Shown here in pieces: positions 1 to 64,000 of a DNA stretch of 64,000 nt. Position numbers and translations under genes: made by a program. Under the pieces are notes generated by a model that did not search any database, was not told where the DNA came from, and was given only the letters and a program-made list of their open reading frames with translations. The stretch is from an uncultured bacterium (GTDB lineage Bacteria; Krumholzibacteriota; Krumholzibacteriia; LZORAL124-64-63): contig CAVSGO010000005.1 in the NCBI GenBank assembly GCA_963727525.1, forward strand, positions 672,001 through 736,000. Direction: 5' to 3'. Within the stretch, counting starts at the first letter, position 1. Each line of letters opens with the position of its first letter.

Positions 1-20
1 TTACGCGCAACCAGTGAGTT

Positions 21-40
21 GTGCCAAGAAGAATGTTGAC
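21..40. repeat. Terminal inverted repeat of the IS (downstream of transposase)
   Basis: Its reverse complement GTCAACATTCTTCTTGGCAC matches 1224-1243 at 18/20 positions. Confidence 0.75.
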
Positions 41-84
41 GAGGCTTCGCACCGCCATCTCGCCCGCTAGGCCCGACTTTCTCA

Positions 85-1194
85 CTACGCGGCGTACGTC
101 AGCTTGTGCCTCCGGTTCACCTTCAATGGCCGCGTCTCGACCCGTCGCCAGTAGTAGTCATCCCACAACGGCGGCAACTCGATATGCGACACGAACAGCC
201 GCCGCGACAACACCTCCTCCTCGGTCAGGGGCTTCGTGGCGATCCCGATCTGCATCGCCGGCGTGCTCCAGCACCGCTTCTCCCGACGCAACTTGATCGT
301 GTTGCGCCACACCAGGAAGATCGCCAGCCGGTAGATCGAATGCTGCCGTCGCTTCCCGAACGCGATCGTCTCCCGCGTGTGGTCTTTCAGACAATGCCGC
401 AGCAACATGTCCAGCAAGTTGACCTCGAACAACGGGTTGCGACTCGTCCGCGGCTGACGGGAGTCGATCGTCTCGTGGATCACCTTGCAATACCGTAGCT
501 TCGCGATCGCGTAGGGATAGGTCTTGTGCTTGTCGCTCCAGATGTGGGCCTCGGTGGCGCCGTCGAGCGAGACCGAGAGCACCTCGAGCAGCGCCCGCAT
601 CAACGACCTGGGGTCCGGCCGGCCATAGTTTTGTTCAAAGAGGGACCGTTTCCATTTCTGCTCGTCGGTCATCGCCCCGCTGCGTCGTCGCTCGGCCTCG
701 GCGAAGTGGATGATGAAGCTGGAGGGGCGATCGACGGCCGCGACGATCTCGTAGGGGAAATACTGGGAGTGCTCGAAGGTGACGAGCCCGTCGATGGCGA
801 TGTCCACGAAGGGTGACGCCTGGGACACCAGGTGTCGATGGAAGAGGATGCAGTGTCGGCCGAGGCGGGAGAGGAGGTTGTCGACGGTCGTCGGCGAGGT
901 GTCGAGGAGCCTGGCGATCTGGCGATTGGCGGCGCCTGAGACGGCGTGCTTGTGGACCTTGGGCAGGAGATCGGCGCGTTTGAGCCAGTATGTGGTGCGG
1001 AAGGTCTGGTCTGAGCAGGTTCTGCCGCAGGCCAGGCAGAGGTAGCGTTGGACGGTGTAGGGCGGGGATTTTCGGGAGAAGGTGCCGAAGAGCGCGAAGG
1101 GCCAGGGTTGCGGCTGAGGCTTGTGGTATTTGCAGTTAGGGTTGGGGCAGTGGGGAGGAAGCGTAGGGCATGAAGTGAGTGTTTTGATGTTCAT
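85..1194 (-). CDS. IS1-family-like DDE transposase (zinc ribbon + HTH + catalytic domain)
   Basis: CPNPNC...QRYLCLACGR zinc ribbon, HTH (RQIARLLDTSPTTV), acidic motifs IDG and WSD..TY, C-terminal TPAMQIG motif; ATG at 1194 chosen as start. Confidence 0.75.
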   Translation of the reverse strand: MNIKTLTSCPTLPPHCPNPNCKYHKPQPQPWPFALFGTFSRKSPPYTVQRYLCLACGRTCSDQTFRTTYWLKRADLLPKVHKHAVSGAANRQIARLLDTSPTTVDNLLSRLGRHCILFHRHLVSQASPFVDIAIDGLVTFEHSQYFPYEIVAAVDRPSSFIIHFAEAERRRSGAMTDEQKWKRSLFEQNYGRPDPRSLMRALLEVLSVSLDGATEAHIWSDKHKTYPYAIAKLRYCKVIHETIDSRQPRTSRNPLFEVNLLDMLLRHCLKDHTRETIAFGKRRQHSIYRLAIFLVWRNTIKLRREKRCWSTPAMQIGIATKPLTEEEVLSRRLFVSHIELPPLWDDYYWRRVETRPLKVNRRHKLTYAA

Positions 1195-1223
1195 GAGGAC
1201 GGGTCCAGGCAAGCGCTGGACCC

Positions 1224-1243
1224 GCCAACATTCTTCGTGGCAC
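1224..1243. repeat. Terminal inverted repeat of the IS (upstream of transposase)
   Basis: Partner of 21-40. Confidence 0.75.
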
Positions 1244-1244
1244 G

Positions 1245-2471
1245 TTAGTCGGGATACCGCGCGCGGATCTCTTGCAGCTCTGCATCGCGATCGAGGAAGA
1301 TCTCCGTGAGCAAGGGATCGAACTGCTGGCCCGCCTGCTTGCGCATATAAGCCACGGCGGTGTCATGATCCCAGGCCTCCTTGTAGACGCGCCTGCTGGT
1401 GAGGGCGTCGTACACGTCGGCCAGTGCCACGATACGCGCTGCCAGGGGAATGGCGTCACCGGCCACGCGATTCGGATAGCCGTTGCCGTCCCAGTACTCG
1501 TGGTGTCCGATGGCCACGGCGACACCCATCTCCAGCATCGCGAAGGCGCCGTGAGTGTCCATGAGGTCCACCAGCACGCGGGCGCCGAGGGAGGAATGCG
1601 TGCGCATGACCACGAATTCATCATCGGTAAGGCGGCCGGGTTTCAGCAGGATGCGGTCGGGAATGCCCACCTTGCCGATGTCGTGCAGGGCCGCGGCGCG
1701 CGTGATCGTCTCCACGAATTCGTCATCCACGGAGACGGGCACGCTCGCGCGGTCGCGCAGGCGCTCGGCAAGTCTGCGCGAGAGCGCGCAGATACGATCC
1801 AGGTGGCCCCCGATGTCGCCGTCGCGCGCCTCCGCAAGGATGGCCATGCCACGGATCACGGCGTCGCGACTCGTGCGAAGCTGCCGCACGAGACGGATGT
1901 TCTCGAGCATGTAGGTCATCTGATCGACGAGCATGCCGCTCAGGTCGATATCGCCCGGCGCGAAGCTTTCCGGCTCCCGGTTGCCGAACACGAATACGCC
2001 CACCGGCCCCTGCGCCGCGATGATCGGAAACACGAGCAAGCTGCGCAGGGACGAATCCAGGGCCACGGCTTCGTGCGCCGACGCCGTGTCGGGCACGTGG
2101 ACCAGATACTCCTCGACGAAGGCCTGGACGGTGCAGCGGCCCACGTCGTCGAGCGAGATCGATCGCGTCCCGTCGCCCGGCTCGTAACCGGCGACGCCCC
2201 GCAACTCGAGATGTTGGGAGTCTTGCGCCACGAGATAGAGCGCGCAGGCGTCGCAACCGAGCACGCGCCACATGCCCTTGACCATCTCCTCGAAGGCCGG
2301 CGCATGGTCGGTCATCACCACGAGCCGCGTGCTCAGCGAGCTGAGGGCACGCAGCCGCTGGGAGAAGCGGACGAGGTCCGACGCGCCGTCCGGCCGCACG
2401 ACCGTGTCGAAGCGGGTCGGATCGTCGCCGGCCATGCCGACGGGACGCTGGCTGGGAAGCAGGACGTCCAA
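1245..2471 (-). CDS. GAF domain + HD-GYP cyclic-di-GMP phosphodiesterase
   Basis: GAF-like N-half (ALYLV, SLLVFPI, VGVFVFGN); ALHDIGK and HHEYWDGNGYP motifs, ADVYDALTSRRVYK; start at TTG 2471 after GGAGGA (alternative ATG 2435). Confidence 0.9.
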   Translation of the reverse strand: MDVLLPSQRPVGMAGDDPTRFDTVVRPDGASDLVRFSQRLRALSSLSTRLVVMTDHAPAFEEMVKGMWRVLGCDACALYLVAQDSQHLELRGVAGYEPGDGTRSISLDDVGRCTVQAFVEEYLVHVPDTASAHEAVALDSSLRSLLVFPIIAAQGPVGVFVFGNREPESFAPGDIDLSGMLVDQMTYMLENIRLVRQLRTSRDAVIRGMAILAEARDGDIGGHLDRICALSRRLAERLRDRASVPVSVDDEFVETITRAAALHDIGKVGIPDRILLKPGRLTDDEFVVMRTHSSLGARVLVDLMDTHGAFAMLEMGVAVAIGHHEYWDGNGYPNRVAGDAIPLAARIVALADVYDALTSRRVYKEAWDHDTAVAYMRKQAGQQFDPLLTEIFLDRDAELQEIRARYPD

Positions 2472-2513
2472 GAGCACTCCTCCGTGACGGATCCACTGGC
2501 CTGGGCACGACGA

Positions 2514-2540
2514 AGGCCCAGGACGGGGGGTCCTGGGCCT
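2514..2540 (-). terminator. Perfect 11-bp hairpin after ispG, possible terminator
   Basis: AGGCCCAGGAC-N5-GTCCTGGGCCT; weak U tract. Confidence 0.45.
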
Positions 2541-2590
2541 AGCATCGACCGATCGGCAGAGAACTGTAGAAACCCTTCGGGACAATGGGG

Positions 2591-3691
2591 CTAGCGCAGG
2601 CGCGCGATCTCCTCCAGAAGCACCTTTTCCAGGTCCTCCTTCTCGATATTGCGGTGCAGCTCGCCGTCGCGGTAGATCGCCACCTTCGACTTGCCGGCGG
2701 CGATTCCCAGATCGGCGGACTTGGCCTCCCCCGGCCCGTTGACGATGCAGCCCATGACCGAGATGATCTTGTCGGCCGGCAGGTCCTTGGCCAGCTCCTC
2801 CACCCTGGCCGCCAGGCTCATCACGTCCACCTCCACCCGGCCGCAGGTGGGGCAGGCCACCACTCGGGCGTAGCCCTCGCGCAGGCCGAGGGCCTGCAGC
2901 ATGTGGAAGGCCGCGTTCACTTCCTCCACGGGGTCGTCGGCGAGGCTGATGCGCACCGTGTCGCCGATGCCTTCGCTCAGCAGCACCGACATGGCGGCCA
3001 CCGAGCGCGCGGTGCCCGCCAGCAGCGTGCCCGCCTCGGTCACGCCGAGGTGCTGCGGCACGTCGCATACCTCGTCGAAACGCCGGCAGGCCTCGACCAT
3101 CTCCCACGGTTCGCTGCTCTTGAGGCTGACCACGACATCATCGAAGCCCACCGCCGCGAGCACCTCCAGCTCGTCGAGCGCGCACTGAACCAGGGCGCCG
3201 GCCGGATCGATCATGCGCAGATCGCGGTAGCGCCTGTGCAGGCTGCCGCGATTCACGCCGACGCGGATGGGCATGCCCTGGTCCTTTGCCGCGCGCGCGA
3301 CCTCCTTCACGTGGTCCAGCGAGCCGATGTTGCCCGGATTGATGCGCAGCTTGGCCACGCCCGCCGCCGCAGCGGCCAGGGCCATCTTGTGGTCGAAATG
3401 GATGTCGGCCACGATGGGCACGTTCGCCTCGGCCACGATGCGCGGCAAGGCGGCGGCGGCCGCGTCGTCGTTCACGGTGACGCGCACGATGTCGCCGCCG
3501 GCCGTGGCCAGCTCGCGGATCTGCTGCAGGGTGGCCTCGGCGTCGCCGGTTTCGTGGTGAGTCATCGACTGCACGCGCACGGGCGCGTCGCCGCCTATGG
3601 TCAGGCTGCCGACCTGCACGGCGCGCGTCTGGCGACGCGGCGCGCAGGTGGGGCGACGGGTTCCGGTCTCGCGCGGGGTGATCTCGCTCAT
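2591..3691 (-). CDS. ispG: 4-hydroxy-3-methylbut-2-en-1-yl diphosphate synthase (IspG/GcpE)
   Basis: VRVQSMT, PIVADIHFDH, LRINPGNIG, HLGVTEAG, ACPTCGR, MGCIVNGPGEA motifs; ATG at 3691 overlaps the selB stop. Confidence 0.95.
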   Translation of the reverse strand: MSEITPRETGTRRPTCAPRRQTRAVQVGSLTIGGDAPVRVQSMTHHETGDAEATLQQIRELATAGGDIVRVTVNDDAAAAALPRIVAEANVPIVADIHFDHKMALAAAAAGVAKLRINPGNIGSLDHVKEVARAAKDQGMPIRVGVNRGSLHRRYRDLRMIDPAGALVQCALDELEVLAAVGFDDVVVSLKSSEPWEMVEACRRFDEVCDVPQHLGVTEAGTLLAGTARSVAAMSVLLSEGIGDTVRISLADDPVEEVNAAFHMLQALGLREGYARVVACPTCGRVEVDVMSLAARVEELAKDLPADKIISVMGCIVNGPGEAKSADLGIAAGKSKVAIYRDGELHRNIEKEDLEKVLLEEIARLR

Positions 3692-5599
3692 GATGTTCCG
3701 TTGTCCTCCAGCAAGGGTCCGGGCCGCCGGAGGTCGCCGTCGCGTACCGTGTATCCAGCCTGGTCCAGGAACTCCAGCATGGGTATGCCCAGCTTGCGGG
3801 TGAGGCCGCTCGCCTCGCGGAAAGTCGCGAAGTTCAGCCCGCCGTCCGCCGCGAAGATGCGCCGCACCGCGGCCACGATCTCGGCCAGCGCACGGTATGC
3901 ACATAGTAGTCGTGTTACCGCGATCTGGACGGCACGGCCATGGTCCGCGAGCCAGCGGAGGATCTCCTCGTCCTTCTGATCCGCGGGCCGGACGCCCCCC
4001 CCGCGGCCGCCTCGGTGAAGGCAGCCAGACCCGGCCATTGCGGCCCGTACCCGCGCAGAATCGCCTCCCGCGCTTCGACCGCGGCTGCCAGGGCCGGCGC
4101 AAGCGGCGGCCCCTCCGGCCCGAGGGCGAGCCGATCACCCACGAGGGCCCAGCTGGCCAGCGGGGCCATCGCCTGGCAGAGGGCGGTCCACTCGGGCGCG
4201 GCGCCGCCGAACTGGCGCGCCGGCGCGCCTCCTCGCGGGGCAACCCCAGGCGCATCGGGAAGCGTCGGGCATAGTCCTGCACGTACCGGTCGATCGTGTC
4301 TGCCAGCTCCTGCAACCGTGCTTTCGCGTAAATGCGCTTGCCCACGCGCACAGCCGTCTCGTCGTCGGCGAACTCGCCGGCGTCGTCCTGGGCGAGGCCG
4401 GCCAGCCCCACCGCCTGGAGCTGCTGCCGGAAGATATCGCGCGGATCGCCTACCTCCAGGATGTCGAGGCGCTCGAGCGCGTCATCGTCGAAGCGGCGGT
4501 GCCGGCGCGGATTCACGTCGACGACGGTCCACCGGCGATCGACGTCACCGGGGAGTAGAAGCGCAGCACCAGGCGGTCGTCCGCGCTTCGCCACGATCGC
4601 ATCCTCGAGATGGAGCTGGCACAGGCCGCTGCGCGGTCCCTGCTCGCCGCCCAGCTCCTCGTGATCCAGTAGCACGATGCGCCCGAGCACCTCGCGGCCG
4701 GCATGGTGCACGTGCAGGCGCTGACGGTTCTTGATGCTGCCGCGGTAGTGCGCGAACAGGTTGACGCGCAGGTCGATCCGCCGCGTCACCACAGCGCTGC
4801 CCGGCACGAGCACCTGGTAGCCGCGCTGCAGTTCCTCCTTCTTCACGCCGTGCAGTGCCAGCGCCAGCCGCTGGCCGGCGCGGCCGACCTCGGCGTGCCG
4901 GCCATGCACCTGGACCTCGCGGATCCGCACCTTCGCACCCGTCGGTTCCACCACGAGCTGGTCGCCGGTGCGCACCTCGCCGCTCCACGCCGTGCCGGTG
5001 ACGATGGCTCCGGCCCCAGGCATCGAGAAGACACGGTCCAGCGGCAGGCGAAACGCCTCGTCCGCGCCGCGAGGCGCGAGGGCCTCGGCCTCGGCACGCA
5101 GAGCCGCCTTAAGGTCTTCCAGGCCGATCCGTTTGTGCGCCGACACCGGTACGACGGGCCGTCCCTCCAGGAACGTGCCCGCCACGAGGTCGCGCGCCTC
5201 CTCCATGGCCAGCTCGCGCATCTCCTCGTCGACCAGGTCGATCTTGGCGATCACGACTACGCCCCCGCGCACGCCGAGGGTGTCGAGGATCTCCAGGTGC
5301 TCGATCGTCTGGGGCATCACGCCCTCGTCGGCCGCCACCAGCAGGAACGCGAGGTCGACGCCGCCCGCGCCCGCGACCATCTGCTTCACGAAGCGTTCGT
5401 GACCGGGCATGTCCACCACGCCCAGCATGATGCCGTCGCCGAGATCGAGCTCGGCGAAGCCCAGCTCTATGCAGATGCCGCGTTCCTGCTCTTCCTTGAG
5501 GCGATCGGTGTTGGTGCCGGTGAGCGCGGTGATGAGCGCGGTCTTGCCGTGGTCGACATGACCGGCCGCACCCAGGATGAAGTGGCGGATGGGATCCAT
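3688..5599 (-). CDS. selB: Selenocysteine-specific elongation factor SelB (several frameshifts in the 3' half as assembled)
   Basis: GHVDHGKT, DRLKEEQERGICIELGFA, DMPGHERF, PQTIEHL; SelB C-terminal winged helix (GLTRKLGIPMLEFLDQAGYTVRDGDLR) is in another frame ending at 3688; intervening fragments lie in other frames. Confidence 0.9.
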
Positions 5600-5611
5600 C
5601 GGACTCCTCGC

Positions 5612-6868
5612 TCAGGTCGACTCGCGCCGGATACGGGCCCCCAGCGCGGCAAGCTTGGCCTCGATGCGTTCGTAGCCGCGATCGATGTGGTACACACGAT
5701 TGACCTGGGTCTCCCCCTCGGACGCCACGCCGGCGAGCACCAGCGCGGCGCTGGCACGCAGGTCGGTGGCCATCACCGGCGCGCCCTGCAGGGACGCCAC
5801 ACCGAAGACCGTGGCCGTGGCGCCGCTCAGCCGGATATCGGCCCCGAGGCGGCGCAGCTCCGCGACGTGCGTGAATCGGTCGGTGTAGATCGTCTCCGTA
5901 ACGAAGCTCACGCCTTCGGCCAGCGACGCCACCGCCATGATCTGCGCCTGCATGTCGGTGGCGAATCCCGGATAGGGGCCCGTCTGCACCTCCACCGGTC
6001 GCAGGGGTCCGTCACGCTCGATCGTCACCTCGTCGTCCGCCACCGCGATGCCACACCCCATGTCACGCAGCACCTCGATGACGGCACCGAGATGGGAGGG
6101 ATCGCAGCCTCGCAGCCGCGCGCGCCCGCCCGCCAGGGCGACTGCGGTCAGGAACGTACCCGCCTCGATGCGATCGGCGATCACCCGGTGGCGTAGCGGC
6201 GCCAGCTCCGGAACACCGGTGACCACGAGCGTGCGCGTGCCCAGGCCCTCGATGCACGCGCCGGCCTGCAGCAGGGCCGCGCCGAGCTGGGTGACCTCGG
6301 GCTCGAGCGCGCAGTTGTCCAGCTCGGTGACACCGTCGGCGAGTACGGCGGCCATGAGCACGTTGCACGTGGCGCCCACCGACACGGGCTCGAATCGGAA
6401 GCGACCGCCGCGCAGTCGACCCCGGCTTCGCGCGTGGACATACCCGGCCTCCAGATCCAGCTCGGCTCCCAGCGCCGCCATGCCGTCACCGTGCAGATTC
6501 ACCGGGCGCGGGCCCCAGGCGCAGCCGCCAGGCAGGGACACGCGTGCTTCACCTCGCGCCGCGAGGAGAGGTCCGAGCACGTAGATGCTCGCGCGCATCT
6601 TGCGCACGATGTCGTACGGGGCCTCCGTGGCCAGCGGACCGCTCGTATCGATGCGCAGGAAGTCGTCCCGCCGCTCGCAGCGCGCACCGAGGTGCTCGAG
6701 GAGTTGCATGAACGACACGACGTCCCGCAGATCGGGAACGTTCGCGATCTCGCTCACGCCGCGGGCGAGCAGGGCCGCAGCCATGAGCGGCAACACGGCG
6801 TTCTTGGCGCCGGCAATGGGCACGTCGCCCTCGAGCCGCGTGGGGCCTTCGATCACGAAACGGTCCAT
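5612..6868 (-). CDS. murA: UDP-N-acetylglucosamine 1-carboxyvinyltransferase
   Basis: GAKNAVLP, KMRASIYVLGPL, LPGGCAWGPRP (active-site Cys), PYPGFATDMQAQ, TDLRASAAL, HIDRGYE. Confidence 0.97.
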   Translation of the reverse strand: MDRFVIEGPTRLEGDVPIAGAKNAVLPLMAAALLARGVSEIANVPDLRDVVSFMQLLEHLGARCERRDDFLRIDTSGPLATEAPYDIVRKMRASIYVLGPLLAARGEARVSLPGGCAWGPRPVNLHGDGMAALGAELDLEAGYVHARSRGRLRGGRFRFEPVSVGATCNVLMAAVLADGVTELDNCALEPEVTQLGAALLQAGACIEGLGTRTLVVTGVPELAPLRHRVIADRIEAGTFLTAVALAGGRARLRGCDPSHLGAVIEVLRDMGCGIAVADDEVTIERDGPLRPVEVQTGPYPGFATDMQAQIMAVASLAEGVSFVTETIYTDRFTHVAELRRLGADIRLSGATATVFGVASLQGAPVMATDLRASAALVLAGVASEGETQVNRVYHIDRGYERIEAKLAALGARIRREST

Positions 6869-7015
6869 CACCGCCCTTTCCTCCGAGTGGGGATCGTCGT
6901 GGCCGGGAGATCATGATGGCATCGAATGGCGGCGGGGTCAAACGAGGGGCGCCGGAGGTGTGGGAGATGCTGGGCGGGGAGGCGCGGAGCCACCCCGCCC
7001 AGCCGGTCGGCGGGA

Positions 7016-7675
7016 TCACTTCACGCGCGTGTAGTGCATCTCCATCCACTTCACCTCGTCGCCGGTCGGCCCCGGGCCGTACATCTCGAAGACGTGCTCG
7101 TCGTCGCTGATGAACCGCGACACCATACGAGCTTTCATCGTCATCTTCGTGGCCGCGTCGACGAAGTCGCCAGTGCAGACGAGTTCCTTCTTCTGAGCGT
7201 CGTAGTCGCCCTCATAATTCATCAGGCCGGTGCCCATGGAGTCGCACCAGTTGCCCACGTACTTGCCTGTCACGTTGTCGTACCCGAGCAAGCCCATGCC
7301 CTCGAAAGGCCCCATCATGCCCTCGCCCTTGGTGTTCGACTGAAGGAAACGCCCGCCGAGAATCATCTTCGCCGTTTCGGAACCCTCGGAGACCACGGGC
7401 TCGCCCGACGGGTCCATCCACGACTTCATGGTGACCTTCCATGAGCCGGCGCTCTTGGCGAGCATCGCATGCTCGGATCCTGGCTTTGCGGCTTCCATGT
7501 AGACCTTCATCATATCAGCTTCGTTCCCACCTGCACCCGGATGCTCTGCTCCGGCGCCGGGATGCTCTTTGCTGGCACTCGGATGCTCGTCGGCCAAGAC
7601 AGAGCCGGCACCGAGCAGCACGACGAGCGCGACGAGGCTCATGGCGAGCCCCCAGTGCGGACGACGGTGATGCAT
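7016..7675 (-). CDS. Exported DUF1579-family protein with N-terminal EHP repeats
   Basis: Signal peptide; AGSWKV...ILGGRFL...FEGMGLLGYDN..KYVGNWCDSMGTG pattern typical of DUF1579. Confidence 0.8.
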   Translation of the reverse strand: MHHRRPHWGLAMSLVALVVLLGAGSVLADEHPSASKEHPGAGAEHPGAGGNEADMMKVYMEAAKPGSEHAMLAKSAGSWKVTMKSWMDPSGEPVVSEGSETAKMILGGRFLQSNTKGEGMMGPFEGMGLLGYDNVTGKYVGNWCDSMGTGLMNYEGDYDAQKKELVCTGDFVDAATKMTMKARMVSRFISDDEHVFEMYGPGPTGDEVKWMEMHYTRVK

Positions 7676-7782
7676 GATCGCTCCTGATCGCTGAGGTTCC
7701 AGGGGCCGGATATTCCGGCCACCCACGAAAACAAGACGAACATCCTACTCTATTTCGGCGCCGGTGCCAAGCGAAAACGATC

Positions 7783-8682
7783 TCACCCCGGAGACGGCGA
7801 CCCGGCCAGACGACCGACCACGACGCGGTTCAAATCGTTGTAATCATGGAATATAGAAACATTTTCCAGATGCGACGCCTCGAGGATCGATGGCACCGCC
7901 TCGCCCTGGTCGGCGCCGATCTCAAGGGCCATCTGCCCCCCGGGACGCAGCCAGCGCGCGGCCGCGCCGGCCAGCGCGTGGTAGAAGTCGAGTCCGTCGG
8001 GGCCGCCGTCCAGGGCTTCGCGTGGATCGCGCTGCACCTCCGCGGGCAGCGCCACGAGTTCGTCCCGACGCACGTAGGGAGGATTGCTCACGATCAGGTC
8101 GACGGAACCGCGCAGGTGGTCCGGCAGGGGATCGAAACGGCTCCCGCTCAGGACATGCACCCGCCCATCCACGCCGTGCCGGTGGGCGTTGGTCCGCGTC
8201 AGCTCCACGGCGCGCGGATTGATGTCGGTGGCCCACACCTCGAGACGCGGCACCTCCGCCGCCAGGCTCACGGCGATGACACCGCTGCCGCAACCGATCT
8301 CCACCGCCACCGGCGCCAGAAGGCGATGGTCCGGCGGGTTGAGGAGAGCGAGCGCGTGCTCCACCAGCCGCTCGGTCTCCGGTCGCGGCACGAAGACGCC
8401 CGATTCTACCTTGAAATCACGCCCATAGAAGCCCCAGGTACCCAGGATGTGCTGCAGCGGCTCGCCGCCGGCGCGCCGGCGCACCACGTCGCGGTAGCGG
8501 TCGAGCTCGTCGATTGTGAGGGGACGGTCGTGTTGCAGATAGAGTTCGAGGCGAGAGATGCCGAGGACATCGCCGAGCAGCCGTTCGGCGTTCAGACGTG
8601 CCGACTCCACGTCCTTGCGGACCAGGTAGTCGGCCGTGACCTGGATCAGCTCACGCACGGTCTTGACGGGGGCGGGTACCAC
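7783..8682 (-). CDS. prmC: Release factor glutamine methyltransferase PrmC/HemK
   Basis: EPLQHILG, VPRPETE, EIGCGSG, VSNPPY, ALDGGPDGL; directly downstream of prfA. Confidence 0.95.
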   Translation of the reverse strand: MVPAPVKTVRELIQVTADYLVRKDVESARLNAERLLGDVLGISRLELYLQHDRPLTIDELDRYRDVVRRRAGGEPLQHILGTWGFYGRDFKVESGVFVPRPETERLVEHALALLNPPDHRLLAPVAVEIGCGSGVIAVSLAAEVPRLEVWATDINPRAVELTRTNAHRHGVDGRVHVLSGSRFDPLPDHLRGSVDLIVSNPPYVRRDELVALPAEVQRDPREALDGGPDGLDFYHALAGAAARWLRPGGQMALEIGADQGEAVPSILEASHLENVSIFHDYNDLNRVVVGRLAGSPSPG

Positions 8683-8684
8683 GC

Positions 8685-9757
<1,073 letters not shown>

Positions 9758-9761
<4 letters not shown>

Positions 9762-10783
9762 GCGTCACCGCCCTCGCCCCCGACCACCACCGAGGCCTCG
9801 CGTGCGGTCGCCGTGGCCGGCAGATCGAAATAGGTGCGGGCCGTGAAGGTGTCGGCTTCAGGTGTGAGCACGGCGCGCAGCGCCGCCATGGCGACCTCGA
9901 GCTGGCTGTCGTCGGGCTCGTTCGTCGTGATGTGCTGCATCATCAGCCCCGGCCAGATGAAGGGCTTCAGCCACCAGGCCTTGCAGAACTTGCCCGAGAG
10001 CTTGATCGCCTCGTACGCCAGGCCGCCGATCAGCGGCACGTATGCCAGGCGGATCAGCCTGTCCCCCACGGTCTCCGGCTTGCCCAGGAACACGAATACG
10101 ACGATGGAGATGAGCATCACGAAGAACAGGAAGCTGGTGCCGCACCGCGGGTGCAGGGTGGTGAACGGCCGCGCGCCGTTCGCATCGAGGGTGCGTCCGT
10201 TCTCGAAGGCATGGATCGACTTGTGCTCAGCGCCGTGGTACTCGAATACGCGTCCCATGTCCTTGAGCTTGCTCACCAGCAGCAGGTACGCGACGAACAT
10301 CGCCACACGGATCAGTCCGTCGACGATGTTGAACCACACACTGCCCTCCACGCCCAGCCAGTGGGTGAGCATGAGCGGCAGGTAGAAGAACAGTCCCAGG
10401 CTCAGGGCGAAGGCCACGACGATCGTCGTCCACATCATGAGCGTCTCGGTGAATCTGGGCTTGGCCTGCACGCGGTCCTCGCTCGTGGCCTGGTCGGCGG
10501 CGAACATCAGGGCATCGATCCCCAGTCCGATGGTCTCGATCAAGTGGACACCGCCCCGCAGCACCGGGATGTTCAACCACGGCAAGCGACGGATCACGCT
10601 GCGGAAGGGCTTCTTGCGCACGACGATGCGGTCATCGGGCGTCCGCACGGCAATCGCCACGGAGGTAGGACTGCGCATCATGACGCCCTCGATCACGGCC
10701 TGGCCACCCACGGCAAGGTCGAGCTTACGGGCCTCCTCGACGCCGGGCTGCCCGGGCGATGTGCTTGCAGCCTGCTCGTTCAT
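9758..10783 (-). CDS. DUF1385 domain membrane protein
   Basis: [34 protein letters not shown]; usual rpmE-DUF1385-prfA context. Confidence 0.92.
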
Positions 10784-10842
10784 GGTTCTCCGTCCTTGAT
10801 TCCCGGGCCGTCAGCGCCCACGCGGAGCGCCCGGTGCGTCGG

Positions 10843-10884
10843 GAACGAAAACGAGGGTGCCAGGCCCACGGCCTGGCACCCTCG
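10843..10884 (-). terminator. Intrinsic terminator downstream of rpmE
   Basis: 14-bp perfect stem CGAGGGTGCCAGGC/GCCTGGCACCCTCG followed by a U-rich tract on the minus strand. Confidence 0.75.
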
Positions 10885-10931
10885 GCATGCACTCGGCAAA
10901 GGCGGGTGAGATCCCGCCCCACGCGGGCGGC

Positions 10932-11150
10932 CTACTTCTTGCCGCCGTAATTGACCCCTTCGTACCGCTTGCGGAAACGCTCCACGCGTCCGGCGGTGTC
11001 GACGATCTTCTGCTGCCCCGTGAAGAACGGATGGCAGTTCGAGCAGATCTCGACGTTGATCTTGGGCCGGGTCGAGCGCGTCTTGATCACGTTGCCGCAC
11101 AGGCAGGTGATCTCGCATTCCACGTACTTGGGGTGAATGTCCTTCTTCAT
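10932..11150 (-). CDS. rpmE: 50S ribosomal protein L31 (zinc-binding type)
   Basis: [35 protein letters not shown]. Confidence 0.97.
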
Positions 11151-11250
11151 CGTTCACGGCCCCTCTTGGCCAAAAAGCTCGGTTGAGGACTGGGCCACAA
11201 AGAAATATAGCACATTTGCAAGAGCAAGGGATTTTTTTGCTCCTGACTCT

Positions 11251-12498
11251 TCAAGTGTTCATGGCCGCCAGGAACTGCTTGTTATCCTTGGTCTTACCAA
11301 GCTTGTCGATCAAGAACTCCATGGCTTCGATCGGGTTGTAGTCGCTCAGGTACTTCCTCAAGACCCAGATCTTGTTGAGGTTCTTCGCGTCGATCAACAG
11401 GTCTTCCTTGCGAGTGCCCGACTTGAAGATGTCCACGGCAGGGTAAACGCGGCGGTCGGCGATCTTCCGATCCAGGACCAGTTCCATGTTGCCCGTACCC
11501 TTGAACTCCTCGAAAATCACCTCGTCCATGCGGCTGCCGGTCTCGATGAGGGCCGTGGCGATGATCGTGAGCGAGCCGCCTTCCTCGATGTTGCGCGCCG
11601 CGCCGAAGAAGCGTTTTGGCTTTTGGAGCGCGTTGGAATCGACTCCGCCGGAGAGGATCTTGCCCGAGTGGGGCACCACGGCGTTGTGGGCGCGGGCCAG
11701 GCGGGTGATCGAGTCGAGCAGGATGACCACATCCTTGCCGCTCTCCACCAGGCGCCGGCTCTTGGCCAGCACCATGTTGGCCACCTGCACGTGCCGCTCG
11801 GCGGGCTCGTCGAAGGTGGAGCTGATGACCTCGCCCTTCACCGAGCGGGCCATGTCCGTGACTTCCTCGGGCCGCTCGTCGATGAGCAGCACGATGAGGT
11901 GGACCTCCGGGTGGTTGGTCGAGACGGCGTTGGCGATCTTCTGGAGGATGATCGTCTTGCCGGCCCGCGGCGGCGACACGATGAGTCCGCGCTGGCCCTT
12001 GCCGATGGGTGCCAGCAGGTTGATGAGGCGCGTGGTGAGGTCGGCGCTCTTGTGCTCGAGATCGATCTGTTCCTGCGGATACAACGGCGTGAGGTTGTCG
12101 AAGAGGGTGACCTTTTTCGCATCCTCGGGATCCATGTAGTTGACCGACTCAACCTTGAGCAGCGCGAAGTACCGTTCGTTCTCCTTGGGCGGCCGCACCT
12201 GTCCGCTGATCGTGTCGCCCGTCTTGAGGTCGAATTTCTTGATCTGCGACGGCGAGAGATAGATATCATCGGGGCCCGGCAGGTAGTTGTACTTGGCGCT
12301 GCGGAGAAAACCATAGCCTTCGGCCAGGACCTGCAACACACCCTCGGCGTAGATGAAGCCGTTCTTCTCCGTCTGTCCCTCGAGAATCTTGAAGATCAGC
12401 TCGCTCTTGCGCAGGGTGCTCACGCCCTCGATGCTCATGCCGCGAGCCACCTCCACCAGCTCGTGGATGTTCATCTCTTGCAAGTCCTTGATATCCAT
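11251..12498 (-). CDS. rho: Transcription termination factor Rho
   Basis: [58 protein letters not shown]. Confidence 0.98.
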
Positions 12499-12732
12499 CG
12501 ATGCTCCTAGGGTTACCGGGATCTGTGATGATCCGCAAACGTCAGCGCCGGAGCCTGACCGCGAGGACGGCAGCGGCGAAAAGGACGACGAGTTGATTGT
12601 AGCTGGGTTGTCGTGCAGTAATCGCGAGTTTCGGTCAGGCCCGCATACCTGAGATATCGGGCGCTCGGCCCGAGCGAATGCAAGGCTCGTACCAGTCCGA
12701 TCCGGTGCCGTCGCCGGTCACCGGCGCGAAGC

Positions 12733-13936
12733 CTACGAACCGCCAGTCAACTCTCTGTACGTGCTCAAGTTCTGCTCCGCGGCCGCCTGGTCGCCCAGAG
12801 CGACCTGGCACAGAGCCAGGAACTGGAATCCTTGGGCATTGGTAAAATCGAGGCTTGTCAGGGCATTGCCGACCTGGACACCACGTGTGAACTGATCACG
12901 CGCCTGATCCATCAGATTCTGCTTCTCGACGGGGTCGGTGGTGTCCGCGGACTGTTCCTGAAGCTTCTTACCATAGAAATAGTAGGTTTGCAATCGCGCC
13001 AGCAACACCTTCGTGTCCGACGGATTGGCCTCACTTGCGCTGTTGAGCGCCGCGATGGCTTTCTCGAAGTCCTGTGCCTGGGTATACCAGTTTCCGGCGT
13101 CGGCGTAGAGTGCCCCGATCTTCACGTCATTGTCGGCTTCGTCGTCGTTCTCGTAGATCTTCGCGATCTTCACGTTGAGATCAGCAGCCCACTCCAGCTT
13201 CTGCTGCTGCAGGGCGAAACTGACGACATCGGTCAGCAGGTTCGCATCGTCGCCATGAGTCCTTCAGCAGGTCGGTGTAGATCGACTCCGCCTCGTCGAG
13301 CCTGCCCAGATATGTCAATACGTAAGCCTTGTCCTGCAGGAGCGGATACTCGTCCGGCCGGGTTTCGAGCACCTGGTTGAGCAGGTCGAGCGCGTCGGTC
13401 ATGAGCACCTTGGCAGAGTCGGGCGGCGCCTTGCTCGCCATCGCCATCTTCATGTTGGCGATGTTCTGGATCGGCGTCGCCGAGTCCGGCAGCGCGGCAA
13501 AGGCGAGGCGGTAGAAGCCCTCCGCCTGCTCGTAGTTCTCGCCGCGCCACATGAGGTCGCCGTCGCGTTTGCGGTTCTCGTAGTTGATCTGCAGCGACTC
13601 GTTGACCTGCTCGGTCATGTCTTTCGGGTCCATCTCCTCGGCCGTCTTGTACTTGAGGTATGCGCTCTCGTAGCTGTGCTTGGCCTTGAGATACTCGTTG
13701 TTCTGGATCGCCTTCTCCGCCATGCGGCTGTAGGCCTCGCCCTGCCAGTAGTAGGCCTCGGGATCGTTGGGCGTGTACTGCAAACCCTCGTCGATCACGT
13801 CGATCGCCTTCTGGTAGTTCTGATCGTCGATGTACAGGATCGCGCTGGTGGTGTGGGCCGAGCGGCACCCGGCAAGGCCGATGAGCAAGAGCGACGCGGC
13901 CAGGAGCGTCATCGCGATCAGACGGACCTTCGTCAT
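12733..13936 (-). CDS. TPR-repeat lipoprotein (one frameshift near 13255 joins ORFs 13181-13936 and 12733-13173)
   Basis: Lipobox LAGC; TPR-like helices (YQKAIDVIDEGL..PNDPEAYYWQGEAY); the second frame continues as THGDDANLLTDVVSFALQQQKLEWAADLNVKIAKIY. Confidence 0.75.
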
Positions 13937-14071
13937 CAGAAACTCCCCTTCGGGATCACCCGGACAAGGTAAGAACGCAGAGCAGATGATCCTGGACTGG
14001 GTGGGGATTCGTTGTCGACACCCCGCGAAGGCTGGTTCGACCGGGGCACGAGCACCCCCGCAAACTGTGAG

Positions 14072-14102
14072 AATATAAAGGCCCTGGCGCCCCTGCTGTC
14101 AA
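14072..14102 (-). promoter_or_regulatory. Possible sigma70 promoter for the TPR lipoprotein gene
   Basis: TTGACA (14102-14097), 19-nt spacer, TATATT (14077-14072); spacer is long. Confidence 0.4.
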
Positions 14103-14117
14103 GATCCGAGACCATCG

Positions 14118-14697
14118 TCAGGGGGCGCGCCGGCCATGGTGAGGCGCGTGCTCGCCTCGGGGGTGCCCCGGCGGGCCGCCCTCGCCGCCTCCGGGTACGC
14201 CCCACGGCATGAGCCGCTGGTAGCGCTCGCGCTGCTCTGGCGTGAGCACCTGGACCTCCCGCATCATGGTCTCCACCACCACCGAATCGAGTCCCGCCTG
14301 CAGGGCGCTAAGGCGCCTCTGCCCCGCCATCACGGCATCGTGGTCGATCGTACCCGGCCATGTACGCGTCGCGCAACGCTCGTCGCTGCTGCGTGATGGA
14401 AGTACGGCGCGACACGAACGCATCGGCCGCCTTGCTGTGGATCTCGGCGAAGGCCTCCTGCTGCGCAGGCGTGAGATCGAGATCCCGCGTCAAGCGCGCG
14501 AGCCGCCGGTGGGCCATCTGCCGCGGGTCGGGGCCTACCTCGCCGGATTCGCCCCCCTCGGGCCCCGGGCCGGGCGGAACGAATCCCGGTTCCATGGCAG
14601 GGGGCGCCGGAGCCGCGCCGCGATGGGCGACCCGCCAGGCGAGCCCGAGATTCAGGCCCAGGGAGAGCAGGAGGACGACCAGCAAGCCGCGTTTCAC
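14118..14697 (-). CDS. Periplasmic heavy-metal sensor / Spy-CpxP-like protein (frameshift near 14350)
   Basis: LLLSLGLNLGL anchor; LDLTPAQQ and VLTPEQRERY LTxxQ motifs split over two frames. Confidence 0.75.
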
Positions 14698-15143
14698 GAA
14701 CCCACCTCCGTGGTGCCGGTCGCCGTGCCGGCGGACCACCAGATCTCATCGAGGGGCGTGACATCCTGCAGGTAGGCATCATTGTCGCTGGACATGGTCG
14801 CCACCGCATTCGTCGCGCGGGGATTGCCTTGCTCCAGCACGCGGTCGAGCTGGAGGCCGAGCAGCAGTCCGGCCACGACGGCCGCCGTCGCCAGGCCGGC
14901 GCGCATCCAGACGAACCGCGCCCGCGGACGCCGCGTGGCGAGACGCGCGGACACCTCAGGCCAGAGCGGGCGCTTTAGCAGGGGCGCGGCACCGGCCGCC
15001 AGCGCAGCCCAGGTCCGCTCCAGCGCGGCAAGCTCGTCGCGGCATGCCTGGCACGCCTGGAGATGATCGTGCACCCTACGCGCCTGGGCGGGGGCCAGTT
15101 CCCCATCGAGATACGCTTGCAGACGGGACGTCTCGTGTGTCAT
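14694..15143 (-). CDS. Zinc-finger (zf-HC2/ZAS) anti-sigma factor with a TM helix
   Basis: LQAYLDGEL...HLQACQAC (HxxxCxxC) then a hydrophobic helix; start overlaps the ECF sigma stop. Confidence 0.9.
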   Translation of the reverse strand: MTHETSRLQAYLDGELAPAQARRVHDHLQACQACRDELAALERTWAALAAGAAPLLKRPLWPEVSARLATRRPRARFVWMRAGLATAAVVAGLLLGLQLDRVLEQGNPRATNAVATMSSDNDAYLQDVTPLDEIWWSAGTATGTTEVGS

Positions 15144-15715
15144 GCCTCATTCCTTCCGCCGGCCACGACCAGCGAGCCGAGGTCGTGGCGCAGACTCGCC
15201 GATGCCCGCTGCAGAAGCGATTCCACAGCCGGCACCGTGGTCGCGAGAGCGTCGGCGATCTCCTGGTAGCTCATCTCCTGATACCGACGCATGACCACCG
15301 CCTCGCGCTGACGTTCGGGGAGTCTCGCGATCGCCTCCTGGACGCGGGCTATCGTCTCGGCGCGCTCCAGGCTCTGCAGCGGATCGTCGTCCCGGCCGGC
15401 TCGGTCGTGCCGCACCGGGTCGAAGCTGATCCAGCCAATGATCTTGCGTCGCCGCAAGGCACTGCGCGCCCGGTTGCCCGCGATGCGCATGAGCCAGCTC
15501 CGAAACTTGCCGTGCCCCTCGTAGCGCCTCGCTTGCTCGTGCACCTTCACGAACACGTCCTGCGCGAGATCCTCGGCCTCCTCGGGCGACCGCAGCATGT
15601 GGACGAGGAACGCGTACACCGGTTGCTGCCAGCGCTGGACGAGGACGCGCAGCGCGTCCTCGTCCCCCATGGCGATCCGTTGCATCAGGGCATCGTCGTC
15701 CACGCACAAAACCAC
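15140..15715 (-). CDS. ECF RNA polymerase sigma-70 factor
   Basis: EAEDLAQDVF, FRSWLMRIAGN, LPERQREAVVMR, MSYQEIA..TVPAVESLLQRA. Confidence 0.95.
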   Translation of the reverse strand: MVLCVDDDALMQRIAMGDEDALRVLVQRWQQPVYAFLVHMLRSPEEAEDLAQDVFVKVHEQARRYEGHGKFRSWLMRIAGNRARSALRRRKIIGWISFDPVRHDRAGRDDDPLQSLERAETIARVQEAIARLPERQREAVVMRRYQEMSYQEIADALATTVPAVESLLQRASASLRHDLGSLVVAGGRNEA

Positions 15716-15721
15716 TCCGGA

Positions 15722-16285
15722 CTAGCTGTCCCGCTTGTCCTTGCCCATCCGCGGCGCGCGGCCGGCGCGGGCGCAGTGCCCACCACGACGTCCATGCCCC
15801 GGACCATCACCGCGCATCAGCAGCATCTGGTCGCGCTGCTCGGGCGTCAACTGCTTGCGGATCGCCAGCTGCGCCTTGACGCGGTTGGTCTGGATATCCG
15901 TGCGCACCTGCCCGATCTTCGCCACCAGCTTGGTCACGGCGTCGTCGTTCGGGTTGTCCTTGAGCATCTCGCCACGCAGGTCGTTCTCGAGCTGCATGAT
16001 CTGCTTGCGCAGCGGCAGATTCTTCTCCTGGGCGTCGTTGCGGATGCCCTCGATCGCCGACTTCTGGTCGTCGCCCAGGTCGAGGCGCCCGACCATGCGG
16101 TCCCAGCCCGCGCCGGGTCCGCCCTGACCACCGCGCATCCCGGGGCCGTCGGGCATCGAGCAGGTGGCGGGGCAAGGGAGCGCCCCCGCGCCCGGGCCCG
16201 GCTGGGCCCAGGCGGTAGCGCCGGCGCCGGCGACCAGCATGGCGCCGAGCATGATCAGGGGCAGCGAATGCTTCGTATTTCTCAT
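15722..16285 (-). CDS. Spy/CpxP/ZraP-family periplasmic chaperone-like protein
   Basis: Signal peptide, Gly/Met-rich N-terminal segment, LDLGDDQK and LTPEQR motifs. Confidence 0.85.
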   Translation of the reverse strand: MRNTKHSLPLIMLGAMLVAGAGATAWAQPGPGAGALPCPATCSMPDGPGMRGGQGGPGAGWDRMVGRLDLGDDQKSAIEGIRNDAQEKNLPLRKQIMQLENDLRGEMLKDNPNDDAVTKLVAKIGQVRTDIQTNRVKAQLAIRKQLTPEQRDQMLLMRGDGPGHGRRGGHCARAGRAPRMGKDKRDS

Positions 16286-16439
16286 GGCGGGTTCTCCTCG
16301 GTTCGTTCCGGTCATCGTACGTGAAGATCTCTGCGGTTCGCGCGTTCCACTAGGTACTCCACCCAACCCTTGCCCGCGGGAATACCAGCGCACGAATATC
16401 GGGTCGAACATGAGTGGAATCTGCGGGAACTATCCGGGC

Positions 16440-18437
16440 CTATCTGGACCGGATCAGCCGCTCGAGATTCGCCCGCAGATTCGGGTCGTCGGGCCAGCGC
16501 CGCAGGCCCTCGCGCAGCGTGTCGACGGCGGCCTCCGGCTGCCCGCTGCCAGCCAGAGCGACGCCCAGATCCAGCGCCGCACGCGGATCGTCCGGCACCT
16601 CGGCCTGGAACTGCCGCGCGGCCGCGACAGCCTCGCTCCAGCGGCCCGTGCGCCCCATCAGCACCACGCGATTGTGCAGCATATCCGCATCGCCCGGATC
16701 GTCGCGAAGGTACACCGCGATCTGGGCCTCCGCGTCGCCGAGGCGCCGCTCGGCGAGCAGGAGTTCGACGAGCTGGCGCTGGAGCGGTAGCGGGGCGTCC
16801 ACCCGGCGCACGCCCTCGGCGAGGGCGGCCACGGCTGCGTCGATGTCGCCCTTTTCGGCGAGCGCCCGACCGAGTCCGGCGTAGGGGCCATCGTCACGCG
16901 GCTCGGCCGCGGCGGCCTCGCGGTACAGCGCGACCGCCCGCGCGAGCGCCGGCTCGCGCCCGGCGGGTGCAGTCGGTGCCCAGCGCTCCCAGCGCTGCGC
17001 CTCATTCGACCACGATCGCACGCGCCACCGTTGTTGCGCATCACCCAGACCCCACGGCCAGACCGCGACGAGCAGCGCGACGACCCCGGTTCCCGGTCCC
17101 AGAAGGACGCGCCAGCGCCGCTGCGCCAGGGCTGGCGCGAGGCTCCGCGCGCCGAGTCCCGCCAGCACGGCCAGGGCCGGCACGAGAACGAGCCGGTACC
17201 GCGATACCACGAAGACGAGGCTTTGCGTCGCGATCAACAGGACCAACGCGCCGGCCCAGAGTGCGGCCACGGCGTGGTCGGACGCCGTGTCGGGAGCAAC
17301 CGGCACCGTGCGCCGCCAGGCCAGCCAGCCGCCGACCAGTCCGAGGGCGACGAGCAGTCCGTACGGCACCACCAGCGCGCGCAACACCGGCACCTCGCGA
17401 GGCCAGGCCGCGAGGGGTGTGACCTGCGCAATCTCCCAACCCTGCAGATGAAGCCAGACCCTGCGAAACCACAGGACGACGAAATGACCCGGGCGCGCGG
17501 CCACGGATCGCCCGACCTGGTCCAGCCACAGCCTGTCAGCCTCGGCGGCGTCGGGGACCGCGTGTCCGGTACGGGCCGCGAGGAACTCGCGGCCCGCGGG
17601 GTCGTGCTCGAGGTCGAGCCCGCGGGGCGTGGTGAAGAGCCCCCGCGCCTGCGGCCCGTTGCCGAGGAAGAGATTCACGCCGCCGTTGAGCACGGGTGGC
17701 GTGAGCCGGCCGCTGAGCCGGGAGTTGTGCCAGACCGCCGGGATCAACGGCACGAGGCAGCCGAGCACGAGGGCCGCGCAGAGCGCCGCACGCCGGCTGC
17801 GGCTCGCGCGCCAGATCACGACGAGCCCGGGCACCAGCAGCACGATCACGTGGGCCCGCAGTAGCACGGCCAGCCCGAGCACCACCCCCGTGCCCACCGC
17901 GGCGAGGACGGGGCGCATCGGCACGCGAGCGAGCCAGCGGGTGACCAGCGCCAGGTAGGCCGTGACCGCGAGCGTGAGGGGGATCTCCAGCAGGATTGTG
18001 CGGGCGAAGATGGCGGCCGGCCGGTAGAACCAGAATAGCAGCGCCGCCAACGCGGCGATCGCCAGGGTTGGCCGATCCGGCGTGCCGGCATCGCGGCCCC
18101 GCACGACCCCGGCGATGATCCCACCGATGGTAACCCACGCGAGCGCCTGGAAGACCAGCAGCGCCCACGGCTGCCGACCGGCGAGCACGCCATCCGCGAG
18201 GGCACGGCCCCCGCTCAGCACCGCCACGAGCGCGGTGTAGAGTGGGGACATGATGAACGCGCGCGAGCCGTAGTCGCCGGCGGCGAGATGCCGGGCGTCG
18301 CGCAGGTACCAGGCCTCATCGAGAACCGGGACGCGGGTCAGCACCGAATCGACAGTCTCGTGCCAGTAGACGCCCCAGAACACCACCACCACGAGGGCGC
18401 CGATCGCGACGAGCAGAATCCGTCGCCGTCTCGTCAT
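16440..18437 (-). CDS. GT-C-type (GT39/PMT-like) membrane glycosyltransferase with C-terminal TPR repeats
   Basis: N-terminal TM then LDEAWY acidic motif, many TM helices, GGVNLFLGN, SRYR, C-terminal TPRs. Confidence 0.7.
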   Translation of the reverse strand: MTRRRRILLVAIGALVVVVFWGVYWHETVDSVLTRVPVLDEAWYLRDARHLAAGDYGSRAFIMSPLYTALVAVLSGGRALADGVLAGRQPWALLVFQALAWVTIGGIIAGVVRGRDAGTPDRPTLAIAALAALLFWFYRPAAIFARTILLEIPLTLAVTAYLALVTRWLARVPMRPVLAAVGTGVVLGLAVLLRAHVIVLLVPGLVVIWRASRSRRAALCAALVLGCLVPLIPAVWHNSRLSGRLTPPVLNGGVNLFLGNGPQARGLFTTPRGLDLEHDPAGREFLAARTGHAVPDAAEADRLWLDQVGRSVAARPGHFVVLWFRRVWLHLQGWEIAQVTPLAAWPREVPVLRALVVPYGLLVALGLVGGWLAWRRTVPVAPDTASDHAVAALWAGALVLLIATQSLVFVVSRYRLVLVPALAVLAGLGARSLAPALAQRRWRVLLGPGTGVVALLVAVWPWGLGDAQQRWRVRSWSNEAQRWERWAPTAPAGREPALARAVALYREAAAAEPRDDGPYAGLGRALAEKGDIDAAVAALAEGVRRVDAPLPLQRQLVELLLAERRLGDAEAQIAVYLRDDPGDADMLHNRVVLMGRTGRWSEAVAAARQFQAEVPDDPRAALDLGVALAGSGQPEAAVDTLREGLRRWPDDPNLRANLERLIRSR

Positions 18438-18472
18438 TCCCCACCGTCTCACCCTCGGTGCGTTCGGGTCGG

Positions 18473-19528
18473 TCACACGCTGAACCGGATCTCCAGGATA
18501 TCGCCGTCCTGGACGACGTAGCCCTTGCCCTCGAGGCGCACCTTGTGGACGGCCTTCGCGGCGGCGTGGCTGCCCGCGGCCACGAGATCGTCGTAGGCGC
18601 AAACCTCGGCGCGGATGAAGCCACGCTCGAGGTCGGAATGGATGACACCGGCCGCGGTGGGCGCCAGAGCGCCGCGGCGCACGGTCCACGCGCGGCACTC
18701 GTCGGGTCCTACCGTGAAGAAGCTCTGCAGATCGAGCGCACCGTAGGCCGCCCGGATCATGCGGTGCGACGCCGGCTCCGTGACGCCGAGAGCCTCGAGG
18801 AACTCGCCGGCCTCCTCGGGCGTCAGCGCCGCCAGTTCCTCCTCCACGCCGGCACATAGCGGTACGACTTCGGCGCCCGCGGCGCGCGCCGCGGCCTGCA
18901 CCGTGTCGTCCGGCGCCTCGCCCTCGGCGTGGTTGAGTACGACGATGAGCGGCTTGAGCGTGAGGAACGAGTAGCCGGAGATGATACGGGCGTCGTCGGC
19001 GCTGAATGTCAGCTCGCGCAGGGGGCGCTCCGACTCGAGCTGCGTGCGCAGCCTTTCGAAGAGTTCGGGCTCGACCGGACTCGCAGCCTTGCCCTTGATC
19101 TGCTTCTCCCGCACGAGCCGTTGCAGCCGGTTCTCCACGATCTGCAGGTCGGCGAGGATCAGTTCCAGCGCGAGGGTCGTGAGCTCGCCCGCCGGGTCGG
19201 CATCGCCGTAGCCACTGTCGAAGCAGCGTACGACCTGGGCCAGCGCGTCCACCTTGCGCGCGTGCTCAAGGAACCGCGTGGCCTCACGGCCCCCGTCCGC
19301 ACTCTGGCCGGGACTGAAACCGGGCACGTCCACCCATTCCACCTGCGCGTGGATCGTGCGCTTCGGATTGTACATGGCGGCCAGGGTGTCGAGGCGCGGG
19401 TCGGGCACCTTGCCCACGGCGCGGTGAGGGTCGACGCCGCCCTGACCCGTGGCGACCGAGGCTCCGGTGATGACGTTGAACAGCGTGGTCTTGCCCGTGA
19501 ACTTCAGACCGACGATCCCGACTTCCAA
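18473..19528 (-). CDS. ychF: YchF/OLA1-family P-loop ATPase (divergent)
   Basis: GIVGLKFTGKTTLFN, VPDPRL, FLTLKP, SFFTVGPDECRAW, AGVIHSDLERGFIRAEV, RLEGKGYVVQDGD; TTG start after GAGGAGGAG. Confidence 0.9.
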   Translation of the reverse strand: MEVGIVGLKFTGKTTLFNVITGASVATGQGGVDPHRAVGKVPDPRLDTLAAMYNPKRTIHAQVEWVDVPGFSPGQSADGGREATRFLEHARKVDALAQVVRCFDSGYGDADPAGELTTLALELILADLQIVENRLQRLVREKQIKGKAASPVEPELFERLRTQLESERPLRELTFSADDARIISGYSFLTLKPLIVVLNHAEGEAPDDTVQAAARAAGAEVVPLCAGVEEELAALTPEEAGEFLEALGVTEPASHRMIRAAYGALDLQSFFTVGPDECRAWTVRRGALAPTAAGVIHSDLERGFIRAEVCAYDDLVAAGSHAAAKAVHKVRLEGKGYVVQDGDILEIRFSV

Positions 19529-19607
19529 GTCTGGCTCCTCCTCGTTGCCGATGCGGCAGGTCTCTCGCTCATGCGGGCCCAACCATCGGCTACCAGGTCG
19601 GCCGTCG

Positions 19608-20039
19608 TCAAGGCTGCGGCGGAGGAAGCTCGCGATCGTAAAAAGCCGACCAGTCCGACCACGGGCCCTGGCGGCCCTGACCGTCGACGGCCATGACCCG
19701 AGCCCGGTAGCGGTGCATGTACTCGACGCCCGGGAATTCGTAGGTCTGGATCGAACCGGGAACGGCCTGAACCGGCGTGATCTCGTCGTACGTCCCGTCG
19801 ATGTCCTGGATCTGGACGTTGTACGAGACGGGAGTCGATCCCGAGCTCGGGAGCCCCCAGTGCAGCGTCACGGGTCCGGCATCCTGAGCGCTGGCGGACG
19901 CAACGAACGAGAGTCCGGAAGCGACCACGAGTCCCGCCGCGACCATGAGTCGCGCGATGCCCACGAGTTTCTCGGCGAACTCGACTGCGCCGAAACGGAC
20001 GCCGCCGGCACGTGTGCTTGTGGTGGTGTCGATAGTCAT
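19608..20039 (-). CDS. Small exported single fibronectin type III domain protein
   Basis: Hydrophobic signal segment ending ASA; VTLHW..P...SYNVQ...YRARVMAVD..GRQGPWS FN3 pattern. Confidence 0.7.
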   Translation of the reverse strand: MTIDTTTSTRAGGVRFGAVEFAEKLVGIARLMVAAGLVVASGLSFVASASAQDAGPVTLHWGLPSSGSTPVSYNVQIQDIDGTYDEITPVQAVPGSIQTYEFPGVEYMHRYRARVMAVDGQGRQGPWSDWSAFYDRELPPPQP

Positions 20040-20426
20040 GTCTACGTGAATCCTCTATGGCCAAAGGTGACATGCGGCGGGACCGACACGTGTCCTGGAT
20101 TTGAATCTACCCTCCATGACTCCCGAATGCAAATGAGACGATCGGGGGGCCGCGAAGAACGGAGGGAACAATTTTTTCGCCTATTTTATGTCATATTATA
20201 ATATTATTTATTACATAATGGCGCCCACGTATCATCTCTAAAAATAAGTCGTTCCCGCACAGCCACTTGGACAGCCGCTGATGGCTCCAGTTCATGAAAT
20301 CGAATAATTCCTGCAATCTTATTGGACTTGCTAGCGGGAAACCCGTATCTCTTTCCTTTGAAGTTTTCTGCATGCCCTCACCGGGTACGGTGAGAACTCC
20401 CGACGGTCTACGAGGAGTCAATAGAT

Positions 20427-21887
20427 TTGAATTTCGTGAAAAAGGTCGCGGGCCTGGCGCTCGTCGTCGGGACCACCGTATGGGCCGGACCGCTACTCGC
20501 ACGCACGATCAACGTCCCCGCCACCTACCCCTACATCAGTCTGGCGCTCCGCGTGGCCCGCAGTGGTGACCACGTTCGCGTACAGCCCGGCGTCTACCAC
20601 GAGTGGGGGCTCTACCTCACGAACGGTGTCATCCTCGAGGGCGCCACGGAAGAGCCGGGCGCAGTCACGATCGTGGGCAACGGCGGTTCCCGCGTACTGC
20701 TGGCGACGCATATCGACACCCTCGCCGTGGCCAAGGATCTGACGATCACCGGCGGCAATGCTGATGGGATCACCTATTACGACGGCAGTGGCGGCGGCAT
20801 GCTGATCAATGACGCACGCGTGAAGCTCGTGAGGGTGCGCTTCACAGGGAACAACGCGCGGTACAGTGGCGGCGGTCTCCGGCTCATCAGCGCCTCGCCC
20901 ACGCTGGTCGGCTGCGAGTTCCTGGACAACACCGCCGGGGACGGCGGCGGCGGCCTCGATTGCAGCTACGACGCGAGCCCGATGCTCGAATCGTGCACGT
21001 TGCGCAACAACAGCGCGGCCTGGGGTGGCGGCATATCGATCCGGAGCGATTCGGCGCCGACCATGATGACGTGTGCGTTCGTGGAAAACACGGTATTAGC
21101 CGGACCCGGACTCGGTGGCGGCCTGTTCTCCGATAGCCAGTCGCATCCCTCGCTCGTCATGTGCATGTTCAACGGCAATAAGGCCCGGTACGGCGGTGCT
21201 CTGGCCGCGGCGACGGGATCGAGCCTCGACATGACCAACTGCACGCTGCGGGCGAATGCCGCCACCCGCGAAGGTGGCGGCGTGTACGTGAAGCGATGCA
21301 TCCCGAACATCGTGCACACGATCATCGCCGAGAACGAGGGTGTGGCCGTGCACATCGGCGACGACTCGTTGCCGCAGTTCAACGCCTGCGACATCTGGGG
21401 CAACTCCGGCGGCGACTGGCTCGGCGCCATCGCCGGACAGAGCGGCGAGCAGGGGAACATGTCCGCAGATCCGCTCTTCTGCAGCGACACCGATCTTCAC
21501 ATCGATACCGCGTCTCCCTGCGCGCCGGCCCAGAACGACGTCGGACTCATCGGCGCGAACCTGCCTGGTTGTTCGAACCAAGCCATCGTCGTGAACGACG
21601 ACCTCCCGGTGCTCGTTCGCATGTCCGTGGCGCCCAATCCGTGCAATCCGGTCACGTCCGTCAACTTCGACCTCGACACCGCTCGGCGCGTGCGCTTGAC
21701 GGTCTACGACGTCAGCGGGCGACGGGTGCGCACGCTCGCCGATCAGACCTTCCCCGCCGGTACACAGTCGGTTTTATGGGATGGCCACGACGACGACGGG
21801 CGCGCGCTCGCGTCCGGCACCTATGTCGTGGCGTTCGCGGCCCAGGGAAAGAATCTCCAGACCACGAAGGTCCTGCTCGTCAAGTGA
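20427..21887 (+). CDS. Secreted right-handed beta-helix (GGG/FxxN repeat) protein with C-terminal FlgD-Ig-like domain
   Basis: Signal peptide, INVPATYP.I..A, repeated FxxN/GGG motifs, NMSADPLFC, PNPCNP...VYDVSGRRVRTL...WDGHDDDG. Confidence 0.85.
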   Translation: MNFVKKVAGLALVVGTTVWAGPLLARTINVPATYPYISLALRVARSGDHVRVQPGVYHEWGLYLTNGVILEGATEEPGAVTIVGNGGSRVLLATHIDTLAVAKDLTITGGNADGITYYDGSGGGMLINDARVKLVRVRFTGNNARYSGGGLRLISASPTLVGCEFLDNTAGDGGGGLDCSYDASPMLESCTLRNNSAAWGGGISIRSDSAPTMMTCAFVENTVLAGPGLGGGLFSDSQSHPSLVMCMFNGNKARYGGALAAATGSSLDMTNCTLRANAATREGGGVYVKRCIPNIVHTIIAENEGVAVHIGDDSLPQFNACDIWGNSGGDWLGAIAGQSGEQGNMSADPLFCSDTDLHIDTASPCAPAQNDVGLIGANLPGCSNQAIVVNDDLPVLVRMSVAPNPCNPVTSVNFDLDTARRVRLTVYDVSGRRVRTLADQTFPAGTQSVLWDGHDDDGRALASGTYVVAFAAQGKNLQTTKVLLVK

Positions 21888-22779
21888 TACGCCGCGCCAC
21901 GACCCCGGCTGCCGGTCGGCCATCGGGATCGAAGTCTTCGGTCTGCACCAGGCGCAGGAACAGTGGTGACGGCAGCAGGCGTGCCAGCTCGCCGCGACGC
22001 AGCCGGTGGCGCGCCTGGGGGTTGCCCACATAGCCCGGCGCGTCGCGAAACGTCCGCACGACAGCCACGCCGGCAGGCGCCAGGAGCCCCGGCAAGGCGC
22101 GCACGAGATCGCGCTGCAGGTAGCGGAACATGAGGACCACCGCCCACGGCCCGTCCGGAACGACGGCCGGGTTTCGCAGATCGGCTTCCACGAGCTGCAG
22201 CGTGACACCACGGCTCTCCGCCAGGCGCCGCGCGAGACGCAGCGCTTCCGGCTGGTGATCGATGCCCACCACGCGGTAACCGCGCTCCGCCAGCCAGACG
22301 CTCGCCCGGCCGCTGCCGCAGGCGATGTCGAGCACCGGCCCGGCGGCGGGCGGGGGCAACAGGTGCGCCCATCGCGCCAGGAAGCTGGGCGGCTGCCAGA
22401 GCGGTTGCCGCACCGTCCCGGAGCTCCGCCAGGGTTCGGGCGCGACGCATCCCGGGGGCCAGACCACGGCCTGGACCCGCGCACGGCCTCGCGCCTGCAG
22501 ATGTGCGCTGGCCCGCAAGGCGACGACGCGGTCTCCCGCCACGACGACGAGCTCGACCTCCCGCGGAGGCAGAAAGATCGACGGCACCTCGGCATCGAGC
22601 CACGCTTCCAGCCCCGCCGACGACCCGTCGTCACGCGGTATGTTGCAGGACCCCGGGAGATGGCCGCCCTCGAAGTCCGGAGCCGGGCGTAGATCGAGGA
22701 TCCGATTCGCGAGCCCTGTCCCTGCGGACACGAGCCGAGACAGATCGTTCGGTAGGACGAGGATGAAGTCGTCGCTCAC
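21880..22779 (-). CDS. Rhodanese-like domain fused to a class I SAM methyltransferase (TehB-like)
   Basis: ILDLRPAPDFEGGHLPGSCNIP; VLDIACGSGRASVWLAERGYRVVGID; FRYLQR. Confidence 0.8.
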   Translation of the reverse strand: MSDDFILVLPNDLSRLVSAGTGLANRILDLRPAPDFEGGHLPGSCNIPRDDGSSAGLEAWLDAEVPSIFLPPREVELVVVAGDRVVALRASAHLQARGRARVQAVVWPPGCVAPEPWRSSGTVRQPLWQPPSFLARWAHLLPPPAAGPVLDIACGSGRASVWLAERGYRVVGIDHQPEALRLARRLAESRGVTLQLVEADLRNPAVVPDGPWAVVLMFRYLQRDLVRALPGLLAPAGVAVVRTFRDAPGYVGNPQARHRLRRGELARLLPSPLFLRLVQTEDFDPDGRPAAGVVARRIT

Positions 22780-22892
22780 AGGCCCCCTCGCGAACGTTCA
22801 GGGTCTCCTTCCCCCGCCGTCCAGGATCTGATACCATCGCCGGCACGCGCTTTCCCGTGCCCCTTCGCCTTTCCGTGTCCCTGGGGTGGCCC

Positions 22893-23444
22893 ATGGTGCT
22901 GCGACACGCGATGCTGCCCACGCTCGCCGGCCCATTGCTGGTGGTGGCTGGACCGGATGGCCTGCGGTATCTGCGCATCCTGCCGGAAATTCATGCCTAC
23001 CGTCCCGACCTGGCCCGTCTGGTCCCGGGCATTCCCGGCGACGAGACCGAGCTGGTCGAGGATCCCGGAGCCTTCACGGCGCTGGCACGTCAGCTCGGCG
23101 AGTACTTCGCCGGGCTGCGGCGGGGATTCGACGAGCCACTGGCTCCGACCGGAACCTCGTTCCAGACGGCCGTCTGGCACCGCATCGCCACCATACCCTA
23201 CGGAAAGCTGCGGGCGTACGGGGAACTCGCAGCAGACCTGGGTCGCCCGCGGGCGACCCGCGCCGTCGGTCAGGCGGTGGCCCAGAACCCCCTGCCCATC
23301 GTGATCCCCTGCCACCGTGTGATCGGAGCCGGGGGCGCGCTCGTGGGGTTCGCGGGCGGGACTGATCTCAAGGCACGGCTCTTGCGACTCGAGGGCCACA
23401 CCCTGATCGGGGCCCGGCGGATCGCGCCTCCTCAGCTCTTCTGA
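22893..23444 (+). CDS. ogt: Methylated-DNA--protein-cysteine S-methyltransferase
   Basis: GTSFQTAVW, IPYG, RAVGQA..QNPLPIVIPCHRVIG active-site motif. Confidence 0.93.
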   Translation: MVLRHAMLPTLAGPLLVVAGPDGLRYLRILPEIHAYRPDLARLVPGIPGDETELVEDPGAFTALARQLGEYFAGLRRGFDEPLAPTGTSFQTAVWHRIATIPYGKLRAYGELAADLGRPRATRAVGQAVAQNPLPIVIPCHRVIGAGGALVGFAGGTDLKARLLRLEGHTLIGARRIAPPQLF

Positions 23445-23574
23445 GAGGACGCTCTGGCTTGCCGGTCGGGGCAATACTCCTCTAGATTGGGTTCGGCCAT
23501 CCTCGCATCAGGGACGAAACCGGGCGTGGCTGCTGCCGTGTGAACTGAATGTGTTCGAGCCATAGGAGCGGCTG

Positions 23575-26178
23575 ATGCACAAGTTCCGCAAGTTCGTCGT
23601 GACTCCGAGTCTGCCGCCGAAGCTCGCACCGCTGCTCGAGATCGCGCGGAATCTCTGGTGGATCTGGAATCCCGAAGCGATCGCGCTGCTGCGCCGCATC
23701 GATCCCGATCTCTGGGAAGAGCGCAATCACAATCCGATCGCCGTCCTCGGAAGCCTCTCGTCGGAGCGGTTCAACGAGCTGGCGCGCGACCCGGCCTTTC
23801 TCGCCCACCTCGAGAGCGTGCACGACGACCTGCAGCGTTACCTGCAGATGCCGTCGTGGTTCGAGGAGGAGCACCCCAACGTGAGTGGCAGCCGCATCGG
23901 GTACTTCTCCTTCGAGTTCGGACTGCACGAATGCCTGCCGCTCTACTCCGGCGGCCTCGGCTGCTTGGCGGGCGATCATCTGAAGTCGGCGACCGATCTC
24001 GGCATTCCGCTCGTGGCCGTGGGTCTGGCCTACCAGTACGGGTACTTCCGGCAATACCTGAACCACGACGGCTGGCAGCAGGAAGACTACCCGATCAACG
24101 ACTTCTACAACATGGTCATGACGCTCGAGAAAAACGCGGACGACACCCCCGTGGTCATCGAGATCGAGTATCCCGGCCGTGTGGTCAAGGCGCGCATCTG
24201 GCGCGTCCAGATCGGGCGCAATCCTCTGTTCCTGCTCGACACGAATCTCTTCGAGAACCGTCCCGAGGACCGCGACCTGACGAGCAAGCTCTACGGCGGC
24301 GACACCGACATGCGCATCCGCCAGGAGATCCTGCTGGGCATCGGCGGTCTGCGCGCCCTGAAGGCGTTGAACGTCGAACCCTCGGTGTGCCACCTCAACG
24401 AGGGCCACTCGGCTTTCCTCGCGCTCGAGCGCATCCGGTTGCTGATGGAGGAGCAGAAGCTCCCATACAGCGTGGCGTTCGAGCTGGTTCGTGCCACGAA
24501 CGTGTTCACGAGCCACACCCCCGTGCCGGCAGGCAATGACTACTTCGATCCCACCCTCGTGCGCACCTACCTCAAGGGCATGGCCGACCAGCTCGGGATC
24601 GGGCTGGAGGGCCTCCTCGCGCTCGGGCGCCAGGACCCGAACGACAAGGCCGAGTCGTTCTGCATGACCGTGCTCGCGCTGCGCCTCAGCCAGTTCGCCA
24701 ACGGCGTGAGCGAGCTGCACGGGCACGTGACACGGGACATGTGGAAGAAGATCTGGCCCGGCGTACCGGTGCACGAGATCCCGATCTCCCACATCACCAA
24801 CGGCATCCATACCCGCAGCTGGCAGTGCAACGAGCTGGCGCAGCTCTACGACCGCTACCTGGGACCGCGCTGGTACGACAAGCCAACCAATCACATGGTG
24901 TGGCAACGCGTCGACCGCATTCCCGACGCCGAGCTGTGGCGAGCGCACATGCGCATGCGCGAGCGCCTGGTGGGCTTCGTGCGGCGGCGCCTGCGCGCGC
25001 AGCTCGCGGCGCGCGGCGTGAGCCAGGCCTACGTGCAGGCCGCCGGCGAGGTGCTCGACCCGGATGCCATGACGATCGGATTCGCCCGACGGTTCGCGAC
25101 CTACAAGCGCGCCGACCTCGTGCTGCGCGACCCCGAGCGCCTTTCGCGCATCCTCAACAATCCCGATCGACCGGTGCAGATCATCTTCGCCGGCAAGGCG
25201 CACCCCAAGGATCATCCCGGCAAGGAACTGATCCGCAAGATCGTGCACCTGGCCCAACGCGACGACTTCCGCAACCGCATCGTCTTCCTCGAGGATTACA
25301 ACATCGAGGTCGCGCGCTACCTCGTGCAGGGTGTGGACATCTGGCTGAACAACCCCCGCCGTCCGCTCGAGGCCAGCGGCACCAGCGGCATGAAGGTGCC
25401 TGTGAATGGCGGCATCAACCTGTCGGTGCTCGACGGCTGGTGGTGCGAGGCGTACGACAAGCAGAACGGCTGGGCCATCGGCGCCGGCGAGATGTACGAG
25501 GATCCGGCATACCAGGACGAGGTGGAATCGACCAACCTCTACGAGTTGCTCGATAACGAGATCGCGCCGCTCTTCTACAAGCGCAGCAGCGACGACGTCC
25601 CGCGCGACTGGGTCCGCGTCATGAAGAATTCGATGAAGACCGTGAACACCGAGTTCAACACCAACCGCATGGTCGAGGAATATACCCAGCGCTTCTACAT
25701 GCCCTGCGTGGAGAACCGGCTGCGCCTGTTTGCGAACGACGCGAAGGATGCGGTGGAGCTGGCGCGCTGGCGCGCGCACGTGTCGCAGCACTGGCCCGCC
25801 GTGTCGGTGGCCGACATCGCAGCGGAGGACCAGGAGGCCCAGCCCATGGGTTCGAGCTTCCCGGTCCAGGCGACGATCGAGCTGGGCGACCTGGGCACGG
25901 GGGATATCCTCGTGGAGATCTACCACGGGTTGCTCGACCGCAATGGCGAGGTCATGAACGGCGAGACCGAGATCATGACGCCGGAACACGAGGGGGTGAC
26001 GGGGCGCGTGGTCTACACCGGCAGCATTCCCTGCCGACGCTCGGGGCAACGTGGTTTCACCGTGCGCGTGACCCCTCGCAACGCCGCCTTCCCCCTCAAC
26101 CGCTTCGAAACCGGACTCATCCGCTGGTATGGCGACGACGTCACGGCGCCGCGGCCGCGGGCCCAATACGCGTCGTGA
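23575..26178 (+). CDS. glgP: Alpha-glucan (glycogen) phosphorylase
   Basis: YSGGLGCLAGDHLKS, HLNEGH, GFARRFATYKRA, EASGTSGMK PLP motif, LSVLDGWW. Confidence 0.96.
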   Translation: MHKFRKFVVTPSLPPKLAPLLEIARNLWWIWNPEAIALLRRIDPDLWEERNHNPIAVLGSLSSERFNELARDPAFLAHLESVHDDLQRYLQMPSWFEEEHPNVSGSRIGYFSFEFGLHECLPLYSGGLGCLAGDHLKSATDLGIPLVAVGLAYQYGYFRQYLNHDGWQQEDYPINDFYNMVMTLEKNADDTPVVIEIEYPGRVVKARIWRVQIGRNPLFLLDTNLFENRPEDRDLTSKLYGGDTDMRIRQEILLGIGGLRALKALNVEPSVCHLNEGHSAFLALERIRLLMEEQKLPYSVAFELVRATNVFTSHTPVPAGNDYFDPTLVRTYLKGMADQLGIGLEGLLALGRQDPNDKAESFCMTVLALRLSQFANGVSELHGHVTRDMWKKIWPGVPVHEIPISHITNGIHTRSWQCNELAQLYDRYLGPRWYDKPTNHMVWQRVDRIPDAELWRAHMRMRERLVGFVRRRLRAQLAARGVSQAYVQAAGEVLDPDAMTIGFARRFATYKRADLVLRDPERLSRILNNPDRPVQIIFAGKAHPKDHPGKELIRKIVHLAQRDDFRNRIVFLEDYNIEVARYLVQGVDIWLNNPRRPLEASGTSGMKVPVNGGINLSVLDGWWCEAYDKQNGWAIGAGEMYEDPAYQDEVESTNLYELLDNEIAPLFYKRSSDDVPRDWVRVMKNSMKTVNTEFNTNRMVEEYTQRFYMPCVENRLRLFANDAKDAVELARWRAHVSQHWPAVSVADIAAEDQEAQPMGSSFPVQATIELGDLGTGDILVEIYHGLLDRNGEVMNGETEIMTPEHEGVTGRVVYTGSIPCRRSGQRGFTVRVTPRNAAFPLNRFETGLIRWYGDDVTAPRPRAQYAS

Positions 26179-26202
26179 GGACCGGCTCGTCGAGCACACT
26201 GA

Positions 26203-26238
26203 AAGGGTCCATCCCGCGGTGGACCCTTCGTCCTTTCT
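26203..26238. terminator. Hairpin between convergent glgP and the wHTH gene, probable terminator
   Basis: AAGGGTCCA-N8-TGGACCCTT with a pyrimidine-rich tail. Confidence 0.55.
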
Positions 26239-26248
26239 GAGCTATCGC

Positions 26249-26578
26249 CTAACCCAGACCAGGCACGATCCGTTTCAACTCGTCGATGTACGCCTGGAAC
26301 CGGCTCCGCCCGCCGCTAGAAAGCTTGACGACGGTACGCGGCCGCTTGCCGACGAAGTCCTTCGCGATCTCCACCATCCCCCCGGCCTCCAGCTTCGACA
26401 GGTGTACGGACAGCGTGCCGTCGGTGAGACCCGCCTCCACCTTCAGTTCGGTGAACGTGGCACCGGCCGCGTGCGTCGCCAGGTATGACAGGACGAGCAG
26501 TCGTGCACGACCGTGGATGAGAGGAGACAGCGGTGTGAGGTCGTCGCGCTCGGACGCGGACGCCGCCGATGCTGCCAC
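26249..26578 (-). CDS. Winged-helix transcriptional regulator (MarR/ArsR-like, HTH_34 type)
   Basis: LIHGRARLLVLSYL...FTELK...LTDGTLSVHLSKLEAGGMVEIAKDFVGKRPRT...GRSRF..YI..L. Confidence 0.9.
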   Translation of the reverse strand: MAASAASASERDDLTPLSPLIHGRARLLVLSYLATHAAGATFTELKVEAGLTDGTLSVHLSKLEAGGMVEIAKDFVGKRPRTVVKLSSGGRSRFQAYIDELKRIVPGLG

Positions 26579-26669
26579 GGGCGCTGGCCTCCCTGCCGTG
26601 CGCGCGGTGTCAGGTGGCGGCGTTCAGGGACCGGCGCGAGGCTGCGCGGCGAGGTGCCGGCCGGTCCCC

Positions 26670-26965
26670 GCCATCCGGAGGGTCGCCGCGGAATCCCTGC
26701 CACGGGGGTCGTCTACGCGCAGTGGGAGCAACACCGCGCGAACCGCGCATCCCTTCGCGGCGAGAGGTTGAATCGGGGGGCGGCTGGCACCCAGGACCAG
26801 TGACTCCGCCCCCCTTCGGCCGTCGGGGTTCCTTCCCCTTCCCCTTGCGGGGGTCCGTGCCTTGCGGCATGCGCTCCGTCCGGACCCGGCGTCAACCTCC
26901 AGACAGGCCCGCTTCCGTGACCTTGGCGGTTCCGCCTCCTTGCGGATGCCCGCCTGCCGGATGAC
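26670..26965 (-). ncRNA. Putative structured non-coding RNA or leader of unknown family
   Basis: No credible ORF; starts ~7 nt after a TTGACA-17-TAATAA promoter; 5' and 3' ends can pair; nested abutting helices; three CCGCAAGG GCAA-tetraloop hairpins. Confidence 0.55.
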
Positions 26966-26972
26966 ATATGCT

Positions 26973-27001
26973 TTATTAATTCAAGTACTTCATTTTGTCA
27001 A
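26973..27001 (-). promoter_or_regulatory. Near-consensus sigma70 promoter overlapped by an inverted repeat (candidate operator)
   Basis: TTGACA (27001-26996), 17-nt spacer, TAATAA (26978-26973) in an AT-rich patch; TACTT-N9-AAGTA at 26986-27004. Confidence 0.75.
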
Positions 27002-27154
27002 GTAACTTTTTCCGCGGGTACGGTCAGTCCGTTCCGCGGCGATCCGATCCCGCTTTACTCCACGAGGCCGCCCGCTATCTTTGGCGCGTATCCTGTATAT
27101 TCCGCACTGCAACCGGCGTCGCCGTGGGCCACCCGACACGCCGAGGAGGGCCGC

Positions 27155-28354
27155 ATGAAGACTGCGAAGTACATCGAGATCGAGGAGCGCTACGGAGCCC
27201 ACAACTACCACCCGCTCGACACGGTCATCGCGAAGGCGGAAGGCGTGTGGGTCGAGGACGTCGACGGAAAGCGGTACCTCGACTTTCTCGCAGCGTACAG
27301 CGCGGTCAATCAGGGGCACTGCCACCCGCGCATCCTCAAGGCATTGCAGCGTCAGGCACGCAAGGTGACGCTCACCAGCCGCGCGTTCCGCAACGACCAG
27401 CTCCCGCTCTTCTGCCAGGAGATCTGCGAACTCACCGGCTTCGCGAAGGTGTTACCGATGAACTCGGGCGCCGAGGCCGTGGAAACCGCGATCAAGGCCG
27501 CGCGCAAGTGGGGCGAGCAAGTCAAGGGCGTGCCGAAGGACAAGGGCGAGATCATCACCTGCGCCGGCAACTTCCATGGCCGTACCACGACCATCGTGAG
27601 CTTCTCCACCGACGAGCAGTATCGCGAGGGTTTCGGCCCGTTCACCCCCGGCTTCAAGACGATCCCCTTCGGCGATGCCGATGCGCTGGCCAAGGCGATC
27701 ACGCCGCACACGGTGGCATTCCTGGTGGAACCGGTGCAGGGCGAAGCGGGCATCGTGGTGCCGCCGGAGGGCTTCCTGAAACGCGCCGCCGAGCTGTGCC
27801 ACGAGCACCGCGTGCTGCTGATCTGCGATGAGATCCAGTCGGGCCTGGGGCGCACGGGCAAGCTCTTCGCCTACGAGTGGGACGGCGTGCAGCCCGACGG
27901 CCTGATCGTGGGCAAGGCGCTCTCGGGCGGCTTCCTGCCGGTGAGCGCGTTCCTGAGCAGCGACGAGGTGATGGACGTCTTCAAGCCGGGTGATCACGGG
28001 TCGACGTTCGGCGGCAGCCCGCTGGCGATGGCCGTGGCGCGCGAGGCACTCAAGGTGATCGTCGAGGAGGACCTCGTCGGTCAGAGCGCCAAACTCGGCC
28101 CGTGGTTCATGGAGAAGCTAGGTGAGATCAAGAGCAAGAGCATCGTCAAGGTACGTGGCAAGGGCCTGTGGATCGGCCTCGTCCTCAACACGCCGGCCCG
28201 CCCTTACTGCGAGGCCCTGAAGGGCGAGGGGGTCCTCTGCAAGGAGACCCACGAGAACGTCATCCGCTTCGCGCCGCCACTGGTGATCACGAAGAAAGAA
28301 CTGAACTGGGCCCTGCGCCGCGTGGCGAAGGTGTTCAAGCGCATCGACGGCTAG
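27155..28354 (+). CDS. rocD: Ornithine--oxo-acid aminotransferase
   Basis: GAHNYHPL, YSAVNQGHCHP, TLTSRAF, LPMNSGAEAVETAIK, DEIQSGLGRTG, GKALSGG, HGSTFGG. Confidence 0.95.
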   Translation: MKTAKYIEIEERYGAHNYHPLDTVIAKAEGVWVEDVDGKRYLDFLAAYSAVNQGHCHPRILKALQRQARKVTLTSRAFRNDQLPLFCQEICELTGFAKVLPMNSGAEAVETAIKAARKWGEQVKGVPKDKGEIITCAGNFHGRTTTIVSFSTDEQYREGFGPFTPGFKTIPFGDADALAKAITPHTVAFLVEPVQGEAGIVVPPEGFLKRAAELCHEHRVLLICDEIQSGLGRTGKLFAYEWDGVQPDGLIVGKALSGGFLPVSAFLSSDEVMDVFKPGDHGSTFGGSPLAMAVAREALKVIVEEDLVGQSAKLGPWFMEKLGEIKSKSIVKVRGKGLWIGLVLNTPARPYCEALKGEGVLCKETHENVIRFAPPLVITKKELNWALRRVAKVFKRIDG

Positions 28355-28510
28355 CGGACCGACGAGTCCCTTGAATCCCTGATACGGTGGGCGTTCCCCT
28401 GAAGGAACGCCCATCGTCGCGTCTGTGGGGCGTTTTGACTACGCGACTCCATCCTGTATCATCATGCAGCCACGTGGGTCACCAGCCAACCCGCTGGAAG
28501 GGGGACATCC

Positions 28511-29875
28511 ATGCGACGAACTACACGCAGTCCAGCGGTCGGAATCACCGCTGCCCTGGCCGTGACGCTGGGACTACTGCTCCCAGCGCTCGCCTCGGCC
28601 ACCATCATTCACGTACCAGGCGATCAGCCGACCATCGCGTCCGCCCTCGCCATTGCGCAGCCCGACGACCAGGTGCTGATCGCGGCAGGCACGTATGACG
28701 AACACGACCTCGAACTCCCGGCCGACGTCCGCCTGGAAGGCGAAACCGGGAATGCCCAGGACGTCGTCATCGACGCCCAGGAGCAGGGGCGCGTCCTCGC
28801 GATATCCTTCGCGAATATCAGCGCCGAGGTGCGCGACATCACCCTCACCGGCGGCGACGCGAATCGCGGCGGCGCCGTCTTCAGTCGTGGCACCCGACTC
28901 ACGCTCCATGGCTGCCGCGTCCAGAACAACCGTGCGCACTACGGTGGCGGAATCTTTGTCGCCGAGGGCGAGTGCGAACTCGACGATTGCCTCATCGTCC
29001 GCAACGAGTCCGACACGTTTGGCGGCGGCCTATACGTCCACGGTGAGGCGGAACTGCTCGCGATCTCGACGCTGATCGCCTCCAACTACGCCGAAACGGG
29101 AGGCGGTGCCTGGTACGTCGCCGACGGCGGTTCCCTTTCGCTGGATCACGGCACTATCGCGGACAACTCCGTGGTGGAGGCCGGCGGCGAGGGAGCGGCC
29201 TTCGCGGCCCTTGGCGTCGTCGTTCAGAATACGGCCGCCGCGATCAACCTGCCGATCTGGACCAGCCTGCCCGCGCAGCCGGATCTGATCGAGCTTCCGC
29301 CGGAGCCCACGGCCGAACGGTGCCTGCTCGTCGACGCGGCGAGCGTGCCGCAGTTCACATGCAGTGTGCGGTATTTCGGTGGTTTCCTGGGGCCGATCGC
29401 CGACCAGGAAGGTGTGAACGGCAACGTCGCCGCCGATCCGCGCTTCTGCCGCCGCGGCTCGCTCGACGAACCGGACCTCCGCTTCGGAGTGGCGGCCGAT
29501 TCGCCGTGCTTGCCCGCGAACTCTGGCGGCTGCGACCTCATCGGCGTCTTCGGACAGAGCTGCGACACGCCACTACCGGTGCCCGACGTGCCGACGGTGG
29601 CGTGCGTGCTGGAAACGCCCGCTCCGAACCCGTTCAATCCGATCACGACGATCCGCTTCGCCGTGCGCGAGTCGGGCCACGCCCGGCTCGACGTGTACGA
29701 CCTCACGGGGCGGCGCGTGGCGACGCTCGTCGACGGCACCGTCGCGGCCGGCGGCCACGAAGCCACCTGGCGCGGCCTCGATGTGAGCGGACGCCGCGTC
29801 GCGAGCGGCGTCTATCTCTGCCGGCTCGTGGCCGGTGGCCTGACGCAGACCCGATCCCTCACCATGGTGAAGTAG
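28511..29875 (+). CDS. Secreted beta-helix repeat protein with C-terminal FlgD-Ig-like domain
   Basis: Signal peptide, IIHVPGDQPTIASA, GGA/GGG repeats, NVAADPRFC, PNPFNP...VYDLTGRRVATL...SGVYLCRL. Confidence 0.85.
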   Translation: MRRTTRSPAVGITAALAVTLGLLLPALASATIIHVPGDQPTIASALAIAQPDDQVLIAAGTYDEHDLELPADVRLEGETGNAQDVVIDAQEQGRVLAISFANISAEVRDITLTGGDANRGGAVFSRGTRLTLHGCRVQNNRAHYGGGIFVAEGECELDDCLIVRNESDTFGGGLYVHGEAELLAISTLIASNYAETGGGAWYVADGGSLSLDHGTIADNSVVEAGGEGAAFAALGVVVQNTAAAINLPIWTSLPAQPDLIELPPEPTAERCLLVDAASVPQFTCSVRYFGGFLGPIADQEGVNGNVAADPRFCRRGSLDEPDLRFGVAADSPCLPANSGGCDLIGVFGQSCDTPLPVPDVPTVACVLETPAPNPFNPITTIRFAVRESGHARLDVYDLTGRRVATLVDGTVAAGGHEATWRGLDVSGRRVASGVYLCRLVAGGLTQTRSLTMVK

Positions 29876-29889
29876 AAAGGAGGAACGCC

Positions 29890-31995
29890 ATGTCTACGCA
29901 GAGAACCAACCTCGTCATGGGGATCGTCGTGGCGGCCCTCATCCTGGTCGGCTTCGCGGGTCCGGTCCGCGCCAATCAGGACGACTACTTGCCGACCATC
30001 CAGATGAACAGTCCGAGCGCGCTGCTCTATCAAGACGAGCCCCGTCCCGTCGCAACGAGTTTTTTCGTCGGCTTCGTGGGGTCCGACCCGGACGGTATCG
30101 CCAGCCAGGCGCCGACGAAATACCGCTATCTCCTCACCCGGGCTGTGTTGCCTGACGGGAACTATGCGATGTCGAAAATCGAGGTTCAGGAAAACGTGGA
30201 GTCGCTGCTCTCGTACGCGGACCCCGCGTGGTCGTCATGGCTCGACTGGCCGGCCGACGAGGCGGACCAGCGCATCGCGATCAACAACCTCCCGAGGTTA
30301 GACGAGCAGGCCAGGCGCATCTTCTACCTCATCGCGCTGCAGGCCATGGACGAGAACGGAGCCGTGAGCGTGGCCCGCACGTACGGCACGAACGTGGGCC
30401 ACTTCTTCGTGGCCGACCTGGCGCCGCGGCTCGCCATTTACGAACCATTGCTGGGCGACTACACCTTCGTGGGCACGCACCTGGTCTTCGACCTCGACAT
30501 CGGCAGCGACACCTACGCCTTCCAGTGGGTCGCGGACGCCAGCTCCTATGGGGCAGAGATCACATCCTATCGCTGGGGCGTGGATATTGCCGACGTCGAC
30601 GATCCCGACGATCCCGGCTGGTCCGGACCGCCGGGGCTCGGCCCCGAGTATCAGCAGACCGGTCCGCTGCCGCTGGTTTCCGGCATACACAACCTGATCA
30701 TCGAGGCCACCGATTCCGCCGGCGGACTGACGCGGGCGCGTTACCTTCTGTCGGTCGTCCCGATCCCGGATCTCCCCGACCAGGATCAGCTCCTGCTCGT
30801 CGACGACGTGCCGGATCACGATAGCAACGCCTGGCAATCCCAGGACGGGTCGATCGCGCTGGACAATGACATCTACCGGGATACGTTCTGGCAGAATGCG
30901 CTGAGCGACGTCCTGGGCTTCGATCCCCAGGGCAACGTCATCGACACGGAGACCGAGCCGATCACCCTGCGCGACCTCGTACGGTATCGCGCCGTGATCT
31001 GGACCAGCAGGTACGCGTCGACAAACGCGGTGGACACGAACTTCCGGCCTGTCACGTCCGAAGTGGACAGGTATACGTGGCTCGCATCGTACCAGAAGAA
31101 CGGTGGGAATCTTCTCTACGCGGCGAGTCGCGGCACGCAGAACTTCCTGTACGATGGTGTCCCCTACGCCCTCCCGACCATCTACGAGTCGCTGGAAGGG
31201 AACCCGTCAGGTGTGGCCGAGGATGGCCCGAACCAGTACCGCGTCGGCTTCGGCCACCGGACATTGCCCGACGGGACGACGCTCCAGGTAGGCGAGACAC
31301 GCTACCCGTACCGGGCGCTCGGCCTGTCGGTGACGGACGTCATGTCACCGATGTCGACCGATATCCTCTACGGCACCGACCCGCTTCTGACCGTGCACCA
31401 GGCGCGCAAGCCGCCGTGTGCAGGAATGAAATCCATCGTCCTCGACGGTGATTTCGCATCGCAGCACATGCCGGGAGGCCTGGCGTTCGCCGACACGATC
31501 GGGACGGAGGCAACGATCGACTGGCGCGATCTCGATCCGGCGTACTACGACGATCTGACGCGTCCCTACACCTGGGGCAACGACGAGTTCTACGAGAACC
31601 CCGGCGATCGCTCCACGCCGTTCACCTACCAGACCTGCGCCGACGGACCCAGTGGTGCGTGCATCGAGCCGATGTTCCGGTCGCAGTCGCGCTTCGACTG
31701 GATCCGGGAACAGCATCTTGCCGCCGATCCGGACGACGACTGGCCCGACGGGTACTACACCGAACAGCAGCTCGATGCCTTGTGCGGCGCCTACGGCCTC
31801 GACGATGGCAATACCTCCGCGCGGACGAACGACCAGACAGTGGGTTTCCTGTCCTACAAGCTGGTCGCCGACAAGCCGAGCGAGATACCCGACGTGATCT
31901 GGGGTTTCGACCCCTACCGCATGGATCACGCCGCGATGGTCGACGCGATCCGCTGGGTGCTGGGCGACCACTTCAACCTCACGCTCAACCGCTGA
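29890..31995 (+). CDS. Large secreted acidic hypothetical protein
   Basis: GGAGG SD before ATG 29890, signal peptide, beta-rich N-half, C-terminal alpha/beta region (LLLVDD..AVIW..GGNLLY..IWGFDP). Confidence 0.8.
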   Translation: MSTQRTNLVMGIVVAALILVGFAGPVRANQDDYLPTIQMNSPSALLYQDEPRPVATSFFVGFVGSDPDGIASQAPTKYRYLLTRAVLPDGNYAMSKIEVQENVESLLSYADPAWSSWLDWPADEADQRIAINNLPRLDEQARRIFYLIALQAMDENGAVSVARTYGTNVGHFFVADLAPRLAIYEPLLGDYTFVGTHLVFDLDIGSDTYAFQWVADASSYGAEITSYRWGVDIADVDDPDDPGWSGPPGLGPEYQQTGPLPLVSGIHNLIIEATDSAGGLTRARYLLSVVPIPDLPDQDQLLLVDDVPDHDSNAWQSQDGSIALDNDIYRDTFWQNALSDVLGFDPQGNVIDTETEPITLRDLVRYRAVIWTSRYASTNAVDTNFRPVTSEVDRYTWLASYQKNGGNLLYAASRGTQNFLYDGVPYALPTIYESLEGNPSGVAEDGPNQYRVGFGHRTLPDGTTLQVGETRYPYRALGLSVTDVMSPMSTDILYGTDPLLTVHQARKPPCAGMKSIVLDGDFASQHMPGGLAFADTIGTEATIDWRDLDPAYYDDLTRPYTWGNDEFYENPGDRSTPFTYQTCADGPSGACIEPMFRSQSRFDWIREQHLAADPDDDWPDGYYTEQQLDALCGAYGLDDGNTSARTNDQTVGFLSYKLVADKPSEIPDVIWGFDPYRMDHAAMVDAIRWVLGDHFNLTLNR

Positions 31996-32009
31996 TCGCC
32001 ACCCACGCG

Positions 32010-32046
32010 CGGGCCCCCGTTTTCGGACGGGGGCCCGTTCCATTCT
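32010..32046 (+). terminator. Intrinsic terminator
   Basis: CGGGCCCCCGT/ACGGGGGCCCG stem with TTCG-containing loop followed by TTCCATTCT, just after the stop. Confidence 0.7.
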
Positions 32047-32133
32047 CGCCCGCGACAACCGCGCCGATATGTCCTAGACTCCCGATCCGTGTTCACCCGT
32101 CGCGCCCCCGCACTCCAGCCCCGAGGCTCCGCC

Positions 32134-33537
32134 ATGCGCCCCATTCCTGTCGTCGCCATTCTCGCCGCGCTCGCCCTGATCGGTCTGATGTCAGCGACCG
32201 GTCATACCGCCGAGGCCCCTGCGCCGGCCCTCGCAGCCGCCGCCTTGATCACCGCGGCCCGGGCCGACTCGTTCGCGCTGCGCGCCCTCGAGGAGCTTTG
32301 CGACGCAGTCGGACCGCGACTGGCCGGGTCGGCGGGCATGCAGCGCGCCATCGCCTGGGCGCAGCGGGCCATGGACGCCGCGGGGTGCGACACGGTGTGG
32401 ACCGAACCGGTGACGGTGCCGCGCTGGGTGCGCGGACAGGAGTGGGCCCGCTTGACGGCCCCGTGCGACGTCGCGCTGGCGATGGCGGGCCTGGGTCTGA
32501 GCGTGGGCACGCCGCCGGAGGGTATCGAGGCCGAGGTGGTCGCCGTGACCGACTTCGACGCACTCGAGGCGCGCGCGGCGGAGATCCCTGGCAAGATCGT
32601 GCTCTTCGATCCGCCCTGGACGAGCTATGGCCCGAACGTGCAGTACCGCGTGCATGGCGCCAGCCGCGCGGCGAAGCACGGTGCGGTGGCCTGCCTCATC
32701 CGTCCCGCCGGGTTCGGCCAGAACACGGCGCACACCGGTGTCATGCGCTACGATGATGACGGGCCGCGCGTCCCGGCCGCGTCGCTCACCGTGGAAGGGG
32801 CCGCGCGTCTGCATCGCCTGTGCGCGGCGGGCGAACATCCGCGTGTGCGACTCATGATGGAGGCCCATCAGCTCGACGACGGCCCCTGCGCCAACACCCT
32901 CGGCGAGCTGCGTGGCACCGAGCGGCCTGACGAGATCGTGCTCGCGGGTGCGCACCTCGACGCCTGGGATACCACGGAAGGCGCGCAGGACGACGGGGGC
33001 GGCTGCGCGATCATGCTGGGCGCGGTGAAGCTGCTGCACGATCTCGGGCTGCGGCCGCGGCGCACGGTGCGCGTGGTGCTCTTCACGAGCGAGGAGTTCG
33101 GTGGGCACGGCGGGCGCGCCTACCGCGACGCTCACCGGCAGGAGCGGCACGTAGCGGCCATCGAGAGCGATGGCGGCTGTTTCGCGCCGTCGGGGTGGTC
33201 GGTGCAGGGATCGGACGCCGTGGTCGCCCATGTGGCGGCACTGGTCGCGCCCCTCGTGGATCTTGGCGCCGCCGACGTGTCCGCCGGCGGCTCGGGCGTG
33301 GACGTGGAGCCGCTGGTCGAGACCGGCGTACCGGGCATAGGCCATCGCACGCACCACGAGGCCTACTTCTCCTACCACCACAGCCCGGCCGACGCTTTCG
33401 GCACCATCGCGCCGGACGATCTCGCCGCCAATGTCGCCGCCGTCGCAGCCCTCGTGCTCGCCCTCGGCGACGACCCGGGCGATCTGCGAGCGCTGGCCGA
33501 CAGCACGGCCACGCCGGCATCGCCGGCGACGCACTGA
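32134..33537 (+). CDS. M28 family metallopeptidase (carboxypeptidase Q-like) with PA domain, exported
   Basis: GPRLAGS, GAHLDAWD, GAQDDGGG, FTSEEFG, IESDGG, YHHSPAD. Confidence 0.92.
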   Translation: MRPIPVVAILAALALIGLMSATGHTAEAPAPALAAAALITAARADSFALRALEELCDAVGPRLAGSAGMQRAIAWAQRAMDAAGCDTVWTEPVTVPRWVRGQEWARLTAPCDVALAMAGLGLSVGTPPEGIEAEVVAVTDFDALEARAAEIPGKIVLFDPPWTSYGPNVQYRVHGASRAAKHGAVACLIRPAGFGQNTAHTGVMRYDDDGPRVPAASLTVEGAARLHRLCAAGEHPRVRLMMEAHQLDDGPCANTLGELRGTERPDEIVLAGAHLDAWDTTEGAQDDGGGCAIMLGAVKLLHDLGLRPRRTVRVVLFTSEEFGGHGGRAYRDAHRQERHVAAIESDGGCFAPSGWSVQGSDAVVAHVAALVAPLVDLGAADVSAGGSGVDVEPLVETGVPGIGHRTHHEAYFSYHHSPADAFGTIAPDDLAANVAAVAALVLALGDDPGDLRALADSTATPASPATH

Positions 33538-33553
33538 GGTCTGCGCAGATATG

Positions 33554-34909
33554 CTAGCCGCGTTCGGCGCGCTCGCGCGATGACGCCTCATCGGTGGGGT
33601 CGTCGCTGCGCACGCGCGCCAGACGCAGCCGGGGCGACCCGGTGATCAGTCGCGCCCCCTTGCTGGCGAAGAGGTAGTTCCAGATCCAGCTCGCCAGCAC
33701 GAAGACCTTGGCACGGAACGTCACCAGCGACACGATGTGCACGGCGCTCCACAGCAGCCAGGCCACGAAACCGTGGAAACGGCGGCCAAAGACCTCGGCC
33801 ACCGCTTGCCGGCGTCCGATCGTGGCCAGGGTGCCGAGATCGCGGTAATGGAAGGGCTGACGGACACGCCGTCCGTCCACCGCATGGGCGATTTCCCGGG
33901 CCACGTGGTCGCCACCCTGGATCGCCACCTGGGCCACTCCAGGCAGCGGCTCGCCCGTCCGCGCGTCGGCGGCAGCGGCGAGATCGCCGATCACGAAGAC
34001 TTCCGGGTGCCCAGGCAGGGAGAGATTGTCCGCGACGGGCACGCGGCCGTGGCGATCCAGGTCCACGCCGAGGTTGCGGGCCAGCGACGAGGCCTGCACT
34101 CCGGCCGCCCAGAACACACTGGCGGCCGCCACGAACGTGTCGCCGACGTGCACGCCGTCCTCGCTGACGCCGGTGACGGGGCTCCCCGTACGCACCTCCA
34201 CGCCGAGTTGCTCGAGACTCGCACCCGCTGCCTGCGACGAAGCCGGCGCCATCGCCGGCAGCACGCGATTGGCGCCCTCGATCAGGATGACCCGTGTGGC
34301 GGTGGTATCGATGTTGCGGAAGTCGCGCGGGATGGTGCGCGCGGCGATCTCCTTGAGTGCCCCGGCCAGTTCCACACCCGTCGGTCCCGCGCCCACGACG
34401 ACGAAGGTGAGCTTGGCGGCCCGCGAGGCTGCGTCAGCTTCCTGCTCGGCCTCCTCGAAGGCCAGCAGCATGCGCCGGCGTATCTCGAGGGCATCGTCGA
34501 TCGTCTTCAGGCCAGGCGCATGCTCGGCCCATTCGGGATGTCCGAAGTATGAGTGGGTGGCGCCGGTGGCGAGCACACAGAAATCGTACGCCGTCTCGCC
34601 CCCCGCGTACCGGACGACGCGCCGCTCGAGATCCACGCCATCGACGGTGTTGAGCACGACGCGGCAATTGTTCTGACGGCTGAGGATCTTGCGGATCGGT
34701 TGCGCGATATCGGCAGGCGACAGCGCCGCCGATGCCACCTGGTAGAGCAGCGGCTGGAAAAGATGGTAATTATGCCGATCGAAGAGCACGACATCGACAG
34801 GCGAGCGAGCGAGCCCGCGCGCCACGTGCAAGCCGCCGAAGCCGCCGCCGACGATCACGACGCGCGGGCGGTGTTGATCGTGCCTGGTCGTGCCTCGATC
34901 GTGCGACAT
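33554..34909 (-). CDS. ndh: Type II NADH dehydrogenase (FAD-dependent oxidoreductase)
   Basis: VIVGGGFGG, HLFQPLLYQVA, VVGAGPTGVELAG, WAAGV, FVIGD, LPGVAQVAIQ. Confidence 0.9.
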   Translation of the reverse strand: MSHDRGTTRHDQHRPRVVIVGGGFGGLHVARGLARSPVDVVLFDRHNYHLFQPLLYQVASAALSPADIAQPIRKILSRQNNCRVVLNTVDGVDLERRVVRYAGGETAYDFCVLATGATHSYFGHPEWAEHAPGLKTIDDALEIRRRMLLAFEEAEQEADAASRAAKLTFVVVGAGPTGVELAGALKEIAARTIPRDFRNIDTTATRVILIEGANRVLPAMAPASSQAAGASLEQLGVEVRTGSPVTGVSEDGVHVGDTFVAAASVFWAAGVQASSLARNLGVDLDRHGRVPVADNLSLPGHPEVFVIGDLAAAADARTGEPLPGVAQVAIQGGDHVAREIAHAVDGRRVRQPFHYRDLGTLATIGRRQAVAEVFGRRFHGFVAWLLWSAVHIVSLVTFRAKVFVLASWIWNYLFASKGARLITGSPRLRLARVRSDDPTDEASSRERAERG

Positions 34910-35055
34910 CGCGTACCCCTCGCATTGAGTCTCAAGCTAGCGAGGCTGCCGGAACCCGCCACGTCGCGCATGGCGGGACGGGCCTCGCGGCCCTAGCGTG
35001 TACGGGCTTTCGCCGCCAGCATTCCCGAGGAGGCCTTGTCACCGTGTCCGCTTTC

Positions 35056-36474
35056 ATGGATCGAATGAAGACCATGGGACGCCGCCCTGCGAAAGGGGAC
35101 GCCAACCCCATCCTCACCGGCAAGGTCACCCCCACGCTGCTGGGATTGAGCATCCCGATGATCATGGCCATGTTCCTGGTGACCGGTTTCGGCCTCGTGG
35201 ACATGATCTACCTGGGACGTTTCAGCAAGGAAGCGATGGCGGCGATCAGCCTCGCGTTCCCCATCACCTACCTGTTGCAGACGATTGGCGGCGCGCTCAG
35301 CACCGCGGCCACGTCCACATGCTCGCGGTTGATCGGCGCCGGCGATCCGCGTCGCGTGCGGAATCTCGTGTGGCACGTGCTCCTCGTGTCGACGGGGCTG
35401 TCCATCGCGCTCGTGCCCCTGGGAATCTTCTTGCTCAAACCCGCGCTCTCGGCCACGGAAGCCTCGCCGGTGGTGGCGAGCCTGGCGCGACAGTACGGCG
35501 TGATCTTCTTTGCCGGTGGCATCTTCAGCATGGTGGCCATGAGCGTGAACGCCATGTTTCGCGGCGAGGGCGACACGATCTTTCCCTTCAAGATCATGGC
35601 CCTGGGCCTGGGGCTGAACATCATCCTCGACCCGCTCTTCATCTTCGGCCTGGGCCCGCTGCCACGGCTCGGCGTGAAGGGCGCGGCGGTGACCACCGTG
35701 GTGAGCTTCGCGGTGGCGGCGGTCGTGGCGCTGCTCGAGTTGCGCAACCGCGACCGGACGGTGCACTTCGACCGTACGGCGTGGCGTTTCGACTCTTCGC
35801 TGCTGCGGGACATGGGCAGCGTCGGCGGCCCCGCGGTCGTCGCCAACCTCGCGTTGCCGGTGTCCGTGTACCTCATCAACCACATGATCGCCCCTTTCGG
35901 GACCGCCGCGCTGGCGGCCTACGGGGCCGGTCTGCGGCTGCTGAGCTTCGTGTTCCTGCCCACGCTCGGCATCTCCCTGAGCATGATGATCATGGTGGGC
36001 CAGAACCATGGCGCGGGCGAGCGCCAGCGCGTGCGCAAGATCACGCTGTCAACGCTCGGGTTCTGCCTGACGCTCCTGGCCGTCCTGGCGCTGCCCGTGA
36101 TCATCTGGCCCCGCTGGGCCCTGGGCCTGTTCACGGACGACCCCGAGGTCATCGCAGTCGGGGCACCCCTGGCCCGCTGGGCCACGCTGGCGCGTCCCAT
36201 GCTCAGCGTCGTGAACATCACGGCTTTCTGGTTCCAGGCCCGCGGTCAGGGTCTGGCCGGAATGATCCCCAACACGCTCATGCGGGTCATCCTCGAGCCG
36301 CTCGGCGTGTGGTTCGGGCTGGGCCTGGGCATCGGCGCCAGTGGACTGCTCGGCGGCTGGTACGGCATGGCCGTGGGCGATGCGCTCGGCGGTCTGATCT
36401 GCCTGATCATCCTGCTCTGGCGCCTGCGCGTGTACGTGCGCTCGGCGCCGGAACCGACCTTCCGGCCCGCGTAG
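35056..36474 (+). CDS. MATE family efflux transporter
   Basis: LSIPM, VDMIYLGR, FRGEGDT, LNIILDPLFIFG, LGVKGAA, VGQNHGAG; ~12 TM helices. Confidence 0.93.
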   Translation: MDRMKTMGRRPAKGDANPILTGKVTPTLLGLSIPMIMAMFLVTGFGLVDMIYLGRFSKEAMAAISLAFPITYLLQTIGGALSTAATSTCSRLIGAGDPRRVRNLVWHVLLVSTGLSIALVPLGIFLLKPALSATEASPVVASLARQYGVIFFAGGIFSMVAMSVNAMFRGEGDTIFPFKIMALGLGLNIILDPLFIFGLGPLPRLGVKGAAVTTVVSFAVAAVVALLELRNRDRTVHFDRTAWRFDSSLLRDMGSVGGPAVVANLALPVSVYLINHMIAPFGTAALAAYGAGLRLLSFVFLPTLGISLSMMIMVGQNHGAGERQRVRKITLSTLGFCLTLLAVLALPVIIWPRWALGLFTDDPEVIAVGAPLARWATLARPMLSVVNITAFWFQARGQGLAGMIPNTLMRVILEPLGVWFGLGLGIGASGLLGGWYGMAVGDALGGLICLIILLWRLRVYVRSAPEPTFRPA

Positions 36475-36603
36475 TCCCCGTCCCGGCACGAATCTCGCTT
36501 TCGCTCCTGCGACACCCGGGCCCCGCCCTTGCGGCGGTGGCTCCATCTCGCCCGGTACCAGACACTTGCGTGTGTTGGTCGGCCATGACAGGAGGACGGA
36601 TCC

Positions 36604-39066
36604 ATGTTGCCTTCGCGGAAAATCCTTCTCCCCCTCTGCCTGGTTTTCTTGCTGTCCATCGTCGTCGGCTGTGGCCGTGATGACGACGGCGGCACCTCCG
36701 CCCCACCTACCGCGACGACCGACCTGCCGCAGGCTCTCGAGGACTACTGGCAAGCCCAGGAGGATATGTCCAGCTCCCTGGGCGACGTTGCCGATGCATG
36801 GAACGCCGTCGATGCCGCCGTGGACGATCCGGACGCACCGACGTCGATCGTGGACACCCTGGTCGACCAGTACGTGGCGGCGTGCGACGCGGCAGGTGAG
36901 CGCTTCACTGGTCTGATCGAGCTGGAAAGTGCGATCGTCCCCTACGGCGCCCAGAAGGCCGCATTCACCGATGCGGCGCGTGCCACGGTCCGCGACGTGT
37001 ATGCCAGCAGCCGCGATGTCGTGGTCGGCAGCAGCCGGAGGCTACGCACGAGCTGGCGCGTGCTCGGTGGGACGATGTGCCTGCGCGACGCACTGCGGGT
37101 ACAGGACGCCGGCGTGTCGGTGGTCTCGGATCTCACCACGGCATTGCAGCAACATCTGGCAAACCGCGACGACGCGATCGAGCAGGCGATTCTCGCCGGC
37201 GACGATCACCAGGGCCTCATACCGATCACACAGCTCGCGGGCGACACGGACGAGGAACGCGCCGCCGCCTACGACGTCTTGCCGGACGACGACCCGCTCA
37301 AGCTCGCGATACGCGGCGCCGTGCATCGCTGGAACGCGACCGAGCGGGACGCGACGCTCGCCACACTGCGCGGGCTCGCCCTGGATCGCCTGCGCGATTT
37401 CCCCGGCGTGGCCGACGGCGGTAGCGTGGCCGGCGAGATCGCCGCCCACCTCACCTCGACCGGCCAGGATCCGGGCGCGCGCGGGGGCCTGACCCAGACC
37501 CTCAGTGACATCACCACGGGTGACCCGCTGATCGACAACGCCACCGTGATCGTGCGCAAGCGCAACCAGGCGCCCGGGCGAGAGAAGATCGCCGTGCTCC
37601 AGGGCGTGGCCGCAGTCACCACACTCGAGCTGCCCCTGGGCATATACGACGTGGTCGTCGTCACGCCGCACTACATCCGTGGCGTCGAGCCGCAGCTGGA
37701 GATCACCGACGCTGGCAGCCAGGAGATCGCCATCCCGCTCTACGACCGCGCGACCCATGCCATCATTCTGGAGTCGCTGACGGCCGATCGCACCGTGGCC
37801 GGCACGAGTGAGACCATCCGCCTCGATGCCGTGGCCGTGAGCACGACCGGCAGCGCCCTCCAGTTCGCCTGGGCGGCCTCCGGGCCGGGCGGCACCACGT
37901 TCTTCGGCCGCAATCCCAGCCAGCTCTTCATCGCCGAGGAACCCGGCGACTACGCCGTGACCCTCACGATCAGCGACGGCGCGGGGCATGAGACGGCAGC
38001 GACGCTTCCCCTCACCATCCTCGCGGCGGCCGTGCGCGTGTCGGACATCGAGGTACGCGACGCCGGATTCGTCGACGGCGAGCTCAATCCCGGCGAGGAG
38101 GCGGTGCTGGCGCTCACGGTGATCGGCAGTCCGGACGCGGGCATCAGCGGCGTGGCCAGCTTCGCCAGCCGCGGACGCGCCCAGGTCGTGAGCGCCCCGA
38201 GCGAGGAGTGGACGTTCCAGGCCGGCGACCGCACGACCTGGCCCGTCACCGTCGCCCTGCCCGACGACTACAGCGAGGACGAGGCGGTCTTCATCTTCAC
38301 CTTCACCACCGACGACGCCGTGATCACACAGGAGCTGCACCTACCGGTGGCGTTCTGGGCCGAGCTGTCGCCACTGCCGACACAGGTTACCAGCCGCGTG
38401 GTGGTCGTGGCGGGCCAGGTGGCAAATCCCGCGCTGACACTGGCTCACCTCGTGGTGAACAACGACCTCGATCAGGTCTACGATGTGCATCTCGACCACG
38501 GGATCTTCGGCGAGGTGATCATCCTCGAGGGCGCCGCGGAACCACAGACCATATCGCTGGCGCTCGTGGCCGAGTCCGGAAGCCTGCGCGCCGAGGATAC
38601 CGCGAGCTTCCTCGCGAACTTCCAGCCGGCAGGCCTGCGCGTGACCCTGTTCTGGGACACCAACGGCACCGACGTCGATCTCTGGGTGACCGACCCGGAC
38701 GGGGAGAAATGCTACTTCGCCCACACGACCACCGCGAGTGGGCTCGCCCTCGACGTCGACGACGTCAACGGCTACGGCCCCGAGAACATCACTTGCCTCA
38801 CGCCCCCGCCTGGCGAGTACCTGGTGCAGGTGCATTACTACAGCGACCATGATTCGGACCAGGCGATCGGCTCGAACTGCGACATCGTCATTCGCCTGAA
38901 TGAAAACACGCCCGACGAGCTTGTCGCCCATTACACCGGCTTCCTGGGCGATACCGGAGACTTGTGGACCGTGGCCACCGTCACCGTCGGTGACAAGGGC
39001 ATGGCATTCGGCGCCCCGGCTGGCGGTATCGAACACGTGGATCCGACGAGGTTACCCGCGAAGTAG
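36604..39066 (+). CDS. Large lipoprotein with Ig/PKD-like domains and a C-terminal YfaP/DUF2135-like domain
   Basis: Lipobox VVGC; PKD-like PGDYAVTLTISDG; LRVTLFWDT.GTDVDLWVTDPDGE...LDVDDVNGYGPENI...PGEYLVQVHYY. Confidence 0.8.
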   Translation: MLPSRKILLPLCLVFLLSIVVGCGRDDDGGTSAPPTATTDLPQALEDYWQAQEDMSSSLGDVADAWNAVDAAVDDPDAPTSIVDTLVDQYVAACDAAGERFTGLIELESAIVPYGAQKAAFTDAARATVRDVYASSRDVVVGSSRRLRTSWRVLGGTMCLRDALRVQDAGVSVVSDLTTALQQHLANRDDAIEQAILAGDDHQGLIPITQLAGDTDEERAAAYDVLPDDDPLKLAIRGAVHRWNATERDATLATLRGLALDRLRDFPGVADGGSVAGEIAAHLTSTGQDPGARGGLTQTLSDITTGDPLIDNATVIVRKRNQAPGREKIAVLQGVAAVTTLELPLGIYDVVVVTPHYIRGVEPQLEITDAGSQEIAIPLYDRATHAIILESLTADRTVAGTSETIRLDAVAVSTTGSALQFAWAASGPGGTTFFGRNPSQLFIAEEPGDYAVTLTISDGAGHETAATLPLTILAAAVRVSDIEVRDAGFVDGELNPGEEAVLALTVIGSPDAGISGVASFASRGRAQVVSAPSEEWTFQAGDRTTWPVTVALPDDYSEDEAVFIFTFTTDDAVITQELHLPVAFWAELSPLPTQVTSRVVVVAGQVANPALTLAHLVVNNDLDQVYDVHLDHGIFGEVIILEGAAEPQTISLALVAESGSLRAEDTASFLANFQPAGLRVTLFWDTNGTDVDLWVTDPDGEKCYFAHTTTASGLALDVDDVNGYGPENITCLTPPPGEYLVQVHYYSDHDSDQAIGSNCDIVIRLNENTPDELVAHYTGFLGDTGDLWTVATVTVGDKGMAFGAPAGGIEHVDPTRLPAK

Positions 39067-39169
39067 GCAACTTGCGGTCCCCATTTCCGTACCTGGCGTT
39101 TATACTTCCGGGGTCCGGCCGCACGGCCGGACCCCTCGTGTATCGCCCGGCCAAAGTGGAGGTTCTCGG

Positions 39170-42100
39170 ATGTTGCGGACTCTCGTGACGTGGCTTTACG
39201 CCATCATGGTTTTCCCTACGCTCGCCCTGGCGGCATCGCCGTCGACGCCCGTCGCGAATTCCGATAGCGCCAATACCGCAGACATGCGGCTGCTGCGTAC
39301 ACCGGACATCCACGGCGACACTGTCGTCTTCGAGTACGGCGGCGACCTCTGGACCGTATCGGCCCAGGGCGGCGAGGCGCGGCGGCTGACCACGGCGATC
39401 GGTTTCGAGAGCATGCCGAAGTTCTCGCCCGATGGTCGCTGGATCGCCTTCAGCGGAGAGTACGACGGCAACAACGATGTCTACGTGATGCCCGCCGCCG
39501 GTGGCGAGCCCGCCCGTCTGACCTTCCATCCTGGGTGGGATCGCGTCATCGGCTGGCAACCGGACGGCGAGGCGATCCGCTTCCAGTCGGCCCGCCAGAG
39601 CCGCACCGGCCGCGATCTGCAGCTCTACACCGTGGCGCGAACCGGCGGCCTGCCCGAGCGCCTGCCTCTGCCCACGGGCGGACTCTCGAGCTACGCTCCC
39701 GGTGGCCAGCGCATCGCCTACAACCGTATCTCTCGCGAGAACCGCACGTGGAAACGCTACAAGGGCGGCATGGCCCAGGACGTGTGGATCTACGACTTCG
39801 CGCATGAAACTTCGCAGCGAGTGACCGACTGGGTCGGCACCGACAACTTCCCCATGTGGCACGGCGACACGATCTACTTCACCAGCGACCGCGAACCGAA
39901 CGCCAAGCTCAACATCTGGGCCTACGATACGCGCACCGAGCAGTTCCATCAGGTCACGCACCACGACGAGTACGACGTGAAGTATCCGAGTCTCGGACCC
40001 GATGCTATCGTGTACGAGAACGGCGGCTGGCTCTACGTGCTCGACCTCGCCACGGAACAGACGCGCAAGCTCACGATCTCCCTGCACAGCGACAACGTGT
40101 GGGCGCGGCCGCGCCTGGAGAGCGTGGCCGACATGATCCGTGGCACCGGCATCGCACCCGATGGGCAACGCGCCGTCTTCGCGGCCCGGGGCGATGTCTT
40201 CACCGTGCCCGCCGAGAAGGGTCCGGTGCGCAACCTCACGTCCACTCCGGCCGTGAACGAGCGCCATCCCGTATGGTCGCCCGACGGCCGCCAGGTGGCC
40301 TACGTGGGTGACGCCAGCGGCGAATACGAGGTCTATCTCGTCCCGGCGGACGGCAAGGGCGAACCGCGGCAGCTCACCCACGGCCTGACGTCATGGGTGA
40401 ACAGCCTGCGCTGGTCGCCCGACAGCAAGTGGCTCCTCCTGAGCAACGCCGCCCTGGAGTTACTGCTCGTCGACGCCGACAGCGGCAACGTCACGCGCAT
40501 CGACCAGAGCCCGAGCGACGACATCCAGGAATTCGCCTGGAGCCCCGCCGGCGACTGGGTAGCGTACGCCAGGGCCGAGGACAACGGCTTCCGCTCCATC
40601 TTCCTCTACGACCTCGCCGGGCGAAACGTCCACCGCGTGACGAACGACTTCACCGACGACTCGGCGCCGTGCTTCGACCGCGAAGCCAAGTACCTCTTCT
40701 TCACCTCGGCACGCCACTTCAACCCCACCCTCGGTGGCTACGATCTCAAGCCGCTGTGGGTGAATCAGGACGGCCTCTATCTCGTGACTCTCGCCGTTGA
40801 TACGCCGCGGCCGTTCCCGCCCGAGAGCGACGAGGTGGCGATCGCCGCTGACGAAAAGAGCGACAAGAAGAGCAAGTCGGACAAGAAGGGCAAAGCGAGC
40901 AAGAAGGACGACGATGACGACGACGACGCCGCGCCCGAGCCGCTGCGCGTGGACCTGGACGGTATCACCGATCGCATCGTGGCGCTCGACGTGGAGCCGG
41001 GCAACTACAGCGGCCTCGCCAACGGCGACGCCGGGCTCTTCTTCCTCAGCCATCCGTTCACCGCGGGTGGTGGGCGGGATGGACATGGCAGCGACACGAC
41101 CCTCGAGGTCTATGATCTGAAGGAGCGCGAACAGAAGACCGTGCTCGCCACCGTCGACGACTACGATCTCTCCGCCGACGGCAAGAAGCTGCTGTACACC
41201 AAGGACGGCAAGTTCGGCATCGTCGACGCCAAGGCCGACCAGAAACCCGCCGAGGAGCCGCTGCGTACCGCCGAGATGAAGGCCACCGTCGATCCGCGGG
41301 CCGAGTGGCGGGAGATGATGCGCGACGCCTGGCGCCTCGAGCGCGATTTCTTCTACGATCCCCAGATGCACCAGGTGGACTGGCCGCACATGTACGACCG
41401 GTACGCACAGCTCGTGCCCTACGTCGCCCACGGCGCCGACTTCAGCTACATCGTGGGCGAGATGATCAGCGAGCTGAGTTGCAGCCATTCCTACGTGCGG
41501 CCGGGCGACCAGCCGCATCCCGACCAGGTGGGCACCGGGCTGCTGGGCTGTGACTTCGCGCTCGACGCGAAGAGAAGCCGTTACCGCTTCGCGCGCGTCC
41601 TGAACGAGCACGACTGGAACGGGGGCCCCGACACGCCGCTCGCCGGCCCCGGCATCGCCGTACAGGAAGGTGACTACCTGCTCGCCGTGGACGGCGTCGC
41701 ACTGCAGGCCCCCACGAACCCGTACAGCCTCTTCGTCGACAAGGCGGGCCGGCAGGTGACGCTGCGCGTGGGCCCGCACGCCGACGGCAAGGATAGCCGC
41801 GAGGTCGTCGTGGAACCGATCCGCGACGAGCACGATCTGCGCTACCAGGCCTGGGTCGACGCCAATCGCCGCAAGGTGGACGAGCTGTCCGGTGGCAGAA
41901 TCGGCTACCTGCACCTGCCCAACACGGCCATCGGCGGGCAGCAGGGCTTCGCGGAGGGCTACTACCCGCAGCTGCGCAAGGACGGCCTCATCATCGACGA
42001 GCGCTTCAACGCCGGCGGCTTCATCCCCGACTTCTTCATGAATGTGCTGCGCCAGCGCCTGGTGAACCTGTGGCGCCGCCGCCATGGCCAGGACATGCGC

Positions 42101-42499
42101 ACGCCGCAGACGGCCTTTCTCGGCCACCTCGCCATGATGAGCAACGGCTACGCCGGCAGCGGTGGCGACGCCCTGCCGTACTACTTCAAGGCCTACGACC
42201 TTGGACCGGTGATCGGCACCCGCACCTGGGGCGGCCTGGTGGGCATCAGCCGCGGCATTGCGCTCATGGACGGCGGCAACGTCACCTTCCCCGAGTTCGG
42301 CCTCTACAATCTCGAGGGCCAGCTCGACGTGGAAAACCACGGCGTCGACCCCACGGTCGTGATCGACAACGCGCCGGAAGCCGAGAACGCAGGACACGAT
42401 CCACAGCTCGAGAAGACCGTGGAGGTGTTGCTGAAGGAGATCGCGGACGACCCGGTACGCCTGCCGGAATTCCGGGGTTTCCCCGATCGGCGCCACTGA
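39170..42499 (+). CDS. Tricorn-type S41 serine protease (beta-propellers, PDZ), exported
   Basis: PDIHGDTVVF, FSPDGRWIAF repeats, IGYLHLP, LIIDERFNAGG, GSGGDALP, GTRTWGG, ENHGVDP, DPQLEK. Confidence 0.95.
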   Translation: MLRTLVTWLYAIMVFPTLALAASPSTPVANSDSANTADMRLLRTPDIHGDTVVFEYGGDLWTVSAQGGEARRLTTAIGFESMPKFSPDGRWIAFSGEYDGNNDVYVMPAAGGEPARLTFHPGWDRVIGWQPDGEAIRFQSARQSRTGRDLQLYTVARTGGLPERLPLPTGGLSSYAPGGQRIAYNRISRENRTWKRYKGGMAQDVWIYDFAHETSQRVTDWVGTDNFPMWHGDTIYFTSDREPNAKLNIWAYDTRTEQFHQVTHHDEYDVKYPSLGPDAIVYENGGWLYVLDLATEQTRKLTISLHSDNVWARPRLESVADMIRGTGIAPDGQRAVFAARGDVFTVPAEKGPVRNLTSTPAVNERHPVWSPDGRQVAYVGDASGEYEVYLVPADGKGEPRQLTHGLTSWVNSLRWSPDSKWLLLSNAALELLLVDADSGNVTRIDQSPSDDIQEFAWSPAGDWVAYARAEDNGFRSIFLYDLAGRNVHRVTNDFTDDSAPCFDREAKYLFFTSARHFNPTLGGYDLKPLWVNQDGLYLVTLAVDTPRPFPPESDEVAIAADEKSDKKSKSDKKGKASKKDDDDDDDAAPEPLRVDLDGITDRIVALDVEPGNYSGLANGDAGLFFLSHPFTAGGGRDGHGSDTTLEVYDLKEREQKTVLATVDDYDLSADGKKLLYTKDGKFGIVDAKADQKPAEEPLRTAEMKATVDPRAEWREMMRDAWRLERDFFYDPQMHQVDWPHMYDRYAQLVPYVAHGADFSYIVGEMISELSCSHSYVRPGDQPHPDQVGTGLLGCDFALDAKRSRYRFARVLNEHDWNGGPDTPLAGPGIAVQEGDYLLAVDGVALQAPTNPYSLFVDKAGRQVTLRVGPHADGKDSREVVVEPIRDEHDLRYQAWVDANRRKVDELSGGRIGYLHLPNTAIGGQQGFAEGYYPQLRKDGLIIDERFNAGGFIPDFFMNVLRQRLVNLWRRRHGQDMRTPQTAFLGHLAMMSNGYAGSGGDALPYYFKAYDLGPVIGTRTWGGLVGISRGIALMDGGNVTFPEFGLYNLEGQLDVENHGVDPTVVIDNAPEAENAGHDPQLEKTVEVLLKEIADDPVRLPEFRGFPDRRH

Positions 42500-42680
42500 G
42501 CGGCGGCGCGCGTCGGCCTCTGCCGAACTGAACGGTCAGGCCTGAAGGCGACACGACCTCGTGAGCGAGCTGCAGGGCGTCATCGGCGGCTCGGCGACGC
42601 GACCCGTCGCCTAGACTGGCACTGGCCCTCGCCGTTCGCATGCCCTAGGTTCCCGGAGTTCACCAACCGGGAGGGCTCGC

Positions 42681-43448
42681 TTGTCCAACAGCATCGATCT
42701 CACTGGCCGCACCGCCCTCGTCACGGGAGCCTCGCGCGGCATCGGCCGCGCCATCGCGAAGCTGCTGGCGGCGCACGGCGCCCGCATCGCGGCGCACTAC
42801 GGGCGCGACGAGGCTGCGGCCCGCACCGTGGTCGCGCGGCTGATCGGAACCGGCCACGCCACGCTCGGCGCCGACCTCGCCGATCCGCAAGCCGCCCAAG
42901 ACCTGCCCGACCGCGCCGCAGCACGGCTCGGCCGCCTCGATATCGTCGTGAACAACGCTGGAATCTTCGAACCGCACTCCCCGGCCGATAGCGACGCCGA
43001 CACCTGGCGCACGGCCTGGGATCGGCACCTCGCCATCAATCTCTCCGGGCCCGCCCATGTGATGCACGGGGCGATCCCGCACCTCGTGGCCGCGGGTGGG
43101 GGGCACATGGTGAACGTGTCGAGCCGCGGCGCCTACCGAGGCGAACCCGAGGCCCCGGCCTACGGGGCCGCGAAGGCGGGCCTCAACGCGCTGAGCCAGT
43201 CGCTCGCCGTGGCGCTGGCGCCGCGCGGCATCATGGTCGTGGGGGTGGCGCCCGGCTGGGTGGAGACAGACATGACGCGCGACCACCTCGCCGGGCCCGG
43301 CGGCGACACCATCCGGGCGCAGTGCCCGGGCGGTCGCATCGCCACGCCCGACGAGGTGGCCTGGACCGTGCTACTCGCGGTGAGCGGTCGGGCCGACGCG
43401 CTCACCGGCGGGATCATCGACGTGAACGGTGCCAGCCATCTGCGCTAG
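42681..43448 (+). CDS. Short-chain dehydrogenase/reductase (SDR)
   Basis: TGASRGIG, VVNNAG, YGAAK catalytic motif, PGWVETDM. Confidence 0.95.
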   Translation: MSNSIDLTGRTALVTGASRGIGRAIAKLLAAHGARIAAHYGRDEAAARTVVARLIGTGHATLGADLADPQAAQDLPDRAAARLGRLDIVVNNAGIFEPHSPADSDADTWRTAWDRHLAINLSGPAHVMHGAIPHLVAAGGGHMVNVSSRGAYRGEPEAPAYGAAKAGLNALSQSLAVALAPRGIMVVGVAPGWVETDMTRDHLAGPGGDTIRAQCPGGRIATPDEVAWTVLLAVSGRADALTGGIIDVNGASHLR

Positions 43449-44053
43449 AAGAATGCGTAGCCGACCATCGCGGTGACGGTGCGATCCTTCGTGTCGGCGC
43501 CGCCACCGTCGAGGTAGTTCGTGAGGCCGTACTCGTAGCGAAGATCGAAGGTGATGTGCTGCACCTGCAGCCCGGCGCCGACGATGAGGCTGAATACGGT
43601 GCTCTTCGTCTGGTCCTTCACGTCGGACCATGCCTTCACTTCGTCGATTTCCGTCTCCTGGAGTTCCGATTTCAGCGGGAAGCTCACGGCCGGTGCCACG
43701 TAGAGCGACGGCTGCACGACCGGCGACGGGATCGCGTAGCGGAAGAGCAGGGGGATCTCCAGGTTGAGGCTGCGGTAATCCGTGCTCGGACCGCCCAGGT
43801 AATTGCCGTCCTTGAAGCCCTTCTGCGTGAGCAGCAGCTCGGGCGACAGATGGATCGCCACGAACGACACGTCGAGCGCCAGGCCGCCCACTAAGCCCGT
43901 ACGGGTCGAGGCGTCGAGATTGTCGGTGTTCAGCTTCGAGAAGTTGGCGCCGGCCTTCACCGCGACCGTCGGCACCGGCAACAGGCCCGCCTGGGCACTC
44001 GCCGCCACGAGGAGCACCACGGCCACCAGTACGATCATCCTGCCTTCACGCAT
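43445..44053 (-). CDS. Outer-membrane beta-barrel (porin family) protein
   Basis: Signal peptide, KAGANFS, PELLLTQKG, LEIPLL, DLRYEYGL, C-terminal aromatic GYAFF. Confidence 0.85.
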   Translation of the reverse strand: MREGRMIVLVAVVLLVAASAQAGLLPVPTVAVKAGANFSKLNTDNLDASTRTGLVGGLALDVSFVAIHLSPELLLTQKGFKDGNYLGGPSTDYRSLNLEIPLLFRYAIPSPVVQPSLYVAPAVSFPLKSELQETEIDEVKAWSDVKDQTKSTVFSLIVGAGLQVQHITFDLRYEYGLTNYLDGGGADTKDRTVTAMVGYAFF

Positions 44054-44191
44054 GTTCCATCCTCCTGCCTGATCAGAAAGCCCGGACCGGCATCGGGAAC
44101 GATCCCGACGCCGGACCGATCCGGACCTCATGAGTCGCGATGCTGATAGCAAGAAGCGCACCCGAGCGACGACGTTGCCGACGCCGCCAGA

Positions 44192-45085
44192 CTACCCCCG
44201 CGCCTGCTCCCCGGCAAGGATGAGGGCGATGATCTGGTGCACGAGGCGGGCGGCCAGGAAGTCGGAGGCCCGCTGACCCGGGATGGGCATCAGCTCGACC
44301 ACGTCGAACCCGATGATGCGCCGCGCCCGCGCCACGGCCGCGATGCAGTCGACCACCTGCCACCAGGTCATACCGCCCGGTTCGGGCGTGCCCGTGGCCG
44401 GCACGTAGGCCGGGTCGAAGCAGTCGAGGTCTACGGTGAGGTACACCGGGTCGCCCACGGCCTCGACGACGCGCGAGATGAAGTCGAAACCGCCGCGGAT
44501 GTCCTGGGCCAGGAACGTGCGTGCGGGGTCCATGCCCGCCACCTCGGCCGCATCGCAACTGCGGATACCCACCTGCACCACGCCGGCGGCGACCTCGCGC
44601 GCCCGCGCGATCACGCAGCCGTGATTGAAACGCGAACCCTCGAGGGTATCACGCGAGTCGCCGTGCGCATCGAACTGCAGCACGTGAAGGCCGGGATACC
44701 GCGCTGCGTGGGCCTGGATCAGACCGATCGACACGGAATGCTCACCGCCGAGACCGACCACGGTACGTTCCGCATCGAGGAGTTCCGTGGCGACCTCCCG
44801 CACACGGTCGGTCATCTGGTCGGCCGGACCATCCACCGCGACGGGCGCCATGGTGACGACGCCAGCGCGGTACGGCTCGAGGCGCGTGTAAGGGTCGTAG
44901 AGCTCGAGGTAGGTGGACGCATCGAGCAACGCCTCCGGCCCACCAGCCGTGCCCTTCTGCCAGGTGGCGGTCCGGTCGTAGGGAATCGGGAGCACCGCGA
45001 AACGGGCCCGAGCCGGATCCGGCGTCAGACCTTGCCGCGTCAATCCCATGAAAGCGCCGGGGTCGGCGTGGTAAGGCCAGTTCAC
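44192..45085 (-). CDS. speB: Agmatinase
   Basis: PIPYD.T..W..GT..GP, LGGEHS, FDAHGD, QVGIRS, DLDCFDP, TGTPEPGG, FDVVEL. Confidence 0.93.
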   Translation of the reverse strand: MNWPYHADPGAFMGLTRQGLTPDPARARFAVLPIPYDRTATWQKGTAGGPEALLDASTYLELYDPYTRLEPYRAGVVTMAPVAVDGPADQMTDRVREVATELLDAERTVVGLGGEHSVSIGLIQAHAARYPGLHVLQFDAHGDSRDTLEGSRFNHGCVIARAREVAAGVVQVGIRSCDAAEVAGMDPARTFLAQDIRGGFDFISRVVEAVGDPVYLTVDLDCFDPAYVPATGTPEPGGMTWWQVVDCIAAVARARRIIGFDVVELMPIPGQRASDFLAARLVHQIIALILAGEQARG

Positions 45086-45294
45086 GATTCGGACTCCCCA
45101 TCCCATTCGGTGTCGTCGTCGAGCCATTCGCGACGTGGCTCCTTGCGTCCGCTCTTGCGCGGCCGCTCGGCACCCTCGCGCGGCTCGTCCGAATCCCGCT
45201 CCTTCCGTTTCCGCGGAGTTTCCACCCAGCGGCGGGAATTGCGGGGCTTCTCCTCGTCATTGTCGTCCAGGCGACGATCGTTCGGCGGACACAT
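45082..45294 (-). CDS. Small highly charged hypothetical protein (70 aa)
   Basis: GGAG SD before ATG 45294; its stop overlaps the speB GTG start; R/K/D/E-rich. Confidence 0.55.
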   Translation of the reverse strand: MCPPNDRRLDDNDEEKPRNSRRWVETPRKRKERDSDEPREGAERPRKSGRKEPRREWLDDDTEWDGESES

Positions 45295-45473
45295 CACCAG
45301 CTCCGCTCTCGGCATGCGGGTACGAGATCGTGGGTCGGCCCGGCGCCTCGTCCAGGCACCGCGACCCGGTTGCATCAGGAGCATACACCATGCTCGCGCG
45401 CAGCGAAACGCCGCGTAAGGTGAATCAAAAGCAACGTCCTGTCAAGGAGGTGCGCAAGATCCGCCCTGCCTGG

Positions 45474-47099
45474 CTAGGGACGGGGCTCCACCCGCGACGC
45501 CTGTTGCTGGGCGCGCTGGAGCATCCCGACGACGGCCTGATCGTCCGGCGCCAGTTCCGCGGCGTGGCGCAGGTCTGCCACGGCCGCCTCCCACTCGCGA
45601 GCATGGAAGTGCATGAGCCCCCGGTTGTACCAGGCGACCGCCCGCCCGGGGTCGAGGGAGAGCGCCGTGTCCAGGGCGCCGCGCGCCGCGGCCAGGTCGC
45701 CCGTGAGAATGAGCGCCAGACCATAATCGCTCCAGCTCGCCGCGATGTCCGGTCGCAGCCGCACCGCGACCGCGAGATAGCGGCGCGCCGAGTCCGCCTT
45801 CCGATCCTCCAGCTCGAGATGTCCCAGGGTCGCGGCCGTGGCGTAGTCGGGCCGGTTGCGTGCCTCCAGCCGGGTCCAGGCCCGGCGCAGATCATCGCGC
45901 CCCTCGCGGTCGCGCCCCGCGGCAACCTGCAGCAGGCCGCGCACGCGCAACGCCCACGGCTCGTCGAGCTGGCGGCGCAGGCAGATACCAGCACCATCGA
46001 TGGCCGCGCCCGCCCAGAACTCGCGTTCCTGCGCCTCGGTGGCGCGCTCGAATCGCTCGTAGGCCAGGGCCGTGAAGGCAGAGATCGATCCGGTGACGAA
46101 GTACCGATCGAATGCGAGCCATACCGGCTGCCGCGCGCGGCTGCTCGACGACCCCATGGGCGTGTGATCGCGCCGTAGCACGTGTGCGTCGCCACCGGGG
46201 ACGGCCGCCCAAGAACGCTCGTAGCGTTTGCGGGCCTCGGCGTGATTACCCAGCGTTTCCTCGAGGCTGCCGAGGTCGCGCCAGCACTCGGCCGCGTGCA
46301 CCGGTTCGGGCCGCAGCTCGCCGGGGATGAAGGCATCGGGACCGCGCTGCGCGTGGACGCGCAGACCCGACTCGCTTGCTCCCAGCACGATGCTGCGCGC
46401 GAGACCGGGATTCCCGCGGTACCACTGGGCCATGCCCGTGATCCACAGCACATCGCTGCTGAACTTGTTACGCCCGGCGACGAGACGCGCCACGTCTTCC
46501 GCATAGAGGAACTGGCCGCTGCCCGCCAGCAGAAGCCCGCGCACGGTTTCGTCGGCAACGCCGCCCAGGGCCTCCATCGAGTCGACCCAGGCCAGACCCT
46601 TGAACCATTCGCCGCGGTCATACCCGAGCCATGCCATGGCATCCGCGCCGGCAATGCTCAGCGAGCGCCGCTGGTCGCTCGGGAGCATGGCCGCCGTGCG
46701 TCGGAGTTGCGCATACTGCGCCAGCGCCATCTGGTAGTCGCCGAACCGCCGCGACTGGCGAACCAGAGCGAGCCAGGCCTCGGCCAGGTCCGGCGCGAGG
46801 CCGACCGCGGTGTGGAGCGAGCGCAGGCGAACATCGAGCCGATCGGTCTGCCGCGCGACCGCGAACTGCCCCAGGGCCGCTTGCCGGCGCGCCGCTTGTT
46901 CAGCGACGGGCAAGGCAGCGAACGCCTCGAGGCCGAGCGAATCCGCTGTCGCGGCGAAGCGGACCGCGCGCGGATAATCAATGACAGCGACCCTGGTAGG
47001 CGCACAGCCCACCAGGGTCGCGATCGTCATCGGGAATGCGAGGACCAGCCACCTCGCGGTCGCCCAGCCGGATCGGCGCGCTACCGTGGTCGCGGCCAT
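45474..47099 (-). CDS. TPR-repeat lipoprotein
   Basis: Lipobox LVGC; C-terminal TPRs (AWYNRGLMHF...AVADLRHAAELAPDD). Confidence 0.8.
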   Translation of the reverse strand: MAATTVARRSGWATARWLVLAFPMTIATLVGCAPTRVAVIDYPRAVRFAATADSLGLEAFAALPVAEQAARRQAALGQFAVARQTDRLDVRLRSLHTAVGLAPDLAEAWLALVRQSRRFGDYQMALAQYAQLRRTAAMLPSDQRRSLSIAGADAMAWLGYDRGEWFKGLAWVDSMEALGGVADETVRGLLLAGSGQFLYAEDVARLVAGRNKFSSDVLWITGMAQWYRGNPGLARSIVLGASESGLRVHAQRGPDAFIPGELRPEPVHAAECWRDLGSLEETLGNHAEARKRYERSWAAVPGGDAHVLRRDHTPMGSSSSRARQPVWLAFDRYFVTGSISAFTALAYERFERATEAQEREFWAGAAIDGAGICLRRQLDEPWALRVRGLLQVAAGRDREGRDDLRRAWTRLEARNRPDYATAATLGHLELEDRKADSARRYLAVAVRLRPDIAASWSDYGLALILTGDLAAARGALDTALSLDPGRAVAWYNRGLMHFHAREWEAAVADLRHAAELAPDDQAVVGMLQRAQQQASRVEPRP

Positions 47100-47118
47100 G
47101 GTCCCCCCGACCGGAACG

Positions 47119-47673
47119 TTACTTCGCTTCGGGCACCGGATGCTTGATCTGCGCCCACATCTTGTCGTAGTCGAAAGCCTTGAAGGTCGGGCTGTTCTCG
47201 TTGTGGCACTTCTGGCAGAACTCGGCCCCCTTGGGCTCCATCAAACCAGCCGCGACCGCCGCCGCGTGGTCCTTCATCACCTTCATCGCCTTGTACTCGG
47301 AACCCGCGCCATGGCAGGCCTCGCAGCTCACGCCCTCGGCCGGCGTGTACTTCGTCTTCTCCGCGACCTTGACGTCGGCGCCCAGGAATCCGGTTACCGT
47401 GTGACACTTCAGACACTCGGGAGCCGCCTGCGGATCGCCAAGCCCCTTGTCGGCCGCGATCTTCTTCGCCTCGTCGGTCGCCAGCGTTTCGAAGGCCTTG
47501 GCATGCGCGCTACTCGACCATACGCCGTACTGATCACCTTTCGTGGCTGACTTGTGACACATCTTGCAACCGTCGACACCCACGATCTCGCCCTTGGTGC
47601 CCTCGGCGAACGCAGCGCCGGCGACCATGAGGAGCGAGACGAGGATCAACAACCCAACGCGACTCTTCTTCAT
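47119..47673 (-). CDS. Periplasmic tetraheme cytochrome c (c554-like family)
   Basis: Signal peptide; four CxxCH motifs CKMCH, CLKCH, CEACH, CQKCH; W..SAHAKAFETL. Confidence 0.92.
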   Translation of the reverse strand: MKKSRVGLLILVSLLMVAGAAFAEGTKGEIVGVDGCKMCHKSATKGDQYGVWSSSAHAKAFETLATDEAKKIAADKGLGDPQAAPECLKCHTVTGFLGADVKVAEKTKYTPAEGVSCEACHGAGSEYKAMKVMKDHAAAVAAGLMEPKGAEFCQKCHNENSPTFKAFDYDKMWAQIKHPVPEAK

Positions 47674-47696
47674 CGTGCGTCTCCTTTGCATCGGCT

Positions 47697-48866
47697 CTAG
47701 TGGAAGAGCCGGTCCAGCCAGTTACCCTTCGCAATCGCCGTCGCCGTCAATACCGGCACGGAACCAATCTCATGTCCATCGAGCAGAGCCACCGCCCTGC
47801 CCACCTGCTCCCCTTCGGCGAGCGGGGCCCGCAGGGTGGGTGGCAGATCCAGTTCGAGCTTCACCTCGTCACGCCGCGTCTTCGGCACCGTCACGGTTAA
47901 GGGTTCGGCGTAGACCAGGTGGACCTCCGCCGTCTTACCACCGTCGACCGCCACCGGTTCCGCAATGGCCTCCTTCGCATCGGCCACGAGCGTGACCGGA
48001 GTGTAGAGGCTGAACCCGTAGCTGAGCAACCGCGTGGTCTCGGTGGCGCGGGCACGATCGGTCGAACACCCCATCACGACCGAGATCAAGCGCTTACCTC
48101 TCTGGACGGCCGTTGCCGTGACGCAGTAGCCGGCTTGCGCATGGTAGCCCGTCTTCAGCCCGTCGAGCCCGCGATAGTGTCCGACGAGGTGATTCGGATT
48201 GTACAGCGTGAACTCGCCACCACGGAAGGGCACCCTGTCCATCGACGCCCACTTCAGGGATTCCGGGTGCTTGATCACCGCTTTGGCCAAGGTGGCCAGA
48301 TCGGAGGCCGTCGTCAAGTCCGGCTCCTGTCCTCGCCCCGGCGGCAGGCCATGCACGGAATGATACTCGGTATCATTCATGCCAAGACTCTGGGCTTTCA
48401 GGTTCATCAGGTCCACGAAGGCGGGCACGCTCCCCGCCACGTACTGGGCCAGGGCCACCGCCGCGTCATTCGCAGAGTGGACCGCGAGCGCTTCCAGCAG
48501 TTCCTCCACCGTGAACGTCTCCCCCTGCTTCAGGAAGACCTGCGAACCACCCATGCGGCTCGCTTTTGCCGAGACCGTGATGGTATCGCCCAGGGCGATG
48601 TCGCCGCTGCCGCAGCGATCGAGAACGATCAGTTCCGTCATCATCTTGACCATCGAGGCCGGTTGTCGGCGCTTGTGCGCATTCTTCTCGGCCAGGACGA
48701 TCCCTGTCTCAGCATCGACAACGATGGCGGACTTGAAGTCACCATCCAGAATGGCCGGCGCTTCGTTCTTGGAGGTGACCGCCGTGTCCGCCGGCTGCGT
48801 CGAGGCGACCGCAAGGCCGGCGAACATGAGAAATAGGAGGGTGTTGGCGAGATCCGTCTGCCGCAT
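47697..48866 (-). CDS. dacA: D-alanyl-D-alanine carboxypeptidase (peptidase S11, PBP5/6-like)
   Basis: PASMVK (SxxK), HSANDA (SxN), GLKTGY; PBP5 C-terminal domain. Confidence 0.92.
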   Translation of the reverse strand: MRQTDLANTLLFLMFAGLAVASTQPADTAVTSKNEAPAILDGDFKSAIVVDAETGIVLAEKNAHKRRQPASMVKMMTELIVLDRCGSGDIALGDTITVSAKASRMGGSQVFLKQGETFTVEELLEALAVHSANDAAVALAQYVAGSVPAFVDLMNLKAQSLGMNDTEYHSVHGLPPGRGQEPDLTTASDLATLAKAVIKHPESLKWASMDRVPFRGGEFTLYNPNHLVGHYRGLDGLKTGYHAQAGYCVTATAVQRGKRLISVVMGCSTDRARATETTRLLSYGFSLYTPVTLVADAKEAIAEPVAVDGGKTAEVHLVYAEPLTVTVPKTRRDEVKLELDLPPTLRAPLAEGEQVGRAVALLDGHEIGSVPVLTATAIAKGNWLDRLFH

Positions 48867-48906
48867 GTCCTCACTCCTTGGGGTCATCGCGAACGTGGGT
48901 CTTTCG

Positions 48907-48934
48907 AGGTTACTCTCCGGCCAAGGAATGTCAA
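48907..48934 (-). promoter_or_regulatory. Probable sigma70 promoter for dacA
   Basis: TTGACA (48934-48929), 16-nt spacer, TAACCT (48912-48907), ~40 nt upstream of the start. Confidence 0.5.
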
Positions 48935-48978
48935 GGAACGCCCCTGGAGGGTGCACCAGGCGGCAATCGGCCGCGATT

Positions 48979-49746
48979 TCAGTGCCGCGTCCCCACCCAT
49001 GGGCGCTGCCGGGACCAGTCGAGGACGCGGTCCGGGAAGTCGGTGAAGATGCCGTCCACGCCGAGACGCCGCATGAACTCGTATTCCCAGCGGTCGTTCA
49101 CGGTGAAGACGCGTACTCTCAGATCGCGGCGGTGCGCATCACGTACGAATCCGCTGCGGACGGCCCATTTGCCCACATGCACCGCCTGCGCTCCGATACG
49201 CACGGCCGCCTCCAGGACGTCCGTGTTCTCCCTTGCCGACGTGAGCGGCGCCAGGGGCAGTCGCGGATCGTGGTCGCGCACCACCTGCAACCATGACCAG
49301 TCGAACGATGAGACGACGAAATGTTCCGGCTTCCAGCCACCCGTTCCGACCACGCTGGCGAGCACGGTCGCCAGCAGTTCGGCCGTGCCGTCGCCCTTCA
49401 GCTCGATGTTCACGTGGGCACGCGCACTGACGAGGTCCAGCACTTCCTCCAGGAACGGAATGCGCTCGCCATGGCCAGCGTCGAGCCGACGCAGCGCACC
49501 CAGGGTGAACTGCCGCACGAAGCCGTGGCCGTCGGTGGTCCGATCCACGCGATCATCGTGCAACACGACGAGGCGGTCCTCGCAGCGGTGAATATCGAGT
49601 TCGATCCACGACGCGTCGAGCGCCAGGGCCCGGGAGAAGGCTCGCAGCGTGTTCTCCGGTTCCTGGCCGCTCGCACCACGGTGAGCGATGCAGATCGGGC
49701 GAAAGATTGCGGATCGCGTCGGGGAACCCGTCTCGGCGTGGGGCAT
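48979..49746 (-). CDS. Glycerophosphodiester phosphodiesterase (GDPD)
   Basis: IAHRGASGQEPENTL, IELD, HDDRVDRTTDG, NIELK, SSF, FTVN, GVDGIFTDFP. Confidence 0.93.
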   Translation of the reverse strand: MPHAETGSPTRSAIFRPICIAHRGASGQEPENTLRAFSRALALDASWIELDIHRCEDRLVVLHDDRVDRTTDGHGFVRQFTLGALRRLDAGHGERIPFLEEVLDLVSARAHVNIELKGDGTAELLATVLASVVGTGGWKPEHFVVSSFDWSWLQVVRDHDPRLPLAPLTSARENTDVLEAAVRIGAQAVHVGKWAVRSGFVRDAHRRDLRVRVFTVNDRWEYEFMRRLGVDGIFTDFPDRVLDWSRQRPWVGTRH

Positions 49747-49837
49747 GGGAGGTCCTCCTCGGGTGAGGGAACGGAAGGGCCTCGGGTTTGTCAACCACCA
49801 CCACCGTTGCCTGCGCGAGGCGCCGCCCGCCGCAAAG

Positions 49838-49866
49838 CGGCCCCCGCTCGCGAGAGCCGGGGGCCG
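49838..49866 (-). terminator. GC-rich hairpin downstream of mscL
   Basis: CGGCCCCCGCTC-GCGA-GAGCCGGGGGCCG followed by a short U tract on the minus strand. Confidence 0.5.
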
Positions 49867-49889
49867 TCCGGGAAAGCCTGGGCGCGCAC

Positions 49890-50345
49890 TCAACCGAGCG
49901 AGGACGTGCACTGCGGGCACCGCGTCGCCTTGATCGCGACTGGCGACATGCAGAACGGGCAGTCCTTCGTCGTCGGCGCGGGGGCCGGCGCCGGCGCCTC
50001 CTTGCGGTGCATCGAGTTGACGCCTTTCACGAGCATGAAGATCGCGAAGGCGACGATGAGGAAGCTGATCACCGTGTTGAGAAACATGCCGTAGTTGACG
50101 GTCACGGCACCGGCGGCCGCCGCATCGGCCACGGTCGCGTAGGGTCCCGCCACGTCGGCGCCCTGCTTGAGGACGGCGAAGAGATTCGAGAAGTCGACCC
50201 CGCCCAGAAGCAGCCCGATCGGGGGCATGATGATGTCGGCCACGAGGCTCTTGACGATGGATCCGAATGCCGCACCGATCATGATACCCACTGCCATGTC
50301 CATGACATTGCCACGCAAGATGAACGTCTTGAATTCCTTGATCAT
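49890..50345 (-). CDS. mscL: Large-conductance mechanosensitive channel with C-terminal zinc ribbon
   Basis: [47 protein letters not shown]...CPQC tail. Confidence 0.95.
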
Positions 50346-50474
50346 CCCATCATCCTCCAGATTGGTGTTTCGGGTCCGGGAGCGCGTACGGCACGTCCCT
50401 GCAACCGAAGGTCGACGGCACTGCTCGGCGATATGATTGGTCCCTATCACGAAAAGATCCAGCGAAAAACGGGA

Positions 50475-51179
50475 TTATTTACGGCTACGGATCTCATCGA
50501 TCAGGTCCATCTGGATCTCCTGGATCTCGAGGAGACGTTCCCACTGGTGCGTGAGCAGGTGGTCGAGCTTCTGATGGAGCTGACGGATCTCGAGCTCCGC
50601 CTTCAGGTTGATCTGGTAGTCGTGTTCCGAGCGCGCGCGGTCGCGACTCTCCTGGCGCTTCTGGCTCATCATGATGACCGGTGCCTGCAATGCCGCAACG
50701 CACGAGAGCACGAGGTTCAGGAGGATGAACGGATAGGGATCGAACGGATGGCGCGTGAGCACCACGAGATTCGTGAGTATCCAGATCACCAGGATGCCAC
50801 CGAAAGCCAGAATGAACGACCAGGACCCCCCGAAGCTGGCGATATGATCGGCAAGGCGCTGGCCGTAGGTGAAGTCGGCGACGAACTCCTCCTCGGGATT
50901 GTGGGCGAGGATCTCGTGCTGACGCAGGCTCTCGAGCACCTCCCGTTCCAGATCGGTCAGCTCGCCCTTGTCGGCCGTCAGGAGCGACTGCACGTACGCT
51001 TGCCGGAATCGCTGCAGGTCATCCAGGCAGATCCAGCCCGCCTGGTCCCAGTGCCCTATTTCCCGCGTGATGAGATCGGCCACGGCGGGCCGCACGATGA
51101 TGGACGGACGCAGATCAGTCTGCTTGCCGGCGCCGCACACCTGGCATGTGGGGTGAAGAGCGCGATGCGTGCGCGTCAT
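50475..51179 (-). CDS. DUF1003 domain membrane protein
   Basis: GQRLADHIASFGGSW, FDPYPFILLNLVLS, APVIMMSQ, NLKAELEI. Confidence 0.93.
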   Translation of the reverse strand: MTRTHRALHPTCQVCGAGKQTDLRPSIIVRPAVADLITREIGHWDQAGWICLDDLQRFRQAYVQSLLTADKGELTDLEREVLESLRQHEILAHNPEEEFVADFTYGQRLADHIASFGGSWSFILAFGGILVIWILTNLVVLTRHPFDPYPFILLNLVLSCVAALQAPVIMMSQKRQESRDRARSEHDYQINLKAELEIRQLHQKLDHLLTHQWERLLEIQEIQMDLIDEIRSRK

Positions 51180-51248
51180 GAATCCCCATTTCTCTCGCGG
51201 CGAGCTGCCACGATCTGACGCCACTCATTGGTACCCGGGGCGAGGACC

Positions 51249-51518
51249 CTACCGAGGGCGGCGAACACGGTCTCGGCGGTGGGTGTACCAGCGGCCGCCG
51301 AGAAACTGGCCGGCCGCGTAGGCGCCGACCAGGGCCGGATACGTGACGAAATGGAAGCCGAGGCCCGCGAGGAAGCGCAAGCCGATGATCATCGGCACCG
51401 GGGCGTGCACCGCCACGAACCACTGCCATGAGAACTTGCGCACGCCAGCGCGCCAGTAGCCGAACGGCAGGTTGAGCAGGAGCACCACCACCGCCACCGC
51501 GGTGAGCTTGGTCGCCAT
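51249..51518 (-). CDS. Small membrane hypothetical protein
   Basis: LNLPFGYWRA...KFSWQWFVAVHAPVP; three hydrophobic helices; GGGAG SD. Confidence 0.8.
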   Translation of the reverse strand: MATKLTAVAVVVLLLNLPFGYWRAGVRKFSWQWFVAVHAPVPMIIGLRFLAGLGFHFVTYPALVGAYAAGQFLGGRWYTHRRDRVRRPR

Positions 51519-51537
51519 GACGGGATCTCCCGTTCGC

Positions 51538-51924
51538 TCAGAGACGATCGAGCACGCGGGCAAGCTGCGTGCGCACGGCCTCACCGATGGGGACGAGCGC
51601 CTCGTTGCCCACGGCCTGCATCGAGGCCACGGGATCGATGGCCGCCACCTCGACACGGCCGTCGGGCCACTGTTGCACGATGAGGTTGCACGGCAGCATG
51701 AGGCCGATCTTGTCCTCGGCCTCGAGCGCCTGGTGGGCGAGGGTCGGCTTGCAGGCGCCGAGAATGCGATAGGGACGGAAATCCGCGCCCAGCTTGGCCT
51801 TGATCGTCGCCTGGACGTCGATCTCGGTGAGGACGCCGAACCCCTCGTTCTTGAGTTCCCTGGTGACCGTCTCGATCGCCTCGTCGAAGGGCATCGACAC
51901 GAACCGGTTGACGTAATAGCTCAT
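51538..51924 (-). CDS. DUF302 domain protein
   Basis: GFGVLTEIDVQATIKAKLG, YRILGAC, IGLMLPCN. Confidence 0.93.
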   Translation of the reverse strand: MSYYVNRFVSMPFDEAIETVTRELKNEGFGVLTEIDVQATIKAKLGADFRPYRILGACKPTLAHQALEAEDKIGLMLPCNLIVQQWPDGRVEVAAIDPVASMQAVGNEALVPIGEAVRTQLARVLDRL

Positions 51925-52000
51925 CGCATTCCCTCTCCTCGCTTGGGCGACTGCGGCATCTCGCGAACCGCCTGGTCTGCGAGCCATGATAAACCGCGAG

Positions 52001-52402
52001 TCAGCTCCAGGCCAGGAGACGCTGCCACATGGTCGGCGGCACCGGCATCACCGAGAGTCGAGAGATACGCACGAGATCGAAGCTCGCGAAGGCGGCGTCC
52101 GCTTTGATCTCCGCGAGCGCGACCGGGCGCTCGAGACGCGCCTCCGGCGCGAGATCCACGACCACGTAGCGAGGGTCGTCGAGGCCGGGATCGGGATACG
52201 GAGCGCGCACCACGCGGGCGCGGCCGACGATGCGCCGCTCCTTGCCCGTGTGATAGACGAGTACGGCGTCGCCCACGGCGAAACGTCGCAGATGGATCAG
52301 AGCCGTGGCGTTGCGTACCCCATCCCAGACGCCGCGTCCCTCGGCCTCGAGATCATCATACGCGTACTCGTCCGGTTCGGTCTTCACGAGCCATCGGTTC
52401 AT
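52001..52402 (-). CDS. EVE domain protein
   Basis: WLVKTEP, WDGVRN, YHTG, ISRLSVMPV. Confidence 0.93.
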   Translation of the reverse strand: MNRWLVKTEPDEYAYDDLEAEGRGVWDGVRNATALIHLRRFAVGDAVLVYHTGKERRIVGRARVVRAPYPDPGLDDPRYVVVDLAPEARLERPVALAEIKADAAFASFDLVRISRLSVMPVPPTMWQRLLAWS

Positions 52403-52404
52403 CG

Positions 52405-52776
52405 TTACCCCCGTTGCCGCAGGGCCACACCAGCTAGCCAGGCCCAGGCGAAGAGAAAGGCCACACCGCCCAGCGGGGTGATCGCGCCGAACCAGCGCGG
52501 CGCGCCCAGCGCCAGCGCGTAGAGACTGCCCGCGAAGATCACGATGCCGATTCCCAGGGCCACCGCGGCCGGTGTCAGGGACCAGCCCGGCCGCTGCCAC
52601 GCCAGGATGCCGAGGGCCACCAGGGCGAGGGCATGGACCATCTGATAGAAGACGGCGGTGTGCCACAGGTCCTGGCCGCGCTCGTCCAGGACGTTGCGCA
52701 GCGTGTGGGCGCCGAACGCACCGAGCGCCACGCCCAGGAAACCGGCGATCGCGCCGGCTGCGATCCAGGAGCGCAT
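52405..52776 (-). CDS. DUF423 small membrane protein
   Basis: VALGAFGAH, TAVFYQMVHAL, FAGSLYAL, GAITPLGG. Confidence 0.93.
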   Translation of the reverse strand: MRSWIAAGAIAGFLGVALGAFGAHTLRNVLDERGQDLWHTAVFYQMVHALALVALGILAWQRPGWSLTPAAVALGIGIVIFAGSLYALALGAPRWFGAITPLGGVAFLFAWAWLAGVALRQRG

Positions 52777-52803
52777 CGGTCCTCCCGGGGACGGGGCCGG
52801 CCG

Positions 52804-53172
52804 TCAGGCGGCCGGCTGGTAGAGCTGCGACGCGTCGAGGTAGATCTCGTACTCGACCACCTCGTCACCGCGCAGCGTGATGATGTCGGCGAACGGCACG
52901 CTCAGCGTGGAACCGTCGTGACGCGTGTAGGTGACCTGGCCCCGGCACAGGAGCGTGGTGTCGACGATCCATACGTCGCGCAGCTCGTGGGCGAGGGCCC
53001 GGATGCTCTGGAAGAAGCCCCCCACCGCCTCGCGTACGGCGCTGCGGCCCGGCACGGCGGGCGCATTGGCGAAGCGGAAGGCGCCGTCTTCCGCGAAGAG
53101 AGCGGCAAACCCCTCGGTATCCTTGCGATCGATCGTCCGGAACAGGTCGGTGGCGAATTCGCGTGTCAACAT
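52804..53172 (-). CDS. SnoaL-like / NTF2-family protein
   Basis: FAALFAEDGAFRFANAP..GRSAV, VTYTRHDG, YEIYLD. Confidence 0.88.
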   Translation of the reverse strand: MLTREFATDLFRTIDRKDTEGFAALFAEDGAFRFANAPAVPGRSAVREAVGGFFQSIRALAHELRDVWIVDTTLLCRGQVTYTRHDGSTLSVPFADIITLRGDEVVEYEIYLDASQLYQPAA

Positions 53173-53319
53173 CGGTCTCTCCAGGATCGAGTAGAAGATC
53201 TATGGTTCGACTGCAGGCGCCGGTGGCCGGCCGCCAACACGAGGATGGGCATTGGCCAAGGCTCATATATACTGACGACTAGGATGTCGCGCTTCCCCGT
53301 CGCGAGGGAGAATTTCAAC

Positions 53320-55170
53320 GTGCACCGCTCTGGCCTTCGGGCCCCGCGACACTCGAGGATCGGCTCCACGACCCGCGGCGGACCGTGGTGCGTCGTCCTC
53401 GCGGTCTTGCTCGCAGCGGGCTTCGCCCAGGCGCAGAAGGGTGGCGACCCGGAGCAATACAAGGGTTGGACCGTCTCCAACCTCTGGGTGAGCGGCGTCG
53501 CCGACGACCTCGTCGACGCCCTGAAGAGCGGTCTCGCTCTCGCCGATCAGTCAGGTCTGCTCAGCACGCAGACCACGACGTTCTATCCGAAGGACCTCGC
53601 GCAGGACATCAATCGCGTCCGCCTCTTCATGGCGCGGCACGGGTACCCGCGGGCCACGGTGAGCGCACGATTCACGCCCGCCGCGCGCGATCGCTCCGTC
53701 GCCGTGCAACTCATCGTGACGCCGGGCGCACCGGTGCGCGTGGCCGATGTCGCGCTCGAAGGCCTGCCGCCGGACCTGCCGAGCGATGGCGGCAAGGTCG
53801 TGACCCTGAAGACGGGACAGCCCGTGATCGACAGCGAGGTGCGCGCGAGTGCCCAGGCCATCGAGCACCGGCTGCGCGAGGCCGGGCACGCGAAGGCGAC
53901 GGTCACGCCGCGGATCGAGATCCGGGCGCCGGGCGAGGCCGTGGTCCACTTCGTCGCGGAGCCCGGGCCGGTGTACCGGTTCGCCGGCGTCGAGGTGACC
54001 GGTATCGGGCCGCCGCTCTCGGACCTGGCGGTTCGTGTGGCCGACATCGACGCGGGCGGCCGCTACTCGCCGCGGCGGATCACGCGCGCCCAGGACAATC
54101 TGCGCTCGCTGAACGTGTTCCGGAAGATCAAGCTCGGGATGCGCGCCGCCGGCGGCGACTCCCTGATCGTGGAAGCCGAGCTGGCAAACCGCGACCCGCG
54201 CACGCTCGAGATGAGTGCCGGCTACTGGACCGACGAGGGGCCGCGCGGGCGCGTGCGGTGGCTCCATCGCAACCTCTGGCTGCGCGCGCGATCCCTGGAA
54301 CTGAGCGGATCGCTGTCGCGGTACACGCTCGACACGAGCATGGCGCTGCGCTGGCCCGCACTCATCGGCGTGCACATCTGGGGCCTCACGAGCGTGGGCT
54401 ACACGATCGAACACGAGGACGCCTACAACCTGAACAACCTCGAGTTCGACGGCAGCCTCGCCTACCTCTTCTCGCGCTGGGCGTCGATACAGGCCGGTTT
54501 CGCCCTGTCGAGTGTGACGGTAGACGTGAAGACGGACGACCGTGCCGCGCTCGACGTGCAGAGCGGCTTCCTGCCCTCGCTGCACCTGCGCTGGCAGAGC
54601 GACAACACCGACGACCGCGTGGATCCCACGCATGGCACGACGTCGCTGATCGCCACCGAATGGTCACCCCGGGCCTTCGGTTCGAACAACCCCTTCGCGT
54701 CCGTCGAGGGGCGTGGCACCTATTATCACCCCGTCGCCGGCAACACGGTGTTTGCGTGCCGCCTCGATCTGGGTTGGGCACGGCCGATCGACGGCGCCAC
54801 GAGCCTGCTGCCGAACAAGCGTTTCTACGCGGGCGGCGCCCTCTCGATGCGCGGCGCGCGCCGGCGCGCGCTGGGTCCGCTCGACAGCGCGGGCGATCCG
54901 CTGGGTGGTGAGGCGCTCGTGCTGGCGTCGGCGGAGCTTCGCGTACCGCTGTACGGCAAGCTGCATGCCGCCACCTTCATCGACAGCGGGCAGGTCTGGG
55001 CGCGGCACGACAACGTGAACCTGCGCGATCTGGAGACGGCGGTGGGCCCGGCGCTGATGGTGATGACGCCCGTAGGCCCCATCCGCATCGACGTGGCCTT
55101 CAACCTGGCGCGGCGGCCGCACGACAAGCCGCAGACGCTCTGGCACCTGATCATCGGGCAGCCGTTCTGA
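53320..55170 (+). CDS. tamA: TamA/BamA-family Omp85 outer-membrane protein with POTRA domains
   Basis: POTRA-like repeats (RHGYP, EAGH, LNVF); RFYAGGALSMRG, GG.A....SAELR, FIDSG, TPVGPIRID, terminal IGQPF. Confidence 0.85.
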   Translation: MHRSGLRAPRHSRIGSTTRGGPWCVVLAVLLAAGFAQAQKGGDPEQYKGWTVSNLWVSGVADDLVDALKSGLALADQSGLLSTQTTTFYPKDLAQDINRVRLFMARHGYPRATVSARFTPAARDRSVAVQLIVTPGAPVRVADVALEGLPPDLPSDGGKVVTLKTGQPVIDSEVRASAQAIEHRLREAGHAKATVTPRIEIRAPGEAVVHFVAEPGPVYRFAGVEVTGIGPPLSDLAVRVADIDAGGRYSPRRITRAQDNLRSLNVFRKIKLGMRAAGGDSLIVEAELANRDPRTLEMSAGYWTDEGPRGRVRWLHRNLWLRARSLELSGSLSRYTLDTSMALRWPALIGVHIWGLTSVGYTIEHEDAYNLNNLEFDGSLAYLFSRWASIQAGFALSSVTVDVKTDDRAALDVQSGFLPSLHLRWQSDNTDDRVDPTHGTTSLIATEWSPRAFGSNNPFASVEGRGTYYHPVAGNTVFACRLDLGWARPIDGATSLLPNKRFYAGGALSMRGARRRALGPLDSAGDPLGGEALVLASAELRVPLYGKLHAATFIDSGQVWARHDNVNLRDLETAVGPALMVMTPVGPIRIDVAFNLARRPHDKPQTLWHLIIGQPF

Positions 55171-55198
55171 CGGCACCCGGGAAAGGACCCTCGACTCG

Positions 55199-58100
55199 AT
55201 GAGCCGCAGCCGGCTTCGCCGCATCCTCGTCATCCTCGGCCGCATTCTGGCCGCGGTGGTGGGGATCGTCGTGCTCGTGCTGCTCCTGCTTTTGCTGCCG
55301 CCGGTACGAGGACGCGTGCTCGAGTTCGCGCTGCCACGGGTCACGGGCGCCTTGCCCGGCGAGGTGACGGTGGGTTCGGCACGCTGGCCAGGTCCCGGGC
55401 ACATCGAGCTGGCCGACGTGCTCTGGACGGCCGATGGCGACACCCTGTTGTCGCTGGCACGCACCGACGTGGACGTGGCGCTGCGCCCCCTGCTGTCCGG
55501 CGACCTGCACCTGCACACCCTTGATCTTGGCGAGCTGCGTGCCGACTGGCCGGCGTTGCAGGCGCACATACTGCAGGCAGCGGATTCGACAGCGAGCGTG
55601 GGCTCTGGTAGCGGCTTCCCGCGAGTGGGCGCGATCGCGGCCGTACCGTCGGTGGCCATCGACCGACTGGCGATCACGGCGCCGAGCCTGCGTGTGACGG
55701 CGTCCATGCCGCCGCTCGCGGCCCGACTGCGCGGCAACCTCGACGTGCTGGCCGGGCACGATCCGGCGGTGACCATCGACACCCTGCGGGTGCTGGCCAC
55801 ACCCACGCCGCAGTGGCCCCTGGTGCTGCACGCGAGCACGCCGCAACCCGGCCAGGTGCACCTCGCAGTGGCGCGGCGCGACGCCGCGGCGCCGGTGGAG
55901 CGCGACCCCGGCCTCGACGTCGTCGTCACGCTGCAAGGCGATCCCGCGGTGCCCGTGCACCTCGGAGTGCGGGCCGACGTGCGCACACCGAACCTTGGCG
56001 AGCGCCCCGGCGTGCGCGCGTCGCTCCAGGGTGCCGTCACGCTGGACAGGCACGCGGTGGTGCTCGACAGCCTCGCCATACGGTCATCCGACTTGGACGT
56101 ATGGCTGCGCGGCCGTTACGCGGCCGACGAGACCGACACGCCGCTGACCGCCACCCTCGCCGTCGACGCACGCGGCTACCGGTTGGCCGCGGGCTTCGCG
56201 TATTCCCCGGGCGACACCACGCTCCGGTCGACCCCGCTCGTCGTGCTGCCCGCCGGCGCCGACCCACGCCAGGCGCAGGGCGCCGAGCGCTCCGGCCAGG
56301 TGACGCGCCACGGCGACGGGGCCATCGCGGCGCGCGATCTCAGGGTGCGCGGAGCGGCCGGGGACATCAACCTCTCCGGCCGCTACGCTCCCGACGGGAC
56401 GAGCCATCTCGATCTCACCACGCGCTGGCCGGCGCCGCCGGAGTTGCTACTGGCGCTTCTGCCCCTCGAGCCCGCGCAACGCGATACGTTGCGTGCAGTG
56501 TGGCCTGCCGACACGCCGACGCTGCAGGTCCAGGCCGACGCCACACGGCGCGGCGAGCGCACCCAGGCGCGGGCGCACGCGCGGTTCGTGCTGCCCGGGC
56601 CCGTGACGCTGGGCCGGGCCTTCGGCGCGAAGACGCCATCGCACGCGGGCGGTCCGCTGCGCGGTACGCTCGACGTGGACGGCGCCGTGGGCGGCGGCGA
56701 TCCCGCCGTGCACGCCTTCCTCGATCTCGCCGGCACGCCATGGCTCGCGGAGGGCAAGCTCGCCGCGAACTGGCAGCCACGCGGTGTGACGATCGATTCC
56801 GCGCGTTTCACGGGCGACGGCCTCTCGCTGACCGCGCGAGGCGGCCTGCGCGACGAGAGCTGCGATCTGCGCGGCAACCTCCATGTGGTCTGGCCCGACG
56901 CGCAGACGTGGCTACCGGATGTGGGCTACGACGACACGCGGGCCGACGTCACAGCTGACCTCACGGTGGGCGGTGCGTTGCACGCCCCCGTCGTGGAAGC
57001 CACGCTCCACGGCAACGTGGCGGCGACCGACCTCGCGCTGCCGGAACTGACGGGAACGCTGCGCTACGGTGATGACGGGCTCGCCGCACATCTGCGCGCG
57101 CCCCAGGGAGTGGGCGTGGGCACCGTGCACCTGGACAGCATCACGGTCGGCGCCACGACGGCTGGCCGCGCAACCATGATGCCGGTCGACCTGTCGATCG
57201 ACGCCGTGAGTGCGGATCTCGCCTGGTCTCAGCGCGCGCGCCTGCGCACGGGGGACGCGCTGACCCTGCGCACCGACTCCCTCGCAGTGCGGGCCGGCAA
57301 GCTCGCCCTGCACGCCACGCAGCCGTTCACCGTCGCGCAGGCGGCCGGCCGACGAGGTGTCACCATCGCCGACCTCGACCTCGCCGGCAGTGGCCAGGTG
57401 ACGGTCGACGGCTACGTGAGCCGGGACAGCCTCGATCTCGCGGCGAACCTGGCGCTCGACTTGCCGGAGGAGCCGAGCCTGATCGCGCGGCCGATGCTGC
57501 TGTGGCCCCGGCACCTCGACGCCCGCATCGACGCGCAAAGCTGGCGCGACGTGCAGGCGCAGGTGACGGCCACCGGTCTGGAACTGGGCCGCAGCGAGGA
57601 CCTCGACGCGCGTCTGGCGATCACCGGCACGCCCGACTCCACCCACGTGACCCTGCGGCTCGGCGACGACGCCCAGGCGCTGGCCGCGGGCGACGCGCGT
57701 CTGCCGGCCCTGAGCACGTTGCTGAACGCGGGCGCGGAACACGCGTCGCTGCCGCTGCAAGGCCGCCTGACGCTGACCCGATGCCCGCTGCCACGCGCGT
57801 TGTTGCAGCTGCCGCCCGATCCCACCGCCCCCGATCCCACCCTCGCCGGCTCGGTAGCCATGACGGGCACGGCGGCAGCTCCATCGCTCGACGCCGACAT
57901 CACCCTCGGCTTCCCCGACTGGCCCAAGCTGGCGAGCTTCACGGCCCGCTTCCTGGGCCGGGTGCGCCCGGCCGGCACCGATTCGTCCGGCGTGACGGCC
58001 CGCCTCACCCTCGACGGCCTGCAGCGCCACCTGCTGAGCGCCGCCTTCGCCTGGCCGGGCGAGCTCTCGCTCGCGCCCGTGCAGTGGCAACCCGGCGACG

Positions 58101-59251
58101 GGGGCGTGGACGGCCGTATCACCTCCGAGGACATTCCGCTCGCCAACTTCGACTCCTTGCTGCCGGCCAGCACCAGCCTGGGCGGCACCTGCCGCATGGA
58201 GCTGTCGGCTACCGGACCGACCAACGCCGCGGAGCTCGATGGCCGTCTCACGCTGAACGGCGCGCGCATCGCCCTCGCCGACGGCAACCGGGTGACAGGC
58301 AGCGGCAAGCTCGACCTCGGCGGCACCACCGCGGATCCGCACATCCGCGGCGACATCACCATCACGCAGGGTGTGATCCGTATCCCCGAAGCCCAGCGCG
58401 ACCTGCTGCCGGCCAGCGGCACGTCGATGCTCTGGGAAATACAGGACTCCAGCGCCGTCGACACCACCGGCACCGACTCCTCCGGCGTGGCCATGCCGGC
58501 GCGCCCGCGTCCGCCGGCCGACGTCGCCACGTTACCGGGCGGCGTGGACGTGACGGTGCGGATCCCCTCGGGGCTGCTTCTGCGCGGCCGTGGCCTCGAG
58601 GTGGAACTGGCGGGGCAACTCCACGTACAGCGCCAGGAGGGTATGCCCACGGTGGTGGGCCAGCTCGAGACGGTACGCGGTTCGCTGCGCTATCTTGGCC
58701 GGATATTCAAGGTGGACCGCGGTATCGTGGGCTTCTACGGCGACGACACCCTGGATCCCACCCTGGACATCAGCCTGAGCACCACCGTCGGGTCGTACCA
58801 GATCACGATCCAGTTCACCGGTACGGCGCTCAAACCGCGGCTCGCGCTGTCGTCGACACCGTCGCTCGAGCAGGGCGACATCATCGCCGTGCTCGTCTTC
58901 GGCGAGCCCCTCGACCAGCTCGACACCGACCAGATGAATCTCGTGCGACGGCGCACCACCGATCTGCTCGCGATCTATGGCAGCAGCCTGCTCGACAGCT
59001 CGGTGGGCCAGCAGCTCGGCGTGGACATGATCACCGTCGCCGAGGGACGAAATGAGAACGAGGGCAGCGCGCTCGTCGTGGCCAAGTACCTTAGTCCGAA
59101 GGTCCTGCTGAAGTACGAGCAGGCGCTGAGCGACTGGACCATGTTCTTCATCACGCTGGAGTACCGTTTCTTCGGCGACTTCAACCTGCAAACGATCGTC
59201 GGACGCAACGGCGAGTCGGGCGCGGAGCTGAACTGGTCCCATGACTACTGA
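55199..59251 (+). CDS. tamB: TamB-like translocation/assembly module protein
   Basis: N-terminal TM anchor, long beta-rich body, DUF490-type C-terminus (RGRGLEVELAG, DPTLDI, LSSTPSL.QGDI, KYLSPK); follows tamA. Confidence 0.85.
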   Translation: MSRSRLRRILVILGRILAAVVGIVVLVLLLLLLPPVRGRVLEFALPRVTGALPGEVTVGSARWPGPGHIELADVLWTADGDTLLSLARTDVDVALRPLLSGDLHLHTLDLGELRADWPALQAHILQAADSTASVGSGSGFPRVGAIAAVPSVAIDRLAITAPSLRVTASMPPLAARLRGNLDVLAGHDPAVTIDTLRVLATPTPQWPLVLHASTPQPGQVHLAVARRDAAAPVERDPGLDVVVTLQGDPAVPVHLGVRADVRTPNLGERPGVRASLQGAVTLDRHAVVLDSLAIRSSDLDVWLRGRYAADETDTPLTATLAVDARGYRLAAGFAYSPGDTTLRSTPLVVLPAGADPRQAQGAERSGQVTRHGDGAIAARDLRVRGAAGDINLSGRYAPDGTSHLDLTTRWPAPPELLLALLPLEPAQRDTLRAVWPADTPTLQVQADATRRGERTQARAHARFVLPGPVTLGRAFGAKTPSHAGGPLRGTLDVDGAVGGGDPAVHAFLDLAGTPWLAEGKLAANWQPRGVTIDSARFTGDGLSLTARGGLRDESCDLRGNLHVVWPDAQTWLPDVGYDDTRADVTADLTVGGALHAPVVEATLHGNVAATDLALPELTGTLRYGDDGLAAHLRAPQGVGVGTVHLDSITVGATTAGRATMMPVDLSIDAVSADLAWSQRARLRTGDALTLRTDSLAVRAGKLALHATQPFTVAQAAGRRGVTIADLDLAGSGQVTVDGYVSRDSLDLAANLALDLPEEPSLIARPMLLWPRHLDARIDAQSWRDVQAQVTATGLELGRSEDLDARLAITGTPDSTHVTLRLGDDAQALAAGDARLPALSTLLNAGAEHASLPLQGRLTLTRCPLPRALLQLPPDPTAPDPTLAGSVAMTGTAAAPSLDADITLGFPDWPKLASFTARFLGRVRPAGTDSSGVTARLTLDGLQRHLLSAAFAWPGELSLAPVQWQPGDGGVDGRITSEDIPLANFDSLLPASTSLGGTCRMELSATGPTNAAELDGRLTLNGARIALADGNRVTGSGKLDLGGTTADPHIRGDITITQGVIRIPEAQRDLLPASGTSMLWEIQDSSAVDTTGTDSSGVAMPARPRPPADVATLPGGVDVTVRIPSGLLLRGRGLEVELAGQLHVQRQEGMPTVVGQLETVRGSLRYLGRIFKVDRGIVGFYGDDTLDPTLDISLSTTVGSYQITIQFTGTALKPRLALSSTPSLEQGDIIAVLVFGEPLDQLDTDQMNLVRRRTTDLLAIYGSSLLDSSVGQQLGVDMITVAEGRNENEGSALVVAKYLSPKVLLKYEQALSDWTMFFITLEYRFFGDFNLQTIVGRNGESGAELNWSHDY

Positions 59252-60107
59252 TCGCGCCACAGGAATGCTGACGGTGCTCGCGCTCGCCGCGTGCTGCCTG
59301 AGCTGTGCCTCGCCGTCGCTCCTGCCCTGGTCTGACGCGCAGCCCGAGATCGGACGCTATGCGCCGCCGCCGGCAGCCACCGCGCCTGACAGCATCACCG
59401 TCGTCTCCTACAACATCCAGTACGCCGAACACATCAGTCAGGCCATCGTCGATATCCGCGCCGATCGTCGGCTCGCGCTGGCCGACATCTACCTTCTGCA
59501 GGAGATGGATCCCGCCGGTACGGAGCGCATCGCCCGCGCGCTGGGCTGCGACTTCGTGTACTTTCCCGCGAGCGTGCAGCGGCACACCGGTCGCCTGTTC
59601 GGCAACGCCGTGCTGTCGCGCTGGCCGATCCGCGGGTCGCGCGTCATCATCCTACCGCACCCCTCGCCCGTCGACGGCACGCGGCGTATCGCCCTGGACG
59701 CCAGTATCACCCTCGGCGATCGCGTCCTCAACGCACTGTCGGTACACCAGGCCACCGTCGTCGTCTCCCAGCACGACCGCTTCGACCAGACCGAAATGGT
59801 GGCCGACTGCGTCAGTGGGCTGCCCGGTCCGGTGATCGTCGGCGGCGATTTCAACACGGTGACGCATTGGGAAGTGGTGGCGACACGGCGCCGCCTACGG
59901 CGCGCCGGTCTGCGGGAGGCGGCACTCCCGCCCGGCGCCACCAATCGCAAGGCCATCGCCCGGGTGCTGGGGCTTGAGAACGCTCTCGACCATATCTATG
60001 TGCGCGGTTTGGTACCCCTCGGCACCGGCGTGGCACGCGAAGCCTCGGCCAGCGACCACTGGCCGGTCTGGGCCACGGTCAGCGTGGCGGCGGCGGATTC
60101 TGGCTGA
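59241..60107 (+). CDS. Endonuclease/exonuclease/phosphatase (EEP) family protein, probable lipoprotein
   Basis: VSYNI, LQE, GNAVLSRWPI, GGDFN, LDHIY, SDH motifs; Cys-containing signal peptide. Confidence 0.9.
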   Translation: MTTDRATGMLTVLALAACCLSCASPSLLPWSDAQPEIGRYAPPPAATAPDSITVVSYNIQYAEHISQAIVDIRADRRLALADIYLLQEMDPAGTERIARALGCDFVYFPASVQRHTGRLFGNAVLSRWPIRGSRVIILPHPSPVDGTRRIALDASITLGDRVLNALSVHQATVVVSQHDRFDQTEMVADCVSGLPGPVIVGGDFNTVTHWEVVATRRRLRRAGLREAALPPGATNRKAIARVLGLENALDHIYVRGLVPLGTGVAREASASDHWPVWATVSVAAADSG

Positions 60108-60684
60108 GGTAGGTTTCGGTGTCCACGACCGTGGCGTACGCGTACGCCAGGGCCGCCAGTGACGCCGCTTGCACCTCGGCCGCAGGCACAGTACGGTTGC
60201 CCCAGGTGAGATCCCGCGTGGCGCAGGCGTCGCCCACCACCACGACCTCGAAGCCGAGATCGCTTGCCGCGCGCGCCGTCGCCTCCAGACACATGTGCGT
60301 CATCATACCGCAGAGCACCACGCGCGTGACGTCATGGGCGCGCAGCGTGGCCTCGAGATCGGTGTCGAGGAACGCGTTGGCATGGCGCTTGGTGATGACC
60401 GTCTCGCCGGGGAACGGCCGCACGTCGGCGCGGATCTCGCCCCCCTCCTTCGCCTCGTGCTTCACGTGGATGACGAGGCCGCCGTCCTGCCTGAAGCGCT
60501 CCAGCAAACGCGCCGCGTCGAGACTGGCCGCCTCCGGTTCGATCAGGGGCATGACCCCCCCGGGGAAGTAGAAGTCCTGGATGTCGATGAGGACGAGCGC
60601 GGTGGCACCGCGCGCGGGACTGGCCAGTCCGGCAGCGGCGACGAGAGCCACGACGAAAGCCATGACGGGTGCAAATGATCGCAT
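60079..60684 (-). CDS. Isochorismatase-family cysteine hydrolase with apparent signal peptide
   Basis: ALVLIDIQDFYF, ITKRHANAF, GMMTHMC (catalytic Cys), DACATRDL. Confidence 0.9.
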   Translation of the reverse strand: MRSFAPVMAFVVALVAAAGLASPARGATALVLIDIQDFYFPGGVMPLIEPEAASLDAARLLERFRQDGGLVIHVKHEAKEGGEIRADVRPFPGETVITKRHANAFLDTDLEATLRAHDVTRVVLCGMMTHMCLEATARAASDLGFEVVVVGDACATRDLTWGNRTVPAAEVQAASLAALAYAYATVVDTETYLSQNPPPPR

Positions 60685-60805
60685 GGGCAGCTCCCGGGCG
60701 CCCGCGGGCGCCGTGGATGAAGGTGCGGGTTTGTGGTGTCGCAGGTGTGCTGGGTCCATTATGCTCGAAACCAGCTTCGACACAATCAGCGATCGCGACG
60801 CCGTC

Positions 60806-62611
60806 ATGTCACGTCCGTCCATCAGCGCCACCCCCGTCGCCGGGGCGAGCCTCGTCCTTCTTCTGGCCTGCCTGCTGTGGTCCACCTGGCAGGGGCCCGA
60901 CATCTTCTTCCACCTCTACCTTGGCCACGAGGTGGTGCATACCGGTTCGCCGAATCCGCCCGACCATCTTCTCCTGCAACAACCTCTGTATCGCAACATC
61001 TACTGGCTCTTCCAGACGGTCGTATACGGCGCCTGGGCGCTCGGCGGCGTGTCGGCGGTGACGCTGCTCTTCGCGGCGCTGTGGTTCGCCGTGCTGGTGG
61101 TGTGGGCGCGCACGGTTCGCATCGGTCGGTATCCAGCGACCGGCATGCCGTTGCTGCTGGTGACCATCCTGGTAAGCCAGACTCGCTTCGACCCCCGACC
61201 GGAGACGGTGTCATACCTGCTGCTCGCGCTGCAGGTGAGCTGGCTGACGACCTGGCCGTGGGGCGCGCGCGGCAGCGCCGGACCTCGGCACGGGTCCCTC
61301 GGGCGCCTCGCCGCCCTGGCCGCGACCGAGGTGCTCTGGGTGAACATGCACGCCTACTTCGTGCTCGGTCCCGCCGTGGTCGGGGCGCGCCTGGTGGCGT
61401 CGTGGCTGGGACGCGAGGACCGCCGTGCCGTCCGCGAACTGGGTATGGCTCTCGCGGTGACGTTGGCGGCTTCGCTCCTATCGCCGTTCGGCCTGCAGGC
61501 CTGGCGGCTCGTGGGCACCTGGTGGGTGTTCCTGCATGCCATGGGCGGCAGCATCCGCGAGTTCGGACCGGCCGCCGGCGTCTTCCTGCAACTCTGGACG
61601 GTGGAGATCTTCTGGGCGCTCTGGGCCGTCACGGCGCTCGCCACCGCGATCGTGGTGGGACTGATGGCGATCTGGCGGCGTCGGCTCGGCCTGTTCGCAC
61701 CGATCCTCGCGGTCGCCGGTCTCTATCTGAGCGCGATCGGGGCCCGCAATCTGCCTCTGTTGCCCCTGCTGGCGGCGCCGCTGTGGCGGGAGGCGCTGGT
61801 GGCGGTACCGACGCGCCGCCGCCGCGCGTCACGCGCCCTCCTGGTGGGCACGGCCACCGTGGCCGTGGCCCTCGCGCTGTGGACGATGCAAGGCGGGCTG
61901 CATCGTTCGTTGCGCGCCGAGGGCACCTTCGGCACCCGTTTGCTGCCCCACGCCTACCCGCTGGGCGCGGTCGACTACCTGCAGCGCCACGGAGCGCGTG
62001 GCCGGCTCTTCAACAGCGCAGCCGACGGCGGCTACCTCGAGCTGACCTGCCCCGAACTGCAGGTGTACACCGACGCGCGCTACACCGAGGCCGCACCGGT
62101 CCTACAGTACTTCGCCGCGTTCATACATCCCGACGTGTTCCGCGAGATCGACGCGGCGCAGCACTTCGACGGCGCCCTGGTCAAGCTCGTCGACTCCGGC
62201 CCCCTGGTGATCGCGCTGCTGGGCGATCCGGGTTGGCGCCTCGCGTACGGCGACCTGCACCGCGTGCTCTTCGCCCGTCGCAACTCCGCGGCCGCCGCCG
62301 CGTGGCCGGACGAGCCGATCCGATTCGACGCGGGCGAGGATCTCTCCCGGCGCTACAACGGCATCGCGGCCATCCAGTGGACGGCCATCCTCGTGCAAAC
62401 ACACGATCGCGCGCGCCTGCTCGCGGCGCTCGCGGCCTGGGCCGACGCCACGGTCGTGCCGTCGACTGTGATCCAGTACGCGCTCCAGTATTCCTTGCAG
62501 GAACACGATGCCGACGTCTTCGCCGCCGCGCGCGCCCTGGCGCCACGCATGCTCGCCCTGCGCGCGGCCGACCGCCTCGCCGTGACACGCCTGCTCGGAC
62601 ACCATCCCTGA
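60806..62611 (+). CDS. Polytopic membrane protein, GT-C-like putative glycosyltransferase
   Basis: PDIFFHLYLG after TM1, RPE, LWVNMH..FVLG, SPFG, GGYL, YTDAR; many TM helices. Confidence 0.7.
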   Translation: MSRPSISATPVAGASLVLLLACLLWSTWQGPDIFFHLYLGHEVVHTGSPNPPDHLLLQQPLYRNIYWLFQTVVYGAWALGGVSAVTLLFAALWFAVLVVWARTVRIGRYPATGMPLLLVTILVSQTRFDPRPETVSYLLLALQVSWLTTWPWGARGSAGPRHGSLGRLAALAATEVLWVNMHAYFVLGPAVVGARLVASWLGREDRRAVRELGMALAVTLAASLLSPFGLQAWRLVGTWWVFLHAMGGSIREFGPAAGVFLQLWTVEIFWALWAVTALATAIVVGLMAIWRRRLGLFAPILAVAGLYLSAIGARNLPLLPLLAAPLWREALVAVPTRRRRASRALLVGTATVAVALALWTMQGGLHRSLRAEGTFGTRLLPHAYPLGAVDYLQRHGARGRLFNSAADGGYLELTCPELQVYTDARYTEAAPVLQYFAAFIHPDVFREIDAAQHFDGALVKLVDSGPLVIALLGDPGWRLAYGDLHRVLFARRNSAAAAAWPDEPIRFDAGEDLSRRYNGIAAIQWTAILVQTHDRARLLAALAAWADATVVPSTVIQYALQYSLQEHDADVFAAARALAPRMLALRAADRLAVTRLLGHHP

Positions 62612-62615
62612 GGGA

Positions 62616-62930
62616 TCAGGCTTCCCAGCGAAACCGGTCGAGAGGGACCCGGCCGGCACGATCGAAGACCACGCCTTCATCCATCAGCAGGAGACGTTGC
62701 AGACGCTGCGACGCGGGACGTCCGCGATCGCTGATCTCGCCGCGCGCGTTCACCACGCGATGCCAGGGGATGCCGCTATCGTCCGGCAGCTCGCGCAGCA
62801 CCCGCCCCACGAGGCGCGCCCGGCCAGGGAGGCCAGCGACCTCGGCAAGCTGCCCGTACGTGGCCACACGGCCCGCCGGGATCGACCCGATCGCATCGAC
62901 GATGCGGTCGGCGGCCGGTGACGCCTTCAT
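62616..62930 (-). CDS. Alkyltransferase-like protein (ATL/YbaZ-type, MGMT family)
   Basis: IPAGRVATYGQLA, ARLVG, IPWHRVVNARG (Trp in place of the active-site Cys), Q..LL..EGV.F. Confidence 0.9.
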   Translation of the reverse strand: MKASPAADRIVDAIGSIPAGRVATYGQLAEVAGLPGRARLVGRVLRELPDDSGIPWHRVVNARGEISDRGRPASQRLQRLLLMDEGVVFDRAGRVPLDRFRWEA

Positions 62931-64000
62931 CGCTTCTTCGGTCGGGTCTTGCCGCGCCCACGACCAGACGCGGCATCGGCCGGACGCGGCCGCACGGCCC
63001 CCTTCTCGCGCGGCGACGGCGGCGCGTCGGGATCGACCCGAGTGATCGCGAGGGGACGGTTATAGATCCGGGCCTTCTGCAGGATCTTCAACACGGCCGG
63101 TGGCATGCCCACCGGCAGATCCACGAGACTGTGGTCGTGCTCTATCTCGATACGGCCGATGTGGCGGCTCGCCAGGCCGGTCTCGCCCGCGATGGCGCCG
63201 ACGATGTGACCCGGGTTGATTCCATGCGTGCGCCCCAGCTCCACGCGATAGGTCTCCATGCCCGCCTCCGGTTCGCCGCGGCGGCGCGGGCCGCGTCCAC
63301 CGGCACCCGAGCCGCCCGCGCGCCGGCCCTCCCGCGCGGCATCCTCGGCCCAGTCGATGGGCGGGCGGTCGGCGATCAGGAGAGGCCGGTCACCCTGCAC
63401 GAGGCGCGCCAGGGCCGCAGCCACGTCGAGGGTCGGCACGCCGTGATCCACGCCGTACTGCTCCACGATCTCGCGAAAGAGATCGAGATCGCCGAGGGCG
63501 AGGGTGTCGGTGATCTTCTGCTTGAAAGTGGCCACGCGCCGGTCGTTGAGTCGCGCCGTCGACGGGAGCTCGAGCCGCTCCAGCGCCTGACGCGTGGTCT
63601 GCTCCAGCACGCGCAGGAATCCCTTCTCGCGCGGAGACACGAAGATCACGGCCTCGCCACTGCGCCCCGCGCGGCCGGTGCGGCCGATGCGGTGCACGTA
63701 CGCCTCGGCGTCGTTGGGGATGTCGTAGTTGATGACGTGGCTGATACGGTCGACATCGAGGCCGCGCGCCGCCACGTCGGTGGCCACCAGCAGGTTGAGC
63801 TTGCCCTGGCGCAGCCGATCGATCGTGCGTTCGCGCTGCTTCTGCGGGATGTCGCTGCTCAGCGGCGCCGCCGCGTAGCCACGGGCCTTCAGCTTCTCGG
63901 ACAGCTCGAGCGTGGACGTGCGGGTGCGCACGAAGATGATCACGCCGTCGTAGTCCTCAGCCTCGAGCAGATGGGTCATCGCCTCGAACTTGTGCGGTTC
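62927..64000 (-). CDS. deaD: DEAD-box RNA helicase DeaD/CsdA, 5' part outside the window
   Basis: IIFVRTR, VATDVAARGLDV, YVHRIGRTGRAGRSG; C-terminal DbpA-type RNA-binding domain (YRVELGRTHGINPGHIVGAIA). Confidence 0.92.
   Translation of the reverse strand, partial: EPHKFEAMTHLLEAEDYDGVIIFVRTRTSTLELSEKLKARGYAAAPLSSDIPQKQRERTIDRLRQGKLNLLVATDVAARGLDVDRISHVINYDIPNDAEAYVHRIGRTGRAGRSGEAVIFVSPREKGFLRVLEQTTRQALERLELPSTARLNDRRVATFKQKITDTLALGDLDLFREIVEQYGVDHGVPTLDVAAALARLVQGDRPLLIADRPPIDWAEDAAREGRRAGGSGAGGRGPRRRGEPEAGMETYRVELGRTHGINPGHIVGAIAGETGLASRHIGRIEIEHDHSLVDLPVGMPPAVLKILQKARIYNRPLAITRVDPDAPPSPREKGAVRPRPADAASGRGRGKTRPKKR

Follow-up and report, generated by a model that had tools for sequence, protein, structure and literature searches.

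The intergenic RNA analysed here is the single-copy, family-restricted 5′ leader of an HTH_34 winged-helix gene, and its core (positions 26773-26893, minus strand, of the window, by which we mean the whole 64,000-nt stretch of DNA) is a real RNA structure. The unit is the whole leader of ~375 nt, which combines a four-way junction core with a chain of local hairpins. On the strength of the GGA motifs held in its hairpin loops, we propose, with a probability of about 0.58, that the leader is bound by CsrA, that this binding represses translation of the winged-helix regulator and that the leader may also titrate CsrA.

Locus, promoter and gene linkage

The RNA lies inside a 576-bp intergenic gap between the minus-strand winged-helix gene and a divergent class-III aminotransferase gene (27155-28354). 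The winged-helix gene begins with a GTG codon (26576-26578, minus strand), and the nearest solved chain to its product is the hypothetical protein PH1061 (1UB9, E 1.9e-7). The sequence-only reading had placed a strong minus-strand promoter, TTGACA-17-TAATAA, ahead of the segment, and comparison bears this out: both hexamers are present (Table 1), the segment starts 7 nt past TAATAA at position 26965, and the promoter block, consisting of TTGACA, the palindrome AAGTACTT in the spacer (26983-26990) and an A+T-rich −10, was near-identical in 19 of 19 loci listed, from 19 genera. An A/T-rich tract lies upstream of the promoter. A consensus promoter scan listed no promoter at the locus because TAATAA fails the scan's rule for the second hexamer. 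The palindrome block resembles an operator and is perhaps a candidate site for the downstream winged-helix protein. Within 26973-27010, AAGTACTT is a perfect palindrome flanked by TACTT/AAGTA half-sites. A regulon search of the genome with the palindrome located the extended promoter motif once in 4.66 Mb and the 8-mer in 26 places; when these 26 contexts were inspected, the promoter copy and two copies in A/T-rich stretches of contig C5 stood out, and the remaining copies lay in ordinary G+C-rich surroundings. Downstream of the locus, a 905-aa minus-strand open frame (23482-26199) runs antisense to the glucan phosphorylase gene (23575-26178, plus strand); it is a by-product of high G+C and not a gene.

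Table 1. Features of the leader and its locus, listed in the direction of transcription (positions in the window)
Feature	Position	Strand	Basis
Promoter: −35 TTGACA 26996-27001, 17-nt spacer, −10-like TAATAA 26973-26978	26973-27001	minus	sequence, comparison
5′ "U" GGA hairpin, loop AAGGAG, 5-bp stem, upstream of the core	26931-26946	minus	54-leader map
5′ strand of the 8-bp helix of the sequence-only reading (partner 26764-26771)	26892-26899	minus	MFE fold; without family support
Core four-way junction	26819-26890	minus	covariation and independent RNAalifold fold
Hairpin H2, long and G+C-rich: 9-bp stem, 4-bp inner stem, 9-nt loop 26788-26796	26775-26814	minus	covariation
Hairpin H3, 6-bp stem, loop AAGGGAUG	26742-26761	minus	54-leader map
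Hairpin H4 (9-bp hairpin of the sequence-only reading), GCUCC in loop	26716-26740	minus	sequence, MFE fold
Hairpin H5, 6-bp stem, loop CAGGGAUU	26686-26705	minus	54-leader map
Hairpin H6, 11-bp stem, 24-nt loop	26625-26670	minus	54-leader comparison
Ribosome-binding site presented as GGC[AGGGAG]GCC, 9 nt before GTG	26586-26597	minus	55-sequence comparison
Winged-helix gene, 109 aa	26249-26578	minus	PF13601 HTH_34, E 3.1e-22

No Rfam 15 model matched at its gathering score anywhere in the window, and models run over 801 bases around the RNA returned five chance-level matches only (best E 0.82), in agreement with the absence of known-RNA hallmarks noted from the letters alone. The intergenic gap is single-copy in its own genome. 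BLASTN detected a part of ~130 nt (window about 26764-26899) in 18 of the 24 family genomes searched and in none of 16 genomes drawn from the class outside the family. Conservation across the family was shown with a covariance model of the core, which matched once, and once only, in 81 of 91 family genomes; it matched 51 of the 55 good-quality family genomes and 26 of 28 genera. In a class-wide sample, the model matched 40 of 43 family genomes and none of 107 genomes from eight sister families.

The position assigned to the RNA, between a strong promoter and a winged-helix regulator, proved constant among these genomes. The winged-helix gene was downstream in all 19 first loci, and in 41 of 41 model-matched genomes the best winged-helix match lay on the same contig and strand, just downstream. 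Among the three unmatched family genomes of the class-wide sample, one has a contig edge that begins inside the RNA (G013, locus L075), one holds only a 43%-identical winged-helix homologue (G086), and in the third no winged-helix homologue was found (G024). In sister families, HTH_34 homologues (loci L067-L074) sit directly behind a frame that by eye resembles a hydrophobic membrane protein; this is a different gene pair, apparently common there, and since these homologues follow that frame without a leader, they are uninformative on the RNA.

Covariation and extent of the structured leader

The covariation analysis was built on two alignments. From the first, of 19 copies, seven helices were written down; 91.8% of the cells were paired, against 39-59% when the strands were slid, and 17 of the 34 pairs had changed on both sides, a count reached by 0 of 500 shuffles. 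The second comprised 55 copies (54 distinct rows) aligned to the covariance model, a fit that itself favours the structure; pairing was seen in 96.8% of cells among the 54 distinct rows and fell to 36.6-54.2% on sliding, two-sided changes were present in 29 of 34 pairs, and none of 500 shuffles matched any of the measures. RNAalifold run on the 55-copy alignment predicted the same helices, with compensatory change in 25 of its 29 pairs. The core helices therefore covary strongly. G-U pairs are frequent (16 at pair 29-51 and 18 at pair 118-170) and would be A-C mismatches on the other strand, which identifies the minus strand as the RNA strand. Two open frames of 84 and 86 aa begin at or within the RNA, and the possibility of a small conserved ORF was rejected because the changes are paired and variable-length hairpins come and go.

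The junction is closed by a GCCG/CGGC helix (26887-26890 with 26819-26822) whose central two pairs are invariant in 55 of 55 rows, while the neighbouring helices covary. Its first arm, Ha, pairs 26882-26885 with 26853-26856, can carry an optional inserted hairpin and bears the loop motif G-A-N-G-G-A-G-C (26873-26880), six letters of which (G, A, G, G, A and C) show no change in any of the 55 rows. The second arm, Hb (26841-26852), has a variable loop, and the third, Hc (26825-26838), presents the hexaloop AAGGAA, which reads A-N-GGA-N in 52 of 55 rows. A junction with small hairpins had been drawn at this place from sequence, and covariation and RNAalifold both support it. The same holds for the adjoining 9-bp hairpin 26775-26783/26806-26814, which forms the outer stem of H2: changes on both sides were found in 9 of 9 pairs of this stem (helix 6) and in 4 of 4 pairs of the inner stem (helix 7). 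The two GCAA-loop hairpins and the GGGG-AAGGAA-CCCC hairpin described earlier are present in this genome, but conservation does not extend to the GNRA loops: the CCCC/GGGG hairpin is variable in its loop, and about 15-17 of the 54 distinct rows lack the other GCAA hairpin. The 9-nt loop of H2 has the same letters in 39 of 54 leaders, and other genera have a GGA loop there; no conserved complement to this loop was found within the 54 leaders. The first four letters of the H2 loop could pair with an A-GGA-A loop.

The conserved hairpins continue to the ribosome-binding site, which speaks against the discrete 295-nt domain closed by its own ends that had been proposed. The leader runs from about 26965 to that site, and in 54 relatives it measures 244-524 nt (median 382). 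Upstream of the core, at least one GGA-loop hairpin is present in 46 of 54 leaders, with stems that differ. Within 55 nt after the core, a position occupied here by H3, such a hairpin recurs in 43 of 54 leaders with 36 distinct stems and AAGGAU as the commonest loop, and 27 of 54 have an H5-like hairpin at 55-120 nt past the core. H6, which contains the further hairpin predicted at 26627-26635/26660-26668, recurs at the same offset with covarying stems in 28 of 54 leaders. The flanking segments diverge in length and sequence, and the loops and the pairing persist. Relatives vary in the H4 region. The H4 loop contains GCUCC (26722-26727), a complement of the invariant GGAGC in the Ha loop (26873-26877), and the H4 region has GCUCC in 14 of 55 sequences, against 6.7 expected; the two could form a lineage-specific pseudoknot.

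The long-range helices fared differently. The MFE fold contains a helix between the ends of the segment (26953-26965/26670-26681), but the core begins anywhere from 15 to 139 nt past the predicted start site in relatives, and the helix cannot therefore be a fixed feature. The proposed helix 26683-26690/26756-26763 competes with the conserved hairpin H3. The 8-bp helix 26764-26771/26892-26899 is good in this sequence, where it extends to 9 bp (14 of 300 shuffles had one as long), but across the 55 sequences it does not rise above chance, with a mean of 5.55 bp against 5.22 bp in shuffles. Duplex energies of cognate and non-cognate strands were not separated from chance for this helix (−8.27 vs −6.06) or for an outer helix (−16.64 vs −16.14); the longest contiguous helix averaged 7.8 bp against 7.64 bp in shuffles, and a 9-bp register search found 9/9 pairs in 17 of 55 sequences against 13% of shuffles, which is not distinct from chance. 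Registration in a MAFFT alignment of the extended region was too poor for counting the outer helices. By eye, several genera keep outer-helix complementarity with different letters, and an outer helix in this G+C-rich leader is possible. The GNRA loops and coaxial long helices, on which the sequence-only reading had rested its case for a functional RNA, are thus variable in the first instance and without comparative support in the second.

Folding energy was of limited help. The full 296-nt segment folds no better than shuffled sequence (−150.2 vs −144.6 ± 5.2 kcal/mol, z −1.08; 32 of 200 shuffles were as good), and the 136-nt core did somewhat better (z −2.18; 4 of 200 shuffles matched it), so that folding energy alone is insufficient to carry the finding. 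The energy of the full segment and the non-significant tests of the long-range helices are what favours an RNA with no function, that is, chance pairing in G+C-rich intergenic DNA kept by shared descent only. This explanation is already contradicted by the compensatory changes (29 of 34 pairs, matched by 0 of 500 shuffles), by the agreement of RNAalifold, by the persistence of loops and pairing where the flanks diverge and by the retention of the element in 26 of 28 genera, and we consider it extremely improbable.

GGA loops and candidate control by CsrA

The most consistent feature of the leaders is a short motif held in loops. A-N-GGA in hairpin loops is described as a signature of CsrA binding sites (PMC7652899), and it occurred 4.70 times per leader in the 54 leaders against 0.71 in dinucleotide shuffles, a count reached by 23 of 5400 shuffles; G+C-rich sequence makes short stems easy to find, and the shuffles control for that. 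The total of A-N-GGA motifs was 7.2 per leader against 2.5 in shuffles, and three permuted control motifs were found in loops only 0.72-1.26 times per leader. The leader of this genome has six GGA-loop sites: the U hairpin, the Ha loop, Hc, H3, H5 and the ribosome-binding site. The ribosome-binding-site motif was found in 55 of 55 sequences (the 54 leaders and L063, which lacks only a promoter match), in all 54 leaders a hairpin loop contains it, and a further GGA hairpin is located no more than 75 nt before it in 33 of 54. Genome-wide, five 400-nt intervals contain four GGA hairpins with stems of at least 4 bp; four of these fall within long open frames, among them a Lys/Glu-rich ribosomal-protein-like gene, and the leader is the sole non-coding one.

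The form of these hairpins can be compared with in vitro selected CsrA ligands, for which the SELEX consensus is RUACARGGAUGU, with GGA in a hairpin loop in 51 of 55 ligands, six-nucleotide loops in 44 and mostly four or fewer stem pairs (PMC7652899). Typical GGA hairpins of the leaders have AAGGAU or ACGGAU as the loop, on stems that differ, and thus match both the consensus and the six-nucleotide loop, which supports the CsrA reading. Against it, many of them have stems of 5-7 or more G-C-rich pairs, often longer than the SELEX ligands favour. Moreover, the invariant closing-helix pairs, the H2 loop and the junction itself are features that CsrA binding does not need, and they allow for a second role of the junction, for example binding of a ligand or another protein or the pre-organisation of two GGA loops.

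The genome encodes one CsrA (gene at G000:C7:1012664-1012816; PF02599, 82.3 bits), which scores above two NCBIfam equivalog cut-offs (NF002469: 87.8 bits vs a cut-off of 73) and aligns end to end, from residue 1, with solved CsrA/RsmE chains. The csrA gene adjoins a FliW-like gene and flagellar genes. It was found in 24 of 24 family genomes searched and in 34 of 41 genomes that included sister families without the RNA; csrA is thus distributed more widely than the RNA, and the phyletic pattern, which does not discriminate, counts against the CsrA reading. Also against it, a 2026 machine-learning study predicts that few Krumholzibacteriota CsrA proteins repress a B. subtilis hag reporter, and its authors note that CsrAs predicted not to repress hag may still bind other RNAs (PMC13443453). 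A few kb from csrA and fliW, two tandem flagellin genes (G000:C7:1007984 and C7:1009027; loci L077 and L078) have their ribosome-binding site inside the loop of a 4-5-bp hairpin, and the first also has an upstream hairpin that bears two GGA.

Known precedents suggest how CsrA control might operate at this locus. In the repression described for CsrA, a dimer bridges an upstream hairpin and the Shine-Dalgarno site (PMC7652899), and in C. jejuni, a FliW-type system, the flaA leader presents GGA in two adjacent hexaloops and is both a target and a titrator of CsrA (PMC4894983). We propose that the strong cross-genus promoter drives a leader of ~375 nt on the mRNA of the HTH_34 regulator, and that this leader would fold into a four-way junction and a chain of local hairpins with six GGA loops on display. 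CsrA dimers would bind these loops. Seated on the ribosome-binding-site hairpin and on an upstream hairpin close by, CsrA would keep the ribosome off and repress the regulator at the level of translation, the mode of action of CsrA on glgC, hag and flaA. Because csrA has fliW and flagellar genes as neighbours, regulator levels would then track the state of flagellar assembly. The high-affinity-looking upstream sites and the strong promoter suggest that an abundant leader may also soak up CsrA, and the promoter palindrome would be the regulator's own operator.

The junction can also be read as a new riboswitch-like or other cis-acting sensor, in which the junction and H2 would recognise a small molecule or some protein besides CsrA, perhaps the winged-helix protein, and control translation or elongation, the GGA loops being structural. 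Such a sensor agrees with a compact junction that has invariant letters (closing-helix pairs in 55 of 55 rows; H2 loop in 39 of 54 leaders), with an optional inserted hairpin of variable length like that of many aptamers, with an RNA that has no Rfam match, and with a conserved structured domain always placed 5′ of one gene; the moaA leader, an aptamer that also holds CsrA sites, is a precedent (PMC7652899). On the other side, the invariant unpaired bases are in hairpin loops and not in a junction pocket, one motif recurs at five or six separate hairpins, and some of these lie outside the junction at variable positions. In addition, no terminator-like site was listed by the scan anywhere in the leader, the sole associated gene encodes a transcription factor and so gives no clue to a ligand, and the element is confined to one family. 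We regard a sensor as unlikely. Of the initial proposal of an undescribed ncRNA or riboswitch-like leader, the conserved structured leader without an Rfam match stands, but riboswitch-like is not its best description, as the invariant unpaired bases are found in A-N-GGA hairpin loops.

Transcription was examined in sequencing runs. Words matching the stretch were found in six of them at small shares of 0.04-0.13, with none above 0.13 of the sampled words. Contigs of relatives assembled from RNA libraries cover the core, all from two metatranscriptome runs of one study; such contigs cannot show transcript ends or prove transcription, as RNA libraries may contain DNA, and parts of the stretch left uncovered in this comparison carry no meaning. 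One contig of 282 nt (depth 13.5) covers 26731-26954, with 12 differences in 224 nt; it stops 11 nt short of the predicted start and extends about 58 nt beyond 26731. Two others (depth 92 and 136) cover 26776-26856 and 26776-26814. These contigs give a weak hint that the leader is expressed, perhaps abundantly.

The contigs, the 282-nt one included, are likewise a weak hint of a separate abundant sRNA of ~290 nt that would end before the regulator gene and act in trans, as a CsrB/RsmZ-type sponge or by base-pairing, with the gene read by read-through only. A very strong-looking, conserved promoter and several GGA sites point the same way. Such an arrangement is nevertheless quite improbable: the scan listed no intrinsic terminator-like site between the RNA and the gene, the conserved hairpins run up to the ribosome-binding site, the RNA, at one copy per genome, was never found apart from the gene (41 of 41), and family genomes without the RNA also lack the orthologous gene or have a contig edge there.

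Relation to known systems and significance

The leader shares several traits with known CsrA-repressed leaders (E. coli glgC and pgaA, B. subtilis hag, C. jejuni flaA), namely several GGA hairpin loops in a 5′ leader, a motif over the ribosome-binding site and, a short way upstream, a hairpin that looks high-affinity; csrA lies beside fliW here, as it does in the systems of hag and flaA (PMC7652899; PMC4894983). It differs from them in that the controlled gene encodes an HTH_34 transcription factor and not a flagellin or a metabolic enzyme, in that the leader is long, with a covarying four-way junction and an invariant non-GGA loop, and in that CsrA binding is here a prediction. We know of no counterpart to such a junction and loop in CsrA-repressed leaders. 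Repeated A-N-GGA hairpins behind a strong promoter and possible CsrA titration recall the sponges CsrB, CsrC, RsmX, RsmY and RsmZ; unlike these, whose Rfam models gave no match here even at E up to 10, the leader has only about 5-7 sites, has no terminator-like site of its own and is always fused to a coding gene. The E. coli moaA leader, with its Moco aptamer and two CsrA sites, is likewise a conserved structured leader domain that contains CsrA-type sites (PMC7652899), but no known aptamer class matches here and the gene context suggests no ligand.

A wider interpretation would make the locus a self-contained CsrA homeostat of a new kind, in which the abundant leader, made from the very strong promoter in a FliW-type (non-proteobacterial) lineage, takes the part of a CsrB-like sponge, the winged-helix protein binds AAGTACTT, and the junction clamps one CsrA dimer through two GGA loops. 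With CsrA controlling translation of the winged-helix protein, free CsrA would set the synthesis of its own RNA antagonist. A review describes fliW-bearing organisms as not those known to use CsrB-type sRNAs (PMC7652899), and the known targets of FliW-type CsrA are almost only flagellar mRNAs, with the flaA leader as the only described RNA antagonist (PMC4894983; PMC7652899). We consider a homeostat of this kind rather unlikely.

The RNA is absent from Rfam 15 and restricted to one bacterial family; it would be a new RNA family if the CsrA reading holds, and on present evidence it is no categorically new system. Under either the CsrA reading or that of a sensor the finding is family-restricted and computation-based. 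If the junction binds a ligand instead, it would represent a new riboswitch class controlling a regulator. If CsrA binds as proposed, a transcription factor would be under CsrA control in an uncultured phylum with a flagellar, FliW-type CsrA. The question of whether divergent CsrAs keep their GGA specificity is raised by the prediction of few hag-repressing CsrAs in this phylum (PMC13443453), and the leader, with its six candidate sites, would offer a compact substrate for asking it.
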